Part shown: positions 1 through 64,000 of the stretch, piece after piece
How the letters are laid out: each line of letters begins with the position of its first letter
How positions within the stretch are numbered: the stretch's first letter is position 1
Program-made: the position numbers and the translations under genes
The notes under the pieces: generated by a model
What the model saw: only the letters and a program-made list of their open reading frames with translations
Database searches by the model: none
Told to the model about the DNA's origin: nothing
Sequence record: NC_054921.1
Source: Escherichia phage vB_EcoM_IME537
Reading direction: 5' to 3' (one strand)
DNA length: 64,000 bases

Positions 1-2579
1 GATTAGACGCTTATCTTTGGTCATTTACTTGGAGCGGCGGAATTAAATCAAGTCACTCAATTTCCATCGGTTTAACACCCGGATCTAAGGATTACTCAAT
101 ATTAGGACCGTCTAGTATCGCTTTAGGAGATAATGATACTGGATTTAAATGGCATCAGGACGGATATTATTTCAGCGTTAATAATGGAACAAAAACGTTT
201 TTATTTAGTCCTAGCGAAACAACTAGCCTAAGAAAATTTGTAGTTGGATATTCTACTAACGGAACCGATTTAACGACTCCTCCAACTGAAAACTACGCTC
301 TTGCTACTGTCGTGACATATCACGATAATAACGCGGTTGGAGATGGTCAAACTCTTTTAGGATATTACCAAGGCGGTAATTATCATCACTATTTCCGTGG
401 TAAAGGTACTACAAACATTAATACTCACGGCGGTTTGTTAGTCACTCCTGGTAATATTGACGTTATTGGTGGTTCTGTTAATATTGATGGTCGTAATAAT
501 TCTTCTACGCTGATGTTTAGAGGTAACACAACTGGTAGCAGTTCAGTTGATAATATGACAATTTCTGTATGGGGTAATACCTTTATTAATCCTAGTGAAG
601 GCACCCGTAAAAATGTCATGGAAATTTCTGACGCAACTAGTTGGATGAGCTATATTCAACGAACAACTGCAGGTAAAGTCGAATCGGTTATAAATGGCAC
701 CCAGATTGTTAATGAAAACTTGACAGTAGTAAAAAATGCTACATTTGACGGTACAATCAGCGCAGCCGGTGAAATCGCGACAAATGCTGTAAATGGTCTT
801 CGCATTTGGAATGCAGATTATGGAGCCATTTTTAGACGTTCAGAAGGCAGTCTTCATATTATTCCTACAGCATTTGGCGAAGGACAGAATGGTGATATCG
901 GCCCACTTCGTCCATTTAGTATATCTTTAGATACAGGTAAGGTTGTTATTCCTGACTTGGATTTGAGTTATGCTTCTTTTGCAGCAAACGGCTATATTAA
1001 ATTCGGTGGACATGGTGCAGGTGCAGGCGGTTACGATATTCAATATGCACAAGCAGCTCCTGTTTTCCAAGAAATTGATGATGACGCGGTAAGTAAATAT
1101 TATCCTATTGTTAAGCAGAAATTCTTACAAGGAAAAGCTGTTTGGTCTTTAGGTACTGAAATTAATTCCGGGACTTTTGTTTTGCATCATTACAAAGAAG
1201 ACGGGACCCAAGGTCATACATCAAGATTTAATGCTGATGGTACAGTTAATTTCCCTGATAACGTGCAGGTTGGCGGCGGTGAAGCTACTATTGCTCGCAA
1301 TGGTAATATCTTCTCTGATATTTGGAAACCGTTTACTTCTGCTGGTGATACTACAAATATTCGTGATGCTATTGCCTCCCGTGTGTCTAAAGAAGGCGAC
1401 ACGATGACCGGTAGGTTGACTTTATCTGCTGGAAATGATGCCCTTGTTTTAACTGCAGGCGTGGGCGCTTCATCGCACATCCGTAGTGATGTAGGTGGTA
1501 CAAATAATTGGTATATAGGCAAAGGCGGCGGCGATAATGGTCTAGGTTTTTACAGTTACATTACACAAGGCGGTGTATACATAACAAATAACGGCGAAAT
1601 ATCGCTTTCTCCTCAAGGTCAAGGAACATTTAATTTTAATAGAGACCGCCTTCATATAAACGGTACACAATGGGTTGCGCATCAATCTGGCGCCTGGGGC
1701 GACCAATGGGGTTTAGAAGCTCCTATATTTGTAGATTTTGGATCCGTCAGCAATGACTGCTATTATCCTATTATTAAAGGAAAATCTGGTATTACTAACG
1801 AAGGATATTTTTCCGGCGTAGATTTTGGTATGCGACGCATTACTAATACCTGGGCGCAAGGTATTATTCGTGTAGGTAACCAGGAAAATGGCCATGACCC
1901 ACAAGCTATCTATGAATTCCACCACAATGGAGTTATGTATGTTCCTAACATGGTTAAAACTGAAAGATTATCAGCTGGCGGTGGTGACCCTGTATGGGGC
2001 GGCGCGTGTCTTGCTATTGGTGATAATGATACAGGATTAGTTCATGGTGGTGATGGTCGTATTAACATGTTTGCCGATGGTGTTCATATTGCGTCATGGG
2101 GGTCTCAACGTCTGGCACATGAGGGGTTATGGGATTCATACGGTGCTTTTTGGACAGAAGTCGGTAAAGCAATTGTTTCTCATGGGCATCTCGTTCAGGC
2201 AAATGATAGCTATTCAACGTTTGTCCGTGATGTTTATGTCCGTTCTGATATTCGCGTTAAAAAAGACCTCGTTAAATTTGAAAATGCTTCTCAGAAGCTT
2301 TCTAAAATTAACGGTTACACTTATATGCAGAAGCGAGGCCTAGATGAAGAAGGCAATCAGAAATGGGAACCTAACGCCGGTTTAATTGCTCAAGAAGTTC
2401 AAGCTATTTTACCAGAATTAGTTGAAGGTGACCCTGATGGCGAAGCTTTACTTCGTTTGAACTATAACGGTGTAATTGGTTTAAATACAGCTGCAATCAA
2501 TGAGCATACTGCAGAAATTGCAGAACTTAAATCAGAAATCGAAGAACTTAAAGCATTAGTTAAATCGTTGTTAAAATAA
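1..2579 (+). CDS. 37: Long tail fiber distal subunit gp37, 5'-truncated at window edge; C-terminal region resembles an intramolecular chaperone domain
   Basis: Reading frame is open with no stop from nt 3 to 2579, so the gene starts upstream of the window. Gly/Asn-rich fibrous repeats; C-terminus (..[31 protein letters not shown]..) resembles autoproteolytic tail-fiber chaperone domains. Sits upstream of gp38 and t as in T-even phages. Confidence 0.8.
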
Positions 2580-2584
2580 TAAGA

Positions 2585-2598
2585 GGGGCTTCGGCCCC
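2585..2598 (+). other. Intercistronic GC hairpin GGGGC-TTCG-GCCCC between genes 37 and 38
   Basis: Perfect inverted repeat with UUCG tetraloop directly after the gp37 stop; followed by GGAGG RBS, not a U-tract, so more likely an RNA stability/processing hairpin than a terminator. Confidence 0.5.
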
Positions 2599-2610
2599 TT
2601 GGAGGTTTAT

Positions 2611-3387
2611 ATGGCAGTAACAGGACCGTGGGTAGGATCGTCTGCAGTAGTTAATACAGGACAAAATTGGATGGGTGGCGCGGCCCAACGATTAAGAATG
2701 GGCATTCCGTTCTGGATGAGTAATATGATAGGTCGATCTGTTGAAATAATTCACACGCTTGGAGCAGACCATAACTTCAATGGCCAATGGTTCCGAGATA
2801 GATGTTTTGAGGCAGGTAGTGCACCTATAGTGTTTAATATCACTGGAGATTTAGTATCATATTCTAAAGATGTTCCTTTATTCTTCATGTACGGAGATAC
2901 ACCGAATGAATATGTTCAACTGAATATACATGGTGTAACGATGTATGGCCGTGGCGGTAATGGCGGTAGCAATAGTCCTGGCTCAGCTGGGGGTCATTGT
3001 ATTCAAAATGATATTGGTGGGAGACTAAGAATTAATAATGGCGGAGCTATTGCTGGCGGCGGTGGCGGTGGCGGTGGCGGATATTATTCTCCTTTTTCAC
3101 AAATGAGATTGACCTTTGGCGGTGGTGGCGGTCGTCCGTTTGGCGCGCCGGGCGGATCTATTGATATGCAATCAGGAGCAACTGCTGGTACTATTTCTGC
3201 GCCTGGCGCAGGGTCTGTGAACGGTATCTATAGCGGCGGGTCTGGCGGTGAAGTTGGCTCCGCAGGAGGTAGATGCAATATTCGTGGTCAAGGATATGAA
3301 TACGATGGAGGAGCTGCTGGTTATGCTGTTATAGGGTCTGCTCCAACGTGGATAAATGTTGGAGCAATATATGGTCCAAGGGTATAA
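2611..3387 (+). CDS. 38: Tail fiber adhesin gp38 (T2-type, glycine-rich motifs)
   Basis: About 258 aa with several poly-Gly islands ([25 protein letters not shown]) separating short variable segments, typical of T2-like gp38 adhesins. The ORF track start at 2599 is a TTG; the ATG at 2611 has a GGAGG RBS. Confidence 0.75.
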
Positions 3388-3418
3388 TTTTGAATAAATA
3401 TCCTTAAAAGGAGGGTCT

Positions 3419-4075
3419 ATGGCAGCACCTAGAATATCATTTTCGCCCTCTGATATTCTGTTGGGTGTTCTAGATCGCTTGTTCAAAGATAACGCTACCG
3501 GGAAAGTTCTTGCTTCCCGGGTAGCTGTCGTAATTCTTTTGTTTATAATGGCGATTGTTTGGTATAGGGGAGATAGTTTCTTTGAGTACTATAAGCAATC
3601 AAAGTATGAAACATACAGTGAAATTATTGAAAAGGAAAGAAATGCACGCTTTGAATCTGTCGCCCTGGAACAACTCCAGATAGTTCATATATCATCTGAG
3701 GCAGACTTTAGTGCGGTGTATTCTTTCCGCCCTAAAAACTTAAACTATTTTGTTGATATTATAGCATATGAAGGAAAATTACCTTCAACAATAAGTGAAA
3801 AATCACTTGGAGGATATCCTGTTGATAAAACTATGGATGAATATGCAGTTCATTTAAATGGACGTCATTATTATTCCAACTCAAAATTTGCTTTTTTACC
3901 GACTAAAAAGCCTACTCCCGAAATAAATTACATGTACAGTTGTCCATATTTCAATTTGGATAATATCTATGCTGGAACAATAACCATGTACTGGTATAGA
4001 AATGATCATATAAGTAATGACCGCCTTGAATCAATATGTGCTCAGGCGGCCAGAATATTAGGAAGGGCTAAATAA
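3419..4075 (+). CDS. t: Holin t
   Basis: 218 aa; N-terminus MAAPRISFSPSDIL.. with a single TM segment (VAVVILLFIMAIVWY) and a large C-terminal domain; matches T4 holin T from memory; strong AAGGAGGG RBS. Confidence 0.9.
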   Translation: MAAPRISFSPSDILLGVLDRLFKDNATGKVLASRVAVVILLFIMAIVWYRGDSFFEYYKQSKYETYSEIIEKERNARFESVALEQLQIVHISSEADFSAVYSFRPKNLNYFVDIIAYEGKLPSTISEKSLGGYPVDKTMDEYAVHLNGRHYYSNSKFAFLPTKKPTPEINYMYSCPYFNLDNIYAGTITMYWYRNDHISNDRLESICAQAARILGRAK

Positions 4076-4348
4076 TTATTTGTTTGTATACATCTCTAGA
4101 TATCGATATACACCCTCAAAACCCTCGTTGAATTCGTCGATGAGGGTTTTCTTATCTTCTTGAGTTAATTCAGAAACAATTTTACGGAATGAATTCTGAT
4201 TTAACTTTCTACCTTCATGCGTTACTCCAATCTCATTCAGAAATGCAATAAAATTAGTGCGATTCTCAACAATATCTTCTCTGGAAAATTTAATCAAAAT
4301 AGACGCAACAGTAATAATTTCACGAACTGTATCAATGTTTTTATTCAT
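4076..4348 (-). CDS. asiA: Anti-sigma70 factor AsiA
   Basis: 90 aa, MNKNIDTVREIITVASILIKF.. matches T4 AsiA from memory; position convergent with t. Confidence 0.9.
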   Translation of the reverse strand: MNKNIDTVREIITVASILIKFSREDIVENRTNFIAFLNEIGVTHEGRKLNQNSFRKIVSELTQEDKKTLIDEFNEGFEGVYRYLEMYTNK

Positions 4349-4360
4349 TAACTATACCAC

Positions 4361-4513
4361 TCAATTAGTTGACTTTATTATAATATCATCAGACACTTGA
4401 TTTGTAAACCGGTCTGTGTTATTTTCTTCAAAAATTTTTTCTACGAATTCCTTGAACGACTCGCGTTCCTGAGCTACATTATGCTCGATTACCTTTTCAA
4501 GATTATGACTCAT
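4361..4513 (-). CDS. Small hypothetical protein (~50 aa) upstream of asiA
   Basis: Short ORF missed by the 60-aa track cutoff; its ATG overlaps the arn stop (ATGA); hand translation. Confidence 0.35.
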   Translation of the reverse strand: MSHNLEKVIEHNVAQERESFKEFVEKIFEENNTDRFTNQVSDDIIIKSTN

Positions 4514-4788
4514 TCGAAATAATCTTCAATTTCGTAATCATGGACGTAAAACATTATAGTTTTTAATACATCATCAATACTTTTTCCTGGAGCTGGAATT
4601 ACGTAGAAATATCCCGCCTTTGAGTTATCTTTATAAGTTCCAACCAAAAAATCATTATTTTCAAGATGTAGTTCTTCAACTAATTCATTAACAATTGAGT
4701 GGTATAAATTTGGTAGAAACTTATATAGCTTTTCTAAAATATCAATTTTGATTGTATATTGAACCACAGATTGAGAATCAATAATCAT
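4510..4788 (-). CDS. arn: Arn-like acidic protein (putative anti-restriction DNA mimic)
   Basis: 92 aa, acidic, at the position and size of T4 arn between asiA and motA. Confidence 0.55.
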   Translation of the reverse strand: MIIDSQSVVQYTIKIDILEKLYKFLPNLYHSIVNELVEELHLENNDFLVGTYKDNSKAGYFYVIPAPGKSIDDVLKTIMFYVHDYEIEDYFE

Positions 4789-4871
4789 AGACCTTCCCCT
4801 TATGTTTCTGTTTGCGATTAGATTCTTTAAACGCTTTCTTCTTATCCTTATGGACAGAAGCTCTATTAAAA

Positions 4872-5090
4872 TTATGTTTTGCGACTAAATTGTTCATAGT
4901 GCTGAATTACCTCTTTTAAACATTTGCATGTGAATGAAAACTTTTTAGCTACACCACATTCAAATATATGTTCTCTTAAATCACGTGTATCAGTATATCC
5001 CATCTCAACAATAAAATGCCGTATTAGATTTTTATCTTTATCATTGAGAGAATTAAAATAATCGGATTTTGAATTAATTTCCCTGGCCAA
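4872..5090 (-). CDS. Hypothetical protein (arn.1-like position)
   Basis: 72 aa ORF in the arn-motA block. Confidence 0.45.
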   Translation of the reverse strand: MAREINSKSDYFNSLNDKDKNLIRHFIVEMGYTDTRDLREHIFECGVAKKFSFTCKCLKEVIQHYEQFSRKT

Positions 5091-5370
5091 ATTGAATCAC
5101 CTTCAGTTGACGTTTTAGTTCTTTTATCATTTCTTCGTTCATCGCAATATAAAGATCGCGTAAAGCGGGTTTTAGCATTCCATTTACTGGAGAACTAAAT
5201 GGACATACATAATCTTTTCCTACGAGCTTTTTAGTGAATTCCATGTCACAAAACTGAAATGCAGGTTCATTGGCATAAATTCCCCAATTAGTTGACATCA
5301 TTTTATTGGCATATTCCAATGCCTGGATTTGATTAGTAATTCCATCAATTTGAAACTTTTTAATATTCAT
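5074..5370 (-). CDS. Hypothetical protein (arn.2-like position)
   Basis: 98 aa ORF, overlaps neighbours by a few nt (operon-like). Confidence 0.45.
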   Translation of the reverse strand: MNIKKFQIDGITNQIQALEYANKMMSTNWGIYANEPAFQFCDMEFTKKLVGKDYVCPFSSPVNGMLKPALRDLYIAMNEEMIKELKRQLKVIQFGQGN

Positions 5371-5831
5371 TAGTAAAGGTCCTCAGAGTAAAGTTCTTTT
5401 TCACTACCACCGCGTTCAATACGTACTTGTCCAGCGTAAGTTGCAATAATCATTGCTTCTTCACGTGTCCAATAATTACTATATTGGTCAATAAACCCTT
5501 GGTCATCATCACAAACTTGCTGAGTAACTAATTGGGGTTTAACTACATCTAAAACTTCGGCCATATCTTTAGAATAATGACGAGCACCCGGAATAATAAG
5601 AGTTCGTCCATCTTTTAATTTAAAACGGTTGGCTGCGCAAACAATCCGTCGTTGGTACTTTTGGTTTTCATCCCAGTATGCAGACTGCCAACAGATTTCA
5701 GGAACTTCTTTTAAAATATCTTCTTCTGTGCATTTATAACCATGCGCTTTAAATTTTTCAGCAAGACTTTCTGGAGTTTCACGAGATAAAGGAACATTCA
5801 GCATTTTTAAACGATTAATAAATGGGTTCAT
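5370..5831 (-). CDS. Hypothetical protein (arn.3-like position)
   Basis: 153 aa ORF in the same operon-like run. Confidence 0.5.
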
Positions 5832-6157
5832 TTAAACCATCCTTTAATACGTTGCCACAAAGTTTTCTGCTGAGCTTTGTTAACACCAATTGAGCGAATA
5901 ACTGGTTGAGATTCCTGGAATTCTTTATAATCAGCAAGGTAAATTTCGTAAGCTGCATCTGTAAATGAACTTATTGCTGCCATAAAATTATTGCGAATAC
6001 CTACTGGAGCATCTTTACTTTCACGAATAATCATGTATTTACCAGTCTTAATCTTTACAATAGTTCCAAGATAAGCTCCATGGTACCAGATATCCCACCC
6101 CTCTTGAGTGGGTTCTGCGCAACGACGAAGTTCATTGATAATTTCTAACTTGTTCAT
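5828..6157 (-). CDS. Hypothetical protein (arn.4-like position)
   Basis: 109 aa ORF, 4-nt overlap with upstream gene. Confidence 0.5.
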
Positions 6158-6167
6158 TATTTATTCC

Positions 6168-6803
6168 TCACAGTTCAGATGCTACAGTAATTACAGCTTC
6201 AATGTTTTCTGCCGAGCGTTTAATGTCAAGATACACATTACCGTTTTTAGCGATTTTACATGACATTCCGATGTCAGTAAATTTCTGAATATGATGTTCC
6301 ATCATTTTGTATCCAAAAATTCGCATATTTCCATTGTTGTTAATTTCAAAATTACGAATTCCGTGAGTGCGTTTTTCTAAAATAGCGAGATAGTTACTGC
6401 GATAAGTTTCAACCTTTTTAAGAACAAATCCATTTTCATCTAAAAGTTTTAACATGAAGTCTTTATCTTCTTCCATATCAGAAGTAATCTCGCGAGCTTT
6501 ACGAGTTGCTCGTTTTTTCAGCAGTTCCGGAGCGTTTTCCTGTGCGTATAAAGTTGCTGCATTTGAAATAATATCCTGAGCTTCACCAGTAATGATTAAT
6601 CCATCACCAGATTTCTCCACCAGGCCTTTTTTAATCAACACCCCAATATTACTATTAACTACTGCATTACCTAAATCTGGATGCACCTCACGAACTTCTG
6701 CGGCTGTAATGAAATCTTTCTTAGCAATGGTAATTAAAATCGCAGCAGTTTTTTCATTCAGAACATCGTTAGAAGCTTTGATGATGTAAGTTACTTTAGA
6801 CAT
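6168..6803 (-). CDS. motA: Middle transcription activator MotA
   Basis: 211 aa, MSKVTYIIKASNDVLNEKTAAILITIAKK.. matches T4 MotA from memory. Confidence 0.9.
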   Translation of the reverse strand: MSKVTYIIKASNDVLNEKTAAILITIAKKDFITAAEVREVHPDLGNAVVNSNIGVLIKKGLVEKSGDGLIITGEAQDIISNAATLYAQENAPELLKKRATRKAREITSDMEEDKDFMLKLLDENGFVLKKVETYRSNYLAILEKRTHGIRNFEINNNGNMRIFGYKMMEHHIQKFTDIGMSCKIAKNGNVYLDIKRSAENIEAVITVASEL

Positions 6804-6892
6804 TTTCTAATCTCCGTAATTCTGCATCAGTAGTTGATAGTTGTATAGTACCACAGTATGCTTTGGAGGGAGAGCTTCGGCTCTCCCTAAAA

Positions 6893-7042
6893 TTACTGCA
6901 TGACTGTGATAACTGTCATGATAACGCGTTGAATTCCGAACGCAAGAAGACCTCCTGCTACGGCTGGAACAACACCTAAACCCGCCAGTAAAATGCCGCC
7001 AGATACTAACGCCGCGCTTGTAATACCAATGAATGGACTCAT
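6893..7042 (-). CDS. Small hydrophobic protein (49 aa, Gly/Ala/Val-rich TM)
   Basis: Hand-translated MSPFIGITSAALVSGGILLAGLGVVPAVAGGLLAFGIQRVIMTVITVMQ; start overlaps the gp52 stop (ATGA). Confidence 0.45.
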   Translation of the reverse strand: MSPFIGITSAALVSGGILLAGLGVVPAVAGGLLAFGIQRVIMTVITVMQ

Positions 7043-8367
7043 TTGATTTCCTCTAAATCTTTGGTGTATTCGGTAACTACATCAGTAGTTTTCCAATATT
7101 CGTTTTCTTCTTTTTTAGCTTTAGCTTCTTCAGCAAGTTTCTTCGCTTCATCGGAAGTCATATGAAAAATATTCATTCCAACTAGTTTATCAACATAAGA
7201 AGAATACATATCGATTTTCGAAAGTTCTTCGGTCAGTTCTTTACGAGTTTTACCTTGTACAACAATTTCACCTGAAATTACTTTCTTAATGAAATGTGCC
7301 TTGGCAAAGGCTAAACGAAAAGCTGATTCAGTTTCTTTAATTTTGTTATCAATTCGTTTTTGAACATAAGTTTTACGAACTTCAACAAAGTCTTTAATTA
7401 AATCAACTACGTTATCGTAAACTTGCAGCTTTCCTTTCTCATTAATGACTGTAATATTCTGAGAACGACGCTCAATCAATCCAAAGTCTTTCATAATTTT
7501 TGCATGGCGTTCTTCTTCGTTATCGCTCAAAGCGTATTCTTTGCGGAATTTAACTTTAAAGCCAAAACCATGCTCACCGCAAGCATCATCCCATGTAATG
7601 AAGCCCTTATCTTCAAGCGGGTCTAAGATTTTACTCACATAAGTTTCACGATCATACTTATATGGAATCTCAGTGATATTCATTTGAGTTCGTGAAGTAA
7701 ACTTATATGTTCCACGAATTTCATATTGACCGTCAATTTCAACGACTTCACCGCGAAATTCTGGGAATTCTACCTTCGGTTTAGTTACTTTCTTTCCTTG
7801 AAGAGCTTGTAGTACAGCTTTCTTGACAGAAGAAACACTATGAGGAAGAATGTAAGTTGCATAACCAGTTGCAATACCGGAAACACCATTAAGAAGAACA
7901 GTAGGAATAATAGGCAAATAGAAAGCAGGAGGAATGTGTTCTTTATCTTGATGTACCGGAGCATATTCAGTATCTTTATATACGTTATAGAAATTTTTAC
8001 TTACACGAGCAAAAATATAACGACTTGCTGCTGCTTTTTGAACGGTACGAGAACCAAAGTTTCCTTGACCATCTAACAAAGGAAAGTTATTATTCCAAGT
8101 GTTAGCCATCAAAGCCCCCGCATCTTGTGCGGAGTTTTCACCATGATGATATCCAAGGTCAGCTACACCACCTGCAATAGAAGCGAGTTTGTGAAACTTA
8201 TCTTTATTTCCTCGCGCCAAATCAAGAGCTCGAGCAATAACAAATCGTTGAACTGGCTTAAATCCATCAATCATATTTGGAATAGCACGATTTTCAACCG
8301 TGTACATAGCATAAGCCAATGCTTCATTATCAATGATACTTTTTAAATCGCGATTATTCAGTTGCAT
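7039..8367 (-). CDS. 52: DNA topoisomerase II medium subunit gp52 (GyrA-like)
   Basis: 442 aa, type IIA topoisomerase A-subunit N-terminus (..GFKPVQRFVIARALDLA.., ..RYIFARV..); same size as T4 gp52. Confidence 0.9.
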   Translation of the reverse strand: MQLNNRDLKSIIDNEALAYAMYTVENRAIPNMIDGFKPVQRFVIARALDLARGNKDKFHKLASIAGGVADLGYHHGENSAQDAGALMANTWNNNFPLLDGQGNFGSRTVQKAAASRYIFARVSKNFYNVYKDTEYAPVHQDKEHIPPAFYLPIIPTVLLNGVSGIATGYATYILPHSVSSVKKAVLQALQGKKVTKPKVEFPEFRGEVVEIDGQYEIRGTYKFTSRTQMNITEIPYKYDRETYVSKILDPLEDKGFITWDDACGEHGFGFKVKFRKEYALSDNEEERHAKIMKDFGLIERRSQNITVINEKGKLQVYDNVVDLIKDFVEVRKTYVQKRIDNKIKETESAFRLAFAKAHFIKKVISGEIVVQGKTRKELTEELSKIDMYSSYVDKLVGMNIFHMTSDEAKKLAEEAKAKKEENEYWKTTDVVTEYTKDLEEIK

Positions 8368-8371
8368 AAAT

Positions 8372-8512
8372 TTACCATACTAGTGAATGTAGTGCCATAA
8401 TAACATCAGAAATGAAAAGCACGACTTGAATTAATCCGAACATTACTCCATAATATAGTGCTACCAGTAAAGCAGCAAGGGCTACTGAGTAGCCCAAGAT
8501 TTTCTTAATCAT
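8372..8512 (-). CDS. Small membrane protein (46 aa)
   Basis: Hand-translated MIKKILGYSVALAALLVALYYGVMFGLIQVVLFISDVIMALHSLVW; overlaps the next ORF. Confidence 0.4.
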   Translation of the reverse strand: MIKKILGYSVALAALLVALYYGVMFGLIQVVLFISDVIMALHSLVW

Positions 8513-8660
8513 TAGATAACAACGCAAATGTTAAACATGCACACATACCCTGAGCTAAAGCTTGCGAAAACACGCTGCTGACATCAATACAGATAGTTAA
8601 AACACATGCTACTATCCAACAAATAAATGAAATAACTCCTAATAATTTTGCAATATTCAT
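8505..8660 (-). CDS. ac: Small Cys-rich membrane protein, ac-like (51 aa)
   Basis: Hand-translated MNIAKLLGVISFICWIVACVLTICIDVSSVFSQALAQGMCACLTFALLSND; size and position match T4 ac (51 aa). Gene symbol tentative. Confidence 0.45.
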   Translation of the reverse strand: MNIAKLLGVISFICWIVACVLTICIDVSSVFSQALAQGMCACLTFALLSND

Positions 8661-8667
8661 ATTTTCC

Positions 8668-8748
8668 TCACTGGCGTCCGAAGACGCCTTTAGTTTTAAG
8701 ATTGTTACGATAGAACTGCATTACGTGTTCGTTATGGAAATTACTCAT
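8668..8748 (-). CDS. stp: Stp peptide (26 aa)
   Basis: Hand-translated [26 protein letters not shown], matching T4 Stp as recalled; start overlaps ndd stop (TAATG). Confidence 0.8.
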
Positions 8749-9203
8749 TAATATGCCTGCAAAACAAATTTAAAGTTATCAGCCAACATACGGTTCATTT
8801 CTTCAAGTGTTTGATACTCAGAATGATGATTACGAGTAAACGCCAAAGCTAACTGACCTTTTCCAAATCCTGTCGTCAAAGGTTTCATCTTAGAAGCAGG
8901 AAGATAAAATACTGTGTATGGAACATTGTTATTTGCAATAGTACGCGCAAGCTGAGACCGACGCTGACGAATATGACTTAGAACTGCACTGAATCCTTGC
9001 TTAGAACGCTGATTACCTACATAAAATCGTGCAGATACACACGGACTATCAAATGGACCACCAAATTTGCTCACTAAAAAGTAAAATCCAGGGTTAGACA
9101 AAATGTCTTTATGCGGAGTTCCAAAAACCCATTCACCACCCTTGATTGTACCAATAACAGTTGCGCCTGCGTTGTTCAGATCAGTAACAGTCATGTATTT
9201 CAT
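8748..9203 (-). CDS. ndd: Nucleoid disruption protein Ndd
   Basis: 151 aa, same size and position as T4 ndd. Confidence 0.7.
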
Positions 9204-9263
9204 ATTAATTTCCTCTAATTATTTTCTACTCCATGGCCGCATGAATACACACGGCCTGTTAAA

Positions 9264-9479
9264 TTAATCGTCGCAGTCGACGCTCAATTCCCAAAACTCT
9301 TCTACAGTATAAGTTTCAGTATCATTTTCAATACAGAAACGTTCATTACTGTTATTTGCTAAAGTAGCGTTAACTGTCATTTTCTCGCTAGTGCTCTTAA
9401 GAGGTGAAATACGAATTAACTGATCACCACTATCTAAACAGAAAATTTCACCAACTTTTACATCTTTAAAAATTTTCAT
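9264..9479 (-). CDS. Hypothetical protein
   Basis: 71 aa ORF, ndd-denB block. Confidence 0.45.
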   Translation of the reverse strand: MKIFKDVKVGEIFCLDSGDQLIRISPLKSTSEKMTVNATLANNSNERFCIENDTETYTVEEFWELSVDCDD

Positions 9480-9594
9480 AATTCACCTCAGGGAGTATAA
9501 AATCCGAATGCAGTTGTTGACCATCCCATCCAATATGGGAAATTTGCGCCAATGTAAAACATGAGAATATAAAACCAACCGCTCAGCAAATTCA

Positions 9595-9813
9595 TCATTT
9601 TACGCCATTCCAAATTGTTTCAACCACGGATTTTAAACCATTTTGATGAATATCAATTCCGACTACTGTCATCAAATAGATTCCAACTACAACTGAACCT
9701 AAGGCAAAAATCAGCATGAAAATGAATAAAGCCGGAAAAATATTATCGAAAAACCATTCAATAAATGTAAAAGCACTGCGTTTACGCTTCATATTTTCCT
9801 CACATAAATCCAA
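9595..9813 (-). CDS. Hypothetical membrane protein
   Basis: 72 aa with one strong TM segment (IFPALFIFMLIFALGSVVVGIYLMTVV). Confidence 0.5.
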   Translation of the reverse strand: MDLCEENMKRKRSAFTFIEWFFDNIFPALFIFMLIFALGSVVVGIYLMTVVGIDIHQNGLKSVVETIWNGVK

Positions 9814-9941
9814 AGTAAGCGTTTAATACATCAATCATTAAAACGATTGGGAATATACTCAAAACTATTAGTATTATAACTACATTCCATATAGCTTTAA
9901 CAATCTTTTTCATTTTCTGTTCCTCCGTAGTTGATAGGGTA

Positions 9942-9971
9942 ATAGTACCACGGAAGAACAGTCTTGTAAAC
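9942..9971 (-). promoter_or_regulatory. T4-type early promoter (TTTACA -35, TGG-TACTAT -10)
   Basis: - strand reads GTTTACA, 17-nt spacer, GTGGTACTAT, then the conserved leader CTATCAACTACGGAGGA. Confidence 0.6.
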
Positions 9972-10157
9972 AACTTTTTTTAAAAATATTCGTAATAAAT
10001 GTGAATACCAACTACTACCGCTGAAACCTGTGCAACCCACCACGCACAAGCAATAAGTACAGAATTCAAAATTTTCATAATAACCTCATCACAAAAGTAA
10101 ATGTTAAACAAATTACTGGAATACTAATTAACCAAACAAAACACCACCACAGTGAAC

Positions 10158-10421
10158 TCATAGTTCAATCTCAACGATTTCCAGGTGTTTTTGTTTTATT
10201 GCCTTTTTAACACAATCATGGACTAAATATGACCATGAATCATTATATTCTCCATTAACTAATCGTTGGAGATCTTCACGTGATGATAAGTAAGGTTGAT
10301 CTGATTCCCATTTTGATAAAAATACTGCAGTAAAAATATCTCCTTCACCTGTAGTTGAAGTCGTAAATGCAATAAATTCACCGGTAATTTTATGTTTAGC
10401 GTAATAAAATTTAAATTTCAT
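10158..10421 (-). CDS. Hypothetical protein
   Basis: Track ORF extends to 10514, but the Met with a GGAGGAG RBS directly downstream of the promoter is at about 10421 (MKFKFYYAKHK..). Confidence 0.5.
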   Translation of the reverse strand: MKFKFYYAKHKITGEFIAFTTSTTGEGDIFTAVFLSKWESDQPYLSSREDLQRLVNGEYNDSWSYLVHDCVKKAIKQKHLEIVEIEL

Positions 10422-10448
10422 TTTTACTCCTCCGTAGCTGATAGTTGT

Positions 10449-10479
10449 ATAGTACCACAGTCCTTGTGGTATGTAAACT
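10449..10479 (-). promoter_or_regulatory. T4-type early promoter
   Basis: - strand GTTTACA-N17-TGG-TACTAT followed by CAACTATCAGCTACGGAGGAG leader; spacer contains inverted repeat CCACA..TGTGG. Confidence 0.6.
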
Positions 10480-10495
10480 GTTTTGTGAAATTTTT

Positions 10496-11053
10496 TTAAA
10501 TGGAAAGATACCATCCGTTGTAGTTGCTTTTTCTTACAACCTTACGAAGGTCTTCTCTGTCACCGATGAACTTCGGAGTGTACTGGATGACACCTGGATG
10601 AATTTCTTTAGTGTTGAATATAATTATACAGTCAGCGACTTGGTGATTTAGAATGGGCCCTAGATTTATTCCAGAACCATATGGATACTCTCCGCTGCAT
10701 CCGGTTGTTACCGAAATCCAACGTGAGTCAGTTTGATGTGTCTTAACTTCTACACGAAGCCCACAGTATTTTGGATGCGCCAATACATCCCATGCATATG
10801 TGTACGGATCATCGACATCTTCTTGACCTTTGTTAACATACCCGCTCAGCCAATCTGCTACAAAAAATTCTGCGTACACAGCGATACGGCATCTTTCGAT
10901 AACTTCTGCCTTATCTTGATTTGGGTTTTGTTTTAAAGAGTATCTTGCTGTATCAGCAATTTTGGCCTTCATTTCACTAGTCAAGTCACTGTTCGATAGG
11001 GTAAATGTCGGAATCTGAAACAGTCTCTGTAACCCAGGATTCGTTTTCTGCAT
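10496..11053 (-). CDS. denB: DenB-like endonuclease IV
   Basis: 185 aa at the T4 denB position (between ndd block and rIIB); assignment by size and synteny only. Confidence 0.55.
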   Translation of the reverse strand: MQKTNPGLQRLFQIPTFTLSNSDLTSEMKAKIADTARYSLKQNPNQDKAEVIERCRIAVYAEFFVADWLSGYVNKGQEDVDDPYTYAWDVLAHPKYCGLRVEVKTHQTDSRWISVTTGCSGEYPYGSGINLGPILNHQVADCIIIFNTKEIHPGVIQYTPKFIGDREDLRKVVRKSNYNGWYLSI

Positions 11054-11315
11054 TTAGACTTTCCTTTTTACCACTGAGATAAGCGTTATATACTTTAAGA
11101 GTGCCGTAATAAATTCGGTCATTTTCATCTAAAGACTCGCGGTCAAGTTCATCGAGCTCCTTTTTATCCATGACTATAACATCATTACAGTAAAGAAACC
11201 CAAGTTTTTCGTGACCAAACTCAAATTTATTACAGTACACAATATTAGCGTGATGATTTCCGTGCAGTTTAATCTCTTTTATGTCGGAATCACCGATATT
11301 CATACAATAAATCAT
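10986..11315 (-). CDS. Hypothetical protein
   Basis: 109 aa ORF; 3' end overlaps the denB start region. Confidence 0.45.
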   Translation of the reverse strand: MIYCMNIGDSDIKEIKLHGNHHANIVYCNKFEFGHEKLGFLYCNDVIVMDKKELDELDRESLDENDRIYYGTLKVYNAYLSGKKESLNAENESWVTETVSDSDIYPIEQ

Positions 11316-11324
11316 AATTTTTCC

Positions 11325-11349
11325 TTAAAACAAAAGGGCCGAAGCCCTT
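11325..11349 (-). terminator. Rho-independent terminator-like hairpin (GGGC-UUCG-GCCC + U-tract)
   Basis: On - strand AAGGGCTTCGGCCCTT followed by TTTGTTTTAAGG. Confidence 0.5.
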
Positions 11350-11353
11350 TATT

Positions 11354-11548
11354 TTACTTGAATTGTGCAATTCTTTTCTCTAGACATTCAGCATAAGATT
11401 TCATTGAGATAAACTGCGAAAGTAGCAGTTCTTGCTCAACTGCGCTAACTGTTAGAAACTTTGCGCTTTCTAAAAATTTGCTCAGTGCATTAATTTTGAG
11501 CATTAATTGATCGTATTCTTCTTTTACTCGTGCTTGATAACCTAACAT
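11354..11548 (-). CDS. Hypothetical protein
   Basis: 64 aa ORF flanked by two GC hairpins. Confidence 0.45.
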   Translation of the reverse strand: MLGYQARVKEEYDQLMLKINALSKFLESAKFLTVSAVEQELLLSQFISMKSYAECLEKRIAQFK

Positions 11549-11580
11549 AATTTTCCTTAATGTAATAAGGGCCGAAGCCT

Positions 11581-12519
11581 TTATTTGAATTGTTCAGTAA
11601 CGTCTTCAACTACTTCGTATTGGCAGGTACGCATTTTAGCATCGTTGTAATCAATCGGAATTGATACTACATCACGCGGATGTACTTTAACTTTTACAAC
11701 TCGGCTGGTTGAACTGCCAAAGTGACGAATATAAGATTTAGAACACACATGCAGACCATGAGAACAAGTTTGTGTATCATCGTCATTCACACGAGTACGT
11801 GGCATTTTAACTACTTTACCCGGACTGTTATCAAAGGTGTTTGAGTGACAGTCAAAGTAATTGCTACGAACTACTTTCCAAGCATAGAAGTAACCATCTT
11901 CTGTAATTTCAATATCGTTTGCTACCAAGAAATCAAAGAGTCGAGATACCGCTTTTTGGCTTGGGTTTTCCAACAGATTTTCCAGGAACGGAAAATAAAA
12001 TTCAAAGTTTTCACCTTTTTCCATCGAATCAAGAATACGATCAACTAAACCAGACCGCAATTCAATATTTTGATAGAACAGGCTTCCACCTTCAATTCGA
12101 ACATCACCGGAAATATATTTTTCAACAGCGCGACGAACATTAATTTTTTGTGCCGCTTCTTCCAATTTATCTGCAACAAGCAGATTAAGAATTTCCTGGA
12201 AGTTTGAATGAGTATTAGGAGTTGCGTTATAAGTTACGCCATCAACAGTAATTGAAATGAATTTTTTAGATGCATTCCAAATAATGTCAGATTTAGCAAC
12301 TGGAGCAATAGCTACATCACTCTTAACTTCAACTGTAATGTCACCGCTAATGGTAACTTTGGAGCGCTCAACTTCTTCAGCATTTTTCAAAACACGACGG
12401 ATTGTGTCAACCGATACATCTTTCCAATAAGCCAATTCCTGTTGGGTATAATTACCGCTTGAATACAGTTTAACAATTTCAGCTTGTTCGTTTTTGGTCA
12501 GGCATTTAATATTGTACAT
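11581..12519 (-). CDS. rIIB: rIIB protein
   Basis: 312 aa, same size and position as T4 rIIB, immediately downstream of rIIA. Confidence 0.85.
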   Translation of the reverse strand: MYNIKCLTKNEQAEIVKLYSSGNYTQQELAYWKDVSVDTIRRVLKNAEEVERSKVTISGDITVEVKSDVAIAPVAKSDIIWNASKKFISITVDGVTYNATPNTHSNFQEILNLLVADKLEEAAQKINVRRAVEKYISGDVRIEGGSLFYQNIELRSGLVDRILDSMEKGENFEFYFPFLENLLENPSQKAVSRLFDFLVANDIEITEDGYFYAWKVVRSNYFDCHSNTFDNSPGKVVKMPRTRVNDDDTQTCSHGLHVCSKSYIRHFGSSTSRVVKVKVHPRDVVSIPIDYNDAKMRTCQYEVVEDVTEQFK

Positions 12520-12530
12520 AATTTTCCTTA

Positions 12531-14708
12531 TTAGGCCGCAAGGGCCTTCATAGTTTTAGCGATTTGGGAAACTTCATCATCACTTAAAGAGTTGCGATAA
12601 CCGATGAAGTCAGAAACAATACGGAATTTCTTGGTAAACTCAGCAACCATTTTATCACTGTTTTTTGAAGCATTACGTGATAATTCATCAAAGAGATTAG
12701 TTACTGTCCAGATGTCATGACCGATGGTATCTCTTCCACCATTAAAATATACACCCTGTAATGAACTAACCATATTAGCAAGTCGTGTATATTCTTCAGA
12801 AACTTCATCTACACTGAAGTACTTCATCATAAAATCTAGTTCAGGATACTTAATAATTTTATCAATATATCGTTTAGCTGAACTTGAATAACCTACATAC
12901 TTATCATAATCTACATCATCAAAAGCATCTACATATAAATCACGCAAAGTTTCAAAAATACATTGGCACTGACCAAGTTCTTTTACCTTTTTCTGCAAAA
13001 GCGGACGAATAACATAAAATTCATTAATGCCAATAAGATTAGCCATACGAATCAAAATATTCGTAGATGGATGACAAAGCGATGTAGTACCATCCATAGA
13101 GAAAATATCAGAACGATGCATGTATGCTACATAACCAGTAATTTCATCTGCTTCTGACGTAAGTGTAAACAATTCCTCTTTTTCCCAGCGCCCGTCTTTA
13201 ATTTCAAACTTAAATGCGGTGGCAGCTTTAGGACGAGGAGCTGTACTTTTTACTGCCTTTGGAATATAACTTTTAACTAAAGCTTCAATTTCTGACAAAT
13301 AATGAATGTTAACTTCATCACTTTCAAACATTGCCATAATATCAGGAAGCAAATCAATCTGCGATTCTACTTCCGGATTAATAAACAGAAGACGCTCATT
13401 GTGATGAATATTCAAAGTGTTATTAAATTCACTATCATCTAATGCACGTGCTAATCCACGGACAATATTAACACGATTTTTAATATTATCAATAACGATA
13501 TTAATTTTTGTTGTGTTAATACCAAACAGACGATAACTTGATGCAACGGCTGAAGTTTCATGACTTTGCTTAATGCGTTTTAGTCGAGGGTCAAGATTTA
13601 CTTCATACACAACCCCTGCATTGCATAACTTACTGTCAGGTTCAAACATGCTTTGCATCTTCTTATATGACAGATTTTTAGTCGTGAATTTGACCGAATT
13701 ACTAATCATATAATCTCGAGCAGAATATCCCATCTTCATCAATTCACGGTATGTATGACGAGGAGATGTAGATTCTTTAAATCGTTTTACATCTTCATTA
13801 AATGCCTTCTCACTGAGCTCTTTAACACGCTCAATAATATTTTTACGAGTACGATCATCTAGTGAAAGAGCCTCACGCGATGGAGCAATATCAAGTGAAC
13901 CCATTGGAAACTTAATGTAATTCACTTCATTACGAATGCTTAACCAGTTACGGTCTCTAATAACACCGTCTATAGGATAAACAATACCACCATAGATAGC
14001 ATATAATCCACCACGATCTGGCCAGTATCTTTCTGGATTTACGCCGTAATAATCATCAAAATCAGGAAAATAATCAATTTCGCGGTCAAGACCATTAATG
14101 ATAGCCAAATCTTTGAATGGTCGCATGATATAAGAAACTTCATAAGCAAAGTTTCTAAAGTCTTTTTCTTCAACTGGAACTACGATTTCAATACCAGTTT
14201 TATCGTCTGGACCCATTTCTTTTACGAATGTAGGTTTAATCTGCGGACCGTCACCATCCATGTAAGCTACATAACCACGAATTTCGCCTTTATGATATGA
14301 AGTGATACTAAACGTATCAGTATAACTAAACGGAGATTTAGAACCTAAACCAAATCCACCAATGAAATCATTAGATTCAGCCTTAGATGAACTGAAGTAT
14401 GAATTATACAACCCAGGAGAATTATCATCACCCTGAATATCAAAATCGCTCATACCCGGACCAAAATCTCGACAAACAAATCGCGGATCTAATCGTCCTG
14501 GAACTTGAATGATAAATTTTTCAGGATTTCCATTAAGAGCATGGGCATCAATCATGTTGGTAATCAATTCACGGACTACTGCGCGAATCTTGTTTGTATA
14601 CAAATCAGATGATAGAATTTTAAATACTTTAGGAGATGCTGTGATGCTAAATGCTTTTGATTTAGAACCATTACCAAGAATTGTTTCTTTTTCAGTGGTG
14701 ATAATCAT
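12531..14708 (-). CDS. rIIA: rIIA protein
   Basis: 725 aa with GHKL-type ATPase-like N-terminal region (..LITNMIDAH.., ..RDFGPGM..); same size as T4 rIIA. Confidence 0.9.
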
Positions 14709-14718
14709 AATTTCCTCA

Positions 14719-14922
14719 TTAATTCATATTGCGTTTAATAACTTCAACAACTTCTAGTAGTTCATCTTTAGTTGCGGTGTCGGATTGAATTTTATCTCTA
14801 ATATCCTTAAAGCGGTTTTTAAACTCTTCAGCTTCTCCCATATCGAAAAAGCGTTGAATGATTCTATATTCTCGATGAACTGCTTTATCAAAAAGTTCTA
14901 AATTTACTTTGTATGATTTCAT
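14719..14922 (-). CDS. Hypothetical protein rIIA.1-like
   Basis: 67 aa ORF immediately upstream of rIIA, downstream of an early promoter. Confidence 0.5.
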
Positions 14923-14947
14923 TTCAATATCCTCATTTGCTCAATTA

Positions 14948-14977
14948 ATTATACCACATCCTTGTGGTAAAGTAAAC
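14948..14977 (-). promoter_or_regulatory. T4-type early promoter
   Basis: - strand GTTTACTTTACCACAAGGATGTGGTATAAT; core nearly identical to the promoter at 61710-61739. Confidence 0.65.
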
Positions 14978-16797
14978 TACTGGCTCATCCATTCTTTACG
15001 AAGGTCAGCATTATCTCCCATGAGCATTTCAAAAAGCTCTTTCCAATTCTCAGGAAGTTTAACAACATCATATACTGGGTTTTGAATCATCTCACGATAT
15101 TCAGATTTTTCCAAAGAGCCAAGTCCCTTAATATAACGGATGCTATGTTTAGGTAGAGCATCTTTGGCACTCTCATATTCAGCGACTGTATAAAACCATT
15201 CTTGTTTTTTGCCGACCTGAGCGATGATTACAGGAGTTTTGACAAAGCGAATTCTTCCTTGTTCAAACAATTCTGGCCAATTACTAAAAAATCCGAGCAG
15301 AGAAGGATAAATGCTTCCTAGACCATCATGGTCAGCATCGGTCATAATTGCAATATTATGATAATTCAAGTTTTCGGCTTTTTCACCAAGAACTAATCCA
15401 GTGATTGCGCAAATATCAAACAGTTCTTTGTTTTTAAGCATATCAGCATATGACATACCCCAACTGTTGAGAACTTTACCACGCAATGGATAACCACCAT
15501 GAAGTTCTTTATCACGAACATCAATAAGATATCCAATAGCAGAATCACCCTCAGTCAAGAAAAGAGTAGTATCAGCATCTTTACCACAAAGATTCGCTTT
15601 AATATGTTTATGAACCTTAGCTTTAGAAGCCTTTTTAGCTGCTTTAGTTTCTGCTGCTTTTTCTGCCGCCAATTTACGAGCAAGGGCAGCTTCAATGATT
15701 GGCATTAAAATTGCTTCATTATTTAAAATAGCACGTGAAATCTTTTTAGCATCAAGCTGAATATGACTACGGATTTCACCAAATGGAGAAGTAAGTCGTT
15801 CTTTAGTTTGAGAATCAAATCGCATGTTTTTCATATCACGGACAAACATAACGATAGTCAAACATTCTTTGACACGTGCTTTAGTTACATCAATTTTGAA
15901 TTTACGTTTGATTTGTGGAATAAGGTCTTCACAAATATCATCCATAACGCAGTCAATGTGATGGCCACCATTCTTAGTATGAATGTTATTGACGTATGTT
16001 AATTGACGAAAACCATCCGGTGAACGACCAACAGCAATAGAACAATTTTCTTGTTCTTGAACGATAGCATGTTCATCATACTGTCGTGCATATTTCTTAA
16101 AATTACCCTGAACCTTTTTACCATTAAAGGTAAATTGAATATCAGGATAAACTACTGCAAGTGTCTGGAGACGATCCAGTGTAATGTCAAGATAAACTTG
16201 AGATAGCTCATTAGTTTCAAATGACATAAAATCAGGAATGAAAGTAACGCGAGTTCCTTTCCATTTTCCAGGAATAGTTTCCCACGATTTATTTTCCATG
16301 CCATTTGAACAACGAACTACAATATTATTTTGACCATCGCCGGTTTCACCGACAAACATCACAGAAAAAATATTAGTTAAACTAGAACCAACACCATTCA
16401 TACCACCAGTGACGCGTTCTTTATCATCACCGAAGTTACCACCTGCTTTTGGAATAGTCCATGCAGCAACTGGACCAGGAATTTCTTCACCGGTAGGTGT
16501 TTTAACCATCGCCTGTGGAATACCGCGACCGTTATCTTCAACTGTTACTTGATTGTTTTTAATAGTAACATTAATTTTATTTGCGAATTTAAACTTAGTA
16601 CGAATACCTTCATCTACTGAGTTATCGATAATTTCATCAATAAGCTTAACAAGACCAGGTACATACTGAACACTTTCCCATTTACCAAACAGAAAGCGCT
16701 CATGCATTTCATTAGCTGAAGAGCCAATGTACATGCCGCTACGCTTTTTGATATGTTCAATATCGCTCAGAATTTTAATTTCATTCTTAATCATCAC
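14977..16797 (-). CDS. 39: DNA topoisomerase II large subunit gp39 (GyrB-like), unsplit
   Basis: 606 aa continuous ORF with GHKL ATPase motifs (..EDNGRGIP.., ..GGKFG-like..) and Toprim region; no gene 60 split or bypass. Confidence 0.9.
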   Translation of the reverse strand: MMIKNEIKILSDIEHIKKRSGMYIGSSANEMHERFLFGKWESVQYVPGLVKLIDEIIDNSVDEGIRTKFKFANKINVTIKNNQVTVEDNGRGIPQAMVKTPTGEEIPGPVAAWTIPKAGGNFGDDKERVTGGMNGVGSSLTNIFSVMFVGETGDGQNNIVVRCSNGMENKSWETIPGKWKGTRVTFIPDFMSFETNELSQVYLDITLDRLQTLAVVYPDIQFTFNGKKVQGNFKKYARQYDEHAIVQEQENCSIAVGRSPDGFRQLTYVNNIHTKNGGHHIDCVMDDICEDLIPQIKRKFKIDVTKARVKECLTIVMFVRDMKNMRFDSQTKERLTSPFGEIRSHIQLDAKKISRAILNNEAILMPIIEAALARKLAAEKAAETKAAKKASKAKVHKHIKANLCGKDADTTLFLTEGDSAIGYLIDVRDKELHGGYPLRGKVLNSWGMSYADMLKNKELFDICAITGLVLGEKAENLNYHNIAIMTDADHDGLGSIYPSLLGFFSNWPELFEQGRIRFVKTPVIIAQVGKKQEWFYTVAEYESAKDALPKHSIRYIKGLGSLEKSEYREMIQNPVYDVVKLPENWKELFEMLMGDNADLRKEWMSQ

Positions 16798-16846
16798 TTA
16801 TCCTCGTTTGGTTTCGGGAATATTATACTCCAATAATCATAAAGCT

Positions 16847-16864
16847 AAAGGCCCGAAGGCCTTT
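16847..16864 (-). terminator. GC hairpin (AAAGGCC-UUCG-GGCCUUU) downstream of gene 39
   Basis: Inverted repeat with UUCG loop; followed on - strand by TTTAGCTTTATG. Confidence 0.4.
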
Positions 16865-17124
16865 TATTTAAAACGAATAGTCGAATCCTTGAAGAATAGT
16901 CCAGAACATACTGTTCCTTCTACTTTCTGCCCAGTAGGTCCAATAGCACGAAATCCAGTATGTTGGAAATCATTTTCAGAGCAACCGAACCAATTATATC
17001 CAGTGATTTCAATATTAGTAAAACCACTTGAAGACAAAACTTTGGTTGCATTATCAGCATCAGTACATCCTACTAAAGACACTGCTAATACTAATGCTGC
17101 AATAGAACGATTAATATATTTCAT
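16864..17124 (-). CDS. Putative lipoprotein
   Basis: 86 aa; N-terminal signal peptide with lipobox (ALVLAVSLVGC). Confidence 0.55.
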   Translation of the reverse strand: MKYINRSIAALVLAVSLVGCTDADNATKVLSSSGFTNIEITGYNWFGCSENDFQHTGFRAIGPTGQKVEGTVCSGLFFKDSTIRFK

Positions 17125-17126
17125 AA

Positions 17127-17303
17127 TTACCCTTTAAGCAAGTCGTAAAATCCACCATTCACATGCTTAGGAGCGGAAACTAACCGAATAGCAATCCGAT
17201 GACAATCAGGACATACATCAGTATCCCTTTCAGAAATTTTCTTGATTTTTTCGTATTCTTTTGCACAGTCTTTGGATTGACATTTATAATCATAAAGAGG
17301 CAT
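17127..17303 (-). CDS. Zinc-ribbon protein (58 aa)
   Basis: Hand-translated MPLYDYKCQSKDCAKEYEKIKKISERDTDVCPDCHRIAIRLVSAPKHVNGGFYDLLKG; two CxxC pairs. Confidence 0.5.
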   Translation of the reverse strand: MPLYDYKCQSKDCAKEYEKIKKISERDTDVCPDCHRIAIRLVSAPKHVNGGFYDLLKG

Positions 17304-17305
17304 AA

Positions 17306-17737
17306 TTATTCCTTAAAGTGAGCTTTCAACATCTGATACAAGGACCATGCTTGTTCATTATTTTCAATAGTAACTTTCATTACCGGGAATTCAGATGGTT
17401 CAGTTACTGGTGCAGGGTCTTCCTGCTCTTCAGCTGCCTGGTATGGATTTTCAACTTCATCAAAGAATTCAGCTTCATTCGATGAAAGCCAAATAAAATC
17501 TTCATCCAAAATATCTTTACCGGAGGATAATGCCAATCTTCCAGTAGATGTCACAATTTTAGTAGGACGACCAAGATAGTCAATATCTATAACTTTAAAA
17601 GGTTCCATACCTAAACGTCGTGCATAAATTCCGTTTTCAGTATGATATTTAATAAATTTTTCTTGAGCTTGTTTATTTTTAAATTGATACCATTTATTAA
17701 CTTCAAATTTAATAGCCATTAATAAATTTCCTTCCAA
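17306..17737 (-). CDS. Hypothetical protein (goF-like position)
   Basis: 143 aa; position corresponds to T4 goF by synteny only. Confidence 0.45.
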
Positions 17738-17934
17738 TAAGTTGTGCCATTTTCAGTAATTTCACGAAATACACCATAAATTGGTTGTTTATCACCGACT
17801 TTCTCATACACATAAACAGAAGTCAAGTGAGTAAACTTGCTAGTATGTTCCTTTTGAACTACTACCAAATTTGGATCAAATAATACATCTTCAAATTCAT
17901 CATTAGTGCAATTCTGAACAATTTTACGTTTCAT
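17719..17934 (-). CDS. Hypothetical protein (cef-like position)
   Basis: 71 aa, same length as T4 cef; GAGGAA RBS. Confidence 0.45.
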
Positions 17935-18053
17935 TACAATTTCCTCATTAATTGAACATTGGAGCGATGCGTTTCAGAAGAGTAGCAGCACCTTTGGCGA
18001 ATTTTTCATTTTATTCTCCAAGTTGTTTTCTGTATCAGTAGTTGATATTTGAT

Positions 18054-18085
18054 ATAGTACCATAATCAACTACTGATGTATATAG
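18054..18085 (-). promoter_or_regulatory. Early promoter-like element with TGG-TACTAT -10 and 12-bp inverted repeat
   Basis: - strand TATACA-N17-TGGTACTATAT; flanked by perfect inverted repeat TCAGTAGTTGAT / ATCAACTACTGA. Confidence 0.45.
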
Positions 18086-18106
18086 TTTTATGAAAAATTT
18101 TAAACT

Positions 18107-18604
18107 TTATGCACAGCGAGCTTTGCTATAGTGTTTAATCCAACTTTCAGGAATGACTTTGTATGTTCCTAAAAATACCGCGTTGTACAACTTAACGCCA
18201 TCTTCTACCCACTGATCGGTAATGTATGCACACATAGCACGAGTACGACGTTTTTGAACAACCCCTTCCTCATCTTCAGTAAATTCGAATTCATAAGGAG
18301 CAACGAACTTAATAGCCTGACCGAGTTTCCACTTAAAGTCTACACCTACATGCGAAGTATCAATCGTTTCAATTCCTTTAACAGGAACAGCTTTCAAAAA
18401 CGCAGACTCAAGAAATTTCGCACGAACATAGCCAAACTGAGGTTTAGACTTTCCATCTTTAGGAATGATACGCACTTTTACTTCAGAATCTTCATCTTTA
18501 ACGCCATGTTTAAGCTGAATGCTTACAATTTCGACCAATTTTCCTGCTGCTTTAGAACGGGATTTATCAGATACACGAGCAATTTCACCAATATTAATAA
18601 TCAT
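18107..18604 (-). CDS. Hypothetical protein (motB-like position), paralog of 18681-19226
   Basis: 165 aa; C-terminal motif ..YITDQWVEDGVKLYNAVF.. shared with the next ORF. Confidence 0.5.
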   Translation of the reverse strand: MIINIGEIARVSDKSRSKAAGKLVEIVSIQLKHGVKDEDSEVKVRIIPKDGKSKPQFGYVRAKFLESAFLKAVPVKGIETIDTSHVGVDFKWKLGQAIKFVAPYEFEFTEDEEGVVQKRRTRAMCAYITDQWVEDGVKLYNAVFLGTYKVIPESWIKHYSKARCA

Positions 18605-18680
18605 AGTTATCTCTCACTTGTTAAAAAGATTTTATACTCCACAGGACCATTATACTCTGGTCCCAAGAGTTTGTAAACTA

Positions 18681-19226
18681 TTAATTCAAAATAGCTACCA
18701 CTGCACTACGAGGTACTACGCTAAAATCACCTGCATGAACAACATTCAGAAGTTCAACACCATCTTCAATCCACTGGTCTGTTACCCAACCACAGATAGG
18801 ATTATCAAAAGGACGACGGATAGACACAGCAGCACACAACAGGTCTGTAGGGTCTTGCTCTTCAACTTCTTGGAACAGAATGAACTCTGCTTCATAAACC
18901 AGGATTTTCTCTATTTTGTTATTGTCTAAACGACGACCGTGGACAATATAAGATTTAGTAAACCATTTACTTTTTTCAAAGTCTTCAACGGTAAATTCGC
19001 CTTCGCCAAAAACATCAGTCAAAGTTTTATGGCCGGAAATCAAGGCATTAGTTTTAATTTCAGGTTCAACCAGTTTGTAGGTTTTGCCGATTTCAATAGC
19101 GATAGTCATAGTAGGTTCCTTAATTTCCAGTGGTTTAACAGGGCATACATAAGTGCTTACAACATCAAAATCAATCAGTTTAGCTACCGGATTTGGCGTG
19201 TATTCAGGATTATAATTAAATTTCAT
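18681..19226 (-). CDS. Hypothetical protein, paralog of 18107-18604
   Basis: 181 aa; C-terminal ..GWVTDQWIEDGVELLNVVHAGDFSVVP.. parallels the upstream neighbour. Confidence 0.5.
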   Translation of the reverse strand: MKFNYNPEYTPNPVAKLIDFDVVSTYVCPVKPLEIKEPTMTIAIEIGKTYKLVEPEIKTNALISGHKTLTDVFGEGEFTVEDFEKSKWFTKSYIVHGRRLDNNKIEKILVYEAEFILFQEVEEQDPTDLLCAAVSIRRPFDNPICGWVTDQWIEDGVELLNVVHAGDFSVVPRSAVVAILN

Positions 19227-19228
19227 AA

Positions 19229-19768
19229 TTATCTCATTTCAATAAAATCTACGAGTTCAGCATGGGATTTACGGAACATTACTTGGTGCCCGCCAATGAT
19301 AACTTCATCTTCAGGAACTTCATATACAGCGAGATAAAATCCTTTAGAAGATAATTCTTCGCGTTCTTCTCGTGTGAACCATCTCATCATATCATATTCG
19401 CTAGCGAAAGCAAAATGATAAAGAGCTATAAACCATCCTGGAATATGATATTCGACTCCAACATAATCTTTCTTGAACTTAGTATTAATTACTATATTAG
19501 CGTTTTTAACTAATAGTTTATCTTCGTGTGGTAAAGGAATTCTTTTATTATTATCGCTATGATGCATAAAATTAGGTCTATCATAACCTACGTGTAATAA
19601 CCACTCTTCGCTCCATGAATCTATTATACTCCTGTACGGCGTTATTTGAACACAAAGATTTCGACGTATTGTTATAGCATCTTCACAATTAAGAATACTA
19701 AACGATGATTCAACACGATAAATTTTCATTTTATTATCCTCAGTAGCTATGGTGTTATAATACCACAA
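19229..19768 (-). CDS. Hypothetical protein
   Basis: 179 aa ORF; likely start at internal MKIYRV.. close to the promoter. Confidence 0.5.
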   Translation of the reverse strand: MWYYNTIATEDNKMKIYRVESSFSILNCEDAITIRRNLCVQITPYRSIIDSWSEEWLLHVGYDRPNFMHHSDNNKRIPLPHEDKLLVKNANIVINTKFKKDYVGVEYHIPGWFIALYHFAFASEYDMMRWFTREEREELSSKGFYLAVYEVPEDEVIIGGHQVMFRKSHAELVDFIEMR

Positions 19769-19786
19769 CTAACCGAGGAAGTAAAC
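19757..19786 (-). promoter_or_regulatory. T4-type early promoter
   Basis: - strand GTTTACTTCCTCGGTTAGTTGTGGTATTAT. Confidence 0.55.
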
Positions 19787-19792
19787 AACTTT

Positions 19793-20476
19793 TTATCGTT
19801 TTGTTGGAAGAGATAGAGGATCGCAATCTTCCTCTGATGGAGCATCTTCAAGACCCATAGCGTATCGCAAAGCATACTTCATCATCAGGATGTCTTTCGC
19901 ACAGTCATGAATAGAATTATGCGCAACAAATCCATCTAAAGTTCCCTTTGGAAGGGGACACGTTGTCATATCACGAACAAGCAGAAGTGCTTCAATTCTG
20001 GTACGAATATCACGCTGATTCCAAAATTTACATGGTTCTAACTTAAATGTGTCAAGCTCATTCTCAGATACACCATTAAGGCGTTGAATATCACGAATGA
20101 GATCGACTAAAATTGGAAAATCAAACGACATTCCACGGCACCAGCCTTGAGATTTCCAAGGATCGATATTGTGTGCATTGATGTAATCATTAAATTTTGC
20201 AATACCATCGATAGTGCTTACATCTTCATCTGATGGTGCAATATTTTTTCTAGCTTCAGGAGATTGATTCTTCCACCATTCGATAGTGCTTTTAGTAAAA
20301 AGACGATGTCCTTTTTGGCTTTTTAAATCAAATTTGATTTTAATGCCACGTGAAACTAATTCATCGAATGTTTCAACGACTTCTGGATTAGGGTCAAAAG
20401 CAATTACAGCCAAATCAATAACAGCTGCTTTTTCACCACTTCCCATTGTTTCAAAATCTATAATAAAATCAAACAT
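19793..20476 (-). CDS. dexA: Exonuclease A DexA (DEDD 3'-5' exonuclease)
   Basis: 227 aa; N-terminal FDFIIDFETMG.. DnaQ-like Exo I motif; same size as T4 DexA. Confidence 0.8.
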   Translation of the reverse strand: MFDFIIDFETMGSGEKAAVIDLAVIAFDPNPEVVETFDELVSRGIKIKFDLKSQKGHRLFTKSTIEWWKNQSPEARKNIAPSDEDVSTIDGIAKFNDYINAHNIDPWKSQGWCRGMSFDFPILVDLIRDIQRLNGVSENELDTFKLEPCKFWNQRDIRTRIEALLLVRDMTTCPLPKGTLDGFVAHNSIHDCAKDILMMKYALRYAMGLEDAPSEEDCDPLSLPTKR

Positions 20477-20733
20477 TAAATTTTCCTTGCTAAATCGCGA
20501 ATTTGACCTACAGTATAGTCTTGAATATAAACTTTATTAATGGGCTCATCAATAAATTTTGCCACAGATTCAATGTCTTTTTGTATCTCTTCAAGACTGT
20601 ATACTATCTTTGAAGCTTTTTCGCGAATAGTAATATTTTCAGGACCTGGATTTTCTTCAATGACATCTTTAACACTTGTCATAAGAGATTTAAACTGCCA
20701 CCAACTTAATTCAATCATTAATAATCGCCTCAT
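20476..20733 (-). CDS. Hypothetical protein (dexA.1-like)
   Basis: 85 aa. Confidence 0.45.
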   Translation of the reverse strand: MRRLLMIELSWWQFKSLMTSVKDVIEENPGPENITIREKASKIVYSLEEIQKDIESVAKFIDEPINKVYIQDYTVGQIRDLARKI

Positions 20734-20971
20734 AAAGATAGCTAATTTCGCCTAAAACGTAATCATTGATTGTAACAGTTTTCACTTCACCGCAAAAGAA
20801 TTCTAACGCAATTAAATCTCGTTCAATTTCTTCTAATTGAAGCCTCAACTTACTAGATTCTATTTTTACAGTTTCACGATTTTTGCTATAAGCAATTTCA
20901 TAAATTTCGCTTACTTTATCTTGAAGAAGATAAAACTGATCTTTAGTTATTTCCACGAATAGCTTCCTCAA
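20711..20971 (-). CDS. Hypothetical protein (dexA.2-like)
   Basis: 86 aa. Confidence 0.45.
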   Translation of the reverse strand: MRKLFVEITKDQFYLLQDKVSEIYEIAYSKNRETVKIESSKLRLQLEEIERDLIALEFFCGEVKTVTINDYVLGEISYLYEAIIND

Positions 20972-20977
20972 ATTTAA

Positions 20978-22297
20978 TCATACATAAAATACATCATAAC
21001 GACCACGGGTAACACCAACATAAAGAAGCTGCTGTGCTAGTTCAGCATCTGCATAATGAATACAAGGCGTATAGATGAAAGCACGGTCTACAGACATGCC
21101 CTGAGCTTTGTGGAATGTTGATGCAGGAAGTGCTTTCACTTTACTGAACTGTGATTTAGCATCCCAAAAATCACTCCATGAAGCTTTTCCACCTTTATTC
21201 CAATTTTTATAAGTTTCTGCCGTTTTACCTAAAAATAGGTTAAACTTATATAGCTCTTCATCAGATGAAATTATTTTAATCTTTTCACGATAATATTCAT
21301 CATCGCCGTAAGTTTCTACTGTTAAATCCCAATGACGAATTAAGTATTCTCCAGGAACACCACGAGCTTTAACAAACGTCGATGTATACTCTGCTTCTAT
21401 AATACGAACTAATTGTCCGTTATTAAAAATAATTTCTGACACAGGCTTTCCATCAATTTTATATGTTTTAATTAATGGTTCCTGCATTACAATAATTTCA
21501 CCGACAATAAAATCTTTATCAGTTTCAAAAATCTTTTTACGAATAATGCTATTTAACTTGTCAACAGATTTATTCGTAAATGCCATTACACGATTTTCAA
21601 ACAAATCATCTAGTGATTTTACGATTGAAAAATAATTTACCATAAAATTGCGTAAAGCGGTATCACCGGTAAATCCACGTACTCCATGTCCGTCAACAAT
21701 TTTATCATAAATCCACTTACCGTTACGAACATCAGTAGCTACATCAATAATAGGAGCATTACTGCGTTTAACTTCAGTGAGTTCACATTGATAAAAATCT
21801 TTGTGTGTAAAGAATGGACTGATATAAGCAGTGTTTTCTCCTGGGTCAACAGGTCTAATTTGCTTATTATCACCTATTCCAATTATAGTACACCACGGTG
21901 GAATAGTTGAAAGCAGAATTTTAAATAGCTTTCTATCATACATTGACACTTCGTCGCAGATTAATACTCTGCATTTAGCCAAATCTGGTACTTCTTTTTG
22001 TTCAAAAAGAACGTTTTCTTCGTATGTTACTGGGTTAATTTTAAGAATACTGTGAATAGTACTCGCTTCTTTCCCTGATAGTTTTGAAAGAATCTTTTTA
22101 GCTGCATGTGTAGGAGCTGCTAAAATAATGCCAGTTTCGCCTGTAGATATTAAGGCTTCAATGATGAACTTAGTAAGAGTAGTCTTACCGGTACCAGCAG
22201 GTCCATTAATAGTTACATGATGTTTCTTTTCTTTAATAGCCCTCATAACGATGTTAAAGGCATTTTTCTGGCCTTCAGTCAAATCATCAAATGTCAT
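20978..22297 (-). CDS. dda: Dda DNA helicase (SF1B)
   Basis: 439 aa; Walker A GPAGTGKTT, helicase motifs; matches T4 Dda from memory. Confidence 0.95.
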   Translation of the reverse strand: MTFDDLTEGQKNAFNIVMRAIKEKKHHVTINGPAGTGKTTLTKFIIEALISTGETGIILAAPTHAAKKILSKLSGKEASTIHSILKINPVTYEENVLFEQKEVPDLAKCRVLICDEVSMYDRKLFKILLSTIPPWCTIIGIGDNKQIRPVDPGENTAYISPFFTHKDFYQCELTEVKRSNAPIIDVATDVRNGKWIYDKIVDGHGVRGFTGDTALRNFMVNYFSIVKSLDDLFENRVMAFTNKSVDKLNSIIRKKIFETDKDFIVGEIIVMQEPLIKTYKIDGKPVSEIIFNNGQLVRIIEAEYTSTFVKARGVPGEYLIRHWDLTVETYGDDEYYREKIKIISSDEELYKFNLFLGKTAETYKNWNKGGKASWSDFWDAKSQFSKVKALPASTFHKAQGMSVDRAFIYTPCIHYADAELAQQLLYVGVTRGRYDVFYV

Positions 22298-22605
22298 CGT
22301 AAATTCCCTGCAATTGGTATACTAACAATACGCCCAGTATCTAAAATTCGCCGATATAATCTTTGTGTGTCTACATCAGGCTTAACATGTTTAACTTCTA
22401 TTTTATTAAACCAAAACTTGCGTGGAGTCTCAACTAATCTCGGAATTCCCATACCTAAAGCTAGTCGATACTGCTCTTTAAGAGTAGTAAATACTTTATC
22501 AGCAATCTCCCTTTCAAAAAATACAGCAGGACGATGTTCATCAAGAGGAACAGGCACCGCAAATCCATCTTTATCTCTATACACTATCGCATATACATAA
22601 AACAT
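22294..22605 (-). CDS. Hypothetical protein dda.1-like
   Basis: 103 aa, 4-nt overlap with dda. Confidence 0.5.
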   Translation of the reverse strand: MFYVYAIVYRDKDGFAVPVPLDEHRPAVFFEREIADKVFTTLKEQYRLALGMGIPRLVETPRKFWFNKIEVKHVKPDVDTQRLYRRILDTGRIVSIPIAGNLR

Positions 22606-22606
22606 A

Positions 22607-23353
22607 TTATCCTCGGATAAGTTTAAAAATTGAACAATTTAGCGGGTATCCTCTTTTCAGTTTAAGTTTATCAATAAAAGACAAGTTTTGATACCGCTCT
22701 ACACCTTGAATAATTTTATCACACATATCATATTGCATTTCTGCTTCTGACAACTTTTTCACGGTTTTCCAATCCGAGCCTTTAAGAAGAACGTTCAATT
22801 TAACAACTTCAGCGCCTTCTGCTATACGAGAACCATCAATACGAGCTTTGAGTGCTACAATCGTTAGCTTAATATCAGAGGTTTGTTTTGATTTAGAAAG
22901 CTGAGAAATGTGCTCAATTCGGTTTTCACGTTTTTTCTGTATAGCTTTAATTTGATTATAAGTCTTTTTGATTTTAGCCCATTTCTTTTCATCTAAATTT
23001 AGTTTATGAACTTTTTTCGCAGATGAACGACCAATTCGCAAAGCAAATAAATCACGCTTTTCAATCAACTCTTCTAAAGTATAATCAGAACGAAATGTAT
23101 TATACTTTTTCTTTACTGCAATAACATTCCCTTTAATGTATCCAACGTTATTATCAAAACGTTCTAATGATAATTTCTCTCCTTCAATACGATTATCAAA
23201 AGGTTCTCCCGAGTAAGCACAAACTTTCTGATCTAAAATGTTCTTAATGTAATTGAAGTCTAAGTTAAAATCTTTAGAACGTCTTTTAGCTGATGCCTGA
23301 GTGTGCTCTAAACGACGTGTAATTTTACGAATTTGATTTTTAGACAGTTTCAT
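22607..23353 (-). CDS. Hypothetical Lys-rich protein (srd-like position)
   Basis: 248 aa, basic; position corresponds to T4 srd; no clear catalytic motif. Confidence 0.4.
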   Translation of the reverse strand: MKLSKNQIRKITRRLEHTQASAKRRSKDFNLDFNYIKNILDQKVCAYSGEPFDNRIEGEKLSLERFDNNVGYIKGNVIAVKKKYNTFRSDYTLEELIEKRDLFALRIGRSSAKKVHKLNLDEKKWAKIKKTYNQIKAIQKKRENRIEHISQLSKSKQTSDIKLTIVALKARIDGSRIAEGAEVVKLNVLLKGSDWKTVKKLSEAEMQYDMCDKIIQGVERYQNLSFIDKLKLKRGYPLNCSIFKLIRG

Positions 23354-23382
23354 ATTTTTCTCACGGACGGGTTAACTACTTA

Positions 23383-23413
23383 TACTATATCATTTTTACT
23401 TCAGCTTGTAAAC
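23383..23413 (-). promoter_or_regulatory. T4-type early promoter
   Basis: - strand GTTTACAAGCTGAAGTAAAAATGATATAGTAT. Confidence 0.5.
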
Positions 23414-23469
23414 AACTTTATGAAAAATGCTTTAAAACTTTCATGGTATAATGAATCTAAGTCCTTCCA

Positions 23470-24072
23470 TTATAGATTAAATCCTTCAAAATCAAGAGTA
23501 TAGATAGTGTATGTTGAATACTTTTTATACTCATATCTATCCGTAATTCTAAATACACTTCCAGCTGGTATCATTACTTCTTGTTCATCTGAAACTAATT
23601 CCATATTACGATAACGATGGCTATCTGGAAATTTAAAACTCGGACTATATTCTTTACAACGTAAAGCTTTTATAGCATACTCCTGGAAATTAAATACCAT
23701 AGGAGCTTTGAATTCAAAAATAACTTGTGTATTGTATTCTAATCCAGAAGCAAAATGTAGAGCTATATTTTTATCATATGAAGCTGATACTACTTTATCA
23801 AATGTAATAATATCAATTCCTTGATTTAATACTTGTTTAGTCTCAGCTGGAACACCTCTCCAAAGAGGTTTATCGTTTGGAACCAAACGAGATTTGATTA
23901 TTTCATTTAACCAAGAGTGGTCGTCTGGCTTATTAGTAATACAATGAATTAAAAGTTCAATTTCGGATAAATTAAATCCTTCAGAAAGTAATTCTTCACG
24001 AATAGAAGCACGAACCGATGCATCCATTGATTTGATTTTAAAATCTTTTAATTGCATTGCTGAATATTTCAT
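23470..24072 (-). CDS. ADP-ribosyltransferase, ModA/ModB family
   Basis: 200 aa; R-S-E ART signature (LWRG.., ..SASY.., ..EQEVMIP); which of modA/modB it is, is not resolved. Confidence 0.7.
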   Translation of the reverse strand: MKYSAMQLKDFKIKSMDASVRASIREELLSEGFNLSEIELLIHCITNKPDDHSWLNEIIKSRLVPNDKPLWRGVPAETKQVLNQGIDIITFDKVVSASYDKNIALHFASGLEYNTQVIFEFKAPMVFNFQEYAIKALRCKEYSPSFKFPDSHRYRNMELVSDEQEVMIPAGSVFRITDRYEYKKYSTYTIYTLDFEGFNL

Positions 24073-24704
24073 TCAACTACCTCAATATCATACACTTTAA
24101 ATGTTCCAAATGAATCGTGTAATTTTTCTTTTGAAATAGAAGTTATTTTATACTTTCCAATTGGAATCATCCATTCTTGTTCACGCACAATCATCATTAA
24201 GTTATCAGTACGTTCTGAATCTAATCCATCAGTATCTTCATATGTATACTTAAACTCAGTATTAGGAGAAGAAAGTATAATATCGCTGATATGGTCAGAA
24301 TAATTAAAAGCTTTATCAGTTTTTAAGCGAAATATTATTTCAGTGAAATACTCAACATAAGAAAAACCACATGCTGTGTGCAAACTAGTAGTAAATGAAT
24401 CTACCCTGTTCGTTGAAAACACTTCTCCAACTTGTAAATCTTTAATGAGCTCTTTTGTCGATTTTGATATACCACGATATAGCTGATAAGGTGATTTAGT
24501 TAAATGCTTTTTAATGATTTTATTCAACTGCCGATGAAGAGCTTCATTCTTTTTGGCTTCCATACATTGCCAAAGAACTGACTGTTCAAAGTCAGTAAAT
24601 TTTTCACAGACCTTTTTATACATATCATATTGAAAATCAACACTTTCAGCTTTTATAGATAACTGTTCAACATCTGCAAGATTAATAATCATGATAGCCT
24701 CCAT
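24069..24704 (-). CDS. ADP-ribosyltransferase, ModA/ModB family
   Basis: 211 aa; LYRG, STN..SFTTS, EQEWMIP motifs; paralog of the preceding gene, 4-nt overlap. Confidence 0.7.
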   Translation of the reverse strand: MEAIMIINLADVEQLSIKAESVDFQYDMYKKVCEKFTDFEQSVLWQCMEAKKNEALHRQLNKIIKKHLTKSPYQLYRGISKSTKELIKDLQVGEVFSTNRVDSFTTSLHTACGFSYVEYFTEIIFRLKTDKAFNYSDHISDIILSSPNTEFKYTYEDTDGLDSERTDNLMMIVREQEWMIPIGKYKITSISKEKLHDSFGTFKVYDIEVVE

Positions 24705-24718
24705 ATACTTCAGAAGCT

Positions 24719-24748
24719 ATCATATCATTGTTAGGAAGGAAAGTAAAC
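24719..24748 (-). promoter_or_regulatory. T4-type early promoter
   Basis: - strand GTTTACTTTCCTTCCTAACAATGATATGAT. Confidence 0.5.
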
Positions 24749-24759
24749 AACTTTTTGAA

Positions 24760-24942
24760 TTATTTTGCCCAGGGAGCCCAGGGCGGAGGGTCAAGATGGT
24801 ATGAAGCTAGTTCTTCTAGAAGAGCATCTGGGGCTTCAATTCCATAATTCTGTAATACTATACGGTATTCTTTCTTATAATCACTAGAATCATTCTGGAT
24901 ATTCGTAGAATGATTATCTTCTAACATCTCAAATAAATCCAT
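24760..24942 (-). CDS. Hypothetical protein
   Basis: 60 aa ORF. Confidence 0.4.
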   Translation of the reverse strand: MDLFEMLEDNHSTNIQNDSSDYKKEYRIVLQNYGIEAPDALLEELASYHLDPPPWAPWAK

Positions 24943-24950
24943 ATTAATTC

Positions 24951-25409
24951 CTAGCGATAAAAACCAAAATAACGATTAGCTTCAATAATCTTTCTTTCTT
25001 CTTCGGACATTCTCCAGCGTAGTCCAACATCAAAATGAGCCCAGACCATCTTAACAAATGCATTTATATCTTTAATATCTTCAATAATGAATGTTTTACT
25101 TTTAAAAGGCTGACTCGCTAATTTAACTTTATCGTCTTCAAACAGGTCAAAAAGACCATATTCATGAGCTCTTTTATAGCCTTTAATAGTTAAAGCTTCA
25201 GAAGAAGAAAATGGTGAATCAGTATTCTGCAAAATATCTTCAGTATGCTTTATAATTAGAATAACATTTTCTGGATATTTTCTTTCTTTTATATCTTTAA
25301 TTAAAATATCCGGATTTTCTGCTAAAGGAATAATTAATGAGCACTTTTTGTCAAGTGTATTTACCGTAGACATAAATTCTATTGAATATAGTTTTGCTAC
25401 TTCAATCAT
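24951..25409 (-). CDS. Hypothetical protein
   Basis: 152 aa ORF. Confidence 0.5.
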
Positions 25410-25562
25410 GTGATTTCCTCTTGCCTACTAATGGGCCGTCAGGAATTTTGTTTTCCTGGATATATTTCTCATTTTCTTCCATCATTTTACTGCCAATTTT
25501 AAGAAGCAAATCCAGTGCTTCATTTGCTTTAGCCTTGGCCTCTTCTAGCGTCATATCTCTGT

Positions 25563-25766
25563 TCACGATTTATCCCCATAGATGTCTCTCATCAATTTAA
25601 GCGCTGAGCGTTCTAATTTCTTTTCTTTCTCGGCACTAATCATTGATTTCATCCATTCTTCTGATTCGTTCTGCATTTCTTTATTTGCCTGTTCAACCCA
25701 ACCATCGTCAATGTACATTGAGTTTGGTCTATTGAACCATTCAAACATTTTCTTCAGAACTTTCAT
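25563..25766 (-). CDS. Hypothetical protein
   Basis: 67 aa ORF. Confidence 0.4.
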
Positions 25767-26238
25767 TTACTTTACCCAAAACAACAGTAGGAGCATCATC
25801 AAATTCATGAATTTTTAGCAAATTTGGATGTAAACTATTCCATATAGAAGAAATAAAGTATGATAAAGCATCTTCACTCGCAATTATAAATTTATTTCCT
25901 TTATCTATTTTCCAACTATATAATGAATCATACGAATAGAAAGATAAAGGTTTATCATTATATTGTTCTGCGCTAACATTAATGTATTCGGATTTAGTAA
26001 ATGCTTCAATTGCTCTAAATGGAATATTTGGTACAGTTTCAATGATACCAATCTTTTTAAGCTTTATTTCAACATCTTCTGGAACTGGCATTGAAACGAA
26101 ATTTTCTACGAGATACATTGGGTCACAATAACCCTTATCAATCAATACTGCTACGGTAATTGGAACATCTTTAGCAAACGACATGCTATTACTGCTAATA
26201 TACATTTCAAACAAAATCGCTTCCATAATTTTCCTCAA
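25741..26238 (-). CDS. Hypothetical protein
   Basis: 165 aa ORF. Confidence 0.5.
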
Positions 26239-26567
26239 TCACAAGATGTAGATGAACAGCTAGAATCACAAGAACTTCCGCATGAATCACCTGCCCATAC
26301 ATGAACAGGGACATTTGTATCATATGAATCAGAACTAGACTGTGTATTAGATGATGTAGTAGGTGTTGACCAGCGCCAAGGATTTTTATAATATTCTTGG
26401 GCTTCTTCATAAGTCATAGTAACTGCTTCTACTGTTCCATCTCCCATATAAACATACTCAACTACAGTTAAAGGAAGGTAGTCATTTGAAATAGGAACTA
26501 CACCTTCTCCAGGAGTCGTAGAGAAAAAATCCGTAAAGAAACTTTTAAACCAATTAAAGATAAACAT
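26235..26567 (-). CDS. Hypothetical protein with Ser/Cys-rich C-terminal tail
   Basis: 110 aa; C-terminus ..[18 protein letters not shown]. Confidence 0.5.
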
Positions 26568-26779
26568 TACAAAAAGCCTCTTTGAAATTCGACTCTTTGA
26601 AATCCACCCCAGTCAGTATATCGCATTTCAGCATTGAACTCGACTGAACCATCTGCATGCATCATGAATGAATGCGTGACGATATCACAATCCCAGCTTT
26701 TCATACCCCATTTATCAGAGATAGCTTTATCAAGAACCTTCTGGAGGTCTTCATTTGGTTTAATCCAACGATTTAACAT
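26567..26779 (-). CDS. Hypothetical protein
   Basis: 70 aa. Confidence 0.45.
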   Translation of the reverse strand: MLNRWIKPNEDLQKVLDKAISDKWGMKSWDCDIVTHSFMMHADGSVEFNAEMRYTDWGGFQRVEFQRGFL

Positions 26780-26805
26780 AGTGCTCTCCTCTATAAGATA
26801 ATTCT

Positions 26806-26835
26806 ATTATACCATACTCATTTTGGAAAGTAAAC
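26806..26835 (-). promoter_or_regulatory. T4-type early promoter
   Basis: - strand GTTTACTTTCCAAAATGAGTATGGTATAAT. Confidence 0.6.
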
Positions 26836-26840
26836 CATAA

Positions 26841-26870
26841 AATGAAAAAAGGACTCCCGAAGGAGTCCTT
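26841..26870 (-). terminator. Rho-independent terminator downstream of soc
   Basis: - strand AAGGACTCC-TTCG-GGAGTCCTT followed by TTTTTTCATTTT. Confidence 0.6.
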
Positions 26871-26876
26871 GAATTA

Positions 26877-27113
26877 TTAACCACCTATTGTTGTAGGCGT
26901 AAACATTGCAGCATTCTTAGTTTTCCAAGTTGCTGCATCGGAAACTACAGTAGAATATGCTGCCTTTTCTGACGGAAAGATTTGATAATGAGAATCCGCG
27001 ATACGGTGTTCATTTGAATATACATCAAATGCTACAGAAACTTCCATACCTTTAACTTCTTTGCCTTCACCCGCTGGATGAGTAAAGGTCTTGATGTTAA
27101 CGAAACCACCCAT
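26877..27113 (-). CDS. soc: Small outer capsid protein Soc homolog
   Basis: 78 aa; ..VNIKTF..EVSVAF..HYQIFPSEKAAYSTV.. resembles T4 Soc (recalled), but diverged. Confidence 0.7.
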   Translation of the reverse strand: MGGFVNIKTFTHPAGEGKEVKGMEVSVAFDVYSNEHRIADSHYQIFPSEKAAYSTVVSDAATWKTKNAAMFTPTTIGG

Positions 27114-27152
27114 AATAAACTCCTTTATTGTTTAATTACAAGTGTATTTATA

Positions 27153-27326
27153 TCAATCTTCAATGAAAACTTGTGCCAGGAATTCATGCTCATCTTGAAT
27201 TTGTTTATATAAAGCCATTACAGCATTTATGTTAGAGCTATCTACTTTAAGTTGATAAGCATACCACTCATGTAAATTAATTAAAGCTTTTTGACGTCTA
27301 ATAAATTCTTCTTTGGATATTTTCAT
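27153..27326 (-). CDS. Small hypothetical protein (57 aa)
   Basis: Hand-translated MKISKEEFIRRQKALINLHEWYAYQ..; ATG overlaps stop of upstream ORF. Confidence 0.35.
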   Translation of the reverse strand: MKISKEEFIRRQKALINLHEWYAYQLKVDSSNINAVMALYKQIQDEHEFLAQVFIED

Positions 27327-27532
27327 TTTGAATGCTCTATAATTAATTTTAAGGCTTCTTCACTTACAAAAATTTCATCAGGACCTTCTTCTACAACCCA
27401 ATCAACCCAATCAACCACACGAAGCTGATTAGATAAGAGCTCACATACGAGCTCTTTGTCATAATTTTTAAATAGCTGGTCAATACGTTTCTTGCGGGCT
27501 TTCTTAAGCTGGCGTTTATTTAAACGAGCCAT
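27323..27532 (-). CDS. Hypothetical protein
   Basis: 69 aa, basic N-terminus. Confidence 0.45.
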   Translation of the reverse strand: MARLNKRQLKKARKKRIDQLFKNYDKELVCELLSNQLRVVDWVDWVVEEGPDEIFVSEEALKLIIEHSK

Positions 27533-28050
27533 TAATAACCTCGATCTTGACGTGCGAAGTTTTCAGCATTTTTCAGATAATAAAGTTTAAAGATTTCTTC
27601 AGCTGTAAGACCAAGACCTTGGAACATGTTCAGAACGAAATGAAGAATATCAATCATTTCGAATTTAATTTCCAACTGGTCTTGTGGAGACAAATCAGTA
27701 ATTAGAGTTTCACGACGTTCACCATGTTGAGCTTTCCAAGGCTTCCATACAGCAGATGCATCTTTTTCGCCATTGCTCATACCGCCAAGAGATGTCAGAA
27801 GTTCACGGAATTCATCGTCAATATAATCTTTCTGATTACGCAGCCAATCAACAACTTCACCTGCAGTAGCCAAATCATCAGGATGACGGTTATATTCAGG
27901 TTTATCTTTAGCTAAACGAACCTGTAAAGATTTCTGCATATCAAGCATAACCTGCAGCGGGTCTTTTTCGTCACCGAGAATATCCCAGTATTCATTTTGA
28001 GCTTTATCAGCGCCTTCGATCAGTTGACTACATTCGTTGAAATGTGGCAT
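27532..28050 (-). CDS. 56: dCTP pyrophosphatase gp56 (MazG-like)
   Basis: 172 aa; MazG-type NTP pyrophosphohydrolase fold features; T4 gp56 is about 171 aa. Confidence 0.8.
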   Translation of the reverse strand: MPHFNECSQLIEGADKAQNEYWDILGDEKDPLQVMLDMQKSLQVRLAKDKPEYNRHPDDLATAGEVVDWLRNQKDYIDDEFRELLTSLGGMSNGEKDASAVWKPWKAQHGERRETLITDLSPQDQLEIKFEMIDILHFVLNMFQGLGLTAEEIFKLYYLKNAENFARQDRGY

Positions 28051-28051
28051 G

Positions 28052-28702
28052 TTATTTTTCCTTTCTTATGAAGTTTTCTATCATATGTCTATAGCAGATA
28101 TTAGGATAACCTGCCTTGACAGCTATTTTATTAAATTTTGTGCGCTTAGGTCTATTATTATAAACCCATAATTCATAAAGCGCATCATAACTATTCCATA
28201 TTTCTCCTCGCCTAGGATTTGGTAAACCATATCGAGGTGAATTTTTACCGCTAAATCTTCCTTTTCGGGCTTTACTCATATTAGCCTTGGCTTCATCGGA
28301 TATAATTTTACCTTTATGAGCTAGACGCATTTTGGCTTTAGTTTCTTCTGGGGTCTTTTTGCCTTTAATCCATGACGGCTTGCCATATCTAGGATTATTT
28401 TCACCCGAGAAAAGAACAGAGTTTTGGATTTTAAGGGTTTCTATTAATCTACTTGTTAATTTAACACCTTTATTATATCGCATTAAATTTACAGCATAAT
28501 GCAATCCTCTCACATCTGGATATATTTTAGTTAATAATCTATGAGCTATAAAATGCTCACGAGCAGTTAACTCAACAAGATTGTTTTTGTCATCTGCTCC
28601 TCCCATACATCTAGGAATTATATGATGGCGTTCTTTATATCCGCCAAGATGCCGGCATTTAGCTTTTGTAATTAAAGCCGAGTAAATTTTTTGGTAATTC
28701 AC
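28052..28702 (-). CDS. HNH homing endonuclease with NUMOD3-like repeats (free-standing)
   Basis: 216 aa; HNH motif (..RHHIIPRCMGG..NLVELTAREH..) plus two ..NPRYG..K.. NUMOD3-like DNA-binding repeats; AT-rich; sits between 56 and dam. Confidence 0.75.
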   Translation of the reverse strand: MNYQKIYSALITKAKCRHLGGYKERHHIIPRCMGGADDKNNLVELTAREHFIAHRLLTKIYPDVRGLHYAVNLMRYNKGVKLTSRLIETLKIQNSVLFSGENNPRYGKPSWIKGKKTPEETKAKMRLAHKGKIISDEAKANMSKARKGRFSGKNSPRYGLPNPRRGEIWNSYDALYELWVYNNRPKRTKFNKIAVKAGYPNICYRHMIENFIRKEK

Positions 28703-28761
28703 ATATATCCTTTCAATTCATTAATAAGTTAAATAATTATATCATTTGAGTGTGTAAGCAA

Positions 28762-30101
<1,340 letters not shown>

Positions 30102-30123
30102 TATATCATCCTCAGCAATTTAT

Positions 30124-30156
30124 TTTATAATACCATAACAAGCTGAGAAAGTAAAC
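30124..30156 (-). promoter_or_regulatory. T4-type early promoter
   Basis: - strand GTTTACTTTCTCAGCTTGTTATGGTATTATAAAAT. Confidence 0.55.
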
Positions 30157-30191
30157 AAATTTATGATAAATATTAATTTAAAGGAGGACAT

Positions 30192-30392
30192 ATGGTACAA
30201 AAATTAATGGCACTTGTTAATGCCATAAAAGGTAATAAGAAACGTATAGCTTTTACTATTTCTGCTATGATAGGAATTTTACTTTGGAATTTTGTTTTAT
30301 CGCCAGTTGCTATTGCTCATGGCGTTAATATTCCAGTAATTACTCTCGATACATTCGTAGATTTAGCATTTGCTTTAGTTGGGTTAATTTAA
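30192..30392 (+). CDS. Small membrane protein (66 aa), divergent + strand gene
   Basis: Strong AAAGGAGGA RBS 7 nt before ATG; two predicted TM helices; one of very few + strand genes in the early region. Confidence 0.5.
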   Translation: MVQKLMALVNAIKGNKKRIAFTISAMIGILLWNFVLSPVAIAHGVNIPVITLDTFVDLAFALVGLI

Positions 30393-31417
30393 ATCTTAGC
30401 ATATTTAGATAGCCGCATTTTAGCCATCAACCCCTGCGCAATATTATTTTTCATATATTCCATAATTTGTTCAGGGGTTGCACCTTCCTTTCTAATCATA
30501 TCATTAACATCTTTTGATTTCCAGGGAGATTTATCCCAAAACATAACCCTTTCTCCTGCATCAACTAATTTAGTCATTCGTTTAATAGTGTCAGGATGAC
30601 GAGGTTCATTATCTAAAACCCATACACGTCTATCTTTAAATGGAACAATTTCTAGGTCTAATTGACCGCCCGTAATAGCTATACCATTTTCAATAAAAAG
30701 CGAATCTATAGGTCCTTCTAGAACATATACATCACCGTCTTTAACCCGTTCAACACCATAGATTTTTGTTGCCTCAGGATAAGCTTTGATGGTGATATAT
30801 TTTTGAGGAGCATCTTTCTTTAATGCACGTCCTTGAAAAGACTCAGCTTTTCCATTAACATTATAAATTGGAATAACAAGACGAGACTCAGGTATTTCCT
30901 TTTTATATGTTCCTGGTGCTATACTATTAACTAATTTAGGCCATTCAGTTGTAAACCAAAGATATTTCCATTTATCCTTTGGAATACAGCGAGCTTTTAC
31001 GTATTTTATAATTGGATGGTCTTCCGTCAGTTTATCTAATCTAATGCATGACGGAAGAGATTTAATTATTTTCTTCTCGGGTTGTTTAGGAAGTTCTTTA
31101 GGTTTTTCTACTGGACGACTTTTACCTTTTTCTTTTCTTATTTCAAAGATATACTCACGATATAAATCAGGTTCAAACTCCTTTAAATATATTCCGATTG
31201 GCGCATGATAGTTACAGTTATAACAGTGAATATTTCCTTCATTGTTATCACCATAATACCATCCACGGGCTTTATTTTGGTCGGTTTTTGAATCTCCACA
31301 AACAGGGCATCTAAACCGTAATTTAAAAGTTGAACTATTATTTACTTGTGTGAATTTAGGTAAATGAGCTAGCGCCCGGTATGCAAACTCATTATCAATC
31401 CAAGGTATTGATGACAT
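30389..31417 (-). CDS. 61: DNA primase gp61
   Basis: 342 aa; N-terminal zinc ribbon (CPVCGD..CYNCNYH) and Toprim-like core; same size as T4 gp61. Confidence 0.9.
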   Translation of the reverse strand: MSSIPWIDNEFAYRALAHLPKFTQVNNSSTFKLRFRCPVCGDSKTDQNKARGWYYGDNNEGNIHCYNCNYHAPIGIYLKEFEPDLYREYIFEIRKEKGKSRPVEKPKELPKQPEKKIIKSLPSCIRLDKLTEDHPIIKYVKARCIPKDKWKYLWFTTEWPKLVNSIAPGTYKKEIPESRLVIPIYNVNGKAESFQGRALKKDAPQKYITIKAYPEATKIYGVERVKDGDVYVLEGPIDSLFIENGIAITGGQLDLEIVPFKDRRVWVLDNEPRHPDTIKRMTKLVDAGERVMFWDKSPWKSKDVNDMIRKEGATPEQIMEYMKNNIAQGLMAKMRLSKYAKI

Positions 31418-31584
31418 TTTTACTCTTCTTTTTCTTTAGATTCCTCTTTTTTCTTTTTAGGAATCTGTTCAGGACCTTTATTTACTACAGCACCTGACGT
31501 TGTTCCAGTAGAGATATTTTCAGGATTACCACCTGAATCTCCAGCTACCATATCTTCTTTGATAAATTCTTTAAACGTTTTCAT
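31418..31584 (-). CDS. Small hypothetical protein (about 55 aa)
   Basis: Hand-translated MKTFKEFIKEDMVAGDSGGNPENISTGTTSGAVVNKGPEQIPKKKKEESKEKEE; boundaries approximate. Confidence 0.35.
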
Positions 31585-31585
31585 A

Positions 31586-32212
31586 TTAACCTCTATTCAT
31601 AAAAGCATTAAAAATTTGGTCATCAATAGAAACATTCACTTTAGACTGTTTTTCTGATGGTAATTCATATCCACATATTACAATTTTATGATCAATATCA
31701 AAATACACAGAAGCAATATGATTAATGATGTTTTCAGTAAAGTCTAAATCAACATCAATATCTTTTTGACCACAGCCCAAAGGATAAATAATGCGAGTAA
31801 TTCGATTATCTTTAACAAAGATTCCACCGATATACTCTGTGCTGCGTTCAAAGTCTACACGCCGACGAAATGAAAAATATTCAGGCTCTTTATGAGCTCG
31901 GCTCATAGGACACAACGAGTAACTAGAATAAGAGATGTCAAATCCTACGCCTTCAATATGAGCCAAATTATCATGATTAAACCAATTATAATCGTACGCC
32001 AAGTCCATTAGATTATAATATGTAAAAGGCACCGGATTAACATCACTAGTCACAAGCACGTAATTAGCAACTGCTATAATTTCGTTGTTTTTAACGAATA
32101 CAAACCGTGATTGATGCGAATGACCTGGACCTGCGTTTTCACGATTAATGATATAACACTGGGCACCTTTATATTTGTACGTGTCTTTGCACTTGTGCAT
32201 TTGATAAAGCAT
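31586..32212 (-). CDS. Hypothetical protein (61.2-like position)
   Basis: 208 aa. Confidence 0.5.
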   Translation of the reverse strand: MLYQMHKCKDTYKYKGAQCYIINRENAGPGHSHQSRFVFVKNNEIIAVANYVLVTSDVNPVPFTYYNLMDLAYDYNWFNHDNLAHIEGVGFDISYSSYSLCPMSRAHKEPEYFSFRRRVDFERSTEYIGGIFVKDNRITRIIYPLGCGQKDIDVDLDFTENIINHIASVYFDIDHKIVICGYELPSEKQSKVNVSIDDQIFNAFMNRG

Positions 32213-32505
32213 TATTCACCTACCACTTCAGCGATGATATTTTTATTATTGAAGTTTTTATCGCAATACAAAACATAATTATACTGCATTACACCACCAG
32301 ACTTAAGCTGTTTTTGTACTTCAGCTTTCATTTCAGGACGATCACGCTCAACGATATTCATAATATCCGCTTCAATTTGAGTTTCAACCTCAGTCTGATC
32401 TGCAGTCATAGACCACTCACACAAATCTTTATCATAACCTGCCATAGCAGGCTGAGCAGTACAAGAAGCCAAAGCAAAAATTGCAGCAAAAACAAATTTT
32501 TTCAT
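32212..32505 (-). CDS. sp: Periplasmic protein Spackle-like (Sp)
   Basis: 97 aa; cleavable signal peptide (MKKFVFAAIFALASCTAQPAMA); T4 Sp is 97 aa at this position. Confidence 0.6.
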   Translation of the reverse strand: MKKFVFAAIFALASCTAQPAMAGYDKDLCEWSMTADQTEVETQIEADIMNIVERDRPEMKAEVQKQLKSGGVMQYNYVLYCDKNFNNKNIIAEVVGE

Positions 32506-32534
32506 GATAATCTCCTCAGTAGTTTATGTTTATA

Positions 32535-32564
32535 ATAGTATCTCAATTTCCAACAAAAGTAAAC
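32535..32564 (-). promoter_or_regulatory. T4-type early promoter
   Basis: - strand GTTTACTTTTGTTGGAAATTGAGATACTAT. Confidence 0.5.
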
Positions 32565-32818
32565 TATTTTATTTCCTCAAGTTCGTTAATCAATAAAAGT
32601 TCTCTGACGCTAAAAACAAAGAAAAATGTGTTCCCATCAACCAGAGCATGACCGCTAATAGAACACCCTCTGCGGAATTTAGAAACTTCACAATCTAGAA
32701 CTGTAAAGGGTTTTAATCCTATGACTTTAGCTGTGCGTCTATTCAGTTCACAACCACTTGCGAATTTTTCCAAATCTTCTTCTGATTTAAACTGATATTC
32801 TCTATTAACTAGCATCAT
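32564..32818 (-). CDS. Hypothetical protein
   Basis: 84 aa. Confidence 0.45.
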   Translation of the reverse strand: MMLVNREYQFKSEEDLEKFASGCELNRRTAKVIGLKPFTVLDCEVSKFRRGCSISGHALVDGNTFFFVFSVRELLLINELEEIK

Positions 32819-32850
32819 TTTCTTTTCTCCGCGATTAGCTGATAGAATTA

Positions 32851-32879
32851 CTATAACACAACTCTATCAGCTTGTAAAC
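32851..32879 (-). promoter_or_regulatory. T4-type early promoter
   Basis: - strand GTTTACAAGCTGATAGAGTTGTGTTATAGT. Confidence 0.5.
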
Positions 32880-32902
32880 TACTATTTTACTAGCATCAAT
32901 AA

Positions 32903-33166
32903 CTATTTCTCTAACTTGACGATTTTACGAAAGTATCTTTTGCATTGACGAATCTGTCGCTTCGTAGGGCGCACAGCAAACTTAATAAATTCCACTCGAC
33001 CAAATGGAGGGCTTTCTTCTGCTGGAATATCTAACACCAATTCCCACGTATCCGCAATAAGTGCCTTGAATTGAGTATTTTTCCTGACATTATATGGAGT
33101 AGGTTTAAATAAAACGATATGCATATTATCCTCGGCAATCCACTTCGCATACTTTCTTATCATCAA
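32903..33166 (-). CDS. Hypothetical protein
   Basis: 87 aa; overlaps the dmd ORF at its 5' end, so the true start may be internal. Confidence 0.4.
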   Translation of the reverse strand: MMIRKYAKWIAEDNMHIVLFKPTPYNVRKNTQFKALIADTWELVLDIPAEESPPFGRVEFIKFAVRPTKRQIRQCKRYFRKIVKLEK

Positions 33167-33308
33167 TGAAAGCTTTAACTAAAGCTTTATTAACTTCAGC
33201 ATATTGAGTAGTAGCCCATTGAACGTCATCTTTCATCATTGTAATTTCTTTAGTAAACATGCTTTCATTCTTAAACCACCCCATAAAAACTACCTTTACC
33301 AATTCCAT
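33126..33308 (-). CDS. dmd: Dmd-like protein
   Basis: 60 aa (MELVKVVFMGWFKNESMF..); size and location match T4 dmd (gene 61.5). Confidence 0.6.
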   Translation of the reverse strand: MELVKVVFMGWFKNESMFTKEITMMKDDVQWATTQYAEVNKALVKAFIDDKKVCEVDCRG

Positions 33309-33337
33309 AACAATCTCCTCATTTAACCAACAAGACT

Positions 33338-33367
33338 ACTATACCATAGTCTTGTCAGCTTGTAAAC
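33338..33367 (-). promoter_or_regulatory. T4-type early promoter with palindromic spacer
   Basis: - strand GTTTACAAGCTGACAAGACTATGGTATAGT; 8-bp inverted repeat CAAGACTA/TAGTCTTG spans the -10. Confidence 0.55.
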
Positions 33368-34794
33368 TAAAATTTTAATTCATTTGCCAAAGCATCTAAC
33401 TGGGCTCGAGTAGATTCATTTCTTTGATAGCGATTCTGCTCAGCTTGTATCTGTTGTGAACCTGCTACTTCGTTCACTTCGGTTGGAGTAGAATCTTGCT
33501 CAATTTCTACCCATTTTTGATTTCCTTTTTGAACACCCATCAAAAACTTATTCCATTTATTCTTATCACCATATCGTGATTTGATTTGCTTAATGAGTTG
33601 CTGTTCAGCCGCTGCTAACTCCTCGGTTTCAATGACCGCAAGCATAAAATCGGCTGTTGCTGGAAGACCGGCAGATTCTGCAATATCGCTCATGTTAACA
33701 TCAGAAGAATCCCAAGCTTGCTTACCAACCTGTGCTGCAGTCCAAAGAACAGTTTCGGTTTCAACAGCTAGAGCACGCAATTCCTCTGCGATAGCTTTAA
33801 CAGTTGTGTAACTATTTTCTGAGTAAACTCTGATGCGACAAGATTTACAAATACCTAGATAGTCGACAATAATGATTGTTGGAACAAAATTCTTCTTGAG
33901 CTTTAATTCGTTTAAAAGCGATCGAAATGTATTAGCGTCTGCTCCACCAGTAGGATACTGTTTAACGATTAAACGTCCAAGAGTAGATTTCTCACGCCAT
34001 TTTTCCATTTTTCCTTTATATTCAGCGTAAGAAATATGCCCATCATCAATGTCATCAAGAGAAACGTCAAGCATATTAGCATCAATACGTTTAGCACAGA
34101 CTTCTTCTGCCATTTCCATGGAAATGTAAAGAACATTATGACCGAGCTGTAAATAATCTGCTGCCAATGAACACAGACCTAATGACTTACCAACGTTAAC
34201 ACCAGCCATTAAAACGTTCAGTGTTCCAGTTTCAGCTCCGCCTTTAGTAATTTTATTTAGAATTTTGAGTTTAAATGGAACCTTACGAGCTTTATTCATA
34301 TAAGATAGCCAACGTGCTTCATAGTCATCCATCCAATCATGACCAACGTAACTATCAAATGAAATTGATAATGCTTGGCGCATGATGTCAGGAATAGCAC
34401 CAACATCCGGCATTTTCTTATTTCGTTTTTCCGGAGGAAGCTCAGCATTGGTTTGAATTTCAATTATTTTAGACGTAGCATTAAACATCGCCCTTTGCTG
34501 AACATATTTTTCTGTTTCTTTTACTAACCAGCTGTGGTCTTCCGGAGAATCGGTTAGTTTTGAAATAAGTGTTTTTACACCAGAATATTCTGTTTCAGTA
34601 AATGAACTATTTTCTAATGCAACATTTAACGCATTAATAGATGGAACGCTATGATACTCATTAACATGTGATTTAATTAATTTGAATGTATTTTTAGCTG
34701 GACCACTTTCAAAATATTCTGAATCCATATATGGCCAAACTTTTGAAAAATAAGCTTGATCAAATATGAGATGAGAAAGAATAATTTCTACCAC
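33367..34794 (-). CDS. 41: Replicative DNA helicase gp41 (DnaB-like)
   Basis: 475 aa; Walker A (GVNVGKS), RecA-like core; same size as T4 gp41. Confidence 0.95.
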   Translation of the reverse strand: MVEIILSHLIFDQAYFSKVWPYMDSEYFESGPAKNTFKLIKSHVNEYHSVPSINALNVALENSSFTETEYSGVKTLISKLTDSPEDHSWLVKETEKYVQQRAMFNATSKIIEIQTNAELPPEKRNKKMPDVGAIPDIMRQALSISFDSYVGHDWMDDYEARWLSYMNKARKVPFKLKILNKITKGGAETGTLNVLMAGVNVGKSLGLCSLAADYLQLGHNVLYISMEMAEEVCAKRIDANMLDVSLDDIDDGHISYAEYKGKMEKWREKSTLGRLIVKQYPTGGADANTFRSLLNELKLKKNFVPTIIIVDYLGICKSCRIRVYSENSYTTVKAIAEELRALAVETETVLWTAAQVGKQAWDSSDVNMSDIAESAGLPATADFMLAVIETEELAAAEQQLIKQIKSRYGDKNKWNKFLMGVQKGNQKWVEIEQDSTPTEVNEVAGSQQIQAEQNRYQRNESTRAQLDALANELKF

Positions 34795-34803
34795 ACTTAC
34801 TCC

Positions 34804-35160
34804 TTAAAGAAATTTAAATTTTTTCTTTGACCTTTTATTAAATGCATCTTGTAGTTGCATTGTAATACATTTTTCTACATGAGGAGCTAACTCAGCTTTT
34901 CTTTCTTGGTCAAGAACAGCAAAGTCCATTACGACTTTTCCATCAACCCAATCTAATTTTGTCACATACACAATGTGTGTAGAACCATCTTCTAGTTTAA
35001 TGACAATCTCCTGGATAACATTTTCCATGGCAGATTTAATTATCTTAAGGGATTCATTAAAAAGACGTTCTTTTCTTTCTTCTTCCCCCTCCGAAGAGGG
35101 GGATTCGTCGATAATTTCTAAATCTAAATCATCTTTATTCATTAAATTCTTCCATATCAC
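34804..35160 (-). CDS. 40: gp40-like protein
   Basis: 118 aa between 41 and uvsX as in T4. Confidence 0.55.
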   Translation of the reverse strand: MIWKNLMNKDDLDLEIIDESPSSEGEEERKERLFNESLKIIKSAMENVIQEIVIKLEDGSTHIVYVTKLDWVDGKVVMDFAVLDQERKAELAPHVEKCITMQLQDAFNKRSKKKFKFL

Positions 35161-36316
35161 TTAACTGATCTAGGTCAGTTTCTAAATCAGCTGCTGATTT
35201 ACTTTTACTTTCTGGAGATTTAAATTTTTCAACCTTTGAGTTAATTAATTCATCAACTTCAGCTTCAACAATTTCATTGCTATCAATAGCACCTAACTGA
35301 TAAGCACGTTTAATAGCATCTCGGAATGGCTGATGTTTAAATAAAGGACCCCAGAATGTAGTGCAATTGGTATCTTTTGCACGCCAAGATTTTTCTTCGC
35401 GAATCATCTCGCCGGTTTCTTCGTCAAGAAATTCACGAGCATACCAGCCATTTTTAGGTTTTACTACAAATCCTAATTCAAGAGCCATATCTAACAATCC
35501 AGAATAAGGATCGATACCACCGTCAAATTTAACATCAATAAAGAATTTACTTTTTTCTTTAACGGTACGAGATTTTTCTACATTTAGAACAAATTGATAC
35601 CCCTGAAGATCAGAACCATCTTTAATCTGGCGCTTACCGATAATGAATACAGTATCAGCCGAATACATTACGCCTGTACCACCTGTCATCACGGTTTTAC
35701 TAAACATTTCAATTGTTTCAATTGTATGGTTAACCGCAACACATGGAATGTTTTTAATACTAAAATAAGGAGTAACGATACGGAATAATGACTTCAGTGA
35801 TTTAGCACGAGTCATATCTGCCACAGATTTTTCATTCAAGGCATCTTCCGTTTCTTTCTTAGAAGCCATATTACCGATTGAGTCGATGAATACAATAACT
35901 TTTTCACCACGCTCGATAGCTTCAAGCTGATTCACCATATCAATTTTCAGCTGTTCAACTGACTGGATTGGTGTATGAATTACTCGTTCCGGGTCAACTC
36001 CCATGGATCGCAAATAAGCTGGAGTAATACCAAATTCGCTATCATAGAATAAACAAACCGCATCAGGATATTTGTTCAAATACGCCGCAACCATAGTCAA
36101 AGACATATTTGATTTAAAGTGTTTAGAAGGACCTGCAAAAATAGTTAAACCAGACTGCATACCGCCATCAATCGCACCGGAAATAGCAATATTAAGCATT
36201 GGGATTTTTGTACGGATTACATCCTTTTCATTAAAGAATTTAGATGTAGTCAGTTCAGCAGTCATTTTAGAAGTGGAAGCTTTAATCAAACGGGATTTTA
36301 AATCTGCAATAGACAT
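35135..36316 (-). CDS. uvsX: Recombinase UvsX (RecA/Rad51 family)
   Basis: 393 aa; Walker A GPSKHFKS; near-identical to T4 UvsX as recalled. Confidence 0.95.
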   Translation of the reverse strand: MSIADLKSRLIKASTSKMTAELTTSKFFNEKDVIRTKIPMLNIAISGAIDGGMQSGLTIFAGPSKHFKSNMSLTMVAAYLNKYPDAVCLFYDSEFGITPAYLRSMGVDPERVIHTPIQSVEQLKIDMVNQLEAIERGEKVIVFIDSIGNMASKKETEDALNEKSVADMTRAKSLKSLFRIVTPYFSIKNIPCVAVNHTIETIEMFSKTVMTGGTGVMYSADTVFIIGKRQIKDGSDLQGYQFVLNVEKSRTVKEKSKFFIDVKFDGGIDPYSGLLDMALELGFVVKPKNGWYAREFLDEETGEMIREEKSWRAKDTNCTTFWGPLFKHQPFRDAIKRAYQLGAIDSNEIVEAEVDELINSKVEKFKSPESKSKSAADLETDLDQLSDMEEFNE

Positions 36317-36393
36317 TCATTTTTTCCATAGGCATCATTATATTTTCCTCACTGGTTAAAGATAGGGTAATTATAACACAATAAATTTAGGCA

Positions 36394-37242
36394 TTAATCA
36401 ACTGCTATTGGATGAATAGCATTAAACTTATGAAACGCTTCTGATTTTTCTTTGCGCGAAACACACATACGAAGAACCTTTAATGGCTCGTCTTCTTCAC
36501 CTAATGATTTTCGTTTTTCAATATTAGAAGTTTTCCAACGAGCTTGCTCTGGAAACTCTCTATTGATTTGCTCGAGCGCTCTATTATGTTTTGAATTACT
36601 ACGAATTGAACTACATCCGCCAGGAGCTTGTGCTTTTCCAGATACAACTAGATATTTGAACAAGGCCAAATGCGGATAACCTTGATTAATTAAATTGAGA
36701 AATGCATACATATCTTCGCATAAATCAATTTTTCCATACCCAATTTGTTCTGTTGTAAGTTTTCCGAGGTCATACCAGGTATTCGTGAATCCATATGAAT
36801 TTTCACGATAATTACCCCAAGATGAAGTAATTTTAAAAATAGGTAGACGAGCATGGCCATGATAATACCCGCAATCCATGGCATCTTTAACGTATTGAAT
36901 CAATTCATAGAACTGTTCACGGGTTAATTGATTAATTTTATCTACGCAGCGACGATCATCTTTCTTTCGCATTGAACTCATACGAATAGTAGTATCATCA
37001 TCGATCATCCAAATTCGTTGACCTGCATACATATCAGTAATTGCTTTACGAGTTCCAGCAATTCCATTTACATCATCGGGAATAACTACAATTTTAGCTC
37101 TAGACCCGTAAGCGTCATAATAAGCTTTTTCTTCGTGTTCACGTACTACAATATGAGGTTCATAATCAGTCGGAAACATATCAAGGGCAGAAACTGCCCC
37201 TACGCGTTGATAGCTTGGAATTACGAATTGAATCATTTCCAC
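36394..37242 (-). CDS. Putative DNA glycosyltransferase (DxD motif) at the T4 beta-gt locus
   Basis: 282 aa; ..IWMIDDDTT.. DxD-type motif; occupies the uvsX-42 interval where T4 has beta-gt (351 aa), consistent with a T2/T6-type second glucosyltransferase. Confidence 0.45.
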   Translation of the reverse strand: MEMIQFVIPSYQRVGAVSALDMFPTDYEPHIVVREHEEKAYYDAYGSRAKIVVIPDDVNGIAGTRKAITDMYAGQRIWMIDDDTTIRMSSMRKKDDRRCVDKINQLTREQFYELIQYVKDAMDCGYYHGHARLPIFKITSSWGNYRENSYGFTNTWYDLGKLTTEQIGYGKIDLCEDMYAFLNLINQGYPHLALFKYLVVSGKAQAPGGCSSIRSNSKHNRALEQINREFPEQARWKTSNIEKRKSLGEEDEPLKVLRMCVSRKEKSEAFHKFNAIHPIAVD

Positions 37243-37973
37243 TCACCGTTATAATCTTTTTTCGCAATATGAGTTTCGCCAGTTTTCCACCAATGGTCAA
37301 CCAAATAAAAATGACGAGAATACACATGAAGGCTTCCAACATTCCATATAATGGAACCTGCTTTATACTGACGAGTTGAATCACCTGCATTCAAATCAGA
37401 TACTAATTTATCTAGTACGTATTTTTGCCATGCATAATCATTACGGAATCCAAAGACCACGTCATTTGAACGCATGCTTACTACTGCATTGACTTTCTTA
37501 TCACGAATCAGGTACTGTACTGTATTCGTACACATGAAATCTGACATACCATCTTTGTTGTAGTCAAACTGCATGGATGGACGAGTATAAATCATGATAC
37601 CGCGGCGAGAATCAGGATTTTGACCAAGTTCAGCTAAACACATATCATACTGGGCATAGTTATCTTCTGACCAGATAGCCCAACCATAATTCGAGTTAAT
37701 TTCACCTTTAGAAGATGCTACCTGTTGCCAAATCTTTGGCGTTTCGCCTGGAATATCTTTAACAAACAGACTTTGAGACTTATACCATTCAAGTTCACGT
37801 TGAATGTATTCATCATTAAGAGCACCAAAAATAAAAGGTTCATCTGCTACAAATGATGCGCCAATAATTTCAATAGTTTTAACACCAGTTTTATCAACTA
37901 CGAAATCTTTTTCCTTTAATGCAATTCCCAAATGAAGACGGGTTTCTTCAACTGTCATAGAGTCATTAATCAT
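37233..37973 (-). CDS. 42: dCMP hydroxymethylase gp42
   Basis: 246 aa; thymidylate-synthase-like fold; matches T4 gp42 as recalled. Confidence 0.9.
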   Translation of the reverse strand: MINDSMTVEETRLHLGIALKEKDFVVDKTGVKTIEIIGASFVADEPFIFGALNDEYIQRELEWYKSQSLFVKDIPGETPKIWQQVASSKGEINSNYGWAIWSEDNYAQYDMCLAELGQNPDSRRGIMIYTRPSMQFDYNKDGMSDFMCTNTVQYLIRDKKVNAVVSMRSNDVVFGFRNDYAWQKYVLDKLVSDLNAGDSTRQYKAGSIIWNVGSLHVYSRHFYLVDHWWKTGETHIAKKDYNGEWK

Positions 37974-38126
37974 TTAAACCTCAATTGATACATTCATATT
38001 TAACTTGTAACAGTAATAAGCTCCAGCCTAAAATAATAGTTGGAATCATACAAGGAACTGCTACGCTATAGTATATACTTATTATAATCATCAAGATTAA
38101 AAGCAATACTGCTAAAATTTTGCTTT

Positions 38127-38378
38127 TCATTCCTTCTCTCTGATGATAATTACTTGATTTTGCTGTACAGATTTTTTAGTTTCACCCGCAATTGACCAAA
38201 TAAATGTAATAAACCAACCAATGATTGACCAGTTAAACAGTAAAGATGTGAAAAAGATTCCTACTGTCGATTTTGACCCACGCATCAAGGCGATGAACCA
38301 CGGAAGCATGTATATAATAATAGCCAACACACCTGAAACTAAAACCATAAAAATTGAACCTGCTACTAAAGTTTCCAT
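38127..38378 (-). CDS. imm: Superinfection immunity protein Imm
   Basis: 83 aa, two TM segments; same size and location as T4 imm. Confidence 0.7.
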   Translation of the reverse strand: METLVAGSIFMVLVSGVLAIIIYMLPWFIALMRGSKSTVGIFFTSLLFNWSIIGWFITFIWSIAGETKKSVQQNQVIIIREKE

Positions 38379-38385
38379 GTTTTCC

Positions 38386-38766
38386 TCACTTAGTCAAATT
38401 TTTTACACATGAATTATAAGAATTTACTACATACTCCATCGGAGCATTTTTACCTGTACGCCATTGGTAATTATTAGCCCAATTTGCCCAAAGTTCAGCG
38501 CAGTAGCTTTCAATTTTTTCTTCACGCGTAATCACATCTGAATTACGATATGCTTGTGCAGATTCATCTGGACGAATAGCTTCGTCAAAATTCGCCTGCA
38601 TTTGTTCTACTGTCTGTTTTGGAGCCTCTTTATAACACTTAACATTAGGATTATAAAATTTGCTTGAACAGTTTACAATTTTTCCTACATCAGACTGATT
38701 TACTACCGGTCCTTGAGCTACACAACCAGTAAGACCCAATGCAATAACCAAAATAGCGATTTTCAT
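38386..38766 (-). CDS. Putative lipoprotein adjacent to imm
   Basis: Likely start at MKIAILVIALGLTGC.. (GGAGAA RBS), giving about 126 aa with lipobox; the track ORF (to 38877) reads through the promoter region. Confidence 0.5.
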   Translation of the reverse strand: MKIAILVIALGLTGCVAQGPVVNQSDVGKIVNCSSKFYNPNVKCYKEAPKQTVEQMQANFDEAIRPDESAQAYRNSDVITREEKIESYCAELWANWANNYQWRTGKNAPMEYVVNSYNSCVKNLTK

Positions 38767-38800
38767 TTCATTCTCCAAATCCGTATCAGTTGATAGTTGT

Positions 38801-38830
38801 ATAGTACCACGGAAGAACAGAGATGTAAAC
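38801..38830 (-). promoter_or_regulatory. T4-type early promoter
   Basis: - strand GTTTACATCTCTGTTCTTCCGTGGTACTAT then CAACTATCAACTGATACGG leader. Confidence 0.6.
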
Positions 38831-38912
38831 AGTTTTGTGAAAAAAATTTTTAATGAATTCCAGAGGTCCAGAATCATCTATTTTTCCTAAATATAGATTT
38901 ATATTACTTGTG

Positions 38913-38935
38913 TGAAAAAGGGACCCGGAGGTCCC
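38913..38935 (-). terminator. Rho-independent terminator downstream of gene 43
   Basis: - strand GGGACC-TCCG-GGTCCC followed by TTTTTCAC. Confidence 0.55.
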
Positions 38936-38948
38936 TAGATTTATTCTA

Positions 38949-41645
38949 TCAGCCAAACAGGAAGTCTAACGAAGCTTTTTCCTCATAGTCCATACCTGCC
39001 GATTCACACATACCCGCAAGCGGTTTAACAAACGATTTTTGGAACAAAGTTGAGTAGTCAATCCAAGACAGTACATCAGAACGAATTTCTTTTGGAAGTT
39101 CCGTACCCGACGGCCAAGCAATGCATTTATCGCCAAATGGATTTCCCTCACGTAATGGAAGAACCATTACCTTATTTCCATCCAAAATTGGAGCTACACC
39201 TAAACCATTAACAGCTCGACGATAAGTTAGCACCCCACGAATATGGAACGGGCATTTAAACCCTGGCCAACCTTTATCATCATATTTCGCTATATCATTC
39301 GCGGTTTTTACTTCAGCAATAACTTTATAATCAAGTTGACGATATTCTTTCTCAAAGTTCTTATAGTATTCTTGGACAGACTCTTCGCCTTCCTGAAGAA
39401 TACGACGAATACTTTCTTCAAGAGCTTCTTGCACTGCTTTTGGTGTTGAACTCTGTTGAGTTTCCATACCCATGATTTTTAGATGCGGTTCAGCAAATCG
39501 CTTATCTTCCATATCATAAACGTTCAGAGCATAACGTTTTTTCGCTTTCCAAAATCCACCAACACCCTTTGAACCAAGCGGAGGACAAGAAATAGCTTCA
39601 CGGTCCATATGCATCAGATGCTCGCGGTTATTCATATAATCACATAACTCACGATATGCAACATCAATCATAGGTTCCATCTTTTTCTTACCGAACTGAT
39701 TCATGAATTCAACTAAATCATTTTGTTCTTTAAAGCGATCAAGACCTACTTTTTCAATTACTTTATCTACACAAACATATACCGAATCAGTATCACCTGC
39801 TGCGATGAAATCTTCACCATCAGTTCCACATACTTTATTCAGATATTCATTAATTTTACGAGCAATCCACTGAATACCAACTTGACCGAAAATTGTGATA
39901 GCAGTAGCATTTCGCAAATCATAGTAACGGAAATGAATATTACCAAGAGCACCATAAAGACTGTTAATAAGAATTTTACGGTTCAGCTGATTTGTGTTAG
40001 CAAGTGTAGCTGCTTTTTCACATTCTTCGATCAGACTATTAAGAACAGATTCAGTGTAATTCGATAATTCGTTTAAGAAATCATCATTGAACTTAACATA
40101 TCGTTCAACTTCTGGTTTAGTTGAACAAGACCCTGCACCTTTCATAATAATCTTTTTAATAGCTTCGGCATTCATTTCTTCAGCGAACATTTTCTTTTTC
40201 CAATCTTTACGTTGGAAAAATACTTTAGCGATTTCCTTTGGAATGATACCTTCTTGATGCTTATCATACATCCATCCATTCGGAGAACAAGAATATTCAT
40301 CACTTGGCTTAGGAGCTGTTCCTGCGATATATTCATGAATTGGATGAACTTTAAACTGTCCACGAATAGTCTCAGGACTAATGTTAACCTGACGAATAAT
40401 GCTAGGATACAGAGACGTCAAGTCAAAACTCATAATGTATCGACGAGCAATCGGTTTAGGTTCAAACACAAATGCACCTGGAAAACTCTGTTTAACGTGC
40501 GAACCTTGTTGAGGAATAACCTTATGTTCACCTTTCAGTGAGTTAAAAATAATAGCATCCCAAGTTTTAATAGGACTCATTACACCAGAAAAAGGCATTT
40601 TAGCGTAATAAGACATACTTAAAACTAGATCGATAAACCCACGAATTTTATCAATTGCTTGAACTGATTCTACGTCAATGATGTTATAACTAATGTATCG
40701 TTGATGATTAGTCTCACGAAGTTTATTAATAGGACCATCGTACGGCAATTTACCTTTTTTGGTTTCGTGCTGAGCAACTGATTCCAAAGAGAACGATGGC
40801 AAATTAGTAAATGCGAACTTCTTGTACAAATCTAAATAATCAAGAATAGATACGCCATCAATAGAATAAATTTCTTTGCTACCGTACATATTTTGAATTA
40901 GTTTAGATTTTACTCGACCGATTGGAGAGAAACGTTTCATACTGCGTTCACCGAGAACCATTTTAACACGATTCATGATATACGGAACGTCAAATCCCTC
41001 AATATTCCAACCAGTAAAAATAGCAGGTCGTTTCTGTTCCCAGAGATTAATATATTCCATGAGCATATCACGCTCATTATCAAATGGCATATAAATTACT
41101 CGGTCAAGAATTTCTTGAGGAACTTCATCACCACCTTCACAGTCAAGCTTAGCAGCTAACTTTGCATCCCATTTTGATACTGAGCCGTACATTGAATTCA
41201 ACAAATCAAAGACGTAAAAACGGTCGTCAATTGAATCATAATGAGTGATAGCATCAATTTCATATTCTGCTTTCATTGGGTCAGGAAATTTATCGCCAGT
41301 AACCTCAATGTCACAGTTAGCTACACGAACAAATTTTCGGTCATAAACAATTTCTGAACCATATGTATCACTGATATAAGCGAGTTTAAAATCGTTCATA
41401 CCGAGAGCTTCGAGACCGATGTCTTCCATTCGTTTCATCCAATCTCGTGCATCTTTCATTGATGGAAATTTTTGAGGAGCACAGTTTTTACCGTAAATGT
41501 CTTTGTATTTTGATTCTTCCTTACAGTGTCTAAACATAGTCGGAAGATATTCTACTTCACGAGTACGTTCCTTTCCGTTTTCATCAATATAACGTTCAAT
41601 AATGTTATTTCCGACTGTTTCAATAGAGATATAAAATTCTTTCAT
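38949..41645 (-). CDS. 43: DNA polymerase gp43 (family B)
   Basis: 898 aa; exonuclease and polymerase motifs including ..AAGDTDSVYV..; same size as T4 gp43. Confidence 0.95.
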   Translation of the reverse strand: MKEFYISIETVGNNIIERYIDENGKERTREVEYLPTMFRHCKEESKYKDIYGKNCAPQKFPSMKDARDWMKRMEDIGLEALGMNDFKLAYISDTYGSEIVYDRKFVRVANCDIEVTGDKFPDPMKAEYEIDAITHYDSIDDRFYVFDLLNSMYGSVSKWDAKLAAKLDCEGGDEVPQEILDRVIYMPFDNERDMLMEYINLWEQKRPAIFTGWNIEGFDVPYIMNRVKMVLGERSMKRFSPIGRVKSKLIQNMYGSKEIYSIDGVSILDYLDLYKKFAFTNLPSFSLESVAQHETKKGKLPYDGPINKLRETNHQRYISYNIIDVESVQAIDKIRGFIDLVLSMSYYAKMPFSGVMSPIKTWDAIIFNSLKGEHKVIPQQGSHVKQSFPGAFVFEPKPIARRYIMSFDLTSLYPSIIRQVNISPETIRGQFKVHPIHEYIAGTAPKPSDEYSCSPNGWMYDKHQEGIIPKEIAKVFFQRKDWKKKMFAEEMNAEAIKKIIMKGAGSCSTKPEVERYVKFNDDFLNELSNYTESVLNSLIEECEKAATLANTNQLNRKILINSLYGALGNIHFRYYDLRNATAITIFGQVGIQWIARKINEYLNKVCGTDGEDFIAAGDTDSVYVCVDKVIEKVGLDRFKEQNDLVEFMNQFGKKKMEPMIDVAYRELCDYMNNREHLMHMDREAISCPPLGSKGVGGFWKAKKRYALNVYDMEDKRFAEPHLKIMGMETQQSSTPKAVQEALEESIRRILQEGEESVQEYYKNFEKEYRQLDYKVIAEVKTANDIAKYDDKGWPGFKCPFHIRGVLTYRRAVNGLGVAPILDGNKVMVLPLREGNPFGDKCIAWPSGTELPKEIRSDVLSWIDYSTLFQKSFVKPLAGMCESAGMDYEEKASLDFLFG

Positions 41646-41647
41646 AG

Positions 41648-41684
41648 ATATTCCTTAGTTTATAGCCCGAGTTATTAGGCTCTT
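41648..41684 (-). promoter_or_regulatory. Putative gene 43 translational operator (hairpin + RBS)
   Basis: - strand GAGCCUAAUAACUCGGGCU hairpin followed by AUAAACUAAGGAAUAUCUAUG; resembles the T4 gp43 autoregulatory operator as recalled. Confidence 0.45.
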
Positions 41685-41703
41685 GATATATTATACTCCA
41701 AAT

Positions 41704-41720
41704 AAGGGCCGAAGCCCCTT
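41704..41720 (-). terminator. GC hairpin (GGGC-UUCG-GCCC) downstream of regA
   Basis: Inverted repeat with UUCG loop between regA and gene 43. Confidence 0.4.
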
Positions 41721-41722
41721 GC

Positions 41723-42091
41723 TTAATTACCAATCGTATATTTGGGAACGAGTTTCCATTCATGTTTTTGCTTAAAAGAAATAACTCGGAAGTTATTAGT
41801 TAAATCTTTCATAAAAGTTCTTTGACCTGGAGCGATTTCAATCAGTCCCCAATCTTCTAACAGCCATGCAATCGAATCACGACGAACTTCATCTTCTTCT
41901 GTCATTTCAACCTGGCGACCATCCATACGAAGCATTTCTTTAAAATGAACGATATAGTATAGTCCTTTTTTCTGGAGAATATGACAGGATTGATACAGAA
42001 CTTTATCTTTATTATTAGCAATTCCCATACGAGTCAAAGTTTCTTTAACTTTCAGAAAATCTTCAGGTTTTTTAAGAGTAATTTCAATCAT
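41723..42091 (-). CDS. regA: Translational repressor RegA
   Basis: 122 aa; same size and position as T4 RegA. Confidence 0.85.
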   Translation of the reverse strand: MIEITLKKPEDFLKVKETLTRMGIANNKDKVLYQSCHILQKKGLYYIVHFKEMLRMDGRQVEMTEEDEVRRDSIAWLLEDWGLIEIAPGQRTFMKDLTNNFRVISFKQKHEWKLVPKYTIGN

Positions 42092-42092
42092 T

Positions 42093-42656
42093 TTACCATT
42101 CCAATGCTAGTTTTTTGAGTTGTTTCTGTTCTTTTACATTCTTAGTCACTTCTTTCAAAAAATCATCCGTGACTAAACCTTTTAGTTCTTTTAATACTAA
42201 AGAAAGTTTTCCATTTTTAGTAAGAATTGATTTATAGTTAATTGCATCATTTGTATTAACTTGATACCGCTTAGCAAGTAACTTAATAATCAATACTTCG
42301 GTAGAATCTTCAACCAGTTTTGCCCATTTACCATATCTTTTACCACGAGGAACAGCAGCCATTAGATAATTAAAATGGGCTTCATCGCTTAAACCTGATC
42401 CAATTAAATTCATAGCATATACAGCTGGCATGCACTCAGGAAATTGTGATAATGCATTCTCAACCATGTATTTTGAATAATCTTTTTGAGCAATAGAGCA
42501 TTTAGTTTTATTATTAATAGCTCCAATTATTTCAAAAAACTCATTTTCAGCTTTTTCCTTAAAAGAATCAGCAGCAGATTGGACAGCTGTCCAATCTTTT
42601 GAATACCAAGCAACTTGATGCTCGTTTAATTGAATATCATCTTCAAATAAGCTCAT
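42093..42656 (-). CDS. 62: Clamp loader small subunit gp62
   Basis: 187 aa; coupled upstream of regA and downstream of 44. Confidence 0.8.
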
Positions 42657-42657
42657 A

Positions 42658-43632
42658 TCACTTCCACTGCATTTCGCATGCCAATTGAATGAAAAGATAT
42701 GCTAAATGTAATTCCGTATTAGCCGCAATTCCATGATACTGGTTATTTTCACCAACAATTTCATACATACGAATAATACTTTGCGGAGTTACGCGTGTAT
42801 AAATTTCTTCGGCAAGTTTACCTACGAACCACGAATAATCAGCTGCATATTTTGGTGCTAAAGCTCTGAGCTGTTTAACATCTTTATTTTTGAGAGATTC
42901 AAGAACATCATCAATAGCACCACGATCGTTAGTAACCAGTGATAAAATACCAGCATCCAAAACACCTTTAGATGAATAACTATCGAGCTCGCCAATAGTT
43001 TTACGAAAATCAGGAAAATTCTTTTTAACCAAAGCTGCTACAACTTTCATATCAGCTATAGCAATTCCTTCACGCTTACAGATTTCAGTCAATCGCCGAA
43101 TCATCTGCTTCATCATTTCAATTTTATCTTCATCGGTCGGTTGACCGAACGTAATAACTCGACAGCGTGACTGAAGTGGTTTAATAATACCATCAATATT
43201 GTTAGCAGTAATAATAATACTACAGTTTGAACTATAAGCTTCCATAAAGGAACGAAGATGTCGCTGAGACTCTGCTAATCCTGAACGGTCAAATTCATCA
43301 ATGACGATTACTTTTTGACGGCCATCAAATGAAGCTGCACTAGCAAAATTGGTCAAAGGACCGCGAACGAAATCAATTTTACAATCTGACCCATTCACAA
43401 ACATCATATCAGCATTTACGTCATGACACAATGCTTTTGCTACGGTTGTTTTACCTGTTCCTGGAGAAGGAGAATGAAGAATAATATGTGGAATCTTACC
43501 TTTACTTGTAATAGATTTAAAGGTTTCTTTATCAAAGGCGGGAAGAATACATTCATCGATAGTAGATGGACGATATTTCTGTTCAAGAATGTGTTCTTTT
43601 TCATTTACAGTAATCATAATTTCCTCATTCAA
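42658..43632 (-). CDS. 44: Clamp loader large subunit gp44 (AAA+)
   Basis: 324 aa; Walker A SPGTGKTT, Walker B DEFD, SRC-like arginine finger region. Confidence 0.9.
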
Positions 43633-43640
43633 GTTTTAGT

Positions 43641-43667
43641 GTAAATTATAAAGGGCCGAAGCCCTTT
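43641..43667 (-). terminator. GC hairpin (AAGGGC-UUCG-GCCCUU) between genes 45 and 44
   Basis: Inverted repeat with UUCG loop followed by U/A-rich stretch. Confidence 0.4.
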
Positions 43668-43668
43668 A

Positions 43669-44355
43669 TTAAAAGTCGTGGGTAGAATCAGCTTCAAGAG
43701 CTACTACATAATTCGCGTGTTCACCTTCAAATTTAGCAGCACCTTGTTTACCTTTTGCCCAGAGCAGAAGTTTATAATTTCCTGGTTGCATTTTCATATT
43801 TGCCATATTGATAATGAAATTAAATGTATTTTCACCATCATAATCACCAAGAGTCAAAGAATATTTAACACGAGTCAAAGCAGAATCTTCTACTTTATTA
43901 AAACCGTTAATTACGATTTTACCTTCTTTTACTGTGATAGCAATTGTATCAATCTGCAGACCACGAGATACACGCAATAGCTGTTGAAGGTCTTCAGCTT
44001 TAATTTCAGTAACAACAGATGCTACCGGGAATGGAATTGGTTTATTAGGAGCAACTACTGTACTCGGATCGGCTGCTGGCCAAAAAATTGTTGAACGGGC
44101 ATCAGCAATTTTAATATTACCATCTTCTGACTGGGAAATTTCTGCATCATCATTAACTAGAGACAGAATACCGAGAAAACCGTTCAAATCGTAAATTGCT
44201 ACATCAAAATCAATAGTGTCAGAAATATTTGCTTCCGCATAAGTTGTACCATTAACCGCGCGAGTCATAATAAATTGACCGGATTTAAGCATAATACCAG
44301 AGTTAATAGTAGCGAAATTTTTAAGCAGAGCAGTAGTATCTTTAGACAGTTTCAT
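43669..44355 (-). CDS. 45: Sliding clamp gp45
   Basis: 228 aa; same size as T4 gp45. Confidence 0.85.
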   Translation of the reverse strand: MKLSKDTTALLKNFATINSGIMLKSGQFIMTRAVNGTTYAEANISDTIDFDVAIYDLNGFLGILSLVNDDAEISQSEDGNIKIADARSTIFWPAADPSTVVAPNKPIPFPVASVVTEIKAEDLQQLLRVSRGLQIDTIAITVKEGKIVINGFNKVEDSALTRVKYSLTLGDYDGENTFNFIINMANMKMQPGNYKLLLWAKGKQGAAKFEGEHANYVVALEADSTHDF

Positions 44356-44410
44356 GTAATTTCCTTCAATTCAAATGAGATTTAATTTTATAACTAATTT
44401 AATAAAGCAA

Positions 44411-44800
44411 TTAACGATTAAAATCAGCAGCAATTGTTTCCGCAACAATTTGAGCAGCAACAATTAGACGTTCATCTGCATTACCGCAATAATTATCTTC
44501 AAGGCGTTCACCGCATGAAGTCATAATAAATTTAGCACCAGCATTTAGAGATTCTGCCGTATGTTTGCGCATCAGTTCAATCCATTTATCACTCACTTCA
44601 CGATCGATAGCTTCATAATATGCATGACGAGCAGGTGCAGATTTAATTTTGTTCTGAATAACTTCCATTGCGTTATCAGAAAGAGACAAAACCCATGCTC
44701 GACGAATTTTATTTTGGTTTTGTGGATTTGATTCAGAACGCACGTGTTTTGGCTGAATATCTTTTACATCAACAGTATAATTCACAGTAATTTTAGTCAT
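44411..44800 (-). CDS. rpbA: RNA polymerase-binding protein RpbA-like
   Basis: 129 aa at the T4 rpbA position. Confidence 0.6.
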
Positions 44801-44809
44801 AATACACCT

Positions 44810-44998
44810 TTAGTCATAATAATCAGTAACAGTCCAAGCATCATTTCTGTTGGACATTATTTTCGTATATTCTGATTTAAATGCATTCTTAAGCATAGAT
44901 TCAGTAACTATATGCTCTTCATTAGAAAAATTATTTCTCAGAATATATCGTTTTATTTCAGGAATAGTTAATAGATGCTGTCCAGTTGAATATTCCAT
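44810..44998 (-). CDS. Hypothetical protein 45.2-like
   Basis: 62 aa. Confidence 0.45.
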   Translation of the reverse strand: MEYSTGQHLLTIPEIKRYILRNNFSNEEHIVTESMLKNAFKSEYTKIMSNRNDAWTVTDYYD

Positions 44999-45053
44999 GT
45001 TTTTCCTCCATAGAGATTATACTCTAATAAATTAAAGCATAATCTCTTATAAA

Positions 45054-46736
45054 TTAAACCATTACAGTAAACCGACCAACTTTCTTCATTTGAAGATGCT
45101 GACCATATGCTTGTGGGTCATGGTCTCTATGTGAAATAACAAAAACATTAGTATTTTTTAAACTATCTAAAATAGTTGAAATAGCTTTTACACCTTCAAC
45201 ATCGGTTGCTGAATCAAAAACTTCATCGAGAATTAGTGTGTTTATTTTAACACCTGAAACTTTTTCAGCAATATCACGCCAAGTAAATAAAAGAGCAATA
45301 TCAATTCGTGCTTTTTCACCTTGACTAAATGAAGCATAACTAAAATCTTCACGACCACGGGATTTAATTGTCTCATTAAATTCTTCATCTAATGTAAACA
45401 CATAATCCGCTTCCATTATTTTAAGATAATGGTTAATCTGCTTATTAAATAATGGAATGTACTTTTTAATAATAGCACCTTTAATACCAGAATCTTTGAG
45501 CATGTCAGTCAAAATTCCTCTGTGGTATTTTTCCATTACTAAATTAGTTTTTGTCTTAACAATTTTATCAAGTTCTTCTTGAAGCAGTGCTATTTCATCA
45601 GCATGGTCAATAAACTCAGATGATGCTTTTTCTATAGCCGCTTTAACTTTTTTAGCTTTATCTACCGTCGTGATTAAGGATTGCTTTTTATTGCGAATAT
45701 CATTTGCCAACGTCTGCTGGGTTTTAATATTATCTCGGTATTCATCAACAAGAACTTTTAAATTATCACGATGTGTTGAAAGCTGTTCAAACGAATGCGT
45801 GCATTCAGAAACTTTATCTTTAATTTTAGAAACAACTTTATCACCGGAACTTAATTGTGACAAACAGGTTGGACATAATCCACCTTCGTGATACATATTA
45901 ATGACTTTATTATATGAGTCAATTTTTGATTTAATTAAAAATGCTTCTTGACCGATTTTATTAAATGCATCAGTCGGGTCTTCATCTAAAACAATATTAA
46001 CTAATCTTTCATTAGCTTCTTCTATTTCCGATTTTAGCGTTCTAGCTTCTTTTGCCAAATCATCGTACATATTCTGCAGACGAGTAAGGTTGTCACCAGA
46101 CAATTTTTTCTGGCGTTCAACATTATCATTATATATTTTAATTTGCTGGATAATACTATCTTTTTTAACATCAAGCACTTGGTTTTGTGAATTTAATTCA
46201 CGTATTAGTGCTTTATTAAGCTTATCCATTTCAGCTAATGTTCCTACCTCGAGCAGGTCTTCGACGAGTTTTCTTCTTGCAGGAGTGGATAGGCCCATAA
46301 AAGGGGTATATCCAGCCGTGCCGAGTACGACGATCTGTTTGAAACTGGCGTATGACATTCCGATAAGCTGTTCAAATTCTGCTTGGAAATCTTTACTGCT
46401 GGCAGATTCATTAAGACGTGTACCGTTAACGGTGATTTCGAAAACATTTGGTTTTTGTCCTCTTTTGATATAGTACTTTTTCTCATCATATTCCATCCAC
46501 AGCTCAACTAAAAGCTCTTTCTTATTTGTGCTGTTTATTAATTGGCCTTTCTTTACATCACGAAATGGCTTGCCAAAAAGCCCAAATGTGATGGCTTCTA
46601 ACATAGTAGACTTACCACCGCCATTTCGTCCAGTAATAAGAGTTTTTTGAACCTTATCTAATTGAATGTCAATAGGATTTCCACCTACTGACATTATATT
46701 TTGATACCTAACTCGGTTTAGTTTAAAATTCTTCAC
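45054..46736 (-). CDS. 46: Recombination endonuclease subunit gp46 (Rad50/SbcC-like ATPase)
   Basis: 560 aa; Walker A GRNGGGKST, long coiled-coil with CPTC zinc hook-like motif, C-terminal Walker B/D-loop (LILDEVFD). Confidence 0.9.
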   Translation of the reverse strand: MKNFKLNRVRYQNIMSVGGNPIDIQLDKVQKTLITGRNGGGKSTMLEAITFGLFGKPFRDVKKGQLINSTNKKELLVELWMEYDEKKYYIKRGQKPNVFEITVNGTRLNESASSKDFQAEFEQLIGMSYASFKQIVVLGTAGYTPFMGLSTPARRKLVEDLLEVGTLAEMDKLNKALIRELNSQNQVLDVKKDSIIQQIKIYNDNVERQKKLSGDNLTRLQNMYDDLAKEARTLKSEIEEANERLVNIVLDEDPTDAFNKIGQEAFLIKSKIDSYNKVINMYHEGGLCPTCLSQLSSGDKVVSKIKDKVSECTHSFEQLSTHRDNLKVLVDEYRDNIKTQQTLANDIRNKKQSLITTVDKAKKVKAAIEKASSEFIDHADEIALLQEELDKIVKTKTNLVMEKYHRGILTDMLKDSGIKGAIIKKYIPLFNKQINHYLKIMEADYVFTLDEEFNETIKSRGREDFSYASFSQGEKARIDIALLFTWRDIAEKVSGVKINTLILDEVFDSATDVEGVKAISTILDSLKNTNVFVISHRDHDPQAYGQHLQMKKVGRFTVMV

Positions 46737-46996
46737 AAAAGATTCCTTTTAATGTATCTTTTAGACCATTCTATCATATCATCATAATCTAAAAAGTATT
46801 CATCAAATTCAGCCATGCAAACAACACCTTGTGCTGCTTTTGATGTGATATAAATTATTCCAACATATCTAGAATCTTCTTCGGTGTAATCAATATTTGC
46901 TATGAATTCATCGTTAATGTCAAATGTCGAAAACTTCACAGTATGCATCCTTAATACAAGATACAGCCATATCTTGTAATGATTTAGGTGTGTCAT
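46733..46996 (-). CDS. Hypothetical protein
   Basis: 87 aa; overlaps the next ORF by 77 nt in a different frame. Confidence 0.4.
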   Translation of the reverse strand: MTHLNHYKIWLYLVLRMHTVKFSTFDINDEFIANIDYTEEDSRYVGIIYITSKAAQGVVCMAEFDEYFLDYDDMIEWSKRYIKRNLL

Positions 46997-47183
46997 TATC
47001 TAAAATGTTGAAGTTAAAAGATACAGCCCAGTCAGTGCAGACCGTAACCTTTTTAATACAATTATCTTCAACTTCTAGCGGTTCAAACCAATATTCAATA
47101 ATTTCTTTATGCCCAATATCATCTTTTACTTCGCATTCAAAATGCTGACTCATCATAACATTTTTAAATTCATCAAAAGTCAT
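46920..47183 (-). CDS. Hypothetical protein
   Basis: 87 aa, acidic; overlaps the preceding ORF. Confidence 0.4.
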   Translation of the reverse strand: MTFDEFKNVMMSQHFECEVKDDIGHKEIIEYWFEPLEVEDNCIKKVTVCTDWAVSFNFNILDNDTPKSLQDMAVSCIKDAYCEVFDI

Positions 47184-48199
47184 TGTGTTGCCTCTACATA
47201 TAACTGATTTGCATATTGAATAAGTGCTTCGCGATCAGAATCAGTGATGTCTGGAATTGCATTAATGTATTCTTCCATCAATGTCTGAAGAGATTGAACT
47301 TCAACTTCTTCATTATCATCTGACTCAACAGAGTTATCAATCTTTGACACAACTCGTAATGAATGCACAACTTTTTCTAGTTCAGATTCGAACTTCGTCA
47401 GATTTTTGTCTACCTCAGTTACTATAACACGTACTGACAGATTTGTAAAATCTTTGTAGTCAATTTTTCCCTTAAATGGGTATTGAATTCGACGATGCCA
47501 AGTAGTGTTGTTTGGAATAAATTCCATTCGTTCTGTTTCTGTATCAAACATCCAGAACCCGCGAGGGTCATTCTCGTCACCTGCAGTTAGTGTCCATGGT
47601 GTCCCAATATATCTGACGTTAGCAGCCTCAGAGATAGTATGGAAGTGACCAGACCACACTTCTTTATAAGTCTTAAGGAAATCAGGTTCAAGACCGTGAG
47701 ATTTCATTCCTTTATAAAAATAAAATCCATTCAGTTCCCAGTGACCAACACAAAAAGAAGCAGATGAAGTTTTGATGTGTTCAAGAATTTCACCAGTATT
47801 TTCTTCACACATCCAAGGAATTAAATCAATCAAACATCCGTCAAAATCTACTGTAGTAGGCTTATCATATACTTTAACATTAGGATATTTAGCCAAAAGC
47901 TCAGTAGAAGCATTTGGAGTTAAAGTATTTTTAAAGTGCATATCATGGTTTCCTACAACAGTATGTAGGGTAATACCAGCATCATCAAGCATTTGAACTA
48001 TTTCACGGGCAAACTCCATAGTTTTATGTGTGATTGCTTTTCGCACATCAAAAATATCACCATATTGAATCCATGTAGTAATTCCATTTTTCTTAGAATA
48101 TTCTATCGCCTGCTTAATTCCATCCAACTGGATTGATTGAACCCACTCATCATCGGCTTTAACGCCTAAATGCCAATCACCTAAATTTAAAATTTTCAT
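47180..48199 (-). CDS. 47: Recombination nuclease gp47 (Mre11/SbcD-like)
   Basis: 339 aa; metallophosphoesterase motifs (GDWHLG, GDIFD, GNHD, GHWE/GH.H). Confidence 0.9.
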   Translation of the reverse strand: MKILNLGDWHLGVKADDEWVQSIQLDGIKQAIEYSKKNGITTWIQYGDIFDVRKAITHKTMEFAREIVQMLDDAGITLHTVVGNHDMHFKNTLTPNASTELLAKYPNVKVYDKPTTVDFDGCLIDLIPWMCEENTGEILEHIKTSSASFCVGHWELNGFYFYKGMKSHGLEPDFLKTYKEVWSGHFHTISEAANVRYIGTPWTLTAGDENDPRGFWMFDTETERMEFIPNNTTWHRRIQYPFKGKIDYKDFTNLSVRVIVTEVDKNLTKFESELEKVVHSLRVVSKIDNSVESDDNEEVEVQSLQTLMEEYINAIPDITDSDREALIQYANQLYVEATQ

Positions 48200-48360
48200 A
48201 TATCAAGAACCGTCATTGAAATGCAAAATAAAATTATTGAAATAAATCCATCTGGAGTGCTAAAGAACCCAATCCAACATGCTCTAGCAAATAGATAAAA
48301 TGCAAGAAAAAGTATCACATATCCAAGAAATATCATTATATCAAACTCCGTATAAAGCTA

Positions 48361-48376
48361 AAGGGCCGAAGCCCTT
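48361..48376 (-). terminator. GC hairpin (AAGGGC-UUCG-GCCCUU) at 3' end of alpha-gt
   Basis: Inverted repeat with UUCG loop overlapping the alpha-gt stop codon. Confidence 0.35.
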
Positions 48377-49578
48377 TATTTTGTAATAATGTCAAACTGT
48401 TCTTTAAAGCAGAAGCTTGAATCTTGGTGCTGATACAAAAATTCATAAGCTTTTTCACGTTCACGGTCATAAAGAGCTCGGTCAGATGACAGTTCTTTAA
48501 TACGTTCAAATGTTGATTCCATGTCATTTTCATCAAACCAAACGATACCGCTATCGTGCGAAATTAATGGAGTATTATCAACACGGAATTTTAAATTTTC
48601 GCCAGTAGATTTCCAAAATACTGGAATTGTTCCACATGCACCAAGCTCGAGATGAGTATATTCTAAAGAACGCTGTAGATATTTTTTATCTAATTTACTC
48701 AGCTGATAACCAAATCCGGATTTACTCATGCGTTCAAGCATTTCGCTATTTACATAACGGTCGAGAATTTGCGTCGGCAAATTAGGAGCAATTTTAATTT
48801 GGTCTACTTGATGAAGACGATAATACTCGTATGGAATTCCTTTTTCTTTAATAGGAATGAACGCTGGAGAACGTTCCAGACCTTCCATAATAGTACTTAG
48901 TCCTGCAGGTTTAAGATGTTTTTCGTGAAAATCAAACATCTGATAAAAGCCTTTCCATGTAGTAGTACGACCAATCCAACGATTGATATTCATGTTAATT
49001 TCAGAAACATCTTTCCAGTAGGTTGATCGAACCTTCGCAATATCCATGGGAGGCTGAAAGTTATATACGGTCGGTGCTTCTTCAATATCATCAAATAGAG
49101 AAACAGTTTCCGGATACCATTCTTTCATCAGAACTTTATTAAAATCACCATTATCAGAATGGCTAAAAATAACATCAGCCCGACGAACAGTTTCTTCTAA
49201 TCCCAAATTTCGACGCAAAGAAAGAGAAGAATGGTCATGCTGATAAACTACAACACGAACCGAAGGTTTAATGTTATCAATAATTTTTTTATAGTTATTA
49301 ATGGTGTCTTCTTCAACTGAAGTAGCAGGAACTGAATTGATAACTAGAATATCACAATCATTTACCAGCTTAAGCGTTTTATCGTATTCTTTTGCCAATA
49401 AAACCGGAATTGAAAATGATTTATAATCATGCGCGCAATTACGAGTAAATGATTTATCTTTAGCATAAACCAAAGTTACTTCATGACCATTTTTAATAAA
49501 CCAATCACGCTGCTCAAGAGAAAATTTAGTTACACCGCAACCTTCAAGACCTCGAGCCATAAAAATGCATACTTTCAT
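48376..49578 (-). CDS. agt: DNA alpha-glucosyltransferase
   Basis: 400 aa; MKVCIFMARGLEGCGVTKFSLEQRDWFIKNGHEV.. closely matches T4 alpha-gt as recalled. Confidence 0.9.
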   Translation of the reverse strand: MKVCIFMARGLEGCGVTKFSLEQRDWFIKNGHEVTLVYAKDKSFTRNCAHDYKSFSIPVLLAKEYDKTLKLVNDCDILVINSVPATSVEEDTINNYKKIIDNIKPSVRVVVYQHDHSSLSLRRNLGLEETVRRADVIFSHSDNGDFNKVLMKEWYPETVSLFDDIEEAPTVYNFQPPMDIAKVRSTYWKDVSEINMNINRWIGRTTTWKGFYQMFDFHEKHLKPAGLSTIMEGLERSPAFIPIKEKGIPYEYYRLHQVDQIKIAPNLPTQILDRYVNSEMLERMSKSGFGYQLSKLDKKYLQRSLEYTHLELGACGTIPVFWKSTGENLKFRVDNTPLISHDSGIVWFDENDMESTFERIKELSSDRALYDREREKAYEFLYQHQDSSFCFKEQFDIITK

Positions 49579-49821
49579 TTAATATCCTCATTGTTTTGGT
49601 TTATTTTACCAAAAATTTATAAAGCAATATAGGAGCCGAGGCTCCTATCCGCATAATACGCCATACAGAGGCTCATTAGAGCTTCTAAATTTTATGCGCT
49701 TATATGTTATAGTTCCTTCTGCTTTAGCTTTATCGTGAGCCTCTTTAAAGCGTCTCATCATTTCTACTTTAGAGGAACGAATTTTATTATAATCTATTTC
49801 AGAAGTCTGGGTGTTCATCTT

Positions 49822-50028
49822 TCACAGTTGCCACCATTTTTTGACTTGATAAGAATCAACCCACACTTTCATATTAGGGTCTGCTCTTACAATAGGAGGA
49901 TTAACTTCTTTAATTGAACTATCATGGTATTCTTTTTCAGAAATTTTCACACAAAGATGACCGTTCAAAGATTCAGTAAATCCTGCATTAATTTTAAGAC
50001 GCTTGAATTTTACGTGTGTAAGCATCAA
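49822..50028 (-). CDS. Hypothetical protein
   Basis: 68 aa. Confidence 0.4.
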   Translation of the reverse strand: MMLTHVKFKRLKINAGFTESLNGHLCVKISEKEYHDSSIKEVNPPIVRADPNMKVWVDSYQVKKWWQL

Positions 50029-50311
50029 TCATATCCTCAATCTGCGATCTAGTAGTCTTCCAAAGAATACTAATGAGTTCATCATTATATGGCTGTTTTA
50101 GAATATCCCGACTTTTCTTGATAGCATATTCGTATTGAGCAAAATTATTATTTTCAGCTGCAATTTGAGCGTGTTTATAAAGACGGTTCAGTTCGCGTTT
50201 ATTTTTAGACAATAACTTATTTGCTTTTCTTTCTGCTTCAAGACGGTTCTTTTCTTCAATAGAAGAAATAAGCTTTTCCACTTCATCATTAATTTCGGGT
50301 TTATCAGTCAT
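49994..50311 (-). CDS. Hypothetical protein
   Basis: 105 aa. Confidence 0.45.
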   Translation of the reverse strand: MTDKPEINDEVEKLISSIEEKNRLEAERKANKLLSKNKRELNRLYKHAQIAAENNNFAQYEYAIKKSRDILKQPYNDELISILWKTTRSQIEDMIDAYTRKIQAS

Positions 50312-50312
50312 A

Positions 50313-50531
50313 TTATTTCTCTAATATAAAATAAAAATCATCATCTGTTAAATGATACCGATAGTTTAATTCTACACCATTAGATTTAAAAGCGGTATCA
50401 TACGGATTTTCTGGATCAATATCAATGTCAAGAGCTAAAACTTCCCTGAGATACATTTTAAGTAAATAGGGAATAGCTTCAACTTCAGGTATTTCTTCCA
50501 AGAATCCGGAGAGGTTAATCGTTAGCCTCAT
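50313..50531 (-). CDS. Hypothetical protein
   Basis: 72 aa. Confidence 0.45.
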
Positions 50532-51078
50532 ATAAAAAATCCAAACTAGGAGAATCGTCTACAACACTTTTCTTTTCAGCCCCTGGTGTTCTATAGGTTG
50601 ATTCTTCGTAATGCGTCATTTTATCGTAGATGTCTTGAATAAAAGTTTCATCTACTAACGCAACCATATCGTCGTCACGACTGTCATAGACATTGTGAAC
50701 GAAGTAACTGTATTTCTTTGCAACTTCCTTACGTTCTTTTTTAATACGTTGGACGAATGCATTAAAACAAGCTTGAGTTATATATGCATGTGGGTTTTTA
50801 TATTTCGTTTCATCAAAATTATGAAGTCCTTTAATAGAAGCTTCTATACCATCTGCAATCATTTCTTGTTTCCAAGACTGGGTGTATCCTGAAAAGTTGA
50901 AACGTTTAGATAAGCCTTCTGCAATAAGCATAATGGCTAATCCGATAGTATCATTCTGACGAACTACTTTATTTGGGTCTTTATTATTTGCTAATTCTGT
51001 TTTCCAATCAATAATAGCTTGTAAAAGCTCTTTATTGTTTACGTAATTATATTTAGGCTTAGTTTCTGACATTTTCAC
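50515..51078 (-). CDS. 55: Late transcription sigma factor gp55
   Basis: 187 aa; T4 gp55 is about 185 aa at this position. Confidence 0.85.
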
Positions 51079-51150
51079 CTCTTAGCTCAATTCATAGATC
51101 TATTATATCATAATATTTGAAGATCTATCTTAAAGCATAGAGGATATCAG

Positions 51151-51420
51151 TTATCTAAGTAAACAGTATGCTTGGAACACTTTCTCCATCATCTTTTTAA
51201 ATTCATGAATATCTATGTAATGACTAGTTAAATCAGCATGATATAAAAAGTCTAAAAACTTTTCATGTGTGCTAACATATTCGCTTTCATTTAATTCAGA
51301 AACATGGCTTTCCCAATATCCAACACCAGTCTTATTTGGGAAAAATGAAATTTTCATATATTGGTCAACATAGAAAATTCCATAATTTTCAATAGTAATA
51401 GAAATATTAATAAATTTCAT
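51151..51420 (-). CDS. Hypothetical protein
   Basis: 89 aa. Confidence 0.45.
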   Translation of the reverse strand: MKFINISITIENYGIFYVDQYMKISFFPNKTGVGYWESHVSELNESEYVSTHEKFLDFLYHADLTSHYIDIHEFKKMMEKVFQAYCLLR

Positions 51421-51632
51421 ACATTCATCAACTTAGCCGCTTCAAGAGCTGCATCTAGTGAATCAAATTGGTCAACATATTCAATCAGTTTACCGTAATT
51501 GGCATATAACCACCATTGGCTAAATTCATACTCAAGGATGAATCCGTTTCCTTCAATTTGAGTTAAACCAATGCCGTTTGTATTTACTTCATATCCGGCA
51601 AGACGTAAATCGTTAATAAGAGCTTCGTTCAT
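51417..51632 (-). CDS. Hypothetical protein
   Basis: 71 aa. Confidence 0.45.
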   Translation of the reverse strand: MNEALINDLRLAGYEVNTNGIGLTQIEGNGFILEYEFSQWWLYANYGKLIEYVDQFDSLDAALEAAKLMNV

Positions 51633-51634
51633 AA

Positions 51635-51961
51635 TTATGCCTTAGTAATTTTCAGGTCAGCAAATTTTTTCTTGCGTTGATTTTTCATACGACGAATAGT
51701 TTTATCAGAAATTTCATGCTTTTGATAAGCTTTAGATTCTACACCAAAAGCTTTAACATCAAATTCTGACAAGATATATTGAACCATCAATTCACGGACA
51801 GTATTTCGTCCAATCTTCTGATCATTCTGTTTCATCGTCTGATGAAGCTCTTTTTCCCATTTATCCAAAATTTGAGGAGTTACAATATCGCCTTTTTCTA
51901 GCAGAGAAACTACTTTATCATATGCATAAGAATTGATAGCGTTTTTAATTTGAATAGTCAT
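51635..51961 (-). CDS. Hypothetical protein
   Basis: 108 aa, basic C-terminus. Confidence 0.45.
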   Translation of the reverse strand: MTIQIKNAINSYAYDKVVSLLEKGDIVTPQILDKWEKELHQTMKQNDQKIGRNTVRELMVQYILSEFDVKAFGVESKAYQKHEISDKTIRRMKNQRKKKFADLKITKA

Positions 51962-51992
51962 ACATTATCCTCAATTGCATTAAAATTTTATT

Positions 51993-52015
51993 ATCCAAAA
52001 AGGGCCGAAGCCCTT
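51993..52015 (-). terminator. Rho-independent terminator (GGGC-UUCG-GCCC + U-tract)
   Basis: - strand AAGGGCTTCGGCCCTT followed by TTTTGGATAAT. Confidence 0.55.
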
Positions 52016-52214
52016 ATTTAAATTGTTTGGCACCCTTCCAGCCTTCGTACATCATTGCGGCTGATATTAATATTGCCCCTGAACAGCTTGAATATTTGTG
52101 ATTCCAAAACCAGTTCAGAAAAACTTCGTCATCAATACCTTGGGCTATCATATTTTCAAAGAACTGACGACGAGCTTCGGCAATTCGTTGTGATAATTTA
52201 GATTCAGGATTCAT
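52014..52214 (-). CDS. Hypothetical protein
   Basis: 66 aa. Confidence 0.45.
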   Translation of the reverse strand: MNPESKLSQRIAEARRQFFENMIAQGIDDEVFLNWFWNHKYSSCSGAILISAAMMYEGWKGAKQFK

Positions 52215-52430
52215 TTAAATTTTCCAGTTACCATTTTCATCAATGAATTTAATCCAGTCATTTACTGACCACTTGGTCGTATCGCCTTTTGGAGCAACAT
52301 TTAAAGTGTATAATCCTTGTTTAAAAAGCATTCGTTTGATATTCATATTTTCCTCAGCTATAACGATAACACTCGTTTGATTTGCGCTTAGCAACTCGTT
52401 GAGAAGTATTGTAATCAAAATCGTCATCAA
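52215..52430 (-). CDS. Hypothetical protein
   Basis: 71 aa; overlaps the next ORF. Confidence 0.4.
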   Translation of the reverse strand: MMTILITILLNELLSANQTSVIVIAEENMNIKRMLFKQGLYTLNVAPKGDTTKWSVNDWIKFIDENGNWKI

Positions 52431-52692
52431 TGTAAACTGATTTTTTCAACTTTCTTACTTCACTGCGTAATTGACGATTTAGCTCATCTTTAACTTCTGA
52501 ATCAATGCCTTTCATTCTACGCCATTTATCTGAGCGAAAAATGTTTTCAACCATATCTTTATGACTTACACCATCAGGAGCTTTACGCTTTCCGAAATAG
52601 TCATAATCACGTACTTTTAAATCTTTACGACGATACGTTTTACCCATGGAGTTTAATTTCCTTAGCAACTGAACTAAATACAGCACGGTCAC
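52354..52692 (-). CDS. Hypothetical basic protein
   Basis: 112 aa, Arg/Lys-rich. Confidence 0.4.
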   Translation of the reverse strand: MTVLYLVQLLRKLNSMGKTYRRKDLKVRDYDYFGKRKAPDGVSHKDMVENIFRSDKWRRMKGIDSEVKDELNRQLRSEVRKLKKSVYIDDDFDYNTSQRVAKRKSNECYRYS

Positions 52693-52822
52693 AAATCATC
52701 TGTTTATGTAACTTAAGTATAAGATAATAAACTTCAAAACCGTTTACGTAAGTAACACGAACAACATTACCATTAATAAAATAATATTGTCCCTTTTTAA
52801 TTTCTTTATCAACCACAACCAT
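52640..52822 (-). CDS. Hypothetical protein
   Basis: 60 aa directly downstream of an early promoter. Confidence 0.45.
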   Translation of the reverse strand: MVVVDKEIKKGQYYFINGNVVRVTYVNGFEVYYLILKLHKQMICDRAVFSSVAKEIKLHG

Positions 52823-52842
52823 ATCAAATCCTCAAAGGCAAT

Positions 52843-52872
52843 TCATATGTTAATAATACCATAGTTTGAACT
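52843..52872 (-). promoter_or_regulatory. T4-type early promoter
   Basis: - strand GTTTACAAGAAGTTCAAACTATGGTATTAT. Confidence 0.6.
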
Positions 52873-52980
52873 TCTTGTAAACAACTTTGTGAAAACTATT
52901 TTAGGGAATGATAAGAAGGGAACGATAGCTTAGAATGGTAATATACAGAATGTGAGAAAGAAAGGCCCAGAGGGCCCGTC

Positions 52981-53304
52981 TTAGTCTTCTATGATATCTC
53001 TATCATATCCAAGTGAAATGAGAGTTTCTTTGAAGTGTTTAATGTTCTTTTGTCTAGAATCATTGATGAAAATGACTGGATAACGAATGTTAAGAGATGT
53101 GAATCCAGCGCGTTTAGCAAGAGATACAATCAGCGGACGATCATACTCAATCTTACCATTATTTGTAAGAACTTTATAGAAAGTAAAAGGAGCATTGAGC
53201 TCCTTTAGAAGTTTTGTAACTGATTGACATCCAGGACAACGACCTACTTCATCTGGAATTCCATAGACTTCAATCTTATTCTTTAAGTTCGAGTTTTGTT
53301 CCAC
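52981..53304 (-). CDS. nrdH: Glutaredoxin-like NrdH redoxin
   Basis: CPGC redox motif (..YGIPDEVGRCPGCQS..); track ORF starts at 53433 but overlaps the upstream ORF; the GTG at 53304 with AAGGAA RBS gives about 107 aa. Start uncertain. Confidence 0.55.
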   Translation of the reverse strand: MEQNSNLKNKIEVYGIPDEVGRCPGCQSVTKLLKELNAPFTFYKVLTNNGKIEYDRPLIVSLAKRAGFTSLNIRYPVIFINDSRQKNIKHFKETLISLGYDRDIIED

Positions 53305-53587
53305 GAGAAATAATTCCTTGATAAGCCCAGTATGGCGGGTTAACAGAATCATCGCCAGAATTTTCTTCAGGAAAATAAACCTGGATAACAAATCCAGATG
53401 CATCAAAGGTAAAATAAACCGTAGGTAATTCACCTAACAATTCAGCACGGTTATTAATTTCTTCGAGTTCTCGTTCTCGTCCAGCCCAAAAACTAGGATT
53501 TAGATTACATTCATAGAAATAATAGTCATTACCGAACATATCAAAACCCTTCCAACTCTCTACCACATACCGCTCAAAACTAATCAT
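53276..53587 (-). CDS. Hypothetical protein
   Basis: 103 aa. Confidence 0.45.
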   Translation of the reverse strand: MISFERYVVESWKGFDMFGNDYYFYECNLNPSFWAGRERELEEINNRAELLGELPTVYFTFDASGFVIQVYFPEENSGDDSVNPPYWAYQGIISRGTKLELKE

Positions 53588-53589
53588 AA

Positions 53590-53829
53590 TTAAGCCTTTT
53601 TATCAAGAACAGCATTCAGTTTGTTAGTAATTTTATCCAGACGCTCATTGAACTCGCTAGAAGACAGTCCTTTTTCTGGAGAAATTAAGCTAATCACGAA
53701 AAATATAGCAATAAAAGGAATAAGAAAAATAGCACCAACTGCCATAAACAAAAAGAACGTCACAGTTGTAAGAAAATCAGCTAAACCTTTACGAAATTTA
53801 TACATATTTACCCTTAATTTATTAACCAA
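53590..53829 (-). CDS. Hypothetical membrane protein
   Basis: 79 aa with central TM segment (VTFFLFMAVGAIFLIPFIAIFFVISLI). Confidence 0.5.
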   Translation of the reverse strand: MVNKLRVNMYKFRKGLADFLTTVTFFLFMAVGAIFLIPFIAIFFVISLISPEKGLSSSEFNERLDKITNKLNAVLDKKA

Positions 53830-53919
53830 GCATTGATAAGTACTAAACTATACTGCGAATAAAATTCTGGACCAAAATGAAAAATCATATCATTTATAGT
53901 ATCAATAATATAATTCAGT

Positions 53920-54390
53920 TTAATCATGTTTCCACACCCCATCGGTATTTGACCAAAGCCGCTGATTATCTGAACCTCGCCACAGCTTTTTGGTCGGAAG
54001 ATTTTTCTCATACTTCCCATCAATAATAACATCAACATATTTAAGCATTTCTAGTTGTTTAATATCTTCAAACTTATATCCTGTCCACAACCAAATGCTT
54101 TTATTCGGATAAAGATTTTTTACCGTTTGAACAATGCAATGAACATCATCTCGGTTATCAGGATAAAGAGGGTCTCCTCCAGTTATAGTTAATCCTTCTA
54201 TATAATCATTATTCAAACATTCAATTAATTGTTCTAGTGTTTCACCAGTGAATGGAACGCCATTTCTAGCATTCCATGTTGATTTATTATAACACCCTTC
54301 ACATTTATGCAAACACCCCGTAACGAAAAGAACGACCCTGCATCCAGGGCCATTTACAAAATCGCAGGGATAAAATCTATCGTAATTCAT
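53920..54390 (-). CDS. nrdG: Anaerobic ribonucleotide reductase activating protein NrdG (radical SAM)
   Basis: 156 aa; CxxxCxxC cluster (CLHKCEGC); same size as T4 NrdG. Confidence 0.9.
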   Translation of the reverse strand: MNYDRFYPCDFVNGPGCRVVLFVTGCLHKCEGCYNKSTWNARNGVPFTGETLEQLIECLNNDYIEGLTITGGDPLYPDNRDDVHCIVQTVKNLYPNKSIWLWTGYKFEDIKQLEMLKYVDVIIDGKYEKNLPTKKLWRGSDNQRLWSNTDGVWKHD

Positions 54391-55685
54391 TGGTGTTTAA
54401 CCCTATGCATGATTTCTTTATTTTTGCCGAGATTAAATCCGCGTTCATTCGGATTTCCCAAATAACCACAAGTTCTTCTTATTGTGTTCATCTTTTTAGG
54501 ATCAGTTTCTCCACAAACAGAACAAACAAATCCGTTTTCAGTAGGAGTCATTTCATGGGTACTTCCGCATGTAAAACATTTATCTACTGGCATATTAACA
54601 CCAAAATAATCTAAATGTTGTGCAGCATAATCCCATACAGCCTCAAGACCTTTTAGGTTATTTTTCATATCAGGAAGTTCAACATAAGAAATGTGACCAC
54701 CTGTCGCAATGAAATGATATGGGGCTTCGCGAGAAATCTTTTCAAACGGAGTAATATTTTCTTCTACTGAAACGTGGAAACTGTTAGTGTACCAGCCTTT
54801 ATCAGTAACATCCTTTACACTTCCATATTTTTCGGTATCAAGTTTACAGAAGCGATAGCACAGGTTTTCAGCAGGTGTAGAATACAAACTAAAAGCAAAA
54901 CCGGTTCTTTCAGTCCACTGCTTAAGATGAGCATTCATTTTAGTTAAAATTTCTTGTCCAATATCACGACCGACAAGAATATTCAATTCGTGAATACCAA
55001 TGTATCCTAAGGACACTGAACTTCTACCGTTTTTAAATAACTCAATTATATCGTCATCAGGTTTAAGACGAACCCCGAATGCGCCTTCTTGGTAAAGAAT
55101 AGGAGCAACAGTAGCTTTAACTCCTTTTAAGGAACTAATTCTACACATCAATGCTTCAAAACATAAATCCATTCGCTCATTGAACAATTCGGCAAATTTC
55201 TGTTCATTGAACTGTGTTCCAATATAAGAATCTAACGCAATGCGAGGAAGATTCAGTGTTACAACACCAAGATTATTACGTCCATCAAGAATTTCATTAC
55301 CAGTCGAATCTTTCCATACACTCAAGAAACTACGACAACCCATTGGAGAAACAGGAATAGATGAACCGGTGATAGCTTTATTGTTCTTAGCCGAAATGAT
55401 GTCAGGATACATTCTTTTGCTTGCACACTCTAGAGCAAGCTGCTTAATATCATAGTTCGGATCGTCTTTATAAAGATTAACACCTTCTTCAACGAACATA
55501 ACAAGTTTAGGGAAAATAGGAGTTATCCCATCACGACCGAGACCTTTAATACGATTTTTCAGAATTGCTTTCTGAATCATTCGTTCAGTCCAGTCAGTTC
55601 CCGTGCCAAATGTAATTGTTACAAAAGGCGTTTGTCCATTAGAGCTGAAAAGTGTATTTACTTCATCATTATATTCAGCATGAGT
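54387..55685 (-). CDS. nrdD: Anaerobic ribonucleotide reductase NrdD, exon 2 (C-terminal part); 5' boundary approximate
   Basis: Reading frame continues from exon 1 into ..EFATHAEYNDEVNTLFSS..; C-terminal glycyl-radical region and CxxC..CxxC zinc site. The track Met at 55718 lies inside the intron ORF and is not the real start. Splice site inferred to within about 20 nt. Confidence 0.8.
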   Translation of the reverse strand, partial: THAEYNDEVNTLFSSNGQTPFVTITFGTGTDWTERMIQKAILKNRIKGLGRDGITPIFPKLVMFVEEGVNLYKDDPNYDIKQLALECASKRMYPDIISAKNNKAITGSSIPVSPMGCRSFLSVWKDSTGNEILDGRNNLGVVTLNLPRIALDSYIGTQFNEQKFAELFNERMDLCFEALMCRISSLKGVKATVAPILYQEGAFGVRLKPDDDIIELFKNGRSSVSLGYIGIHELNILVGRDIGQEILTKMNAHLKQWTERTGFAFSLYSTPAENLCYRFCKLDTEKYGSVKDVTDKGWYTNSFHVSVEENITPFEKISREAPYHFIATGGHISYVELPDMKNNLKGLEAVWDYAAQHLDYFGVNMPVDKCFTCGSTHEMTPTENGFVCSVCGETDPKKMNTIRRTCGYLGNPNERGFNLGKNKEIMHRVKHQ

Positions 55686-56711
55686 CGCAAATTCATGCCC
55701 GTTTATATGAAACAACAAAATTTGGATAGTCCATAGATATGCAACGTTCTTTTATAGTGCTAGGATGAAAATTTAGCGCTTTAGCTGCTTCTATATAAGA
55801 CGTATACTTAATACCGTCAACAACCACATATTCAGGAACTTTATGAATAGTAGTCTTAATACTCAAAACAAGAGGATGAGTTTCGACTTCACTTTCAGTG
55901 CAATTTAAATATTCCGCTGCTTTTTTAAAACTTCTAAAAGTTTTATTTTTAAGCTTTATCGATACTTGTTTTTTACTTTTTCGACTATTGATATTATTTT
56001 GCACATGTTCCTTAGATCTTCCGTTTTTAGCATAATATTCAGCTACAGAAGATTTTATATTGTTTTTATGAGATTCGGATAACACTTTACCCTTATGAGC
56101 ATCTCTTAATTTTTGAATATGTTCTTCAGTATCCGGATGCTTATAAAACTTTTTACCGCCTATGGATTTATTTAAACATTTTTTGCTATAAAAATATTTA
56201 CGTATGACCTCTTCTTCATGTTTTAATGCATCTTTATAACTATCAAATGTTTTTAAAATTATCCATTTAGTAGGTGTATCAGTTTTTAAGCGTTCATTTA
56301 TATACTTAGATGACGTTGTGTAAGTTTTCCAGTTTGTGGGCTTGTTTTTAATTGTTCTAAATTTTTTATAACCGATATAAATGTCGCCATTAGAAAACTT
56401 AACTAAGTATGTAAATGCGTCTTTATCTTTTATTTTAGTACAACGTCTTTTTATCCATTTCATTGTTTCACCTCGTATTCATAAGATAATCTTATTTATA
56501 CAAGATGACTGCTGCATGTCGCCATGCAGATTAGACTATATCTTCATCTTTCGATGCCGGCCGTTTCGAATAGCATTAGCTTCTATTCTACACCGCTACA
56601 TTCATCACGGTTAGTCGTTAGGCATTTAGTTCAAAAGAACATTTAGCACGGGATTGTCTACTAGAGAGGTTCCCCGTTTAGACCGGTTTTACATGAGCCT
56701 GAATTAAATTA
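55686..56711 (-). mobile_element. Group I self-splicing intron in nrdD (sunY-type) with homing endonuclease ORF; boundaries approximate
   Basis: About 1.03 kb interruption of an otherwise colinear nrdD; structured non-coding 5' core of about 240 nt (56464-56711) followed by an endonuclease ORF that ends a few nt before exon 2. Confidence 0.7.
55693..56463 (-). CDS. Intron-encoded GIY-YIG-like homing endonuclease (I-TevII-like)
   Basis: 256 aa; N-terminal ..FTYLVKFSNGDIYIGYKKF.. GIY-YIG-like motif, basic C-terminal DNA-binding region; GAGGTGA RBS; sits in the 3' part of the intron. Confidence 0.6.
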   Translation of the reverse strand: MKWIKRRCTKIKDKDAFTYLVKFSNGDIYIGYKKFRTIKNKPTNWKTYTTSSKYINERLKTDTPTKWIILKTFDSYKDALKHEEEVIRKYFYSKKCLNKSIGGKKFYKHPDTEEHIQKLRDAHKGKVLSESHKNNIKSSVAEYYAKNGRSKEHVQNNINSRKSKKQVSIKLKNKTFRSFKKAAEYLNCTESEVETHPLVLSIKTTIHKVPEYVVVDGIKYTSYIEAAKALNFHPSTIKERCISMDYPNFVVSYKRA

Positions 56712-57249
56712 ACTCATAAGCTTGGAATGCATCGTATACGTCTTTTTCTGTTTTAGATTGGGCATAATTCAATGCATCAGCGATTTGCCATTTTTCTGCA
56801 TCCTCAATATGTTTTGCATAGGTGCGTTTAACATAAGGAGAAAGTACTTTATCTACATTCGCAAAAGTCGTTCCGCCATATTGATGAGAAGCAACCTGCG
56901 CAGTAATTTGTGCCATAATTGCAGTAGCAACGCCAATTGATTTAGGAGTTTCAATCTGCGCATTACCAAGCTTAAATCCGTTCTCAAGCATTCCTTTTAA
57001 ATCTACTAAACAACAATTAGTAAATGGAAGAGCAGGGGAATAATCAATATCGTGGAAATGGATAATTCCGCTTTCATGCGCTTTCATAATAAAAGACGGG
57101 ACCATATTTTTGGCAATGTGTTTAGACACAATACCAGCCATAAGGTCCCGTTGAGTTGGAAAAACACGAGAATCTTTATTAGCATTCTCGTTTAAAAGGT
57201 CTTTATTAGTTTTATGAATCAATCCTTCAATTTCTTTTTCAATTGTCAT
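56712..57249 (-). CDS. nrdD: Anaerobic ribonucleotide reductase NrdD, exon 1 (N-terminal part); 3' boundary approximate
   Basis: MTIEKEIEGLIHKTNKDLLNENANKDSRVFPTQRDLMAGIVSKH.. matches the T4 NrdD N-terminus as recalled; the frame ends in a stop just inside the intron. Confidence 0.8.
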
Positions 57250-57719
57250 TTTAAACTCTTTCTAAGCTGCTTCTTAAATGAAGCTATTAATTGTGTTTTG
57301 GTGTCAGATTCATTATATTCAAATCCTCTTTGAAGCATCTCAGCTATCATTTCCTCTTTTCCTAAACGAGAAAATTCCTTTGATTTATCTCCAACAAAGT
57401 TAGGGTGAATATTATTTTGGGTGTAATCGGATTTTAAATAAGTAAGTAAATTTTCTAACCATTCAAGATAATCAACGCCTTGTCCCTTTAAGCCAGAACG
57501 ATTAAATTTGTGCTTCATTTGACCTTCCGCAGCATTGCAGAGATTACAGAGCAATCCACGTACCTTTCCTGCTTTTGGTCCATTTAATTCATGGTCATGG
57601 TCAAGGTGATTAGCTTGAACATCAGGATTTAGTTCTCGTTGGCAAATTAAGCATTTACCGTTTTGTGCATTATAAAATTTTTGTTTTTCTTCTTTGTATA
57701 ATTTGCCAGTCAATAACAT
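57246..57719 (-). CDS. 49: Endonuclease VII gp49 (Holliday junction resolvase)
   Basis: 157 aa; zinc-binding CxxC..CxxC and His-Me finger HLDHDH motif; same size as T4 gp49. Confidence 0.9.
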   Translation of the reverse strand: MLLTGKLYKEEKQKFYNAQNGKCLICQRELNPDVQANHLDHDHELNGPKAGKVRGLLCNLCNAAEGQMKHKFNRSGLKGQGVDYLEWLENLLTYLKSDYTQNNIHPNFVGDKSKEFSRLGKEEMIAEMLQRGFEYNESDTKTQLIASFKKQLRKSLK

Positions 57720-57761
57720 AATAAAACCCTTACCTTGAATAGATAAGGGTATTTATTATTT

Positions 57762-57938
57762 TCAAGTATTGTAAAACATTCGATGCAATCGCTTATATTG
57801 TCGAATCATCTTTTTAGTAGGACGAGAATAAGTTCCTACACAAGTGGTCATATTAGGGTCAGTAGGACTTCCTTTAATAAAAAGTTTCCAGACTTTACCA
57901 CCATTTAGCTTTTCAGTATAAATCAATTCAGTTTTCAT
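57762..57938 (-). CDS. Small hypothetical protein (58 aa)
   Basis: Hand-translated MKTELIYTEKLNGGKVWKLFIKGSPTDPNMTTCVGTYSRPTKKMIRQYKRLHRMFYNT; start overlaps upstream stop (TAATG). Confidence 0.4.
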   Translation of the reverse strand: MKTELIYTEKLNGGKVWKLFIKGSPTDPNMTTCVGTYSRPTKKMIRQYKRLHRMFYNT

Positions 57939-58402
57939 TAGAATGGCCTATCAGAAAAAGAAATTTGAGTTTCAAGCCATTCAATATATTCTGCCGCAGC
58001 TTGCATCAAATTTCCTTCATAACCATCGTTGTTTTCTTGCGCAGCTAATTTAGCTAATGCATATGAAATGCGTTCACCCTGAAAAGCGGCTTTAGGTTTA
58101 TGAATAGCTTGATCAACTCGTTCTACAACTTCTTCAATTTCGCCATTTTCTACTGATTCAGTATTCCACAAGCACCAATACGTAATTGGCTTATCATAGA
58201 TGTTAATAACCTTTCCGTCAGAAAGTTCAATTTCAATAATTCCAGTATCAGGTTCTATGTCATCTTCACATTCTTTTACAAGTTCACGAACTTTAAAGAC
58301 AGTACCTGCACTAAGTTCCGGCCAGTAATTACACAGCCCCTTATCAGCACGATTAATTCTAAACCACTTATCTACTGTAATCATGTCCCATCTCCATATC
58401 AA
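57938..58402 (-). CDS. Hypothetical protein
   Basis: 154 aa. Confidence 0.5.
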   Translation of the reverse strand: MIWRWDMITVDKWFRINRADKGLCNYWPELSAGTVFKVRELVKECEDDIEPDTGIIEIELSDGKVINIYDKPITYWCLWNTESVENGEIEEVVERVDQAIHKPKAAFQGERISYALAKLAAQENNDGYEGNLMQAAAEYIEWLETQISFSDRPF

Positions 58403-58506
58403 TTATGTCATTTATTGTAGGTTCATTATATACTGTTTCTTCATCAGTGTAAACCGGTTCTTCCGGCTCTGGCTCTACAGTTTCCCATCTAACCGCCCAC
58501 CAAGGT

Positions 58507-58716
58507 TTAACCCCGAAGCTTATTAAGTTCTTCATAATCAATCCAGGATTCTAGTCCTGATGGCAAATCATATTCAATTTCCCAAAGAAGTTCTTCAATT
58601 TTCTGAAGACGATCTAATTCTTCAGCTGGAATAGTAACCATTGACGGAGTTCTTGATACATTAATATCGTAAATCATATTTACCCCAGTTTGACCATACA
58701 ATCGCCGTATTTCCAT
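58507..58716 (-). CDS. Hypothetical protein
   Basis: 69 aa. Confidence 0.45.
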   Translation of the reverse strand: MEIRRLYGQTGVNMIYDINVSRTPSMVTIPAEELDRLQKIEELLWEIEYDLPSGLESWIDYEELNKLRG

Positions 58717-58895
58717 TTAGAAATAGACTTTTCACCGTTAGAATAATAAACTTCGAGTTTAGCACGGTTATTTTTAATTTGAATAATCTTTGCTGTCATC
58801 AAAGTTCCATATCCATAATAAACTGCAACTTCATCACCTACATATACCGCGCTTCCGCGGTAGTCATGGATATAATCAGTTCCTTCGAGCATCAT
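58680..58895 (-). CDS. Hypothetical protein
   Basis: 71 aa. Confidence 0.45.
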   Translation of the reverse strand: MMLEGTDYIHDYRGSAVYVGDEVAVYYGYGTLMTAKIIQIKNNRAKLEVYYSNGEKSISKWKYGDCMVKLG

Positions 58896-59155
58896 TTGAA
58901 GTATTCCCGCAATTGGTCAAATCCACCAATATGACTTCCATCAGGAGCAAATACCTGAGGCATCGTCAATCCGATTTGAGTATCACGACCTAGTTTAGTC
59001 AGAAGCTCAGCAATTTTCTCATCATCAAAAACACCTTTTTCCGGCATAATGTTGATAAATTCAAACGGCTGTTTCTTCACGGTCAAAAGACGTTTTGCAT
59101 TATCACAATACACGCATTTATGAATGTTGCTATCATAACCATATACTTTAAACAT
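58892..59155 (-). CDS. nrdC: Glutaredoxin-like thioredoxin NrdC
   Basis: 87 aa; CVYC active site; matches T4 NrdC as recalled. Confidence 0.85.
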   Translation of the reverse strand: MFKVYGYDSNIHKCVYCDNAKRLLTVKKQPFEFINIMPEKGVFDDEKIAELLTKLGRDTQIGLTMPQVFAPDGSHIGGFDQLREYFK

Positions 59156-59223
59156 ATTATTCCTTAATTCCTAATACTTGTTTAAAAGTCTCGTCGTAAT
59201 CAAGACTTTGGCCCGTTTGTTCT

Positions 59224-59445
59224 TTATGTTTGTATAATATCACTTACTTCTGATAGCATATTTTTATATGAACGAGTTAAAGCTGATTTAAGCACGCTGT
59301 ATCTATCAGGAAATTTACCATGTTCATTATAATAAGCTATTGCTAATTCACGGACTGCCTTTTCAGCAGTCTCCATATATTCTTTACGCTTTGTCATTTT
59401 CTTCTCGGTCAAATCGATGTTTACAATGACGACATTTATATTCAA
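59224..59445 (-). CDS. Hypothetical protein
   Basis: 73 aa. Confidence 0.4.
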
Positions 59446-59701
59446 GCTCTGGTTTACGCCAGTTAATCAATTGGACCTGTTCAGTACCACATTTTGGGCA
59501 GTTCGGAACATTCTTAGAAGCCCTTTCGCGGCGTTCAACCATAACCATAATGGCATCCCAAGCAGGAGGTTTAAAGTCTAGATCGTCACAGCCATGAATC
59601 TTTCCACGCATTTCTAAATCGTCTTCTTCACCAGCCATAATAATTTTAATTAGACTGGAATTACTTGAAGCTGCAATATCTTCTAATAAGCGCTTTTTCA
59701 T
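59384..59701 (-). CDS. Hypothetical zinc-ribbon protein
   Basis: 105 aa; ..NCPKCGTEQ..(16)..CRHCKHRF.. CxxC-CxxC. Confidence 0.45.
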
Positions 59702-60627
59702 TTCAATACCTCAATAGCATTACGTAAACCATTTGCTTTGGCAGTTAAAGCCTTAAGAACTTTAGTATGCTCTTCAATCTGTTTTTCAACTTCAATTAAG
59801 CGTGTATTAAGATATTCGCGTTCTTCACTCAGGTTATCAATCTTTTCTACTTTAGGTTCTTTTACAACTGGCTTATATGTATTAGGGTTCTTCAGTTTAA
59901 TTAGAATGCGTGAACTGTATAACATTGAACCATTATCTTCGGTTTCGTCATACATTTCCACTACGTCCATCATCTCCACCATCGTGCAGAGTTTATAAGA
60001 CAACGAACGAATAGTTTTGTTATGCTTATTAATTTCTCTAGCTGTCATGGTGCCGAGATTACGTGAGTAATAATAAGGAACCTGGATATTAATTAATACT
60101 GATGAACCACCTGGCTTGTGTGTTACTTCATCAGCAATAACCCAGTCCTTAACATGAACTGTATTTGTACGGTCATCGCCCGCGGTAAATAGTTTACGAG
60201 CATGCTTAAAAAGCATATTCACTTGGTCATTGAATTGACAAGCGAATTTATCAGCAAATTTAGTTTCAGGAATGGTAGATAACCAATCAGCCAAATGGGT
60301 CTTTTTAACATCGTTAACAATAGTAAATTCAACCAAATCGGTTATAGATGTCGCAGATTTAATGAAGCTCGGCTTCATAAAGTTTTTAATGTTATCACTA
60401 GCTACAGTAGAAGATAACAGACGAGAACGTTTAAACCATTGAAGCAAATTGCCTAACGAATGAGAATAAGCGTTTTGAGTATCTTTACAGATATGATTTT
60501 CCTGGCCAACATATTGAAAGAAATCACGAAGAATATTATTGATTACTGCTCTGTGCCCAATCTGATAATTACGGTGTTTAGTAATAAGACTATCAAAATA
60601 ATCAATATAATGTTTACGAGTTTTCAT
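59698..60627 (-). CDS. Hypothetical protein, member 1 of tandem paralog family with C-terminal coiled coil
   Basis: 309 aa; starts MKTRKHYIDYF..; C-terminal heptad-rich ..[41 protein letters not shown]. Confidence 0.55.
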   Translation of the reverse strand: MKTRKHYIDYFDSLITKHRNYQIGHRAVINNILRDFFQYVGQENHICKDTQNAYSHSLGNLLQWFKRSRLLSSTVASDNIKNFMKPSFIKSATSITDLVEFTIVNDVKKTHLADWLSTIPETKFADKFACQFNDQVNMLFKHARKLFTAGDDRTNTVHVKDWVIADEVTHKPGGSSVLINIQVPYYYSRNLGTMTAREINKHNKTIRSLSYKLCTMVEMMDVVEMYDETEDNGSMLYSSRILIKLKNPNTYKPVVKEPKVEKIDNLSEEREYLNTRLIEVEKQIEEHTKVLKALTAKANGLRNAIEVLK

Positions 60628-60679
60628 GTTCTTCTCACTTGGTTAATGATTTATACTCCGAGCCATCCTTGGCTTTAAA

Positions 60680-61711
60680 TTACTTAATTAACTGTAAAGC
60701 TTGTTCAAGACGATCCAGGCGATTAACAGATTCTTCCCAAATCCTTTTAGCCTGCTCATATTCTTTCTGTGCTTTATTAGAAATTTCTAGAACTTCTTTA
60801 TAAGCTTTTTCTAGTGCAATAACTTCTGGACGAATTTCTACCGGTTCAAGTGAATCATCAAGACATTCCATTAGTTCCTCAAGGGTAGTTTCTTCTTTAG
60901 GAGTATTCACAATTTCATCACATTTTTGTTGGTAAATTTCTTTATCAGTCGGTGAGTACGCGCACTTTACTTCACGGAGACTAACTACAATTTTATATCC
61001 TTCCCAACCGCACATATTCTTAAAAGGATAAGTATGAATATTTTCTACCGTTTCCATACAAAATAATGCAGTCTCTAATTGACGAGTTATATCACTAGCA
61101 ATTGAGAAAAATTTATTAATGTTCTTTTGATTAGCTTCTGGTGTAAAAAATCCATAATTCACAAAAATAGCTGCTTTATTTTTATCAAGTTCATATTCTT
61201 TTATGATAATCATGTCAGAAGCCCAAGGATGAATTTGACGATAATCACCATAGCATAATTTAGAAGCTGATTTTAGAATTTGCTTTTTGAAAAGTCTGAA
61301 ATTACTAATCCAACGACGAGTAAAAATATTCTCAGGGTCTTCTTTATTATTAAGATGATAAGAATTAACATCACCGAACCAATTATATCCTACTACATCT
61401 TTGGTTCGTTTAATTTCTTTCCCAAAATTACCAAGAATATCCTGATTAACTAAATATGAAAGAAGACGAGAACCTTTAAAGGTTTCCTTAATATCACCTT
61501 TATCTTCGCGACTAGAAATTTTATGAACTTCATGAATAAATTTGCTGGAAGAAACAATGCTTACATCAATATTATTGAGCCATTGATTGATAATGGAAAT
61601 AACGTTATTCTGACTAGACATAGGTTTAACTTTATCATCAATAACGCTATTAAATGATTTGATATATTCGTTACGAGTCATATTAATCTCCTCAGTAGAA
61701 AGTAAGAACAT
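60680..61711 (-). CDS. Hypothetical protein, member 2 of tandem paralog family
   Basis: 343 aa (likely start at internal MTRNEYIKSF..); mid-region ..RRWISNFRLFKKQILKSASKL..; coiled-coil C-terminus. Confidence 0.55.
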   Translation of the reverse strand: MFLLSTEEINMTRNEYIKSFNSVIDDKVKPMSSQNNVISIINQWLNNIDVSIVSSSKFIHEVHKISSREDKGDIKETFKGSRLLSYLVNQDILGNFGKEIKRTKDVVGYNWFGDVNSYHLNNKEDPENIFTRRWISNFRLFKKQILKSASKLCYGDYRQIHPWASDMIIIKEYELDKNKAAIFVNYGFFTPEANQKNINKFFSIASDITRQLETALFCMETVENIHTYPFKNMCGWEGYKIVVSLREVKCAYSPTDKEIYQQKCDEIVNTPKEETTLEELMECLDDSLEPVEIRPEVIALEKAYKEVLEISNKAQKEYEQAKRIWEESVNRLDRLEQALQLIK

Positions 61712-61739
61712 TATACCACATCCTTGTGGTAAAGTAAAC
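61710..61739 (-). promoter_or_regulatory. T4-type early promoter
   Basis: - strand GTTTACTTTACCACAAGGATGTGGTATAAT; same core as the promoter at 14948-14977. Confidence 0.65.
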
Positions 61740-62761
61740 TAGTTCAGTGCATTTAGTGCATTGTTCAGTTTAGAACGTTGCTTCGTGAGATTTTTGACTT
61801 TTTCTTGAGCTTTTTCTAGCATCTTTTCAGCTTCTAGCACTTCATTAGTTGCTTTAACGAGTTCATCATCTACTGCCTTGATAGACTTCTCAATCGCATC
61901 TGCATGCCATTTTTCAACAGGTTTAAGACTCGGATTTTCAATAGGAAGAAAATTCACTTTATTGAATTTCCATGCATCTTTATTACCTGAACTATACATC
62001 CAAAATTTAGGATCGTTTGATGAGTAATTGGATAAATTTAAGTTATCTTGCACTTCCTGCTTTTTCTCTTGTGTGACTTCGTCCTTTCTCAAAAAATCGT
62101 ATTTAAATGAAACGATCATATCAAGTTCATATGTTGTTGTATGTTCCCAATTTCGCTCAAAATGAGGTAAAATCTTAGACTGAACAGCGGCAACAACATC
62201 CATATACTTAAATGCTTCTGTTAACTGCGATTTAAGGCATTCACAAATTGAAAGAGAATTTTTTGTATTAGGTTTAAAGCTAATTCGTGCAGTTCTATTA
62301 TTTTCTTTTAATGGTCTTACTTCCATCTGAAGAGTATAACCATCAAATTTCAGATTCTTTAAGTTAATATCAGAACCTTTTAATCGACTCGCAGTTGATA
62401 AAATTTGTTTTAATTGTTTACGGAATAGAGCAATAAATCTCCATTCAATACGATAATGATTTGGATTGAAAAATCCAGATGATAAATCGACCTTACTTTG
62501 ACCGACGCCTTGAACAAATAGAGGATTTTTATAATCAATAGTTTTACAGAAATCGGTGAGCTGCTCACGAGCCGTCATTTGCGTAATATACCCTGCTTCG
62601 CTAAAATTACGCACCCATTCACCGCTATTCGTATACTTAAAGTGATGAATAACACGATTAACTTTATCAGGGTCTAAATTATTTTCACACAAAAATGTCA
62701 TAACATCACGGGTATAGCTGGCATTACGAACCATATCTTCAATTTGAGAACGAGTTTTCAT
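61739..62761 (-). CDS. Hypothetical protein, member 3 of tandem paralog family
   Basis: 340 aa; starts MKTRSQIEDMV..; mid-region ..RIEWRFIALFRKQLKQILSTASRL..; coiled-coil C-terminus. Confidence 0.55.
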   Translation of the reverse strand: MKTRSQIEDMVRNASYTRDVMTFLCENNLDPDKVNRVIHHFKYTNSGEWVRNFSEAGYITQMTAREQLTDFCKTIDYKNPLFVQGVGQSKVDLSSGFFNPNHYRIEWRFIALFRKQLKQILSTASRLKGSDINLKNLKFDGYTLQMEVRPLKENNRTARISFKPNTKNSLSICECLKSQLTEAFKYMDVVAAVQSKILPHFERNWEHTTTYELDMIVSFKYDFLRKDEVTQEKKQEVQDNLNLSNYSSNDPKFWMYSSGNKDAWKFNKVNFLPIENPSLKPVEKWHADAIEKSIKAVDDELVKATNEVLEAEKMLEKAQEKVKNLTKQRSKLNNALNALN

Positions 62762-62769
62762 GGTGTTCC

Positions 62770-63693
62770 TTAAGATTTAAGTAAATCAACAATTTTAATT
62801 AACTTTTCACGCTCAGATTTAGCTTTACTACTCAATCCAGATAGTCTGAAAATTTCATCATCATATTGCTGAATAGAAATATTTAGCTCTTCAATTTGCT
62901 TATTAAAATAATCAATTTGTTCAGAATGTTTTTCGTTACTACGAACTGGTACAGGTTTTGTAGGCAATTTAGTTGAACTGGATTCATCCGGGCGATAAAT
63001 TAAAATACAACTTGAACCAATCGGACATTTAGCACCAGACACATATTCTAATGTTCCGGCTTCTTTTAAAACTTCAAAAGCTAAACAGAGATGATGACCC
63101 ATATTGGCATAATCTGTAGAGTGAGCTCTGATGTAATAATCATCTCCACGAGTACTAAATTTAAAGCATTTAAGGTCTTCTGTATTATTGGTCTTAAAAA
63201 TCATTTGTTTATCTAGACCTTTAGCTAATCGAGCGCCTAATGCTAATAATCGTCGTTGATTTTTCCACAAATCCGCAATCATTTGATCGAATGATAATTT
63301 TGGCATTAGTCGACCATAAAGGTCATATCCTTTATTATAATTACGAAGGATTTCACTCGCATTAATGCGAGACAACGCTCCAATTTTATTAAGGGCTTTC
63401 ATAATGCGTTTAGATAAAAGCATTCCAGACCCGTTTGGTCGCTGTAAATGTTTTTCTAATCCAAATCCAATATCAACTTTAAACTTATCTAAAATTTCGG
63501 CATGAACATCTTTATCAATAACATTCAAATCCAAAGTTGGGTTAAATCTATGAAAAAATTTATCTGGCTCTCCACGACGAAGTACAGTCCATTCATTTGA
63601 TTTTTTATTAACTAAAGATTTAATTACTGCATTGACATTATTAATTGCTACTGACATATTTTCCTCACTCAATTTCAATTTTACTAAATACAC
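62770..63693 (-). CDS. Hypothetical protein, probable member 4 of tandem paralog family
   Basis: 307 aa; mid-region ..ADLWKNQRRLLALGARLAKGL..; coiled-coil C-terminus. Confidence 0.5.
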   Translation of the reverse strand: MYLVKLKLSEENMSVAINNVNAVIKSLVNKKSNEWTVLRRGEPDKFFHRFNPTLDLNVIDKDVHAEILDKFKVDIGFGLEKHLQRPNGSGMLLSKRIMKALNKIGALSRINASEILRNYNKGYDLYGRLMPKLSFDQMIADLWKNQRRLLALGARLAKGLDKQMIFKTNNTEDLKCFKFSTRGDDYYIRAHSTDYANMGHHLCLAFEVLKEAGTLEYVSGAKCPIGSSCILIYRPDESSSTKLPTKPVPVRSNEKHSEQIDYFNKQIEELNISIQQYDDEIFRLSGLSSKAKSEREKLIKIVDLLKS

Positions 63694-63982
63694 AGAATAT
63701 GATTGAACAGACTACATAAGCACCGCACACAGATTGAACTAATACCATCCCAAAGAACCAAACAATATTATCAAACAGTGTCTGTTTTACGTCGAAAGGA
63801 CGTAAACTTACAGTAATATTATCACCTTTTTCTATTGAAGAATACATCTCTGGGGAAATATATTCACTAAATCTATAACCGTCTTTGAGTTCATATACAG
63901 CAATAAACGATAAACTAGACCCTTTTCCTTGTGTTCCTGTAATGGTATTAACTACAGTAACATCATAATCTTTATAATGCAT
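63665..63982 (-). CDS. Hypothetical protein with C-terminal TM segment
   Basis: 105 aa; hydrophobic C-terminus (IVWFFGMVLVQSVCGAYVVCSIIFCVF). Confidence 0.45.
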   Translation of the reverse strand: MHYKDYDVTVVNTITGTQGKGSSLSFIAVYELKDGYRFSEYISPEMYSSIEKGDNITVSLRPFDVKQTLFDNIVWFFGMVLVQSVCGAYVVCSIIFCVFSKIEIE

Positions 63983-64000
63983 ATAATCATTAATTGCGTA

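Follow-up and report, generated by a model that had tools for sequence, protein, structure and literature searches.

A putative Mob-family HNH homing endonuclease at the start of gene 56 in Escherichia phage vB_EcoM_IME537

What is the open reading frame that separates gene 56 from dam in Escherichia phage vB_EcoM_IME537, and how did it come to lie there? We analysed a window of 64,000 nucleotides of this genome (NC_054921.1), to which all positions below refer unless another record is named. An earlier reading made from the sequence alone had described the frame as a free-standing HNH/NUMOD3 homing endonuclease, mobE/seg-like, inserted between two conserved genes. We consider it probable, with good confidence, that the frame encodes a functional, free-standing homing endonuclease that belongs to the T4 Mob (HNH) family and homes at gene 56.

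The inserted gene and its protein

The coding sequence, its domains and its neighbours are all encoded on the minus strand:

28052..28702, minus: coding sequence of the Mob-family HNH homing endonuclease; 216 aa, GTG start, TAA stop
28517..28702, minus: N-terminal HNH nuclease domain, approximately aa 1-62; motif HH26-27 ... N41 ... EH49-50 ... H54
28205..28408, minus: linker with NUMOD3 DNA-binding repeats (Pfam PF07460), approximately aa 99-166
28058..28204, minus: C-terminal three-helix domain, approximately aa 167-215, in common with T4 MobD
27532..28050, minus: gene 56 (dCTPase/dUTPase), downstream neighbour; PHROG 173, E=6.5e-47
28762..29541, minus: dam (D12-class N6-adenine methyltransferase), upstream neighbour; Pfam PF02086, E=1.4e-50

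Both neighbours thus bear the identities given to them in the sequence-only reading. In the window, the TAA codon of the endonuclease lies one base ahead of the gene 56 ATG.

The two NUMOD3-like repeats noticed earlier are recovered by Pfam as two NUMOD3 stretches (PF07460; E=8e-7, best at aa 107-126), whose 29.3 bits exceed the gathering score of 20.4. The HNH domain scores 18.4 bits, short of the Pfam cut-off of 21.4. Nevertheless, residues H26, H27, N41, E49, H50, and H54 do not vary in an alignment of 60 homologous sequences, and hence we consider the motif intact despite its sub-threshold score; its loss on careful alignment had been named in advance as a result that would overturn the assignment. 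PHROG 655 ("homing endonuclease") matches residues 1-210 (E=3e-60), and 3065 homologues were found among 5.8 billion proteins. The AlphaFold (AF2) model has a mean pLDDT of 84.6, reaching 92-97 in the HNH domain, where it forms a beta-beta-alpha core (E24-27, E42-45, H47-60), and it ends in a three-helix bundle, presumed to be a sequence-specific DNA-binding module. A sequence search of the PDB returned nothing under E=0.15, and NCBIfam gave no match. One earlier remark failed: the frame is not AT-rich, as its GC content of 33.9% falls at the 38th percentile of the window (mean 34.8%, sd 3.0). The AT-rich genes are instead dam, at 28.7%, and its 186-aa upstream neighbour, at 27.6%.

A chance or mis-annotated frame encoding no protein might be suspected from the GTG start, the sub-threshold HNH score and an AT-rich genome in which long frames are less rare. 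This explanation is already refuted by the homologues and the PHROG match, as well as by strong purifying selection, a ribosome-binding site at the correct spacing and an N-terminus, MNYQKIY, in common with MobB, MobC, MobD, and MobE of T4.

Alignments with the empty sites of T4 and Yersinia phage ZN18 define a clean insertion of 649 bp, in keeping with the intergenic insertion proposed earlier. BLAST matches to both empty sites break at 28065 and at 28708 (the 28707/28708 edge), and the matches of 177 dam-containing phage records begin at 28708. Each end of the insertion is marked by a copy of GAAAGGA, a 7-bp direct repeat that corresponds to the gene 56 ribosome-binding site. Written on the minus (coding) strand, the empty site reads ...TTAATGAATT GAAAGGA AAAATA ATG GCN..., and the filled site reads ...TTAATGAATT GAAAGGA TATAT GTG [endonuclease] ...TTC ATA A GAAAGGA AAAATAAC ATG CCA.... 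The flanking reading frames are intact on both sides, and the location is intergenic, neither an intron nor an intein. The signals around the insertion are as follows:

28708..28714, minus: upstream GAAAGGA copy, left insertion edge; now the endonuclease ribosome-binding site, with a 5-nt spacer to the GTG
28059..28065, minus: downstream GAAAGGA copy, right insertion edge; native ribosome-binding site of gene 56
28736..28760, minus: predicted MotA-type middle promoter; TGCTTA at 28755-28760, 13-nt spacer, TATAAT at 28736-28741

The endonuclease reads through the pre-existing gene 56 leader to its TAA, the downstream repeat supplying its last codons (AGA AAG GAA AAA TAA). The TGCTTA-N13-TATAAT element is located approximately 35-60 nt upstream of the endonuclease start, a weak GTG. 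A "predicted middle promoter" is annotated at the homologous position of Yersinia phage fPS-65, 35-62 nt upstream of the 56 ATG. The element in the window is therefore predicted to have driven gene 56 originally and now stands upstream of the endonuclease. Placed between this predicted promoter and gene 56, the endonuclease appears to be a promoterless cassette, the layout described for T4 mobA, mobC, mobD, and mobE (PMC2988022). No late promoter (TATAAATA) was found upstream of the endonuclease, sigma-70 and terminator scans gave sites no commoner than in shuffled sequence, and a hairpin of the mobE type sequestering the ribosome-binding site was not significant (z=-0.72). The T4 record maps oriA at 16763 (position 2764 of the T4 stretch L006, equivalent to about 28029 in the window), 22 nt inside gene 56, and names the gene 56 transcript as the origin primer. 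Hence, the cassette sits inside the interval between promoter and origin.

Distribution, horizontal movement and the candidate target

Some part of the 56-dam region is matched by 809 records of the phage collection. The endonuclease is present in 57 of approximately 809 (7%) at megablast sensitivity and in 68 at blastn sensitivity. The following configuration counts are approximate, as they come from junction-specific queries:

dam-less, without endonuclease (61 / small plus-strand ORF / 56): about 230 records
dam-containing, without endonuclease: about 177 records
dam-less, with endonuclease, Tequatrovirus: about 34 records
dam-less, with endonuclease, Klebsiella phages: 22 records
dam-containing, with endonuclease: 1 record (ELT1)

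Clean contiguous empty junctions thus occur in about 407 records against the 57 carriers. This presence/absence comparison had been suggested by the sequence-only reading, which would have been abandoned had no empty-site alleles existed; they abound. Among gene-56 loci from IMG/VR, two of the 45 carry the endonuclease. The T4 record likewise agrees with what the sequence-only reading said of that phage: segF lies on the far side of gene 56, and the dam-56 interval contains no gene. The junction between endonuclease and dam was found in one of 50,697 phage records (ELT1), besides this window, and the full order 56 / endonuclease / dam / 186-aa gene was found in no record of the phage collection.

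The insertion position is identical in every inspected carrier of Tequatrovirus, Jiaodavirus, and Dhakavirus:

Tequatrovirus G4498, ELT1, and 235Ecol030PP: stop one base ahead of the 56 ATG
Jiaodavirus KEN25: stop one base ahead of the 56 ATG
Dhakavirus ESCO10 and an IMG/VR genome: 81%-identical variant with ATG start, stop four bases ahead of the 56 ATG

The idea of a lineage-specific insertion therefore needs amending. The insertion is indeed patchy and polymorphic, but it occupies the same site in three genera, and only its adjacency to dam is rare.

DNA identities between the window and two carriers were compared for the endonuclease and its essential neighbours:

Window against Jiaodavirus KEN25: endonuclease 90.5%, gene 56 74.6%, gene 61 68.5%
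Window against G4498: endonuclease 99.7%, gene 56 95.4%, gene 61 96.4%

Since a selfish gene is here better conserved across genera than the essential genes beside it, recent horizontal spread is indicated. Over aa 101-160, in the NUMOD3 linker, the Dhakavirus variant has 98% amino acid identity. Pairwise dN/dS against six intact homologues is 0.05-0.2, and all seven copies are intact (7/7). Together, the identities and the dN/dS values point to a functional, horizontally moving element.

The same data bear on the suggestion that the gene is a defunct or domesticated Mob relic, an old insertion inherited only vertically, decaying or repurposed as a general nuclease or regulator, its patchiness reflecting repeated loss. 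T4 itself harbours a defective mobA and a defective I-TevIII, and several genomes without the endonuclease (PD112, EC128, L018, L033; see below) resemble precise, scarless losses. We nevertheless judge this history unlikely: the seven copies are intact and under constraint, the catalytic residues are invariant, the cross-genus identity of 90.5% compares with 69-75% for the essential neighbours, and the contrast within Tequatrovirus (99.7% against 95.4% for gene 56) is the opposite of that expected from vertical decay.

The preferred reading, a functional homing gene, requires a target, and gene 56 is the probable one. Among 40 unique endonuclease-free alleles from diverse T4-like phages, the most conserved block around the site spans positions -7 to +33 of the gene 56 ATG (ATG GCN CAY TTT AAT GAA TGT ... 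CAA CTG ATT), directly beside the insertion point. Judging from this conservation, the target likely comprises the conserved ribosome-binding site and 5' end of gene 56.

Carriers have a distinct allele at this position:

28039..28052, minus: endonuclease-linked allele at the gene 56 start; an extra AC, then ATG CCA CAT TTC

Most empty sites read ATA ATG GCN YAY TTT here, and the linked allele changes Ala2 of the gene 56 product to Pro. It is present in all five carriers of >90% identity (5/5), including the Jiaodavirus (Klebsiella phage) one. On the upstream side, by contrast with no such allele, each background keeps its own flank as far as AATTGAAAGGA, as aligned with the T4 empty site. The linked allele extends overall from -2 to +12, and within gene 56 informative-site analysis limits linkage with the endonuclease to positions 4-12. 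A long co-conversion tract was rejected by the same analysis, as the rest of the gene is an unlinked mosaic. Gene 56 of the window is only 75% identical to its T4 counterpart (positions 2271-2786 of L006) amid flanking genes at 93-97%, and it is a fine-scale mosaic among close relatives. Such mosaicism is consistent with repeated endonuclease-driven exchange.

The linked allele (GAAAGGAAAAATAAC ATG CCA CAT TTC) is also found, with no endonuclease and no scar, in PD112 (L067, 2481-2640), EC128 (L068, 2481-2640), L018, and the Jiaodavirus-like L033. In EC128, the linked 5' allele is combined with a T4-type segF downstream of a chimeric gene 56, and there is no HNH gene. These genomes represent either precise deletion between the GAAAGGA copies or an ancestral pre-insertion or immune allele. 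The linked allele is a candidate for the altered (immune) half of the target site; since it occurs without the endonuclease, it could also be ancestral or hitch-hiking and not protective. The Dhakavirus variant adjoins an ordinary ATG GCA allele of gene 56, and hence co-residence does not depend on the CCA allele in every lineage.

From the published behaviour of MobE, MobA, and I-HmuI, we infer the following course of homing. In a mixed infection, the protein would bind the conserved ribosome-binding site and 5' coding region of gene 56 in an endonuclease-free co-infecting phage, using its NUMOD3 repeats and MobD-like C-terminal helical domain, and the HNH domain would nick or cut close by. 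Recombination-dependent repair of the T4 type would then copy the cassette out of the carrier genome, together with a few bases of its flanks. The higher cross-genus identity of the endonuclease than of its neighbours and the shortness of the linked allele lend indirect support to over-transmission with co-conversion of flanks. The recognition site may span the ribosome-binding site and start of gene 56, in which case the insertion parts its upstream half from its downstream half. Self-protection of the carrier would follow from this separation, with the remaining downstream half altered by the AC insertion and the Ala2-to-Pro change.

The same cleavage could serve a different end: a nuclease maintained for phage-versus-phage competition would cut gene 56 or oriA of rivals, excluding their markers or impairing their replication, and its spread would be a by-product. 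T4 homing endonucleases do cause localized marker exclusion of T2 (PMC2988022), and the site lies at an essential gene and, in the T4 record, at oriA. However, the sequence evidence fits homing equally, and only 7% of related records carry the gene; we regard competition as the primary role as rather improbable. For therapeutic Tequatrovirus and Jiaodavirus genomes, the endonuclease gene also indicates where a recombination boundary lies.

The dam neighbourhood and the wider locus

Nearly all endonuclease carriers are without dam. The endonuclease is found in approximately 13% of Tequatrovirus records lacking dam and in 1/178 dam-containing records, an anticorrelation with Fisher p of about 2.5e-7 in a test that ignores shared ancestry. 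Upstream of the cassette, a dam-less donor and a dam-containing recipient share just about 14 bp (ATGAATTGAAAGGA). For the upstream side, repair in such a recipient would usually have to use homology on the far side of dam, around 61, leaving the recipient dam-less; alternatively, a crossover inside the shared leader would keep dam. The rarity of endonuclease and dam together may thus arise because dam-less donors would either delete dam or need a crossover within about 14 bp. By this reasoning, the window and ELT1 would be rare recombinants with a crossover in the short leader. A broader proposal is that the endonuclease drives the methylation status, and possibly the origin usage, of T-even populations, the window and ELT1 being rare recombinants that escaped. 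It draws on the dam-less state of the usual donors and on the insertion point, which falls between the middle promoter and the annotated oriA at the start of gene 56. We hold it doubtful. If true, each homing event into a dam-containing phage would delete both dam and the restriction-endonuclease-like gene paired with it, and would remake the transcript next to the origin.

The partner is the 186-aa gene (29541-30101), which overlaps the dam start (ATGA). Its product is assigned a type II restriction-endonuclease fold, with a sub-threshold DpnII match as the lone Pfam hint, and has an invariant D72...E85-x-K87 motif. Homologues at only 55-59% identity still sit directly upstream of a D12 methylase. 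The 186-aa gene and dam look like a compact restriction-modification-like pair in T-even phages, of which our literature search found no mention. Of the 186-aa gene, T4 (L006, 3626-3712), ELT1 (L002), and PD112 (L067, 1618-1698) keep no more than roughly the final 88 bp (29541-29628). As only this remnant persists, the orphan dam of T4 appears to be a deletion product of a two-gene cassette.

A conserved hydrophobic ORF of 66 aa (30192-30392, plus strand) separates primase gene 61 from the dam cassette. It runs towards the 3' end of gene 61, which it overlaps by 4 bp, and a terminator-like hairpin lies at 30207-30226. It is present in most relatives, and Pfam and NCBIfam give it no name. More generally, T4-like phages have a plasticity hotspot between 61 and 56, an interval that ranges from approximately 270 bp to 1.5 kb in IMG/VR genomes (L024, L028, L037, L038, L045, L047, L058). 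Among its variable contents are an ORF of about 94 aa that recurs (MN.QQH..LKL.EECNEV...), ORFs of 108-111 aa, a protein of 250 aa with a signal peptide, and an ORF of 289 aa rich in glycine.

The record of Escherichia phage vB_EcoM_005 (MK295203.1; L060 / L008 / L048) contains, around the Dhakavirus variant of the endonuclease, a fragmented primase, a 5' stub of gene 56, a divergent gene 56 of full length, part of a second gene 56, and two more endonuclease-like ORFs. This disorder reflects either poor sequence quality or real endonuclease-associated rearrangement. We rejected it as proof of the latter, as the 155-kb record has many fragmented genes and is unreliable.

Relative to T4, the window is without segF, the 60.1/mobA segment, segA with beta-gt, mobB, and mobC, the places concerned being 27058-27532, 15312-15377, 36304-37251, 49569-49594, and 54370-54390. 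Two small ORFs (57 and 69 aa) occupy the place of segF, and a 282-aa ORF at 36394-37242 stands in place of segA and beta-gt. A homologue of I-TevII (55696-56463; 56% aa identity) is the sole T4 homing endonuclease kept in the window.

Comparison with known homing endonucleases

Comparison with the Mob and Seg families by BLASTP, a check that had been advised at the outset, yielded strong matches to four T4 Mob proteins: MobE (65% identity over residues 1-82 of the endonuclease, E=2e-34), MobD (34% over the full length including the C-terminal helical domain, E=5e-35), MobB (47% over 105 residues, E=8e-22), and MobC (35% over 153 residues, E=7e-19). The endonuclease and these proteins have both the N-terminus MNYxKIY and the pattern HHIIPR.MGG.DD..NLV.LT..EH..AH in common. 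The sole similarity to a Seg protein links the C-terminal region of SegA with the NUMOD/C-terminal part of the endonuclease (32% over 87 aa). No GIY-YIG domain was matched in Pfam or PHROGs, so that the protein lacks the mark of the Seg family.

The early comparison with mobE is thus borne out, and, by every sequence and distribution property considered, the gene appears to encode a free-standing HNH homing endonuclease of the T4 Mob family. None of the T4 Mob proteins is its orthologue, and its site is empty in T4. In view of its matches to MobE, MobD, and other T4 Mob proteins, the endonuclease looks modular, with a nuclease head resembling MobE, NUMOD3 repeats, and a tail resembling MobD. 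The label "homing endonuclease" is already in use for it in dozens of GenBank records, and one record names the homologue "putative mobile endonuclease D"; our literature search found no paper characterising it. Annotators can now label the gene as Mob-family instead of generic HNH.

T4 MobE is a free-standing HNH homing endonuclease located between nrdA and nrdB that nicks nrdB of T2. The 82-residue identity of the HNH regions covers MNYQKIY and HHIIPRCMGG.DDK.NLVELTAREHFIAH, and both genes are promoterless intergenic cassettes directly 5' of a conserved nucleotide-metabolism gene. They differ in genomic site and in target, which is nrdB for MobE and presumably gene 56 here. Moreover, T4 MobE has 141 aa and is without the MobD-like C-terminal domain, and neither an internal terminator nor a ribosome-binding-site hairpin like those of mobE was detected in the endonuclease.

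T4 MobD, a free-standing HNH endonuclease between mobD.1 and nrdC.11, is the sole T4 Mob protein that aligns along the entire endonuclease, and both genes abut the start of the downstream gene. On the other hand, the loci differ, the central linker is shorter in the endonuclease (216 vs 259 aa for the whole proteins), and 34% identity is too low for an orthologue. No shared target motif was evident on comparison of the T4 mobD/nrdC.11 junction with the gene 56 junction.

I-HmuI, an intron-encoded HNH nickase of Bacillus phage SPO1 with NUMOD-type DNA-binding modules, has a similar layout, in which an N-terminal HNH domain is followed by extended DNA-binding modules, and similar nicking chemistry would be expected (PMC2988022). 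In contrast to I-HmuI, the endonuclease gene is not intron-encoded, and the searches recovered no significant match in sequence or fold. Mixed infections lead to over-inheritance of MobE and MobA, both of which nick their targets, and how nicking Mob enzymes mobilise is an open question in the field (PMC2988022). The locus offers a clean natural series for studying such mobilisation, comprising sites that are empty, filled, and empty with the linked allele, in backgrounds with and without dam and in three genera.

Finally, T4 SegF is a free-standing GIY-YIG endonuclease that lies between 56 and soc and cleaves gene 56 of T2; gene 56 is thus already established as a homing target of SegF (PMC2988022). 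Both genes are associated with, and the endonuclease probably targets, the same gene 56, and both are patchy among close relatives. They belong to different nuclease families and lie on opposite sides of gene 56, and the window has no segF. Two unrelated endonuclease families at one gene fit a pattern noted for nrdB (PMC2988022). The endonuclease would represent a second homing lineage at gene 56, unrelated to SegF, and supports the idea that homing in T-even phages repeatedly targets a small number of conserved nucleotide-metabolism genes.

Follow-up and report, generated by a model that had tools for sequence, protein, structure and literature searches.

Probable diverged tandem paralogs nrdC.3–nrdC.6 of a T4-like phage are candidate inhibitors of host immune proteins

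Introduction

Phage T4 is the best-studied phage, and about half of its genes are without an assigned function. The gene nrdC.5, supplied in trans, allows a T4 deletion mutant to plate again on dsr1+ Escherichia coli (Srikant, Guegler and Laub 2022, PMC9391042), a rescue that demonstrates genetic sufficiency, which is distinct from direct binding. The trigger of EcDsr1 is the phage major capsid protein, which acts via the TPR sensor (preprint PMC12803255). A literature search on DUF7235, anti-Dsr1 activity and other nrdC.x names returned nothing beyond Srikant et al. 2022.

Counter-defence genes of this kind have precedents. Each gene of the dmd-tifA-adfA island, and each of IPI, IPII and IPIII, defeats one host system, and their loss is costless in laboratory hosts (PMC9391042). 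DSAD1 is reported to inhibit the sirtuin NADase DSR2 by binding its sensor region (PMC11087589, PMC11263360).

Here we analyse four neighbouring genes of Escherichia phage vB_EcoM_IME537 (NC_054921.1) within a 64,000-nucleotide stretch of DNA, referred to as the window.

Gene identities and start sites

The phage is a Tequatrovirus with about 93% identity to T4 (megablast and T4 annotation). A first-pass annotation of the window had described four consecutive minus-strand ORFs and left it in doubt whether the family was already described. The genes are T4 nrdC.3, nrdC.4, nrdC.5 and nrdC.6. All four ORFs lie on the minus strand: ORF A (nrdC.3, 309 aa) at 59698..60627, ORF B (nrdC.4, 333 aa) at 60680..61681, ORF C (nrdC.5, 340 aa) at 61739..62761 and ORF D (nrdC.6, 295 aa), the most divergent member, at 62770..63657.

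The ORFs are present as described, with two start sites corrected. The true start of nrdC.4 is the ATG at 61681 (MTRNEY, RBS GAGGAG) and not 61711, which gives the 333 aa annotated in T4; the ATG at 61711, upstream of the gene, falls within a promoter −10 box. For nrdC.6 the true start is the ATG at 63657 (MSVAINN, RBS GAGGAA), replacing a 307-aa ORF with a GTG start. The MKTR starts reported for nrdC.3 and nrdC.5, and MTRNEY for nrdC.4, are all found. The array had been placed downstream of nrdC; since every gene here is read from the minus strand, its higher coordinates put it upstream of nrdC in transcription order.

The array genes sit between nrdC and the conserved nrdC.10/nrdC.11. These two genes had been proposed for comparison, but they are highly conserved and profile comparison excludes them as relatives of the array. 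ORF C is 94.4% identical to T4 nrdC.5 and has the same position and neighbours. ORF A is only 62.5% identical to T4 nrdC.3 in a region that otherwise exceeds 90%, and on sequence comparison nrdC.3 of this phage is a replaced allele relative to T4.

ORF C matches Pfam PF23882 (DUF7235) over residues 1–340 with 435.8 bits (E=1.2e-130; gathering score, 30 bits). PF23882 finds no match in the other three ORFs, A, B and D, which are therefore outside DUF7235. ORFs A and B are both full-length matches to phrog_1435 (E=1.6e-115 and E=3.1e-166, respectively) and ORF D belongs to phrog_2257; in precomputed annotation, homologues of ORF B carry PF26897 and those of ORF D carry PF26899. Apart from DUF7235 for ORF C, neither scans against Pfam, NCBIfam and PADLOC nor sequence searches of the PDB yielded an informative family, the only match to PADLOC models being a 12.7-bit coiled-coil match of ORF B to BrxC. 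The array proteins match no solved structure or known fold.

A shared architecture

The four proteins have a common design of about 300–340 aa. An N-terminal helical region leads into a conserved amphipathic helix, after which comes a small beta-beta-(beta)-alpha-beta-beta core; a disordered linker with a KPV motif at its end then precedes the C-terminal coiled coil. The basic amphipathic mid-region motif that had been noted in the sequence is indeed present in all four ORFs, where its copies are aligned by hhalign and MAFFT. It reads FNDQVNMLFKHARKLFTAGDD in ORF A (residues 132–152, 60172..60234, minus strand), FRLFKKQILKSASKLCYGDY in ORF B (residues 128–147, 61241..61300, minus strand), FRKQLKQILSTASRLKGSD in ORF C (residues 113–131, 62369..62425, minus strand) and LWKNQRRLLALGARLAKGLD in ORF D (residues 130–149, 63211..63270, minus strand). 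The (K/E)PV motif (KPV or EPV) lies in the linker before the coiled coil, at residues 252, 279, 280 and 234 of the four proteins.

The predicted C-terminal coiled coil is likewise borne out, by a heptad signal that exceeds shuffled sequences in all four ORFs (a/d heptad score over the last 56 residues, z = 3.8, 2.8, 6.4 and 3.8); the best 42-aa heptad window is C-terminal in every case. The heptad or coiled-coil segments, all on the minus strand, span residues 262–309 of ORF A (59701..59844) and 292–333 of ORF B (60683..60808). In ORF C a long C-terminal helix or coiled coil covers residues 281–340 (61742..61921), and in ORF D C-terminal helices or a coiled coil cover residues 245–295 (62773..62925); AlphaFold models of both proteins have long helices at their C termini. 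The coiled coil probably forms a dimer or higher oligomer. A coiled coil joined to a helical domain is a common protein design, so some of the resemblance among the array proteins could be convergent.

Homology among the array proteins

In pairwise BLASTP, A and B are the only two of the four proteins to be linked (E=4e-8), and paralogy of all four therefore cannot rest on it. The nrdC.3 and nrdC.4 profiles align strongly (hhalign 98%, E=1e-13). With narrow family alignments hhalign gave 21% for B–C and left D unlinked; the further links emerged only with wider alignments and with bridging families taken from other genera. Compared directly, the nrdC.3/4 profile matches the nrdC.5 family over 247 collinear columns (75%, E=2.5e-5). 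A bridging family from Klebsiella and Citrobacter phages matches nrdC.3/4 at 95.7% and the nrdC.5 family at 93.9% over 246 columns, and plain BLASTP aligns Mineola_080 with ORF C over 294 columns (E=4e-4). Profile–profile homology is thus significant between the member families of A, B and C. The proposal of tandem diverged paralogs is solid for nrdC.3, nrdC.4 and nrdC.5, which are very diverged; for nrdC.6 paralogy is probable.

Two sets of nearby proteins proved unrelated to the family in profile comparison: 262-aa proteins beside an array member in Merlin, Roth76 and Mineola, and 315–330-aa proteins near nrdG in KP15 and EC-F1.

The case for nrdC.6 comes from a merged profile, from structure and from a joint alignment. 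Against single profiles of the other families nrdC.6 gives no significant link (hhalign about 1%), whereas a merged profile matches the nrdC.6 family at 65% (E=6e-5) in an alignment that covers the motif helices; the control families, four unrelated neighbours, reach at most 0.3% (E 0.23–0.68). The ORF D model (pLDDT 76) retrieves proteins linked to the other families with Foldseek probability 1.0 (E 6e-7 to 6e-4, TM 0.42–0.48), namely a Mineola protein of 326 aa, Acinetobacter-phage proteins of 335 and 304 aa, and proteins from PM2 and IME523. The BFVD Mineola entry was equated with CPT_Mineola_080, the sole 326-aa protein in the Mineola region examined, by length and position only. The ORF C model is poor (pLDDT 55), which makes its fold search not meaningful; the single hit was a protein of Serratia phage CBH8, and none of the other families was recovered. 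Secondary-structure elements occur in the same order in the ORF C and ORF D models, and the joint alignment contains five collinear motif blocks.

It is unlikely, in our judgement, that only nrdC.3, nrdC.4 and nrdC.5 are homologous and that nrdC.6 resembles them by convergence or by shuffling of a C-terminal module. Such an origin would fit the failure of single family profiles, the restriction of the A–D BLAST and hhalign signal to the C-terminal coiled coil, and the separate family that nrdC.6 forms in Pfam and PHROGs. However, the merged-profile alignment falls on the N-terminal and middle region of nrdC.6 (columns 28–167) rather than on the coiled coil, and the controls fail there. The Foldseek matches to sequence-linked proteins, the element order shared with nrdC.5 and a gene order D–C–(A/B) kept in three genera also argue for paralogy of nrdC.6.

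Early expression and distribution

An early promoter proposed at 61710–61739 is the top-scoring site in a promoter scan, with 10 of 12 consensus positions and an extended −10. Located at 61710..61739 on the minus strand, it reads GTTTAC-N15-TGgTATAAT, a sequence match upstream of nrdC.4 to the T4 early consensus used here (GTTTAC, about 15–17 nt, TGnTATAAT). This T4-early-type sigma-70 promoter is predicted to drive nrdC.4 and downstream genes, and six Tequatrovirus loci (L001–L004, L007 and L008) have it conserved in the corresponding position. Transcription of nrdC.5 and nrdC.6 would start from promoters farther upstream. An Rfam scan of 56000–64000 found no RNA family.

The array family is confined to T4-like phages. 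An exhaustive HMM search of 1.84 billion proteins with the A+B profile recovered only 9 representatives, and no C- or D-type proteins. Array genes have dN/dS values of 0.12–0.29, against 0.016–0.07 for gp49, NrdC, NrdD, nrdC.8 and nrdC.11, and are thus 3–10 times less constrained than their neighbours. All gene-wide values are below 1 and thus give no direct indication of positive selection. Between genera, array proteins are 24–44% identical compared with 62–84% for nrdC.10/11. Frameshifted copies occur for nrdC.6 in T4 and for nrdC.4 in locus L002. We take the array to consist of non-essential accessory genes that enterobacterial T-even phages probably transcribe early.

Anti-defence function

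The first-pass annotation had guessed at host interaction or anti-defence. For nrdC.5 the published work on the T4 ortholog supports this guess (PMC9391042); for nrdC.3, nrdC.4 and nrdC.6 it is an extrapolation. Given its identity to T4 nrdC.5, ORF C is expected to counteract Dsr1. Because nrdC.5 is published as blocking Dsr1, its three neighbours are good candidate anti-immunity factors. On the whole we think it fairly likely that the array consists of diverged paralogs of one design, carried as early accessory genes and acting as inhibitors of host immune proteins.

The likeliest mode of action would be stoichiometric protein inhibition. Dsr1 combines a SIR2 NADase with a TPR sensor and is triggered by the phage major capsid protein. 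NrdC.5, produced early, may bind Dsr1 directly before the late capsid protein arrives, and this binding would stop Dsr1 from sensing or activating. The other paralogs may have diversified to neutralize other defence proteins or variants.

We consider it quite unlikely that the array proteins instead act indirectly, through trigger masking or chaperoning, NAD+ metabolism or remodelling of host complexes, with the Dsr1 rescue as a side effect. The published nrdC.5 experiment is a genetic rescue only, and the same genomic slot in other T4-like genera holds NAD-salvage genes (NadV/NAMPT; KP15, EC-F1), which associates the slot with NAD-related counter-defence. Least probable, and in our view very unlikely, is that the array is unrelated to immunity in general and comprises dispensable modulators of host physiology, or of the phage nucleotide-metabolism cluster around it, with nrdC.5 as an exception, as its place between nrdC and nrdC.10/nrdC.11 and its purely positional gene names would allow, since the proteins lack similarity to any metabolic family and their narrow distribution, presence/absence, allele replacement and pseudogenization set them apart from conserved accessory genes of metabolism, nrdC.10/11 for instance.

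Discussion

One gene of the array, nrdC.5, explains the growth of T4 on a natural E. coli isolate carrying Dsr1. If its neighbours share the nrdC.5 scaffold, they provide three testable candidate inhibitors of other defence systems, and the scaffold could be mined in other T4-like genera. The array would then also be a small natural model of the way an inhibitor family is re-targeted by duplication and allele exchange, and such re-targeting bears on host-range prediction for therapeutic T4-like phages.

A broader proposal is possible but doubtful. Together with related families from T4-like phages of Klebsiella, Citrobacter, Acinetobacter, Pectobacterium and Enterobacter, the array may form one unrecognized superfamily of modular oligomeric immune antagonists, whose fold is unlike any solved so far. 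The paralogs would each be adapted to a different host defence protein of the pattern-recognition kind, such as TPR-sensor proteins of the Dsr1/Avs7 type, and allele swapping, as for nrdC.3, would re-target specificity and thereby set host range.

The genes themselves are known already, and recognition of the paralog superfamily appears new but incremental. Databases list the array as three to four separate families without an assigned function (Pfam PF26897, PF23882 and PF26899; phrog_1435, phrog_2351 and phrog_2257). The present comparisons unite these, with nrdC.6 as a probable member, in one superfamily that also takes in families of T4-like phages of Klebsiella, Citrobacter and Acinetobacter. 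Relative to T4 NrdC.5 (DUF7235, PF23882), ORF C is the ortholog, and A, B and D are related at the superfamily level only. The dmd-tifA-adfA anti-toxin island of T4, with IPI, IPII and IPIII, is likewise made up of clustered, non-essential, early or accessory counter-defence genes, but it encodes far smaller proteins that are not related to these, and paralog arrays of the nrdC.3–nrdC.6 design are not demonstrated there. DSAD1 of SPbeta-like phages is a functional analogue, being a phage inhibitor of a SIR2-domain NADase with a large sensor domain; the array proteins have no sequence or fold similarity to it. The NARP2-type NadV/NAMPT genes encode enzymes that rebuild NAD+, whereas the nrdC.3–nrdC.6 proteins have no enzyme signature; in KP15 and EC-F1 these genes fill the corresponding position upstream of nrdC, and they too act against defences that deplete NAD.

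Identity and boundaries of the array genes

The four consecutive genes at 59698-63693 (minus strand) are the counterparts of T4 nrdC.3, nrdC.4, nrdC.5 and nrdC.6, each annotated as hypothetical in the T4 reference record, where nrdC.2/nrdC.1/nrdC flank them on one side and nrdC.7 to nrdC.11 on the other. A search with the 3,996 bp of the array hit 658 phage records, almost all of them T-even phages of Escherichia, Shigella, Yersinia or Salmonella (top match 97.7% identical, T4 ~93%). The first-pass annotation placed the array downstream of nrdC, which holds in plus-strand coordinates only: since every gene here is a minus-strand gene, the array precedes nrdC in order of transcription.

The boundaries first listed for nrdC.3 (59698-60627, minus strand, 309 aa) and nrdC.5 (61739-62761, minus strand, 340 aa) are retained. 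nrdC.4 (minus strand) starts at ATG 61681 (MTRNEY..., preceded by GAGGAG), giving the same 333-aa product as the T4 annotation; an upstream ATG at 61711 falls within the -10 hexamer of a promoter. nrdC.6 (62770-63657, minus strand, 295 aa) starts at ATG 63657 (MSVAINN..., preceded by GAGGAA), where its PHROG profile match likewise begins. No RNA families were found in the array region.

The early-type promoter proposed at 61710-61739 (minus strand; GTTTACTTTACCACAAGGATGTGGTATAAT) is borne out as the top sigma-70-type match in the region (10/12, with an extended -10 TG), and each of the six Tequatrovirus loci compared has it in this position, immediately 5' of nrdC.4. We take it to resemble the T4 early promoter consensus, and early timing is predicted. 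Across the 64-kb window there are three instances of the pattern GTTTAC-N15-TGnTATAAT, where chance alone would give none. A near-identical twin of the 31-bp promoter (61709-61739, minus strand), with one mismatch, lies at 14947-14977 (minus strand) between a gene 39-like gene encoding a topoisomerase subunit of 606 aa and an ORF of 67 aa, and explains the second megablast 'place' in most phage records. The third occurrence is at 26806-26835.

A proposed paralog superfamily across T4-like genera

The array proteins are spread over several database families. PHROGs assigns NrdC.3 and NrdC.4 to phrog_1435, NrdC.5 to phrog_2351 and NrdC.6 to phrog_2257; a Pfam scan recognised NrdC.5 alone (DUF7235), and newer Pfam annotation places NrdC.4-type proteins in PF26897 and NrdC.6-type proteins in PF26899. 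NCBIfam and PADLOC scans of all four gave nothing meaningful. By BLASTP, NrdC.3 and NrdC.4 are 24% identical across 270 residues (E=4e-8), and the other pairs show no link beyond weak C-terminal matches. Profile comparison with narrow family alignments linked NrdC.3 to NrdC.4 at 98% and NrdC.4 to NrdC.5 at only 21%, and left NrdC.6 unlinked.

After the alignments were broadened with nrdC neighbourhoods from other genera, the joint NrdC.3/NrdC.4 family matched the NrdC.5 family at 75% (E=2.5e-5, 247 collinear columns). The same slot in Klebsiella phages Roth76 and Mineola and Citrobacter phage Merlin encodes a bridging family, which matches the joint NrdC.3/NrdC.4 family at 95.7% and the NrdC.5 family at 93.9% over 246 columns; plain BLASTP also aligns one member, CPT_Mineola_080, with NrdC.5 over 294 columns. 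NrdC.3, NrdC.4 and NrdC.5 are therefore homologous, in line with the first-pass annotation, to which the four proteins appeared to be diverged paralogs.

For NrdC.6 that reading is probable only. No single family profile finds it in profile–profile comparison. A merged profile of the joint NrdC.3/NrdC.4, NrdC.5 and bridging families plus one Acinetobacter-phage protein matches the NrdC.6 family at 65% (E=6e-5) over 119 columns of the N-terminal and middle part, covering both conserved helices. Against this profile, four control families of comparable size, drawn from unrelated neighbouring genes, gave E=0.23-0.68. In BFVD, a usable AlphaFold model of NrdC.6 (pLDDT 76, pTM 0.66) matches first its orthologs and next a set of uncharacterised proteins of 304-335 aa (Foldseek probability 1.0, TM 0.42-0.48, 12-16% identity) from Pectobacterium phage PM2, Enterobacter phage IME523, Acinetobacter phages fHyAci03 and Acj61, and Klebsiella phage Mineola (326 aa). 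We take the last to be CPT_Mineola_080 by length and position, since no other protein of that length is encoded in the Mineola region examined. The model of NrdC.5 is poor (pLDDT 55), but has the same order of elements as that of NrdC.6: N-terminal helices, the motif helix, beta-beta-(beta)-alpha-beta-beta, a disordered linker and a long C-terminal helix. NrdC.6 is thus a probable remote homologue of the other three.

A joint MAFFT alignment reveals five collinear blocks in the four proteins and the bridging proteins: an N-terminal TR..YI..F; F.+SRLLS...A...L.NF; F..N....IL..A.+L..G.D, which is the shared mid-region motif noticed at first pass; a core helix L..QL..A...MDVV; and (K/E)PV, which leads into a coiled coil ending L..A...LK. 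The heptad-rich C terminus also stands: of all 42-residue windows, the one at the extreme C terminus has the most pronounced a/d heptad hydrophobicity in each of the four proteins, and the heptad score of the last 56 residues exceeds that of 2,000 shuffles (z = 3.8, 2.8, 6.4 and 3.8 for NrdC.3 to NrdC.6). Judging from this coiled coil, the array proteins would be oligomeric. Sequence searches of solved structures returned no relative for any of the four, suggesting a superfamily fold without a solved relative.

Distribution and evolution

Gene order is nrdC.6-like, nrdC.5-like (orf86), nrdC.4-like in JS98 (Dhakavirus), nrdC.6-like, nrdC.5-like, nrdC.3-like in Mosigvirus, and nrdC.6, nrdC.5, nrdC.4, nrdC.3 in Tequatrovirus. 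Because JS98 and Mosigvirus each show a three-gene order, the conserved unit is a three-gene array, and the T4 group owes its nrdC.3/nrdC.4 pair to a further duplication.

Searched exhaustively with an HMM of the NrdC.3/NrdC.4 profile, a set of 1.84 billion proteins yielded no more than 9 representatives. Among 50,697 phage records, nrdC.3 occurs in 652, nrdC.4 in 552, nrdC.5 in 580 and nrdC.6 in 740, all enterobacterial T-even phages; NrdC occurs in 1,402. Near-identical nrdC.3/4/5 proteins deposited as Enterococcus faecalis and Bacillus cereus (proteins P0053, P0058, P0091 and P0238) most likely reflect T4-like phage contamination of assemblies rather than true hosts.

Between genera, array members are 24-44% identical, against 62-84% for the adjoining nrdC.10 and nrdC.11. 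Among close Tequatrovirus relatives, dN/dS is 0.29, 0.18, 0.19 and 0.12 for nrdC.3 to nrdC.6, compared with 0.016-0.07 for gp49, NrdC, NrdD, nrdC.8 and nrdC.11. By these ratios the array genes encode functional proteins under purifying selection, with constraint much weaker than that on their neighbours. The nrdC.3 allele (59698-60627; T4 at 6001-6927 of its locus, L001) is 62.5% identical to that of T4, a difference of 37.5%, against 86-100% identity in the flanking genes; this contrast suggests that recombination replaced the allele. Three nrdC.3 allele classes exist database-wide (>90%, ~75% and ~61% identity).

Decay is also seen. T4 nrdC.6 (275 aa; NC_000866 52066-52893, L001 9134-9961) is frameshifted near residue 259 and lacks the C-terminal coiled coil, compared with 295-296 aa in vB_EcoM_IME537 (62770-63657) and most relatives, so that the laboratory T4 gene may be a partial loss-of-function allele. 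A frameshift splits nrdC.4 into two ORFs in a vB_EcoM_G8-like contig (L002, 6916-7948), and ACG-C40, Manna and Pinarejo keep C-terminal fragments alone of nrdC.3, nrdC.4 or nrdC.6. The nrdC.6 homologue of Shigella phage Sf25 (P0120), annotated as 378 aa, ~80 residues above the usual length, could be a fusion protein or have had its start called wrongly.

Proposed counter-defence role and relation to known systems

An anti-defence role, raised at first pass for the whole array, is supported for nrdC.5. Srikant, Guegler and Laub (eLife 2022, PMC9391042) describe an evolved T4 clone, carrying deletions in accessory regions, that no longer infected ECOR17. Deleting dsr1 from ECOR17 gave back infection, cloned dsr1 protected MG1655 against this mutant, and plasmid-expressed T4 nrdC.5 restored plating; the neighbouring paralogs are not discussed there. 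A literature search for nrdC.3, nrdC.4, nrdC.6 or DUF7235 found no other paper. According to a 2026 preprint (PMC12803255), E. coli Dsr1 has a TPR sensor that also occurs in Avs7, and its trigger is the phage major capsid protein. We infer that the most economical model is one in which NrdC.5 is an early-made protein antagonist that would bind Dsr1 before the late capsid protein accumulates.

By extension, nrdC.3, nrdC.4 and nrdC.6 are candidate antagonists of other defence proteins, a role in keeping with a family that is narrowly distributed, diverges fast, has undergone allele replacement and often decays. In Slopekvirus KP15 (KP15_212, L015 6422-7855) and Enterobacter phage EC-F1 (L013 5588-7021), the slot upstream of nrdC instead holds an NAD-salvage gene, a nicotinamide/nicotinate phosphoribosyltransferase (NadV/NAMPT type). 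In T4 the array in this slot includes the gene that counters Dsr1, an NADase defence. One genomic position may therefore hold different answers to NAD-depleting immunity across T4-like lineages.

Elsewhere in the region, a 256-aa GIY-YIG homing endonuclease-like ORF (55693-56463, minus strand) adjoins a 181-aa N-terminal NrdD piece (56704-57249, minus strand), consistent with the T4 nrdD group I intron and I-TevII.

The array is a real observation, and its first interpretation is essentially right. What appears to be new is that three or four database families are here recognised as one paralog superfamily reaching into other T4-like genera, which makes nrdC.3, nrdC.4 and nrdC.6 concrete counter-defence candidates. 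It is not a new kind of system, because the genes have long been known and an anti-defence phenotype is already published for one of them; the proposed action of NrdC.5 on Dsr1 would have its analogue in DSAD1 acting on DSR2.
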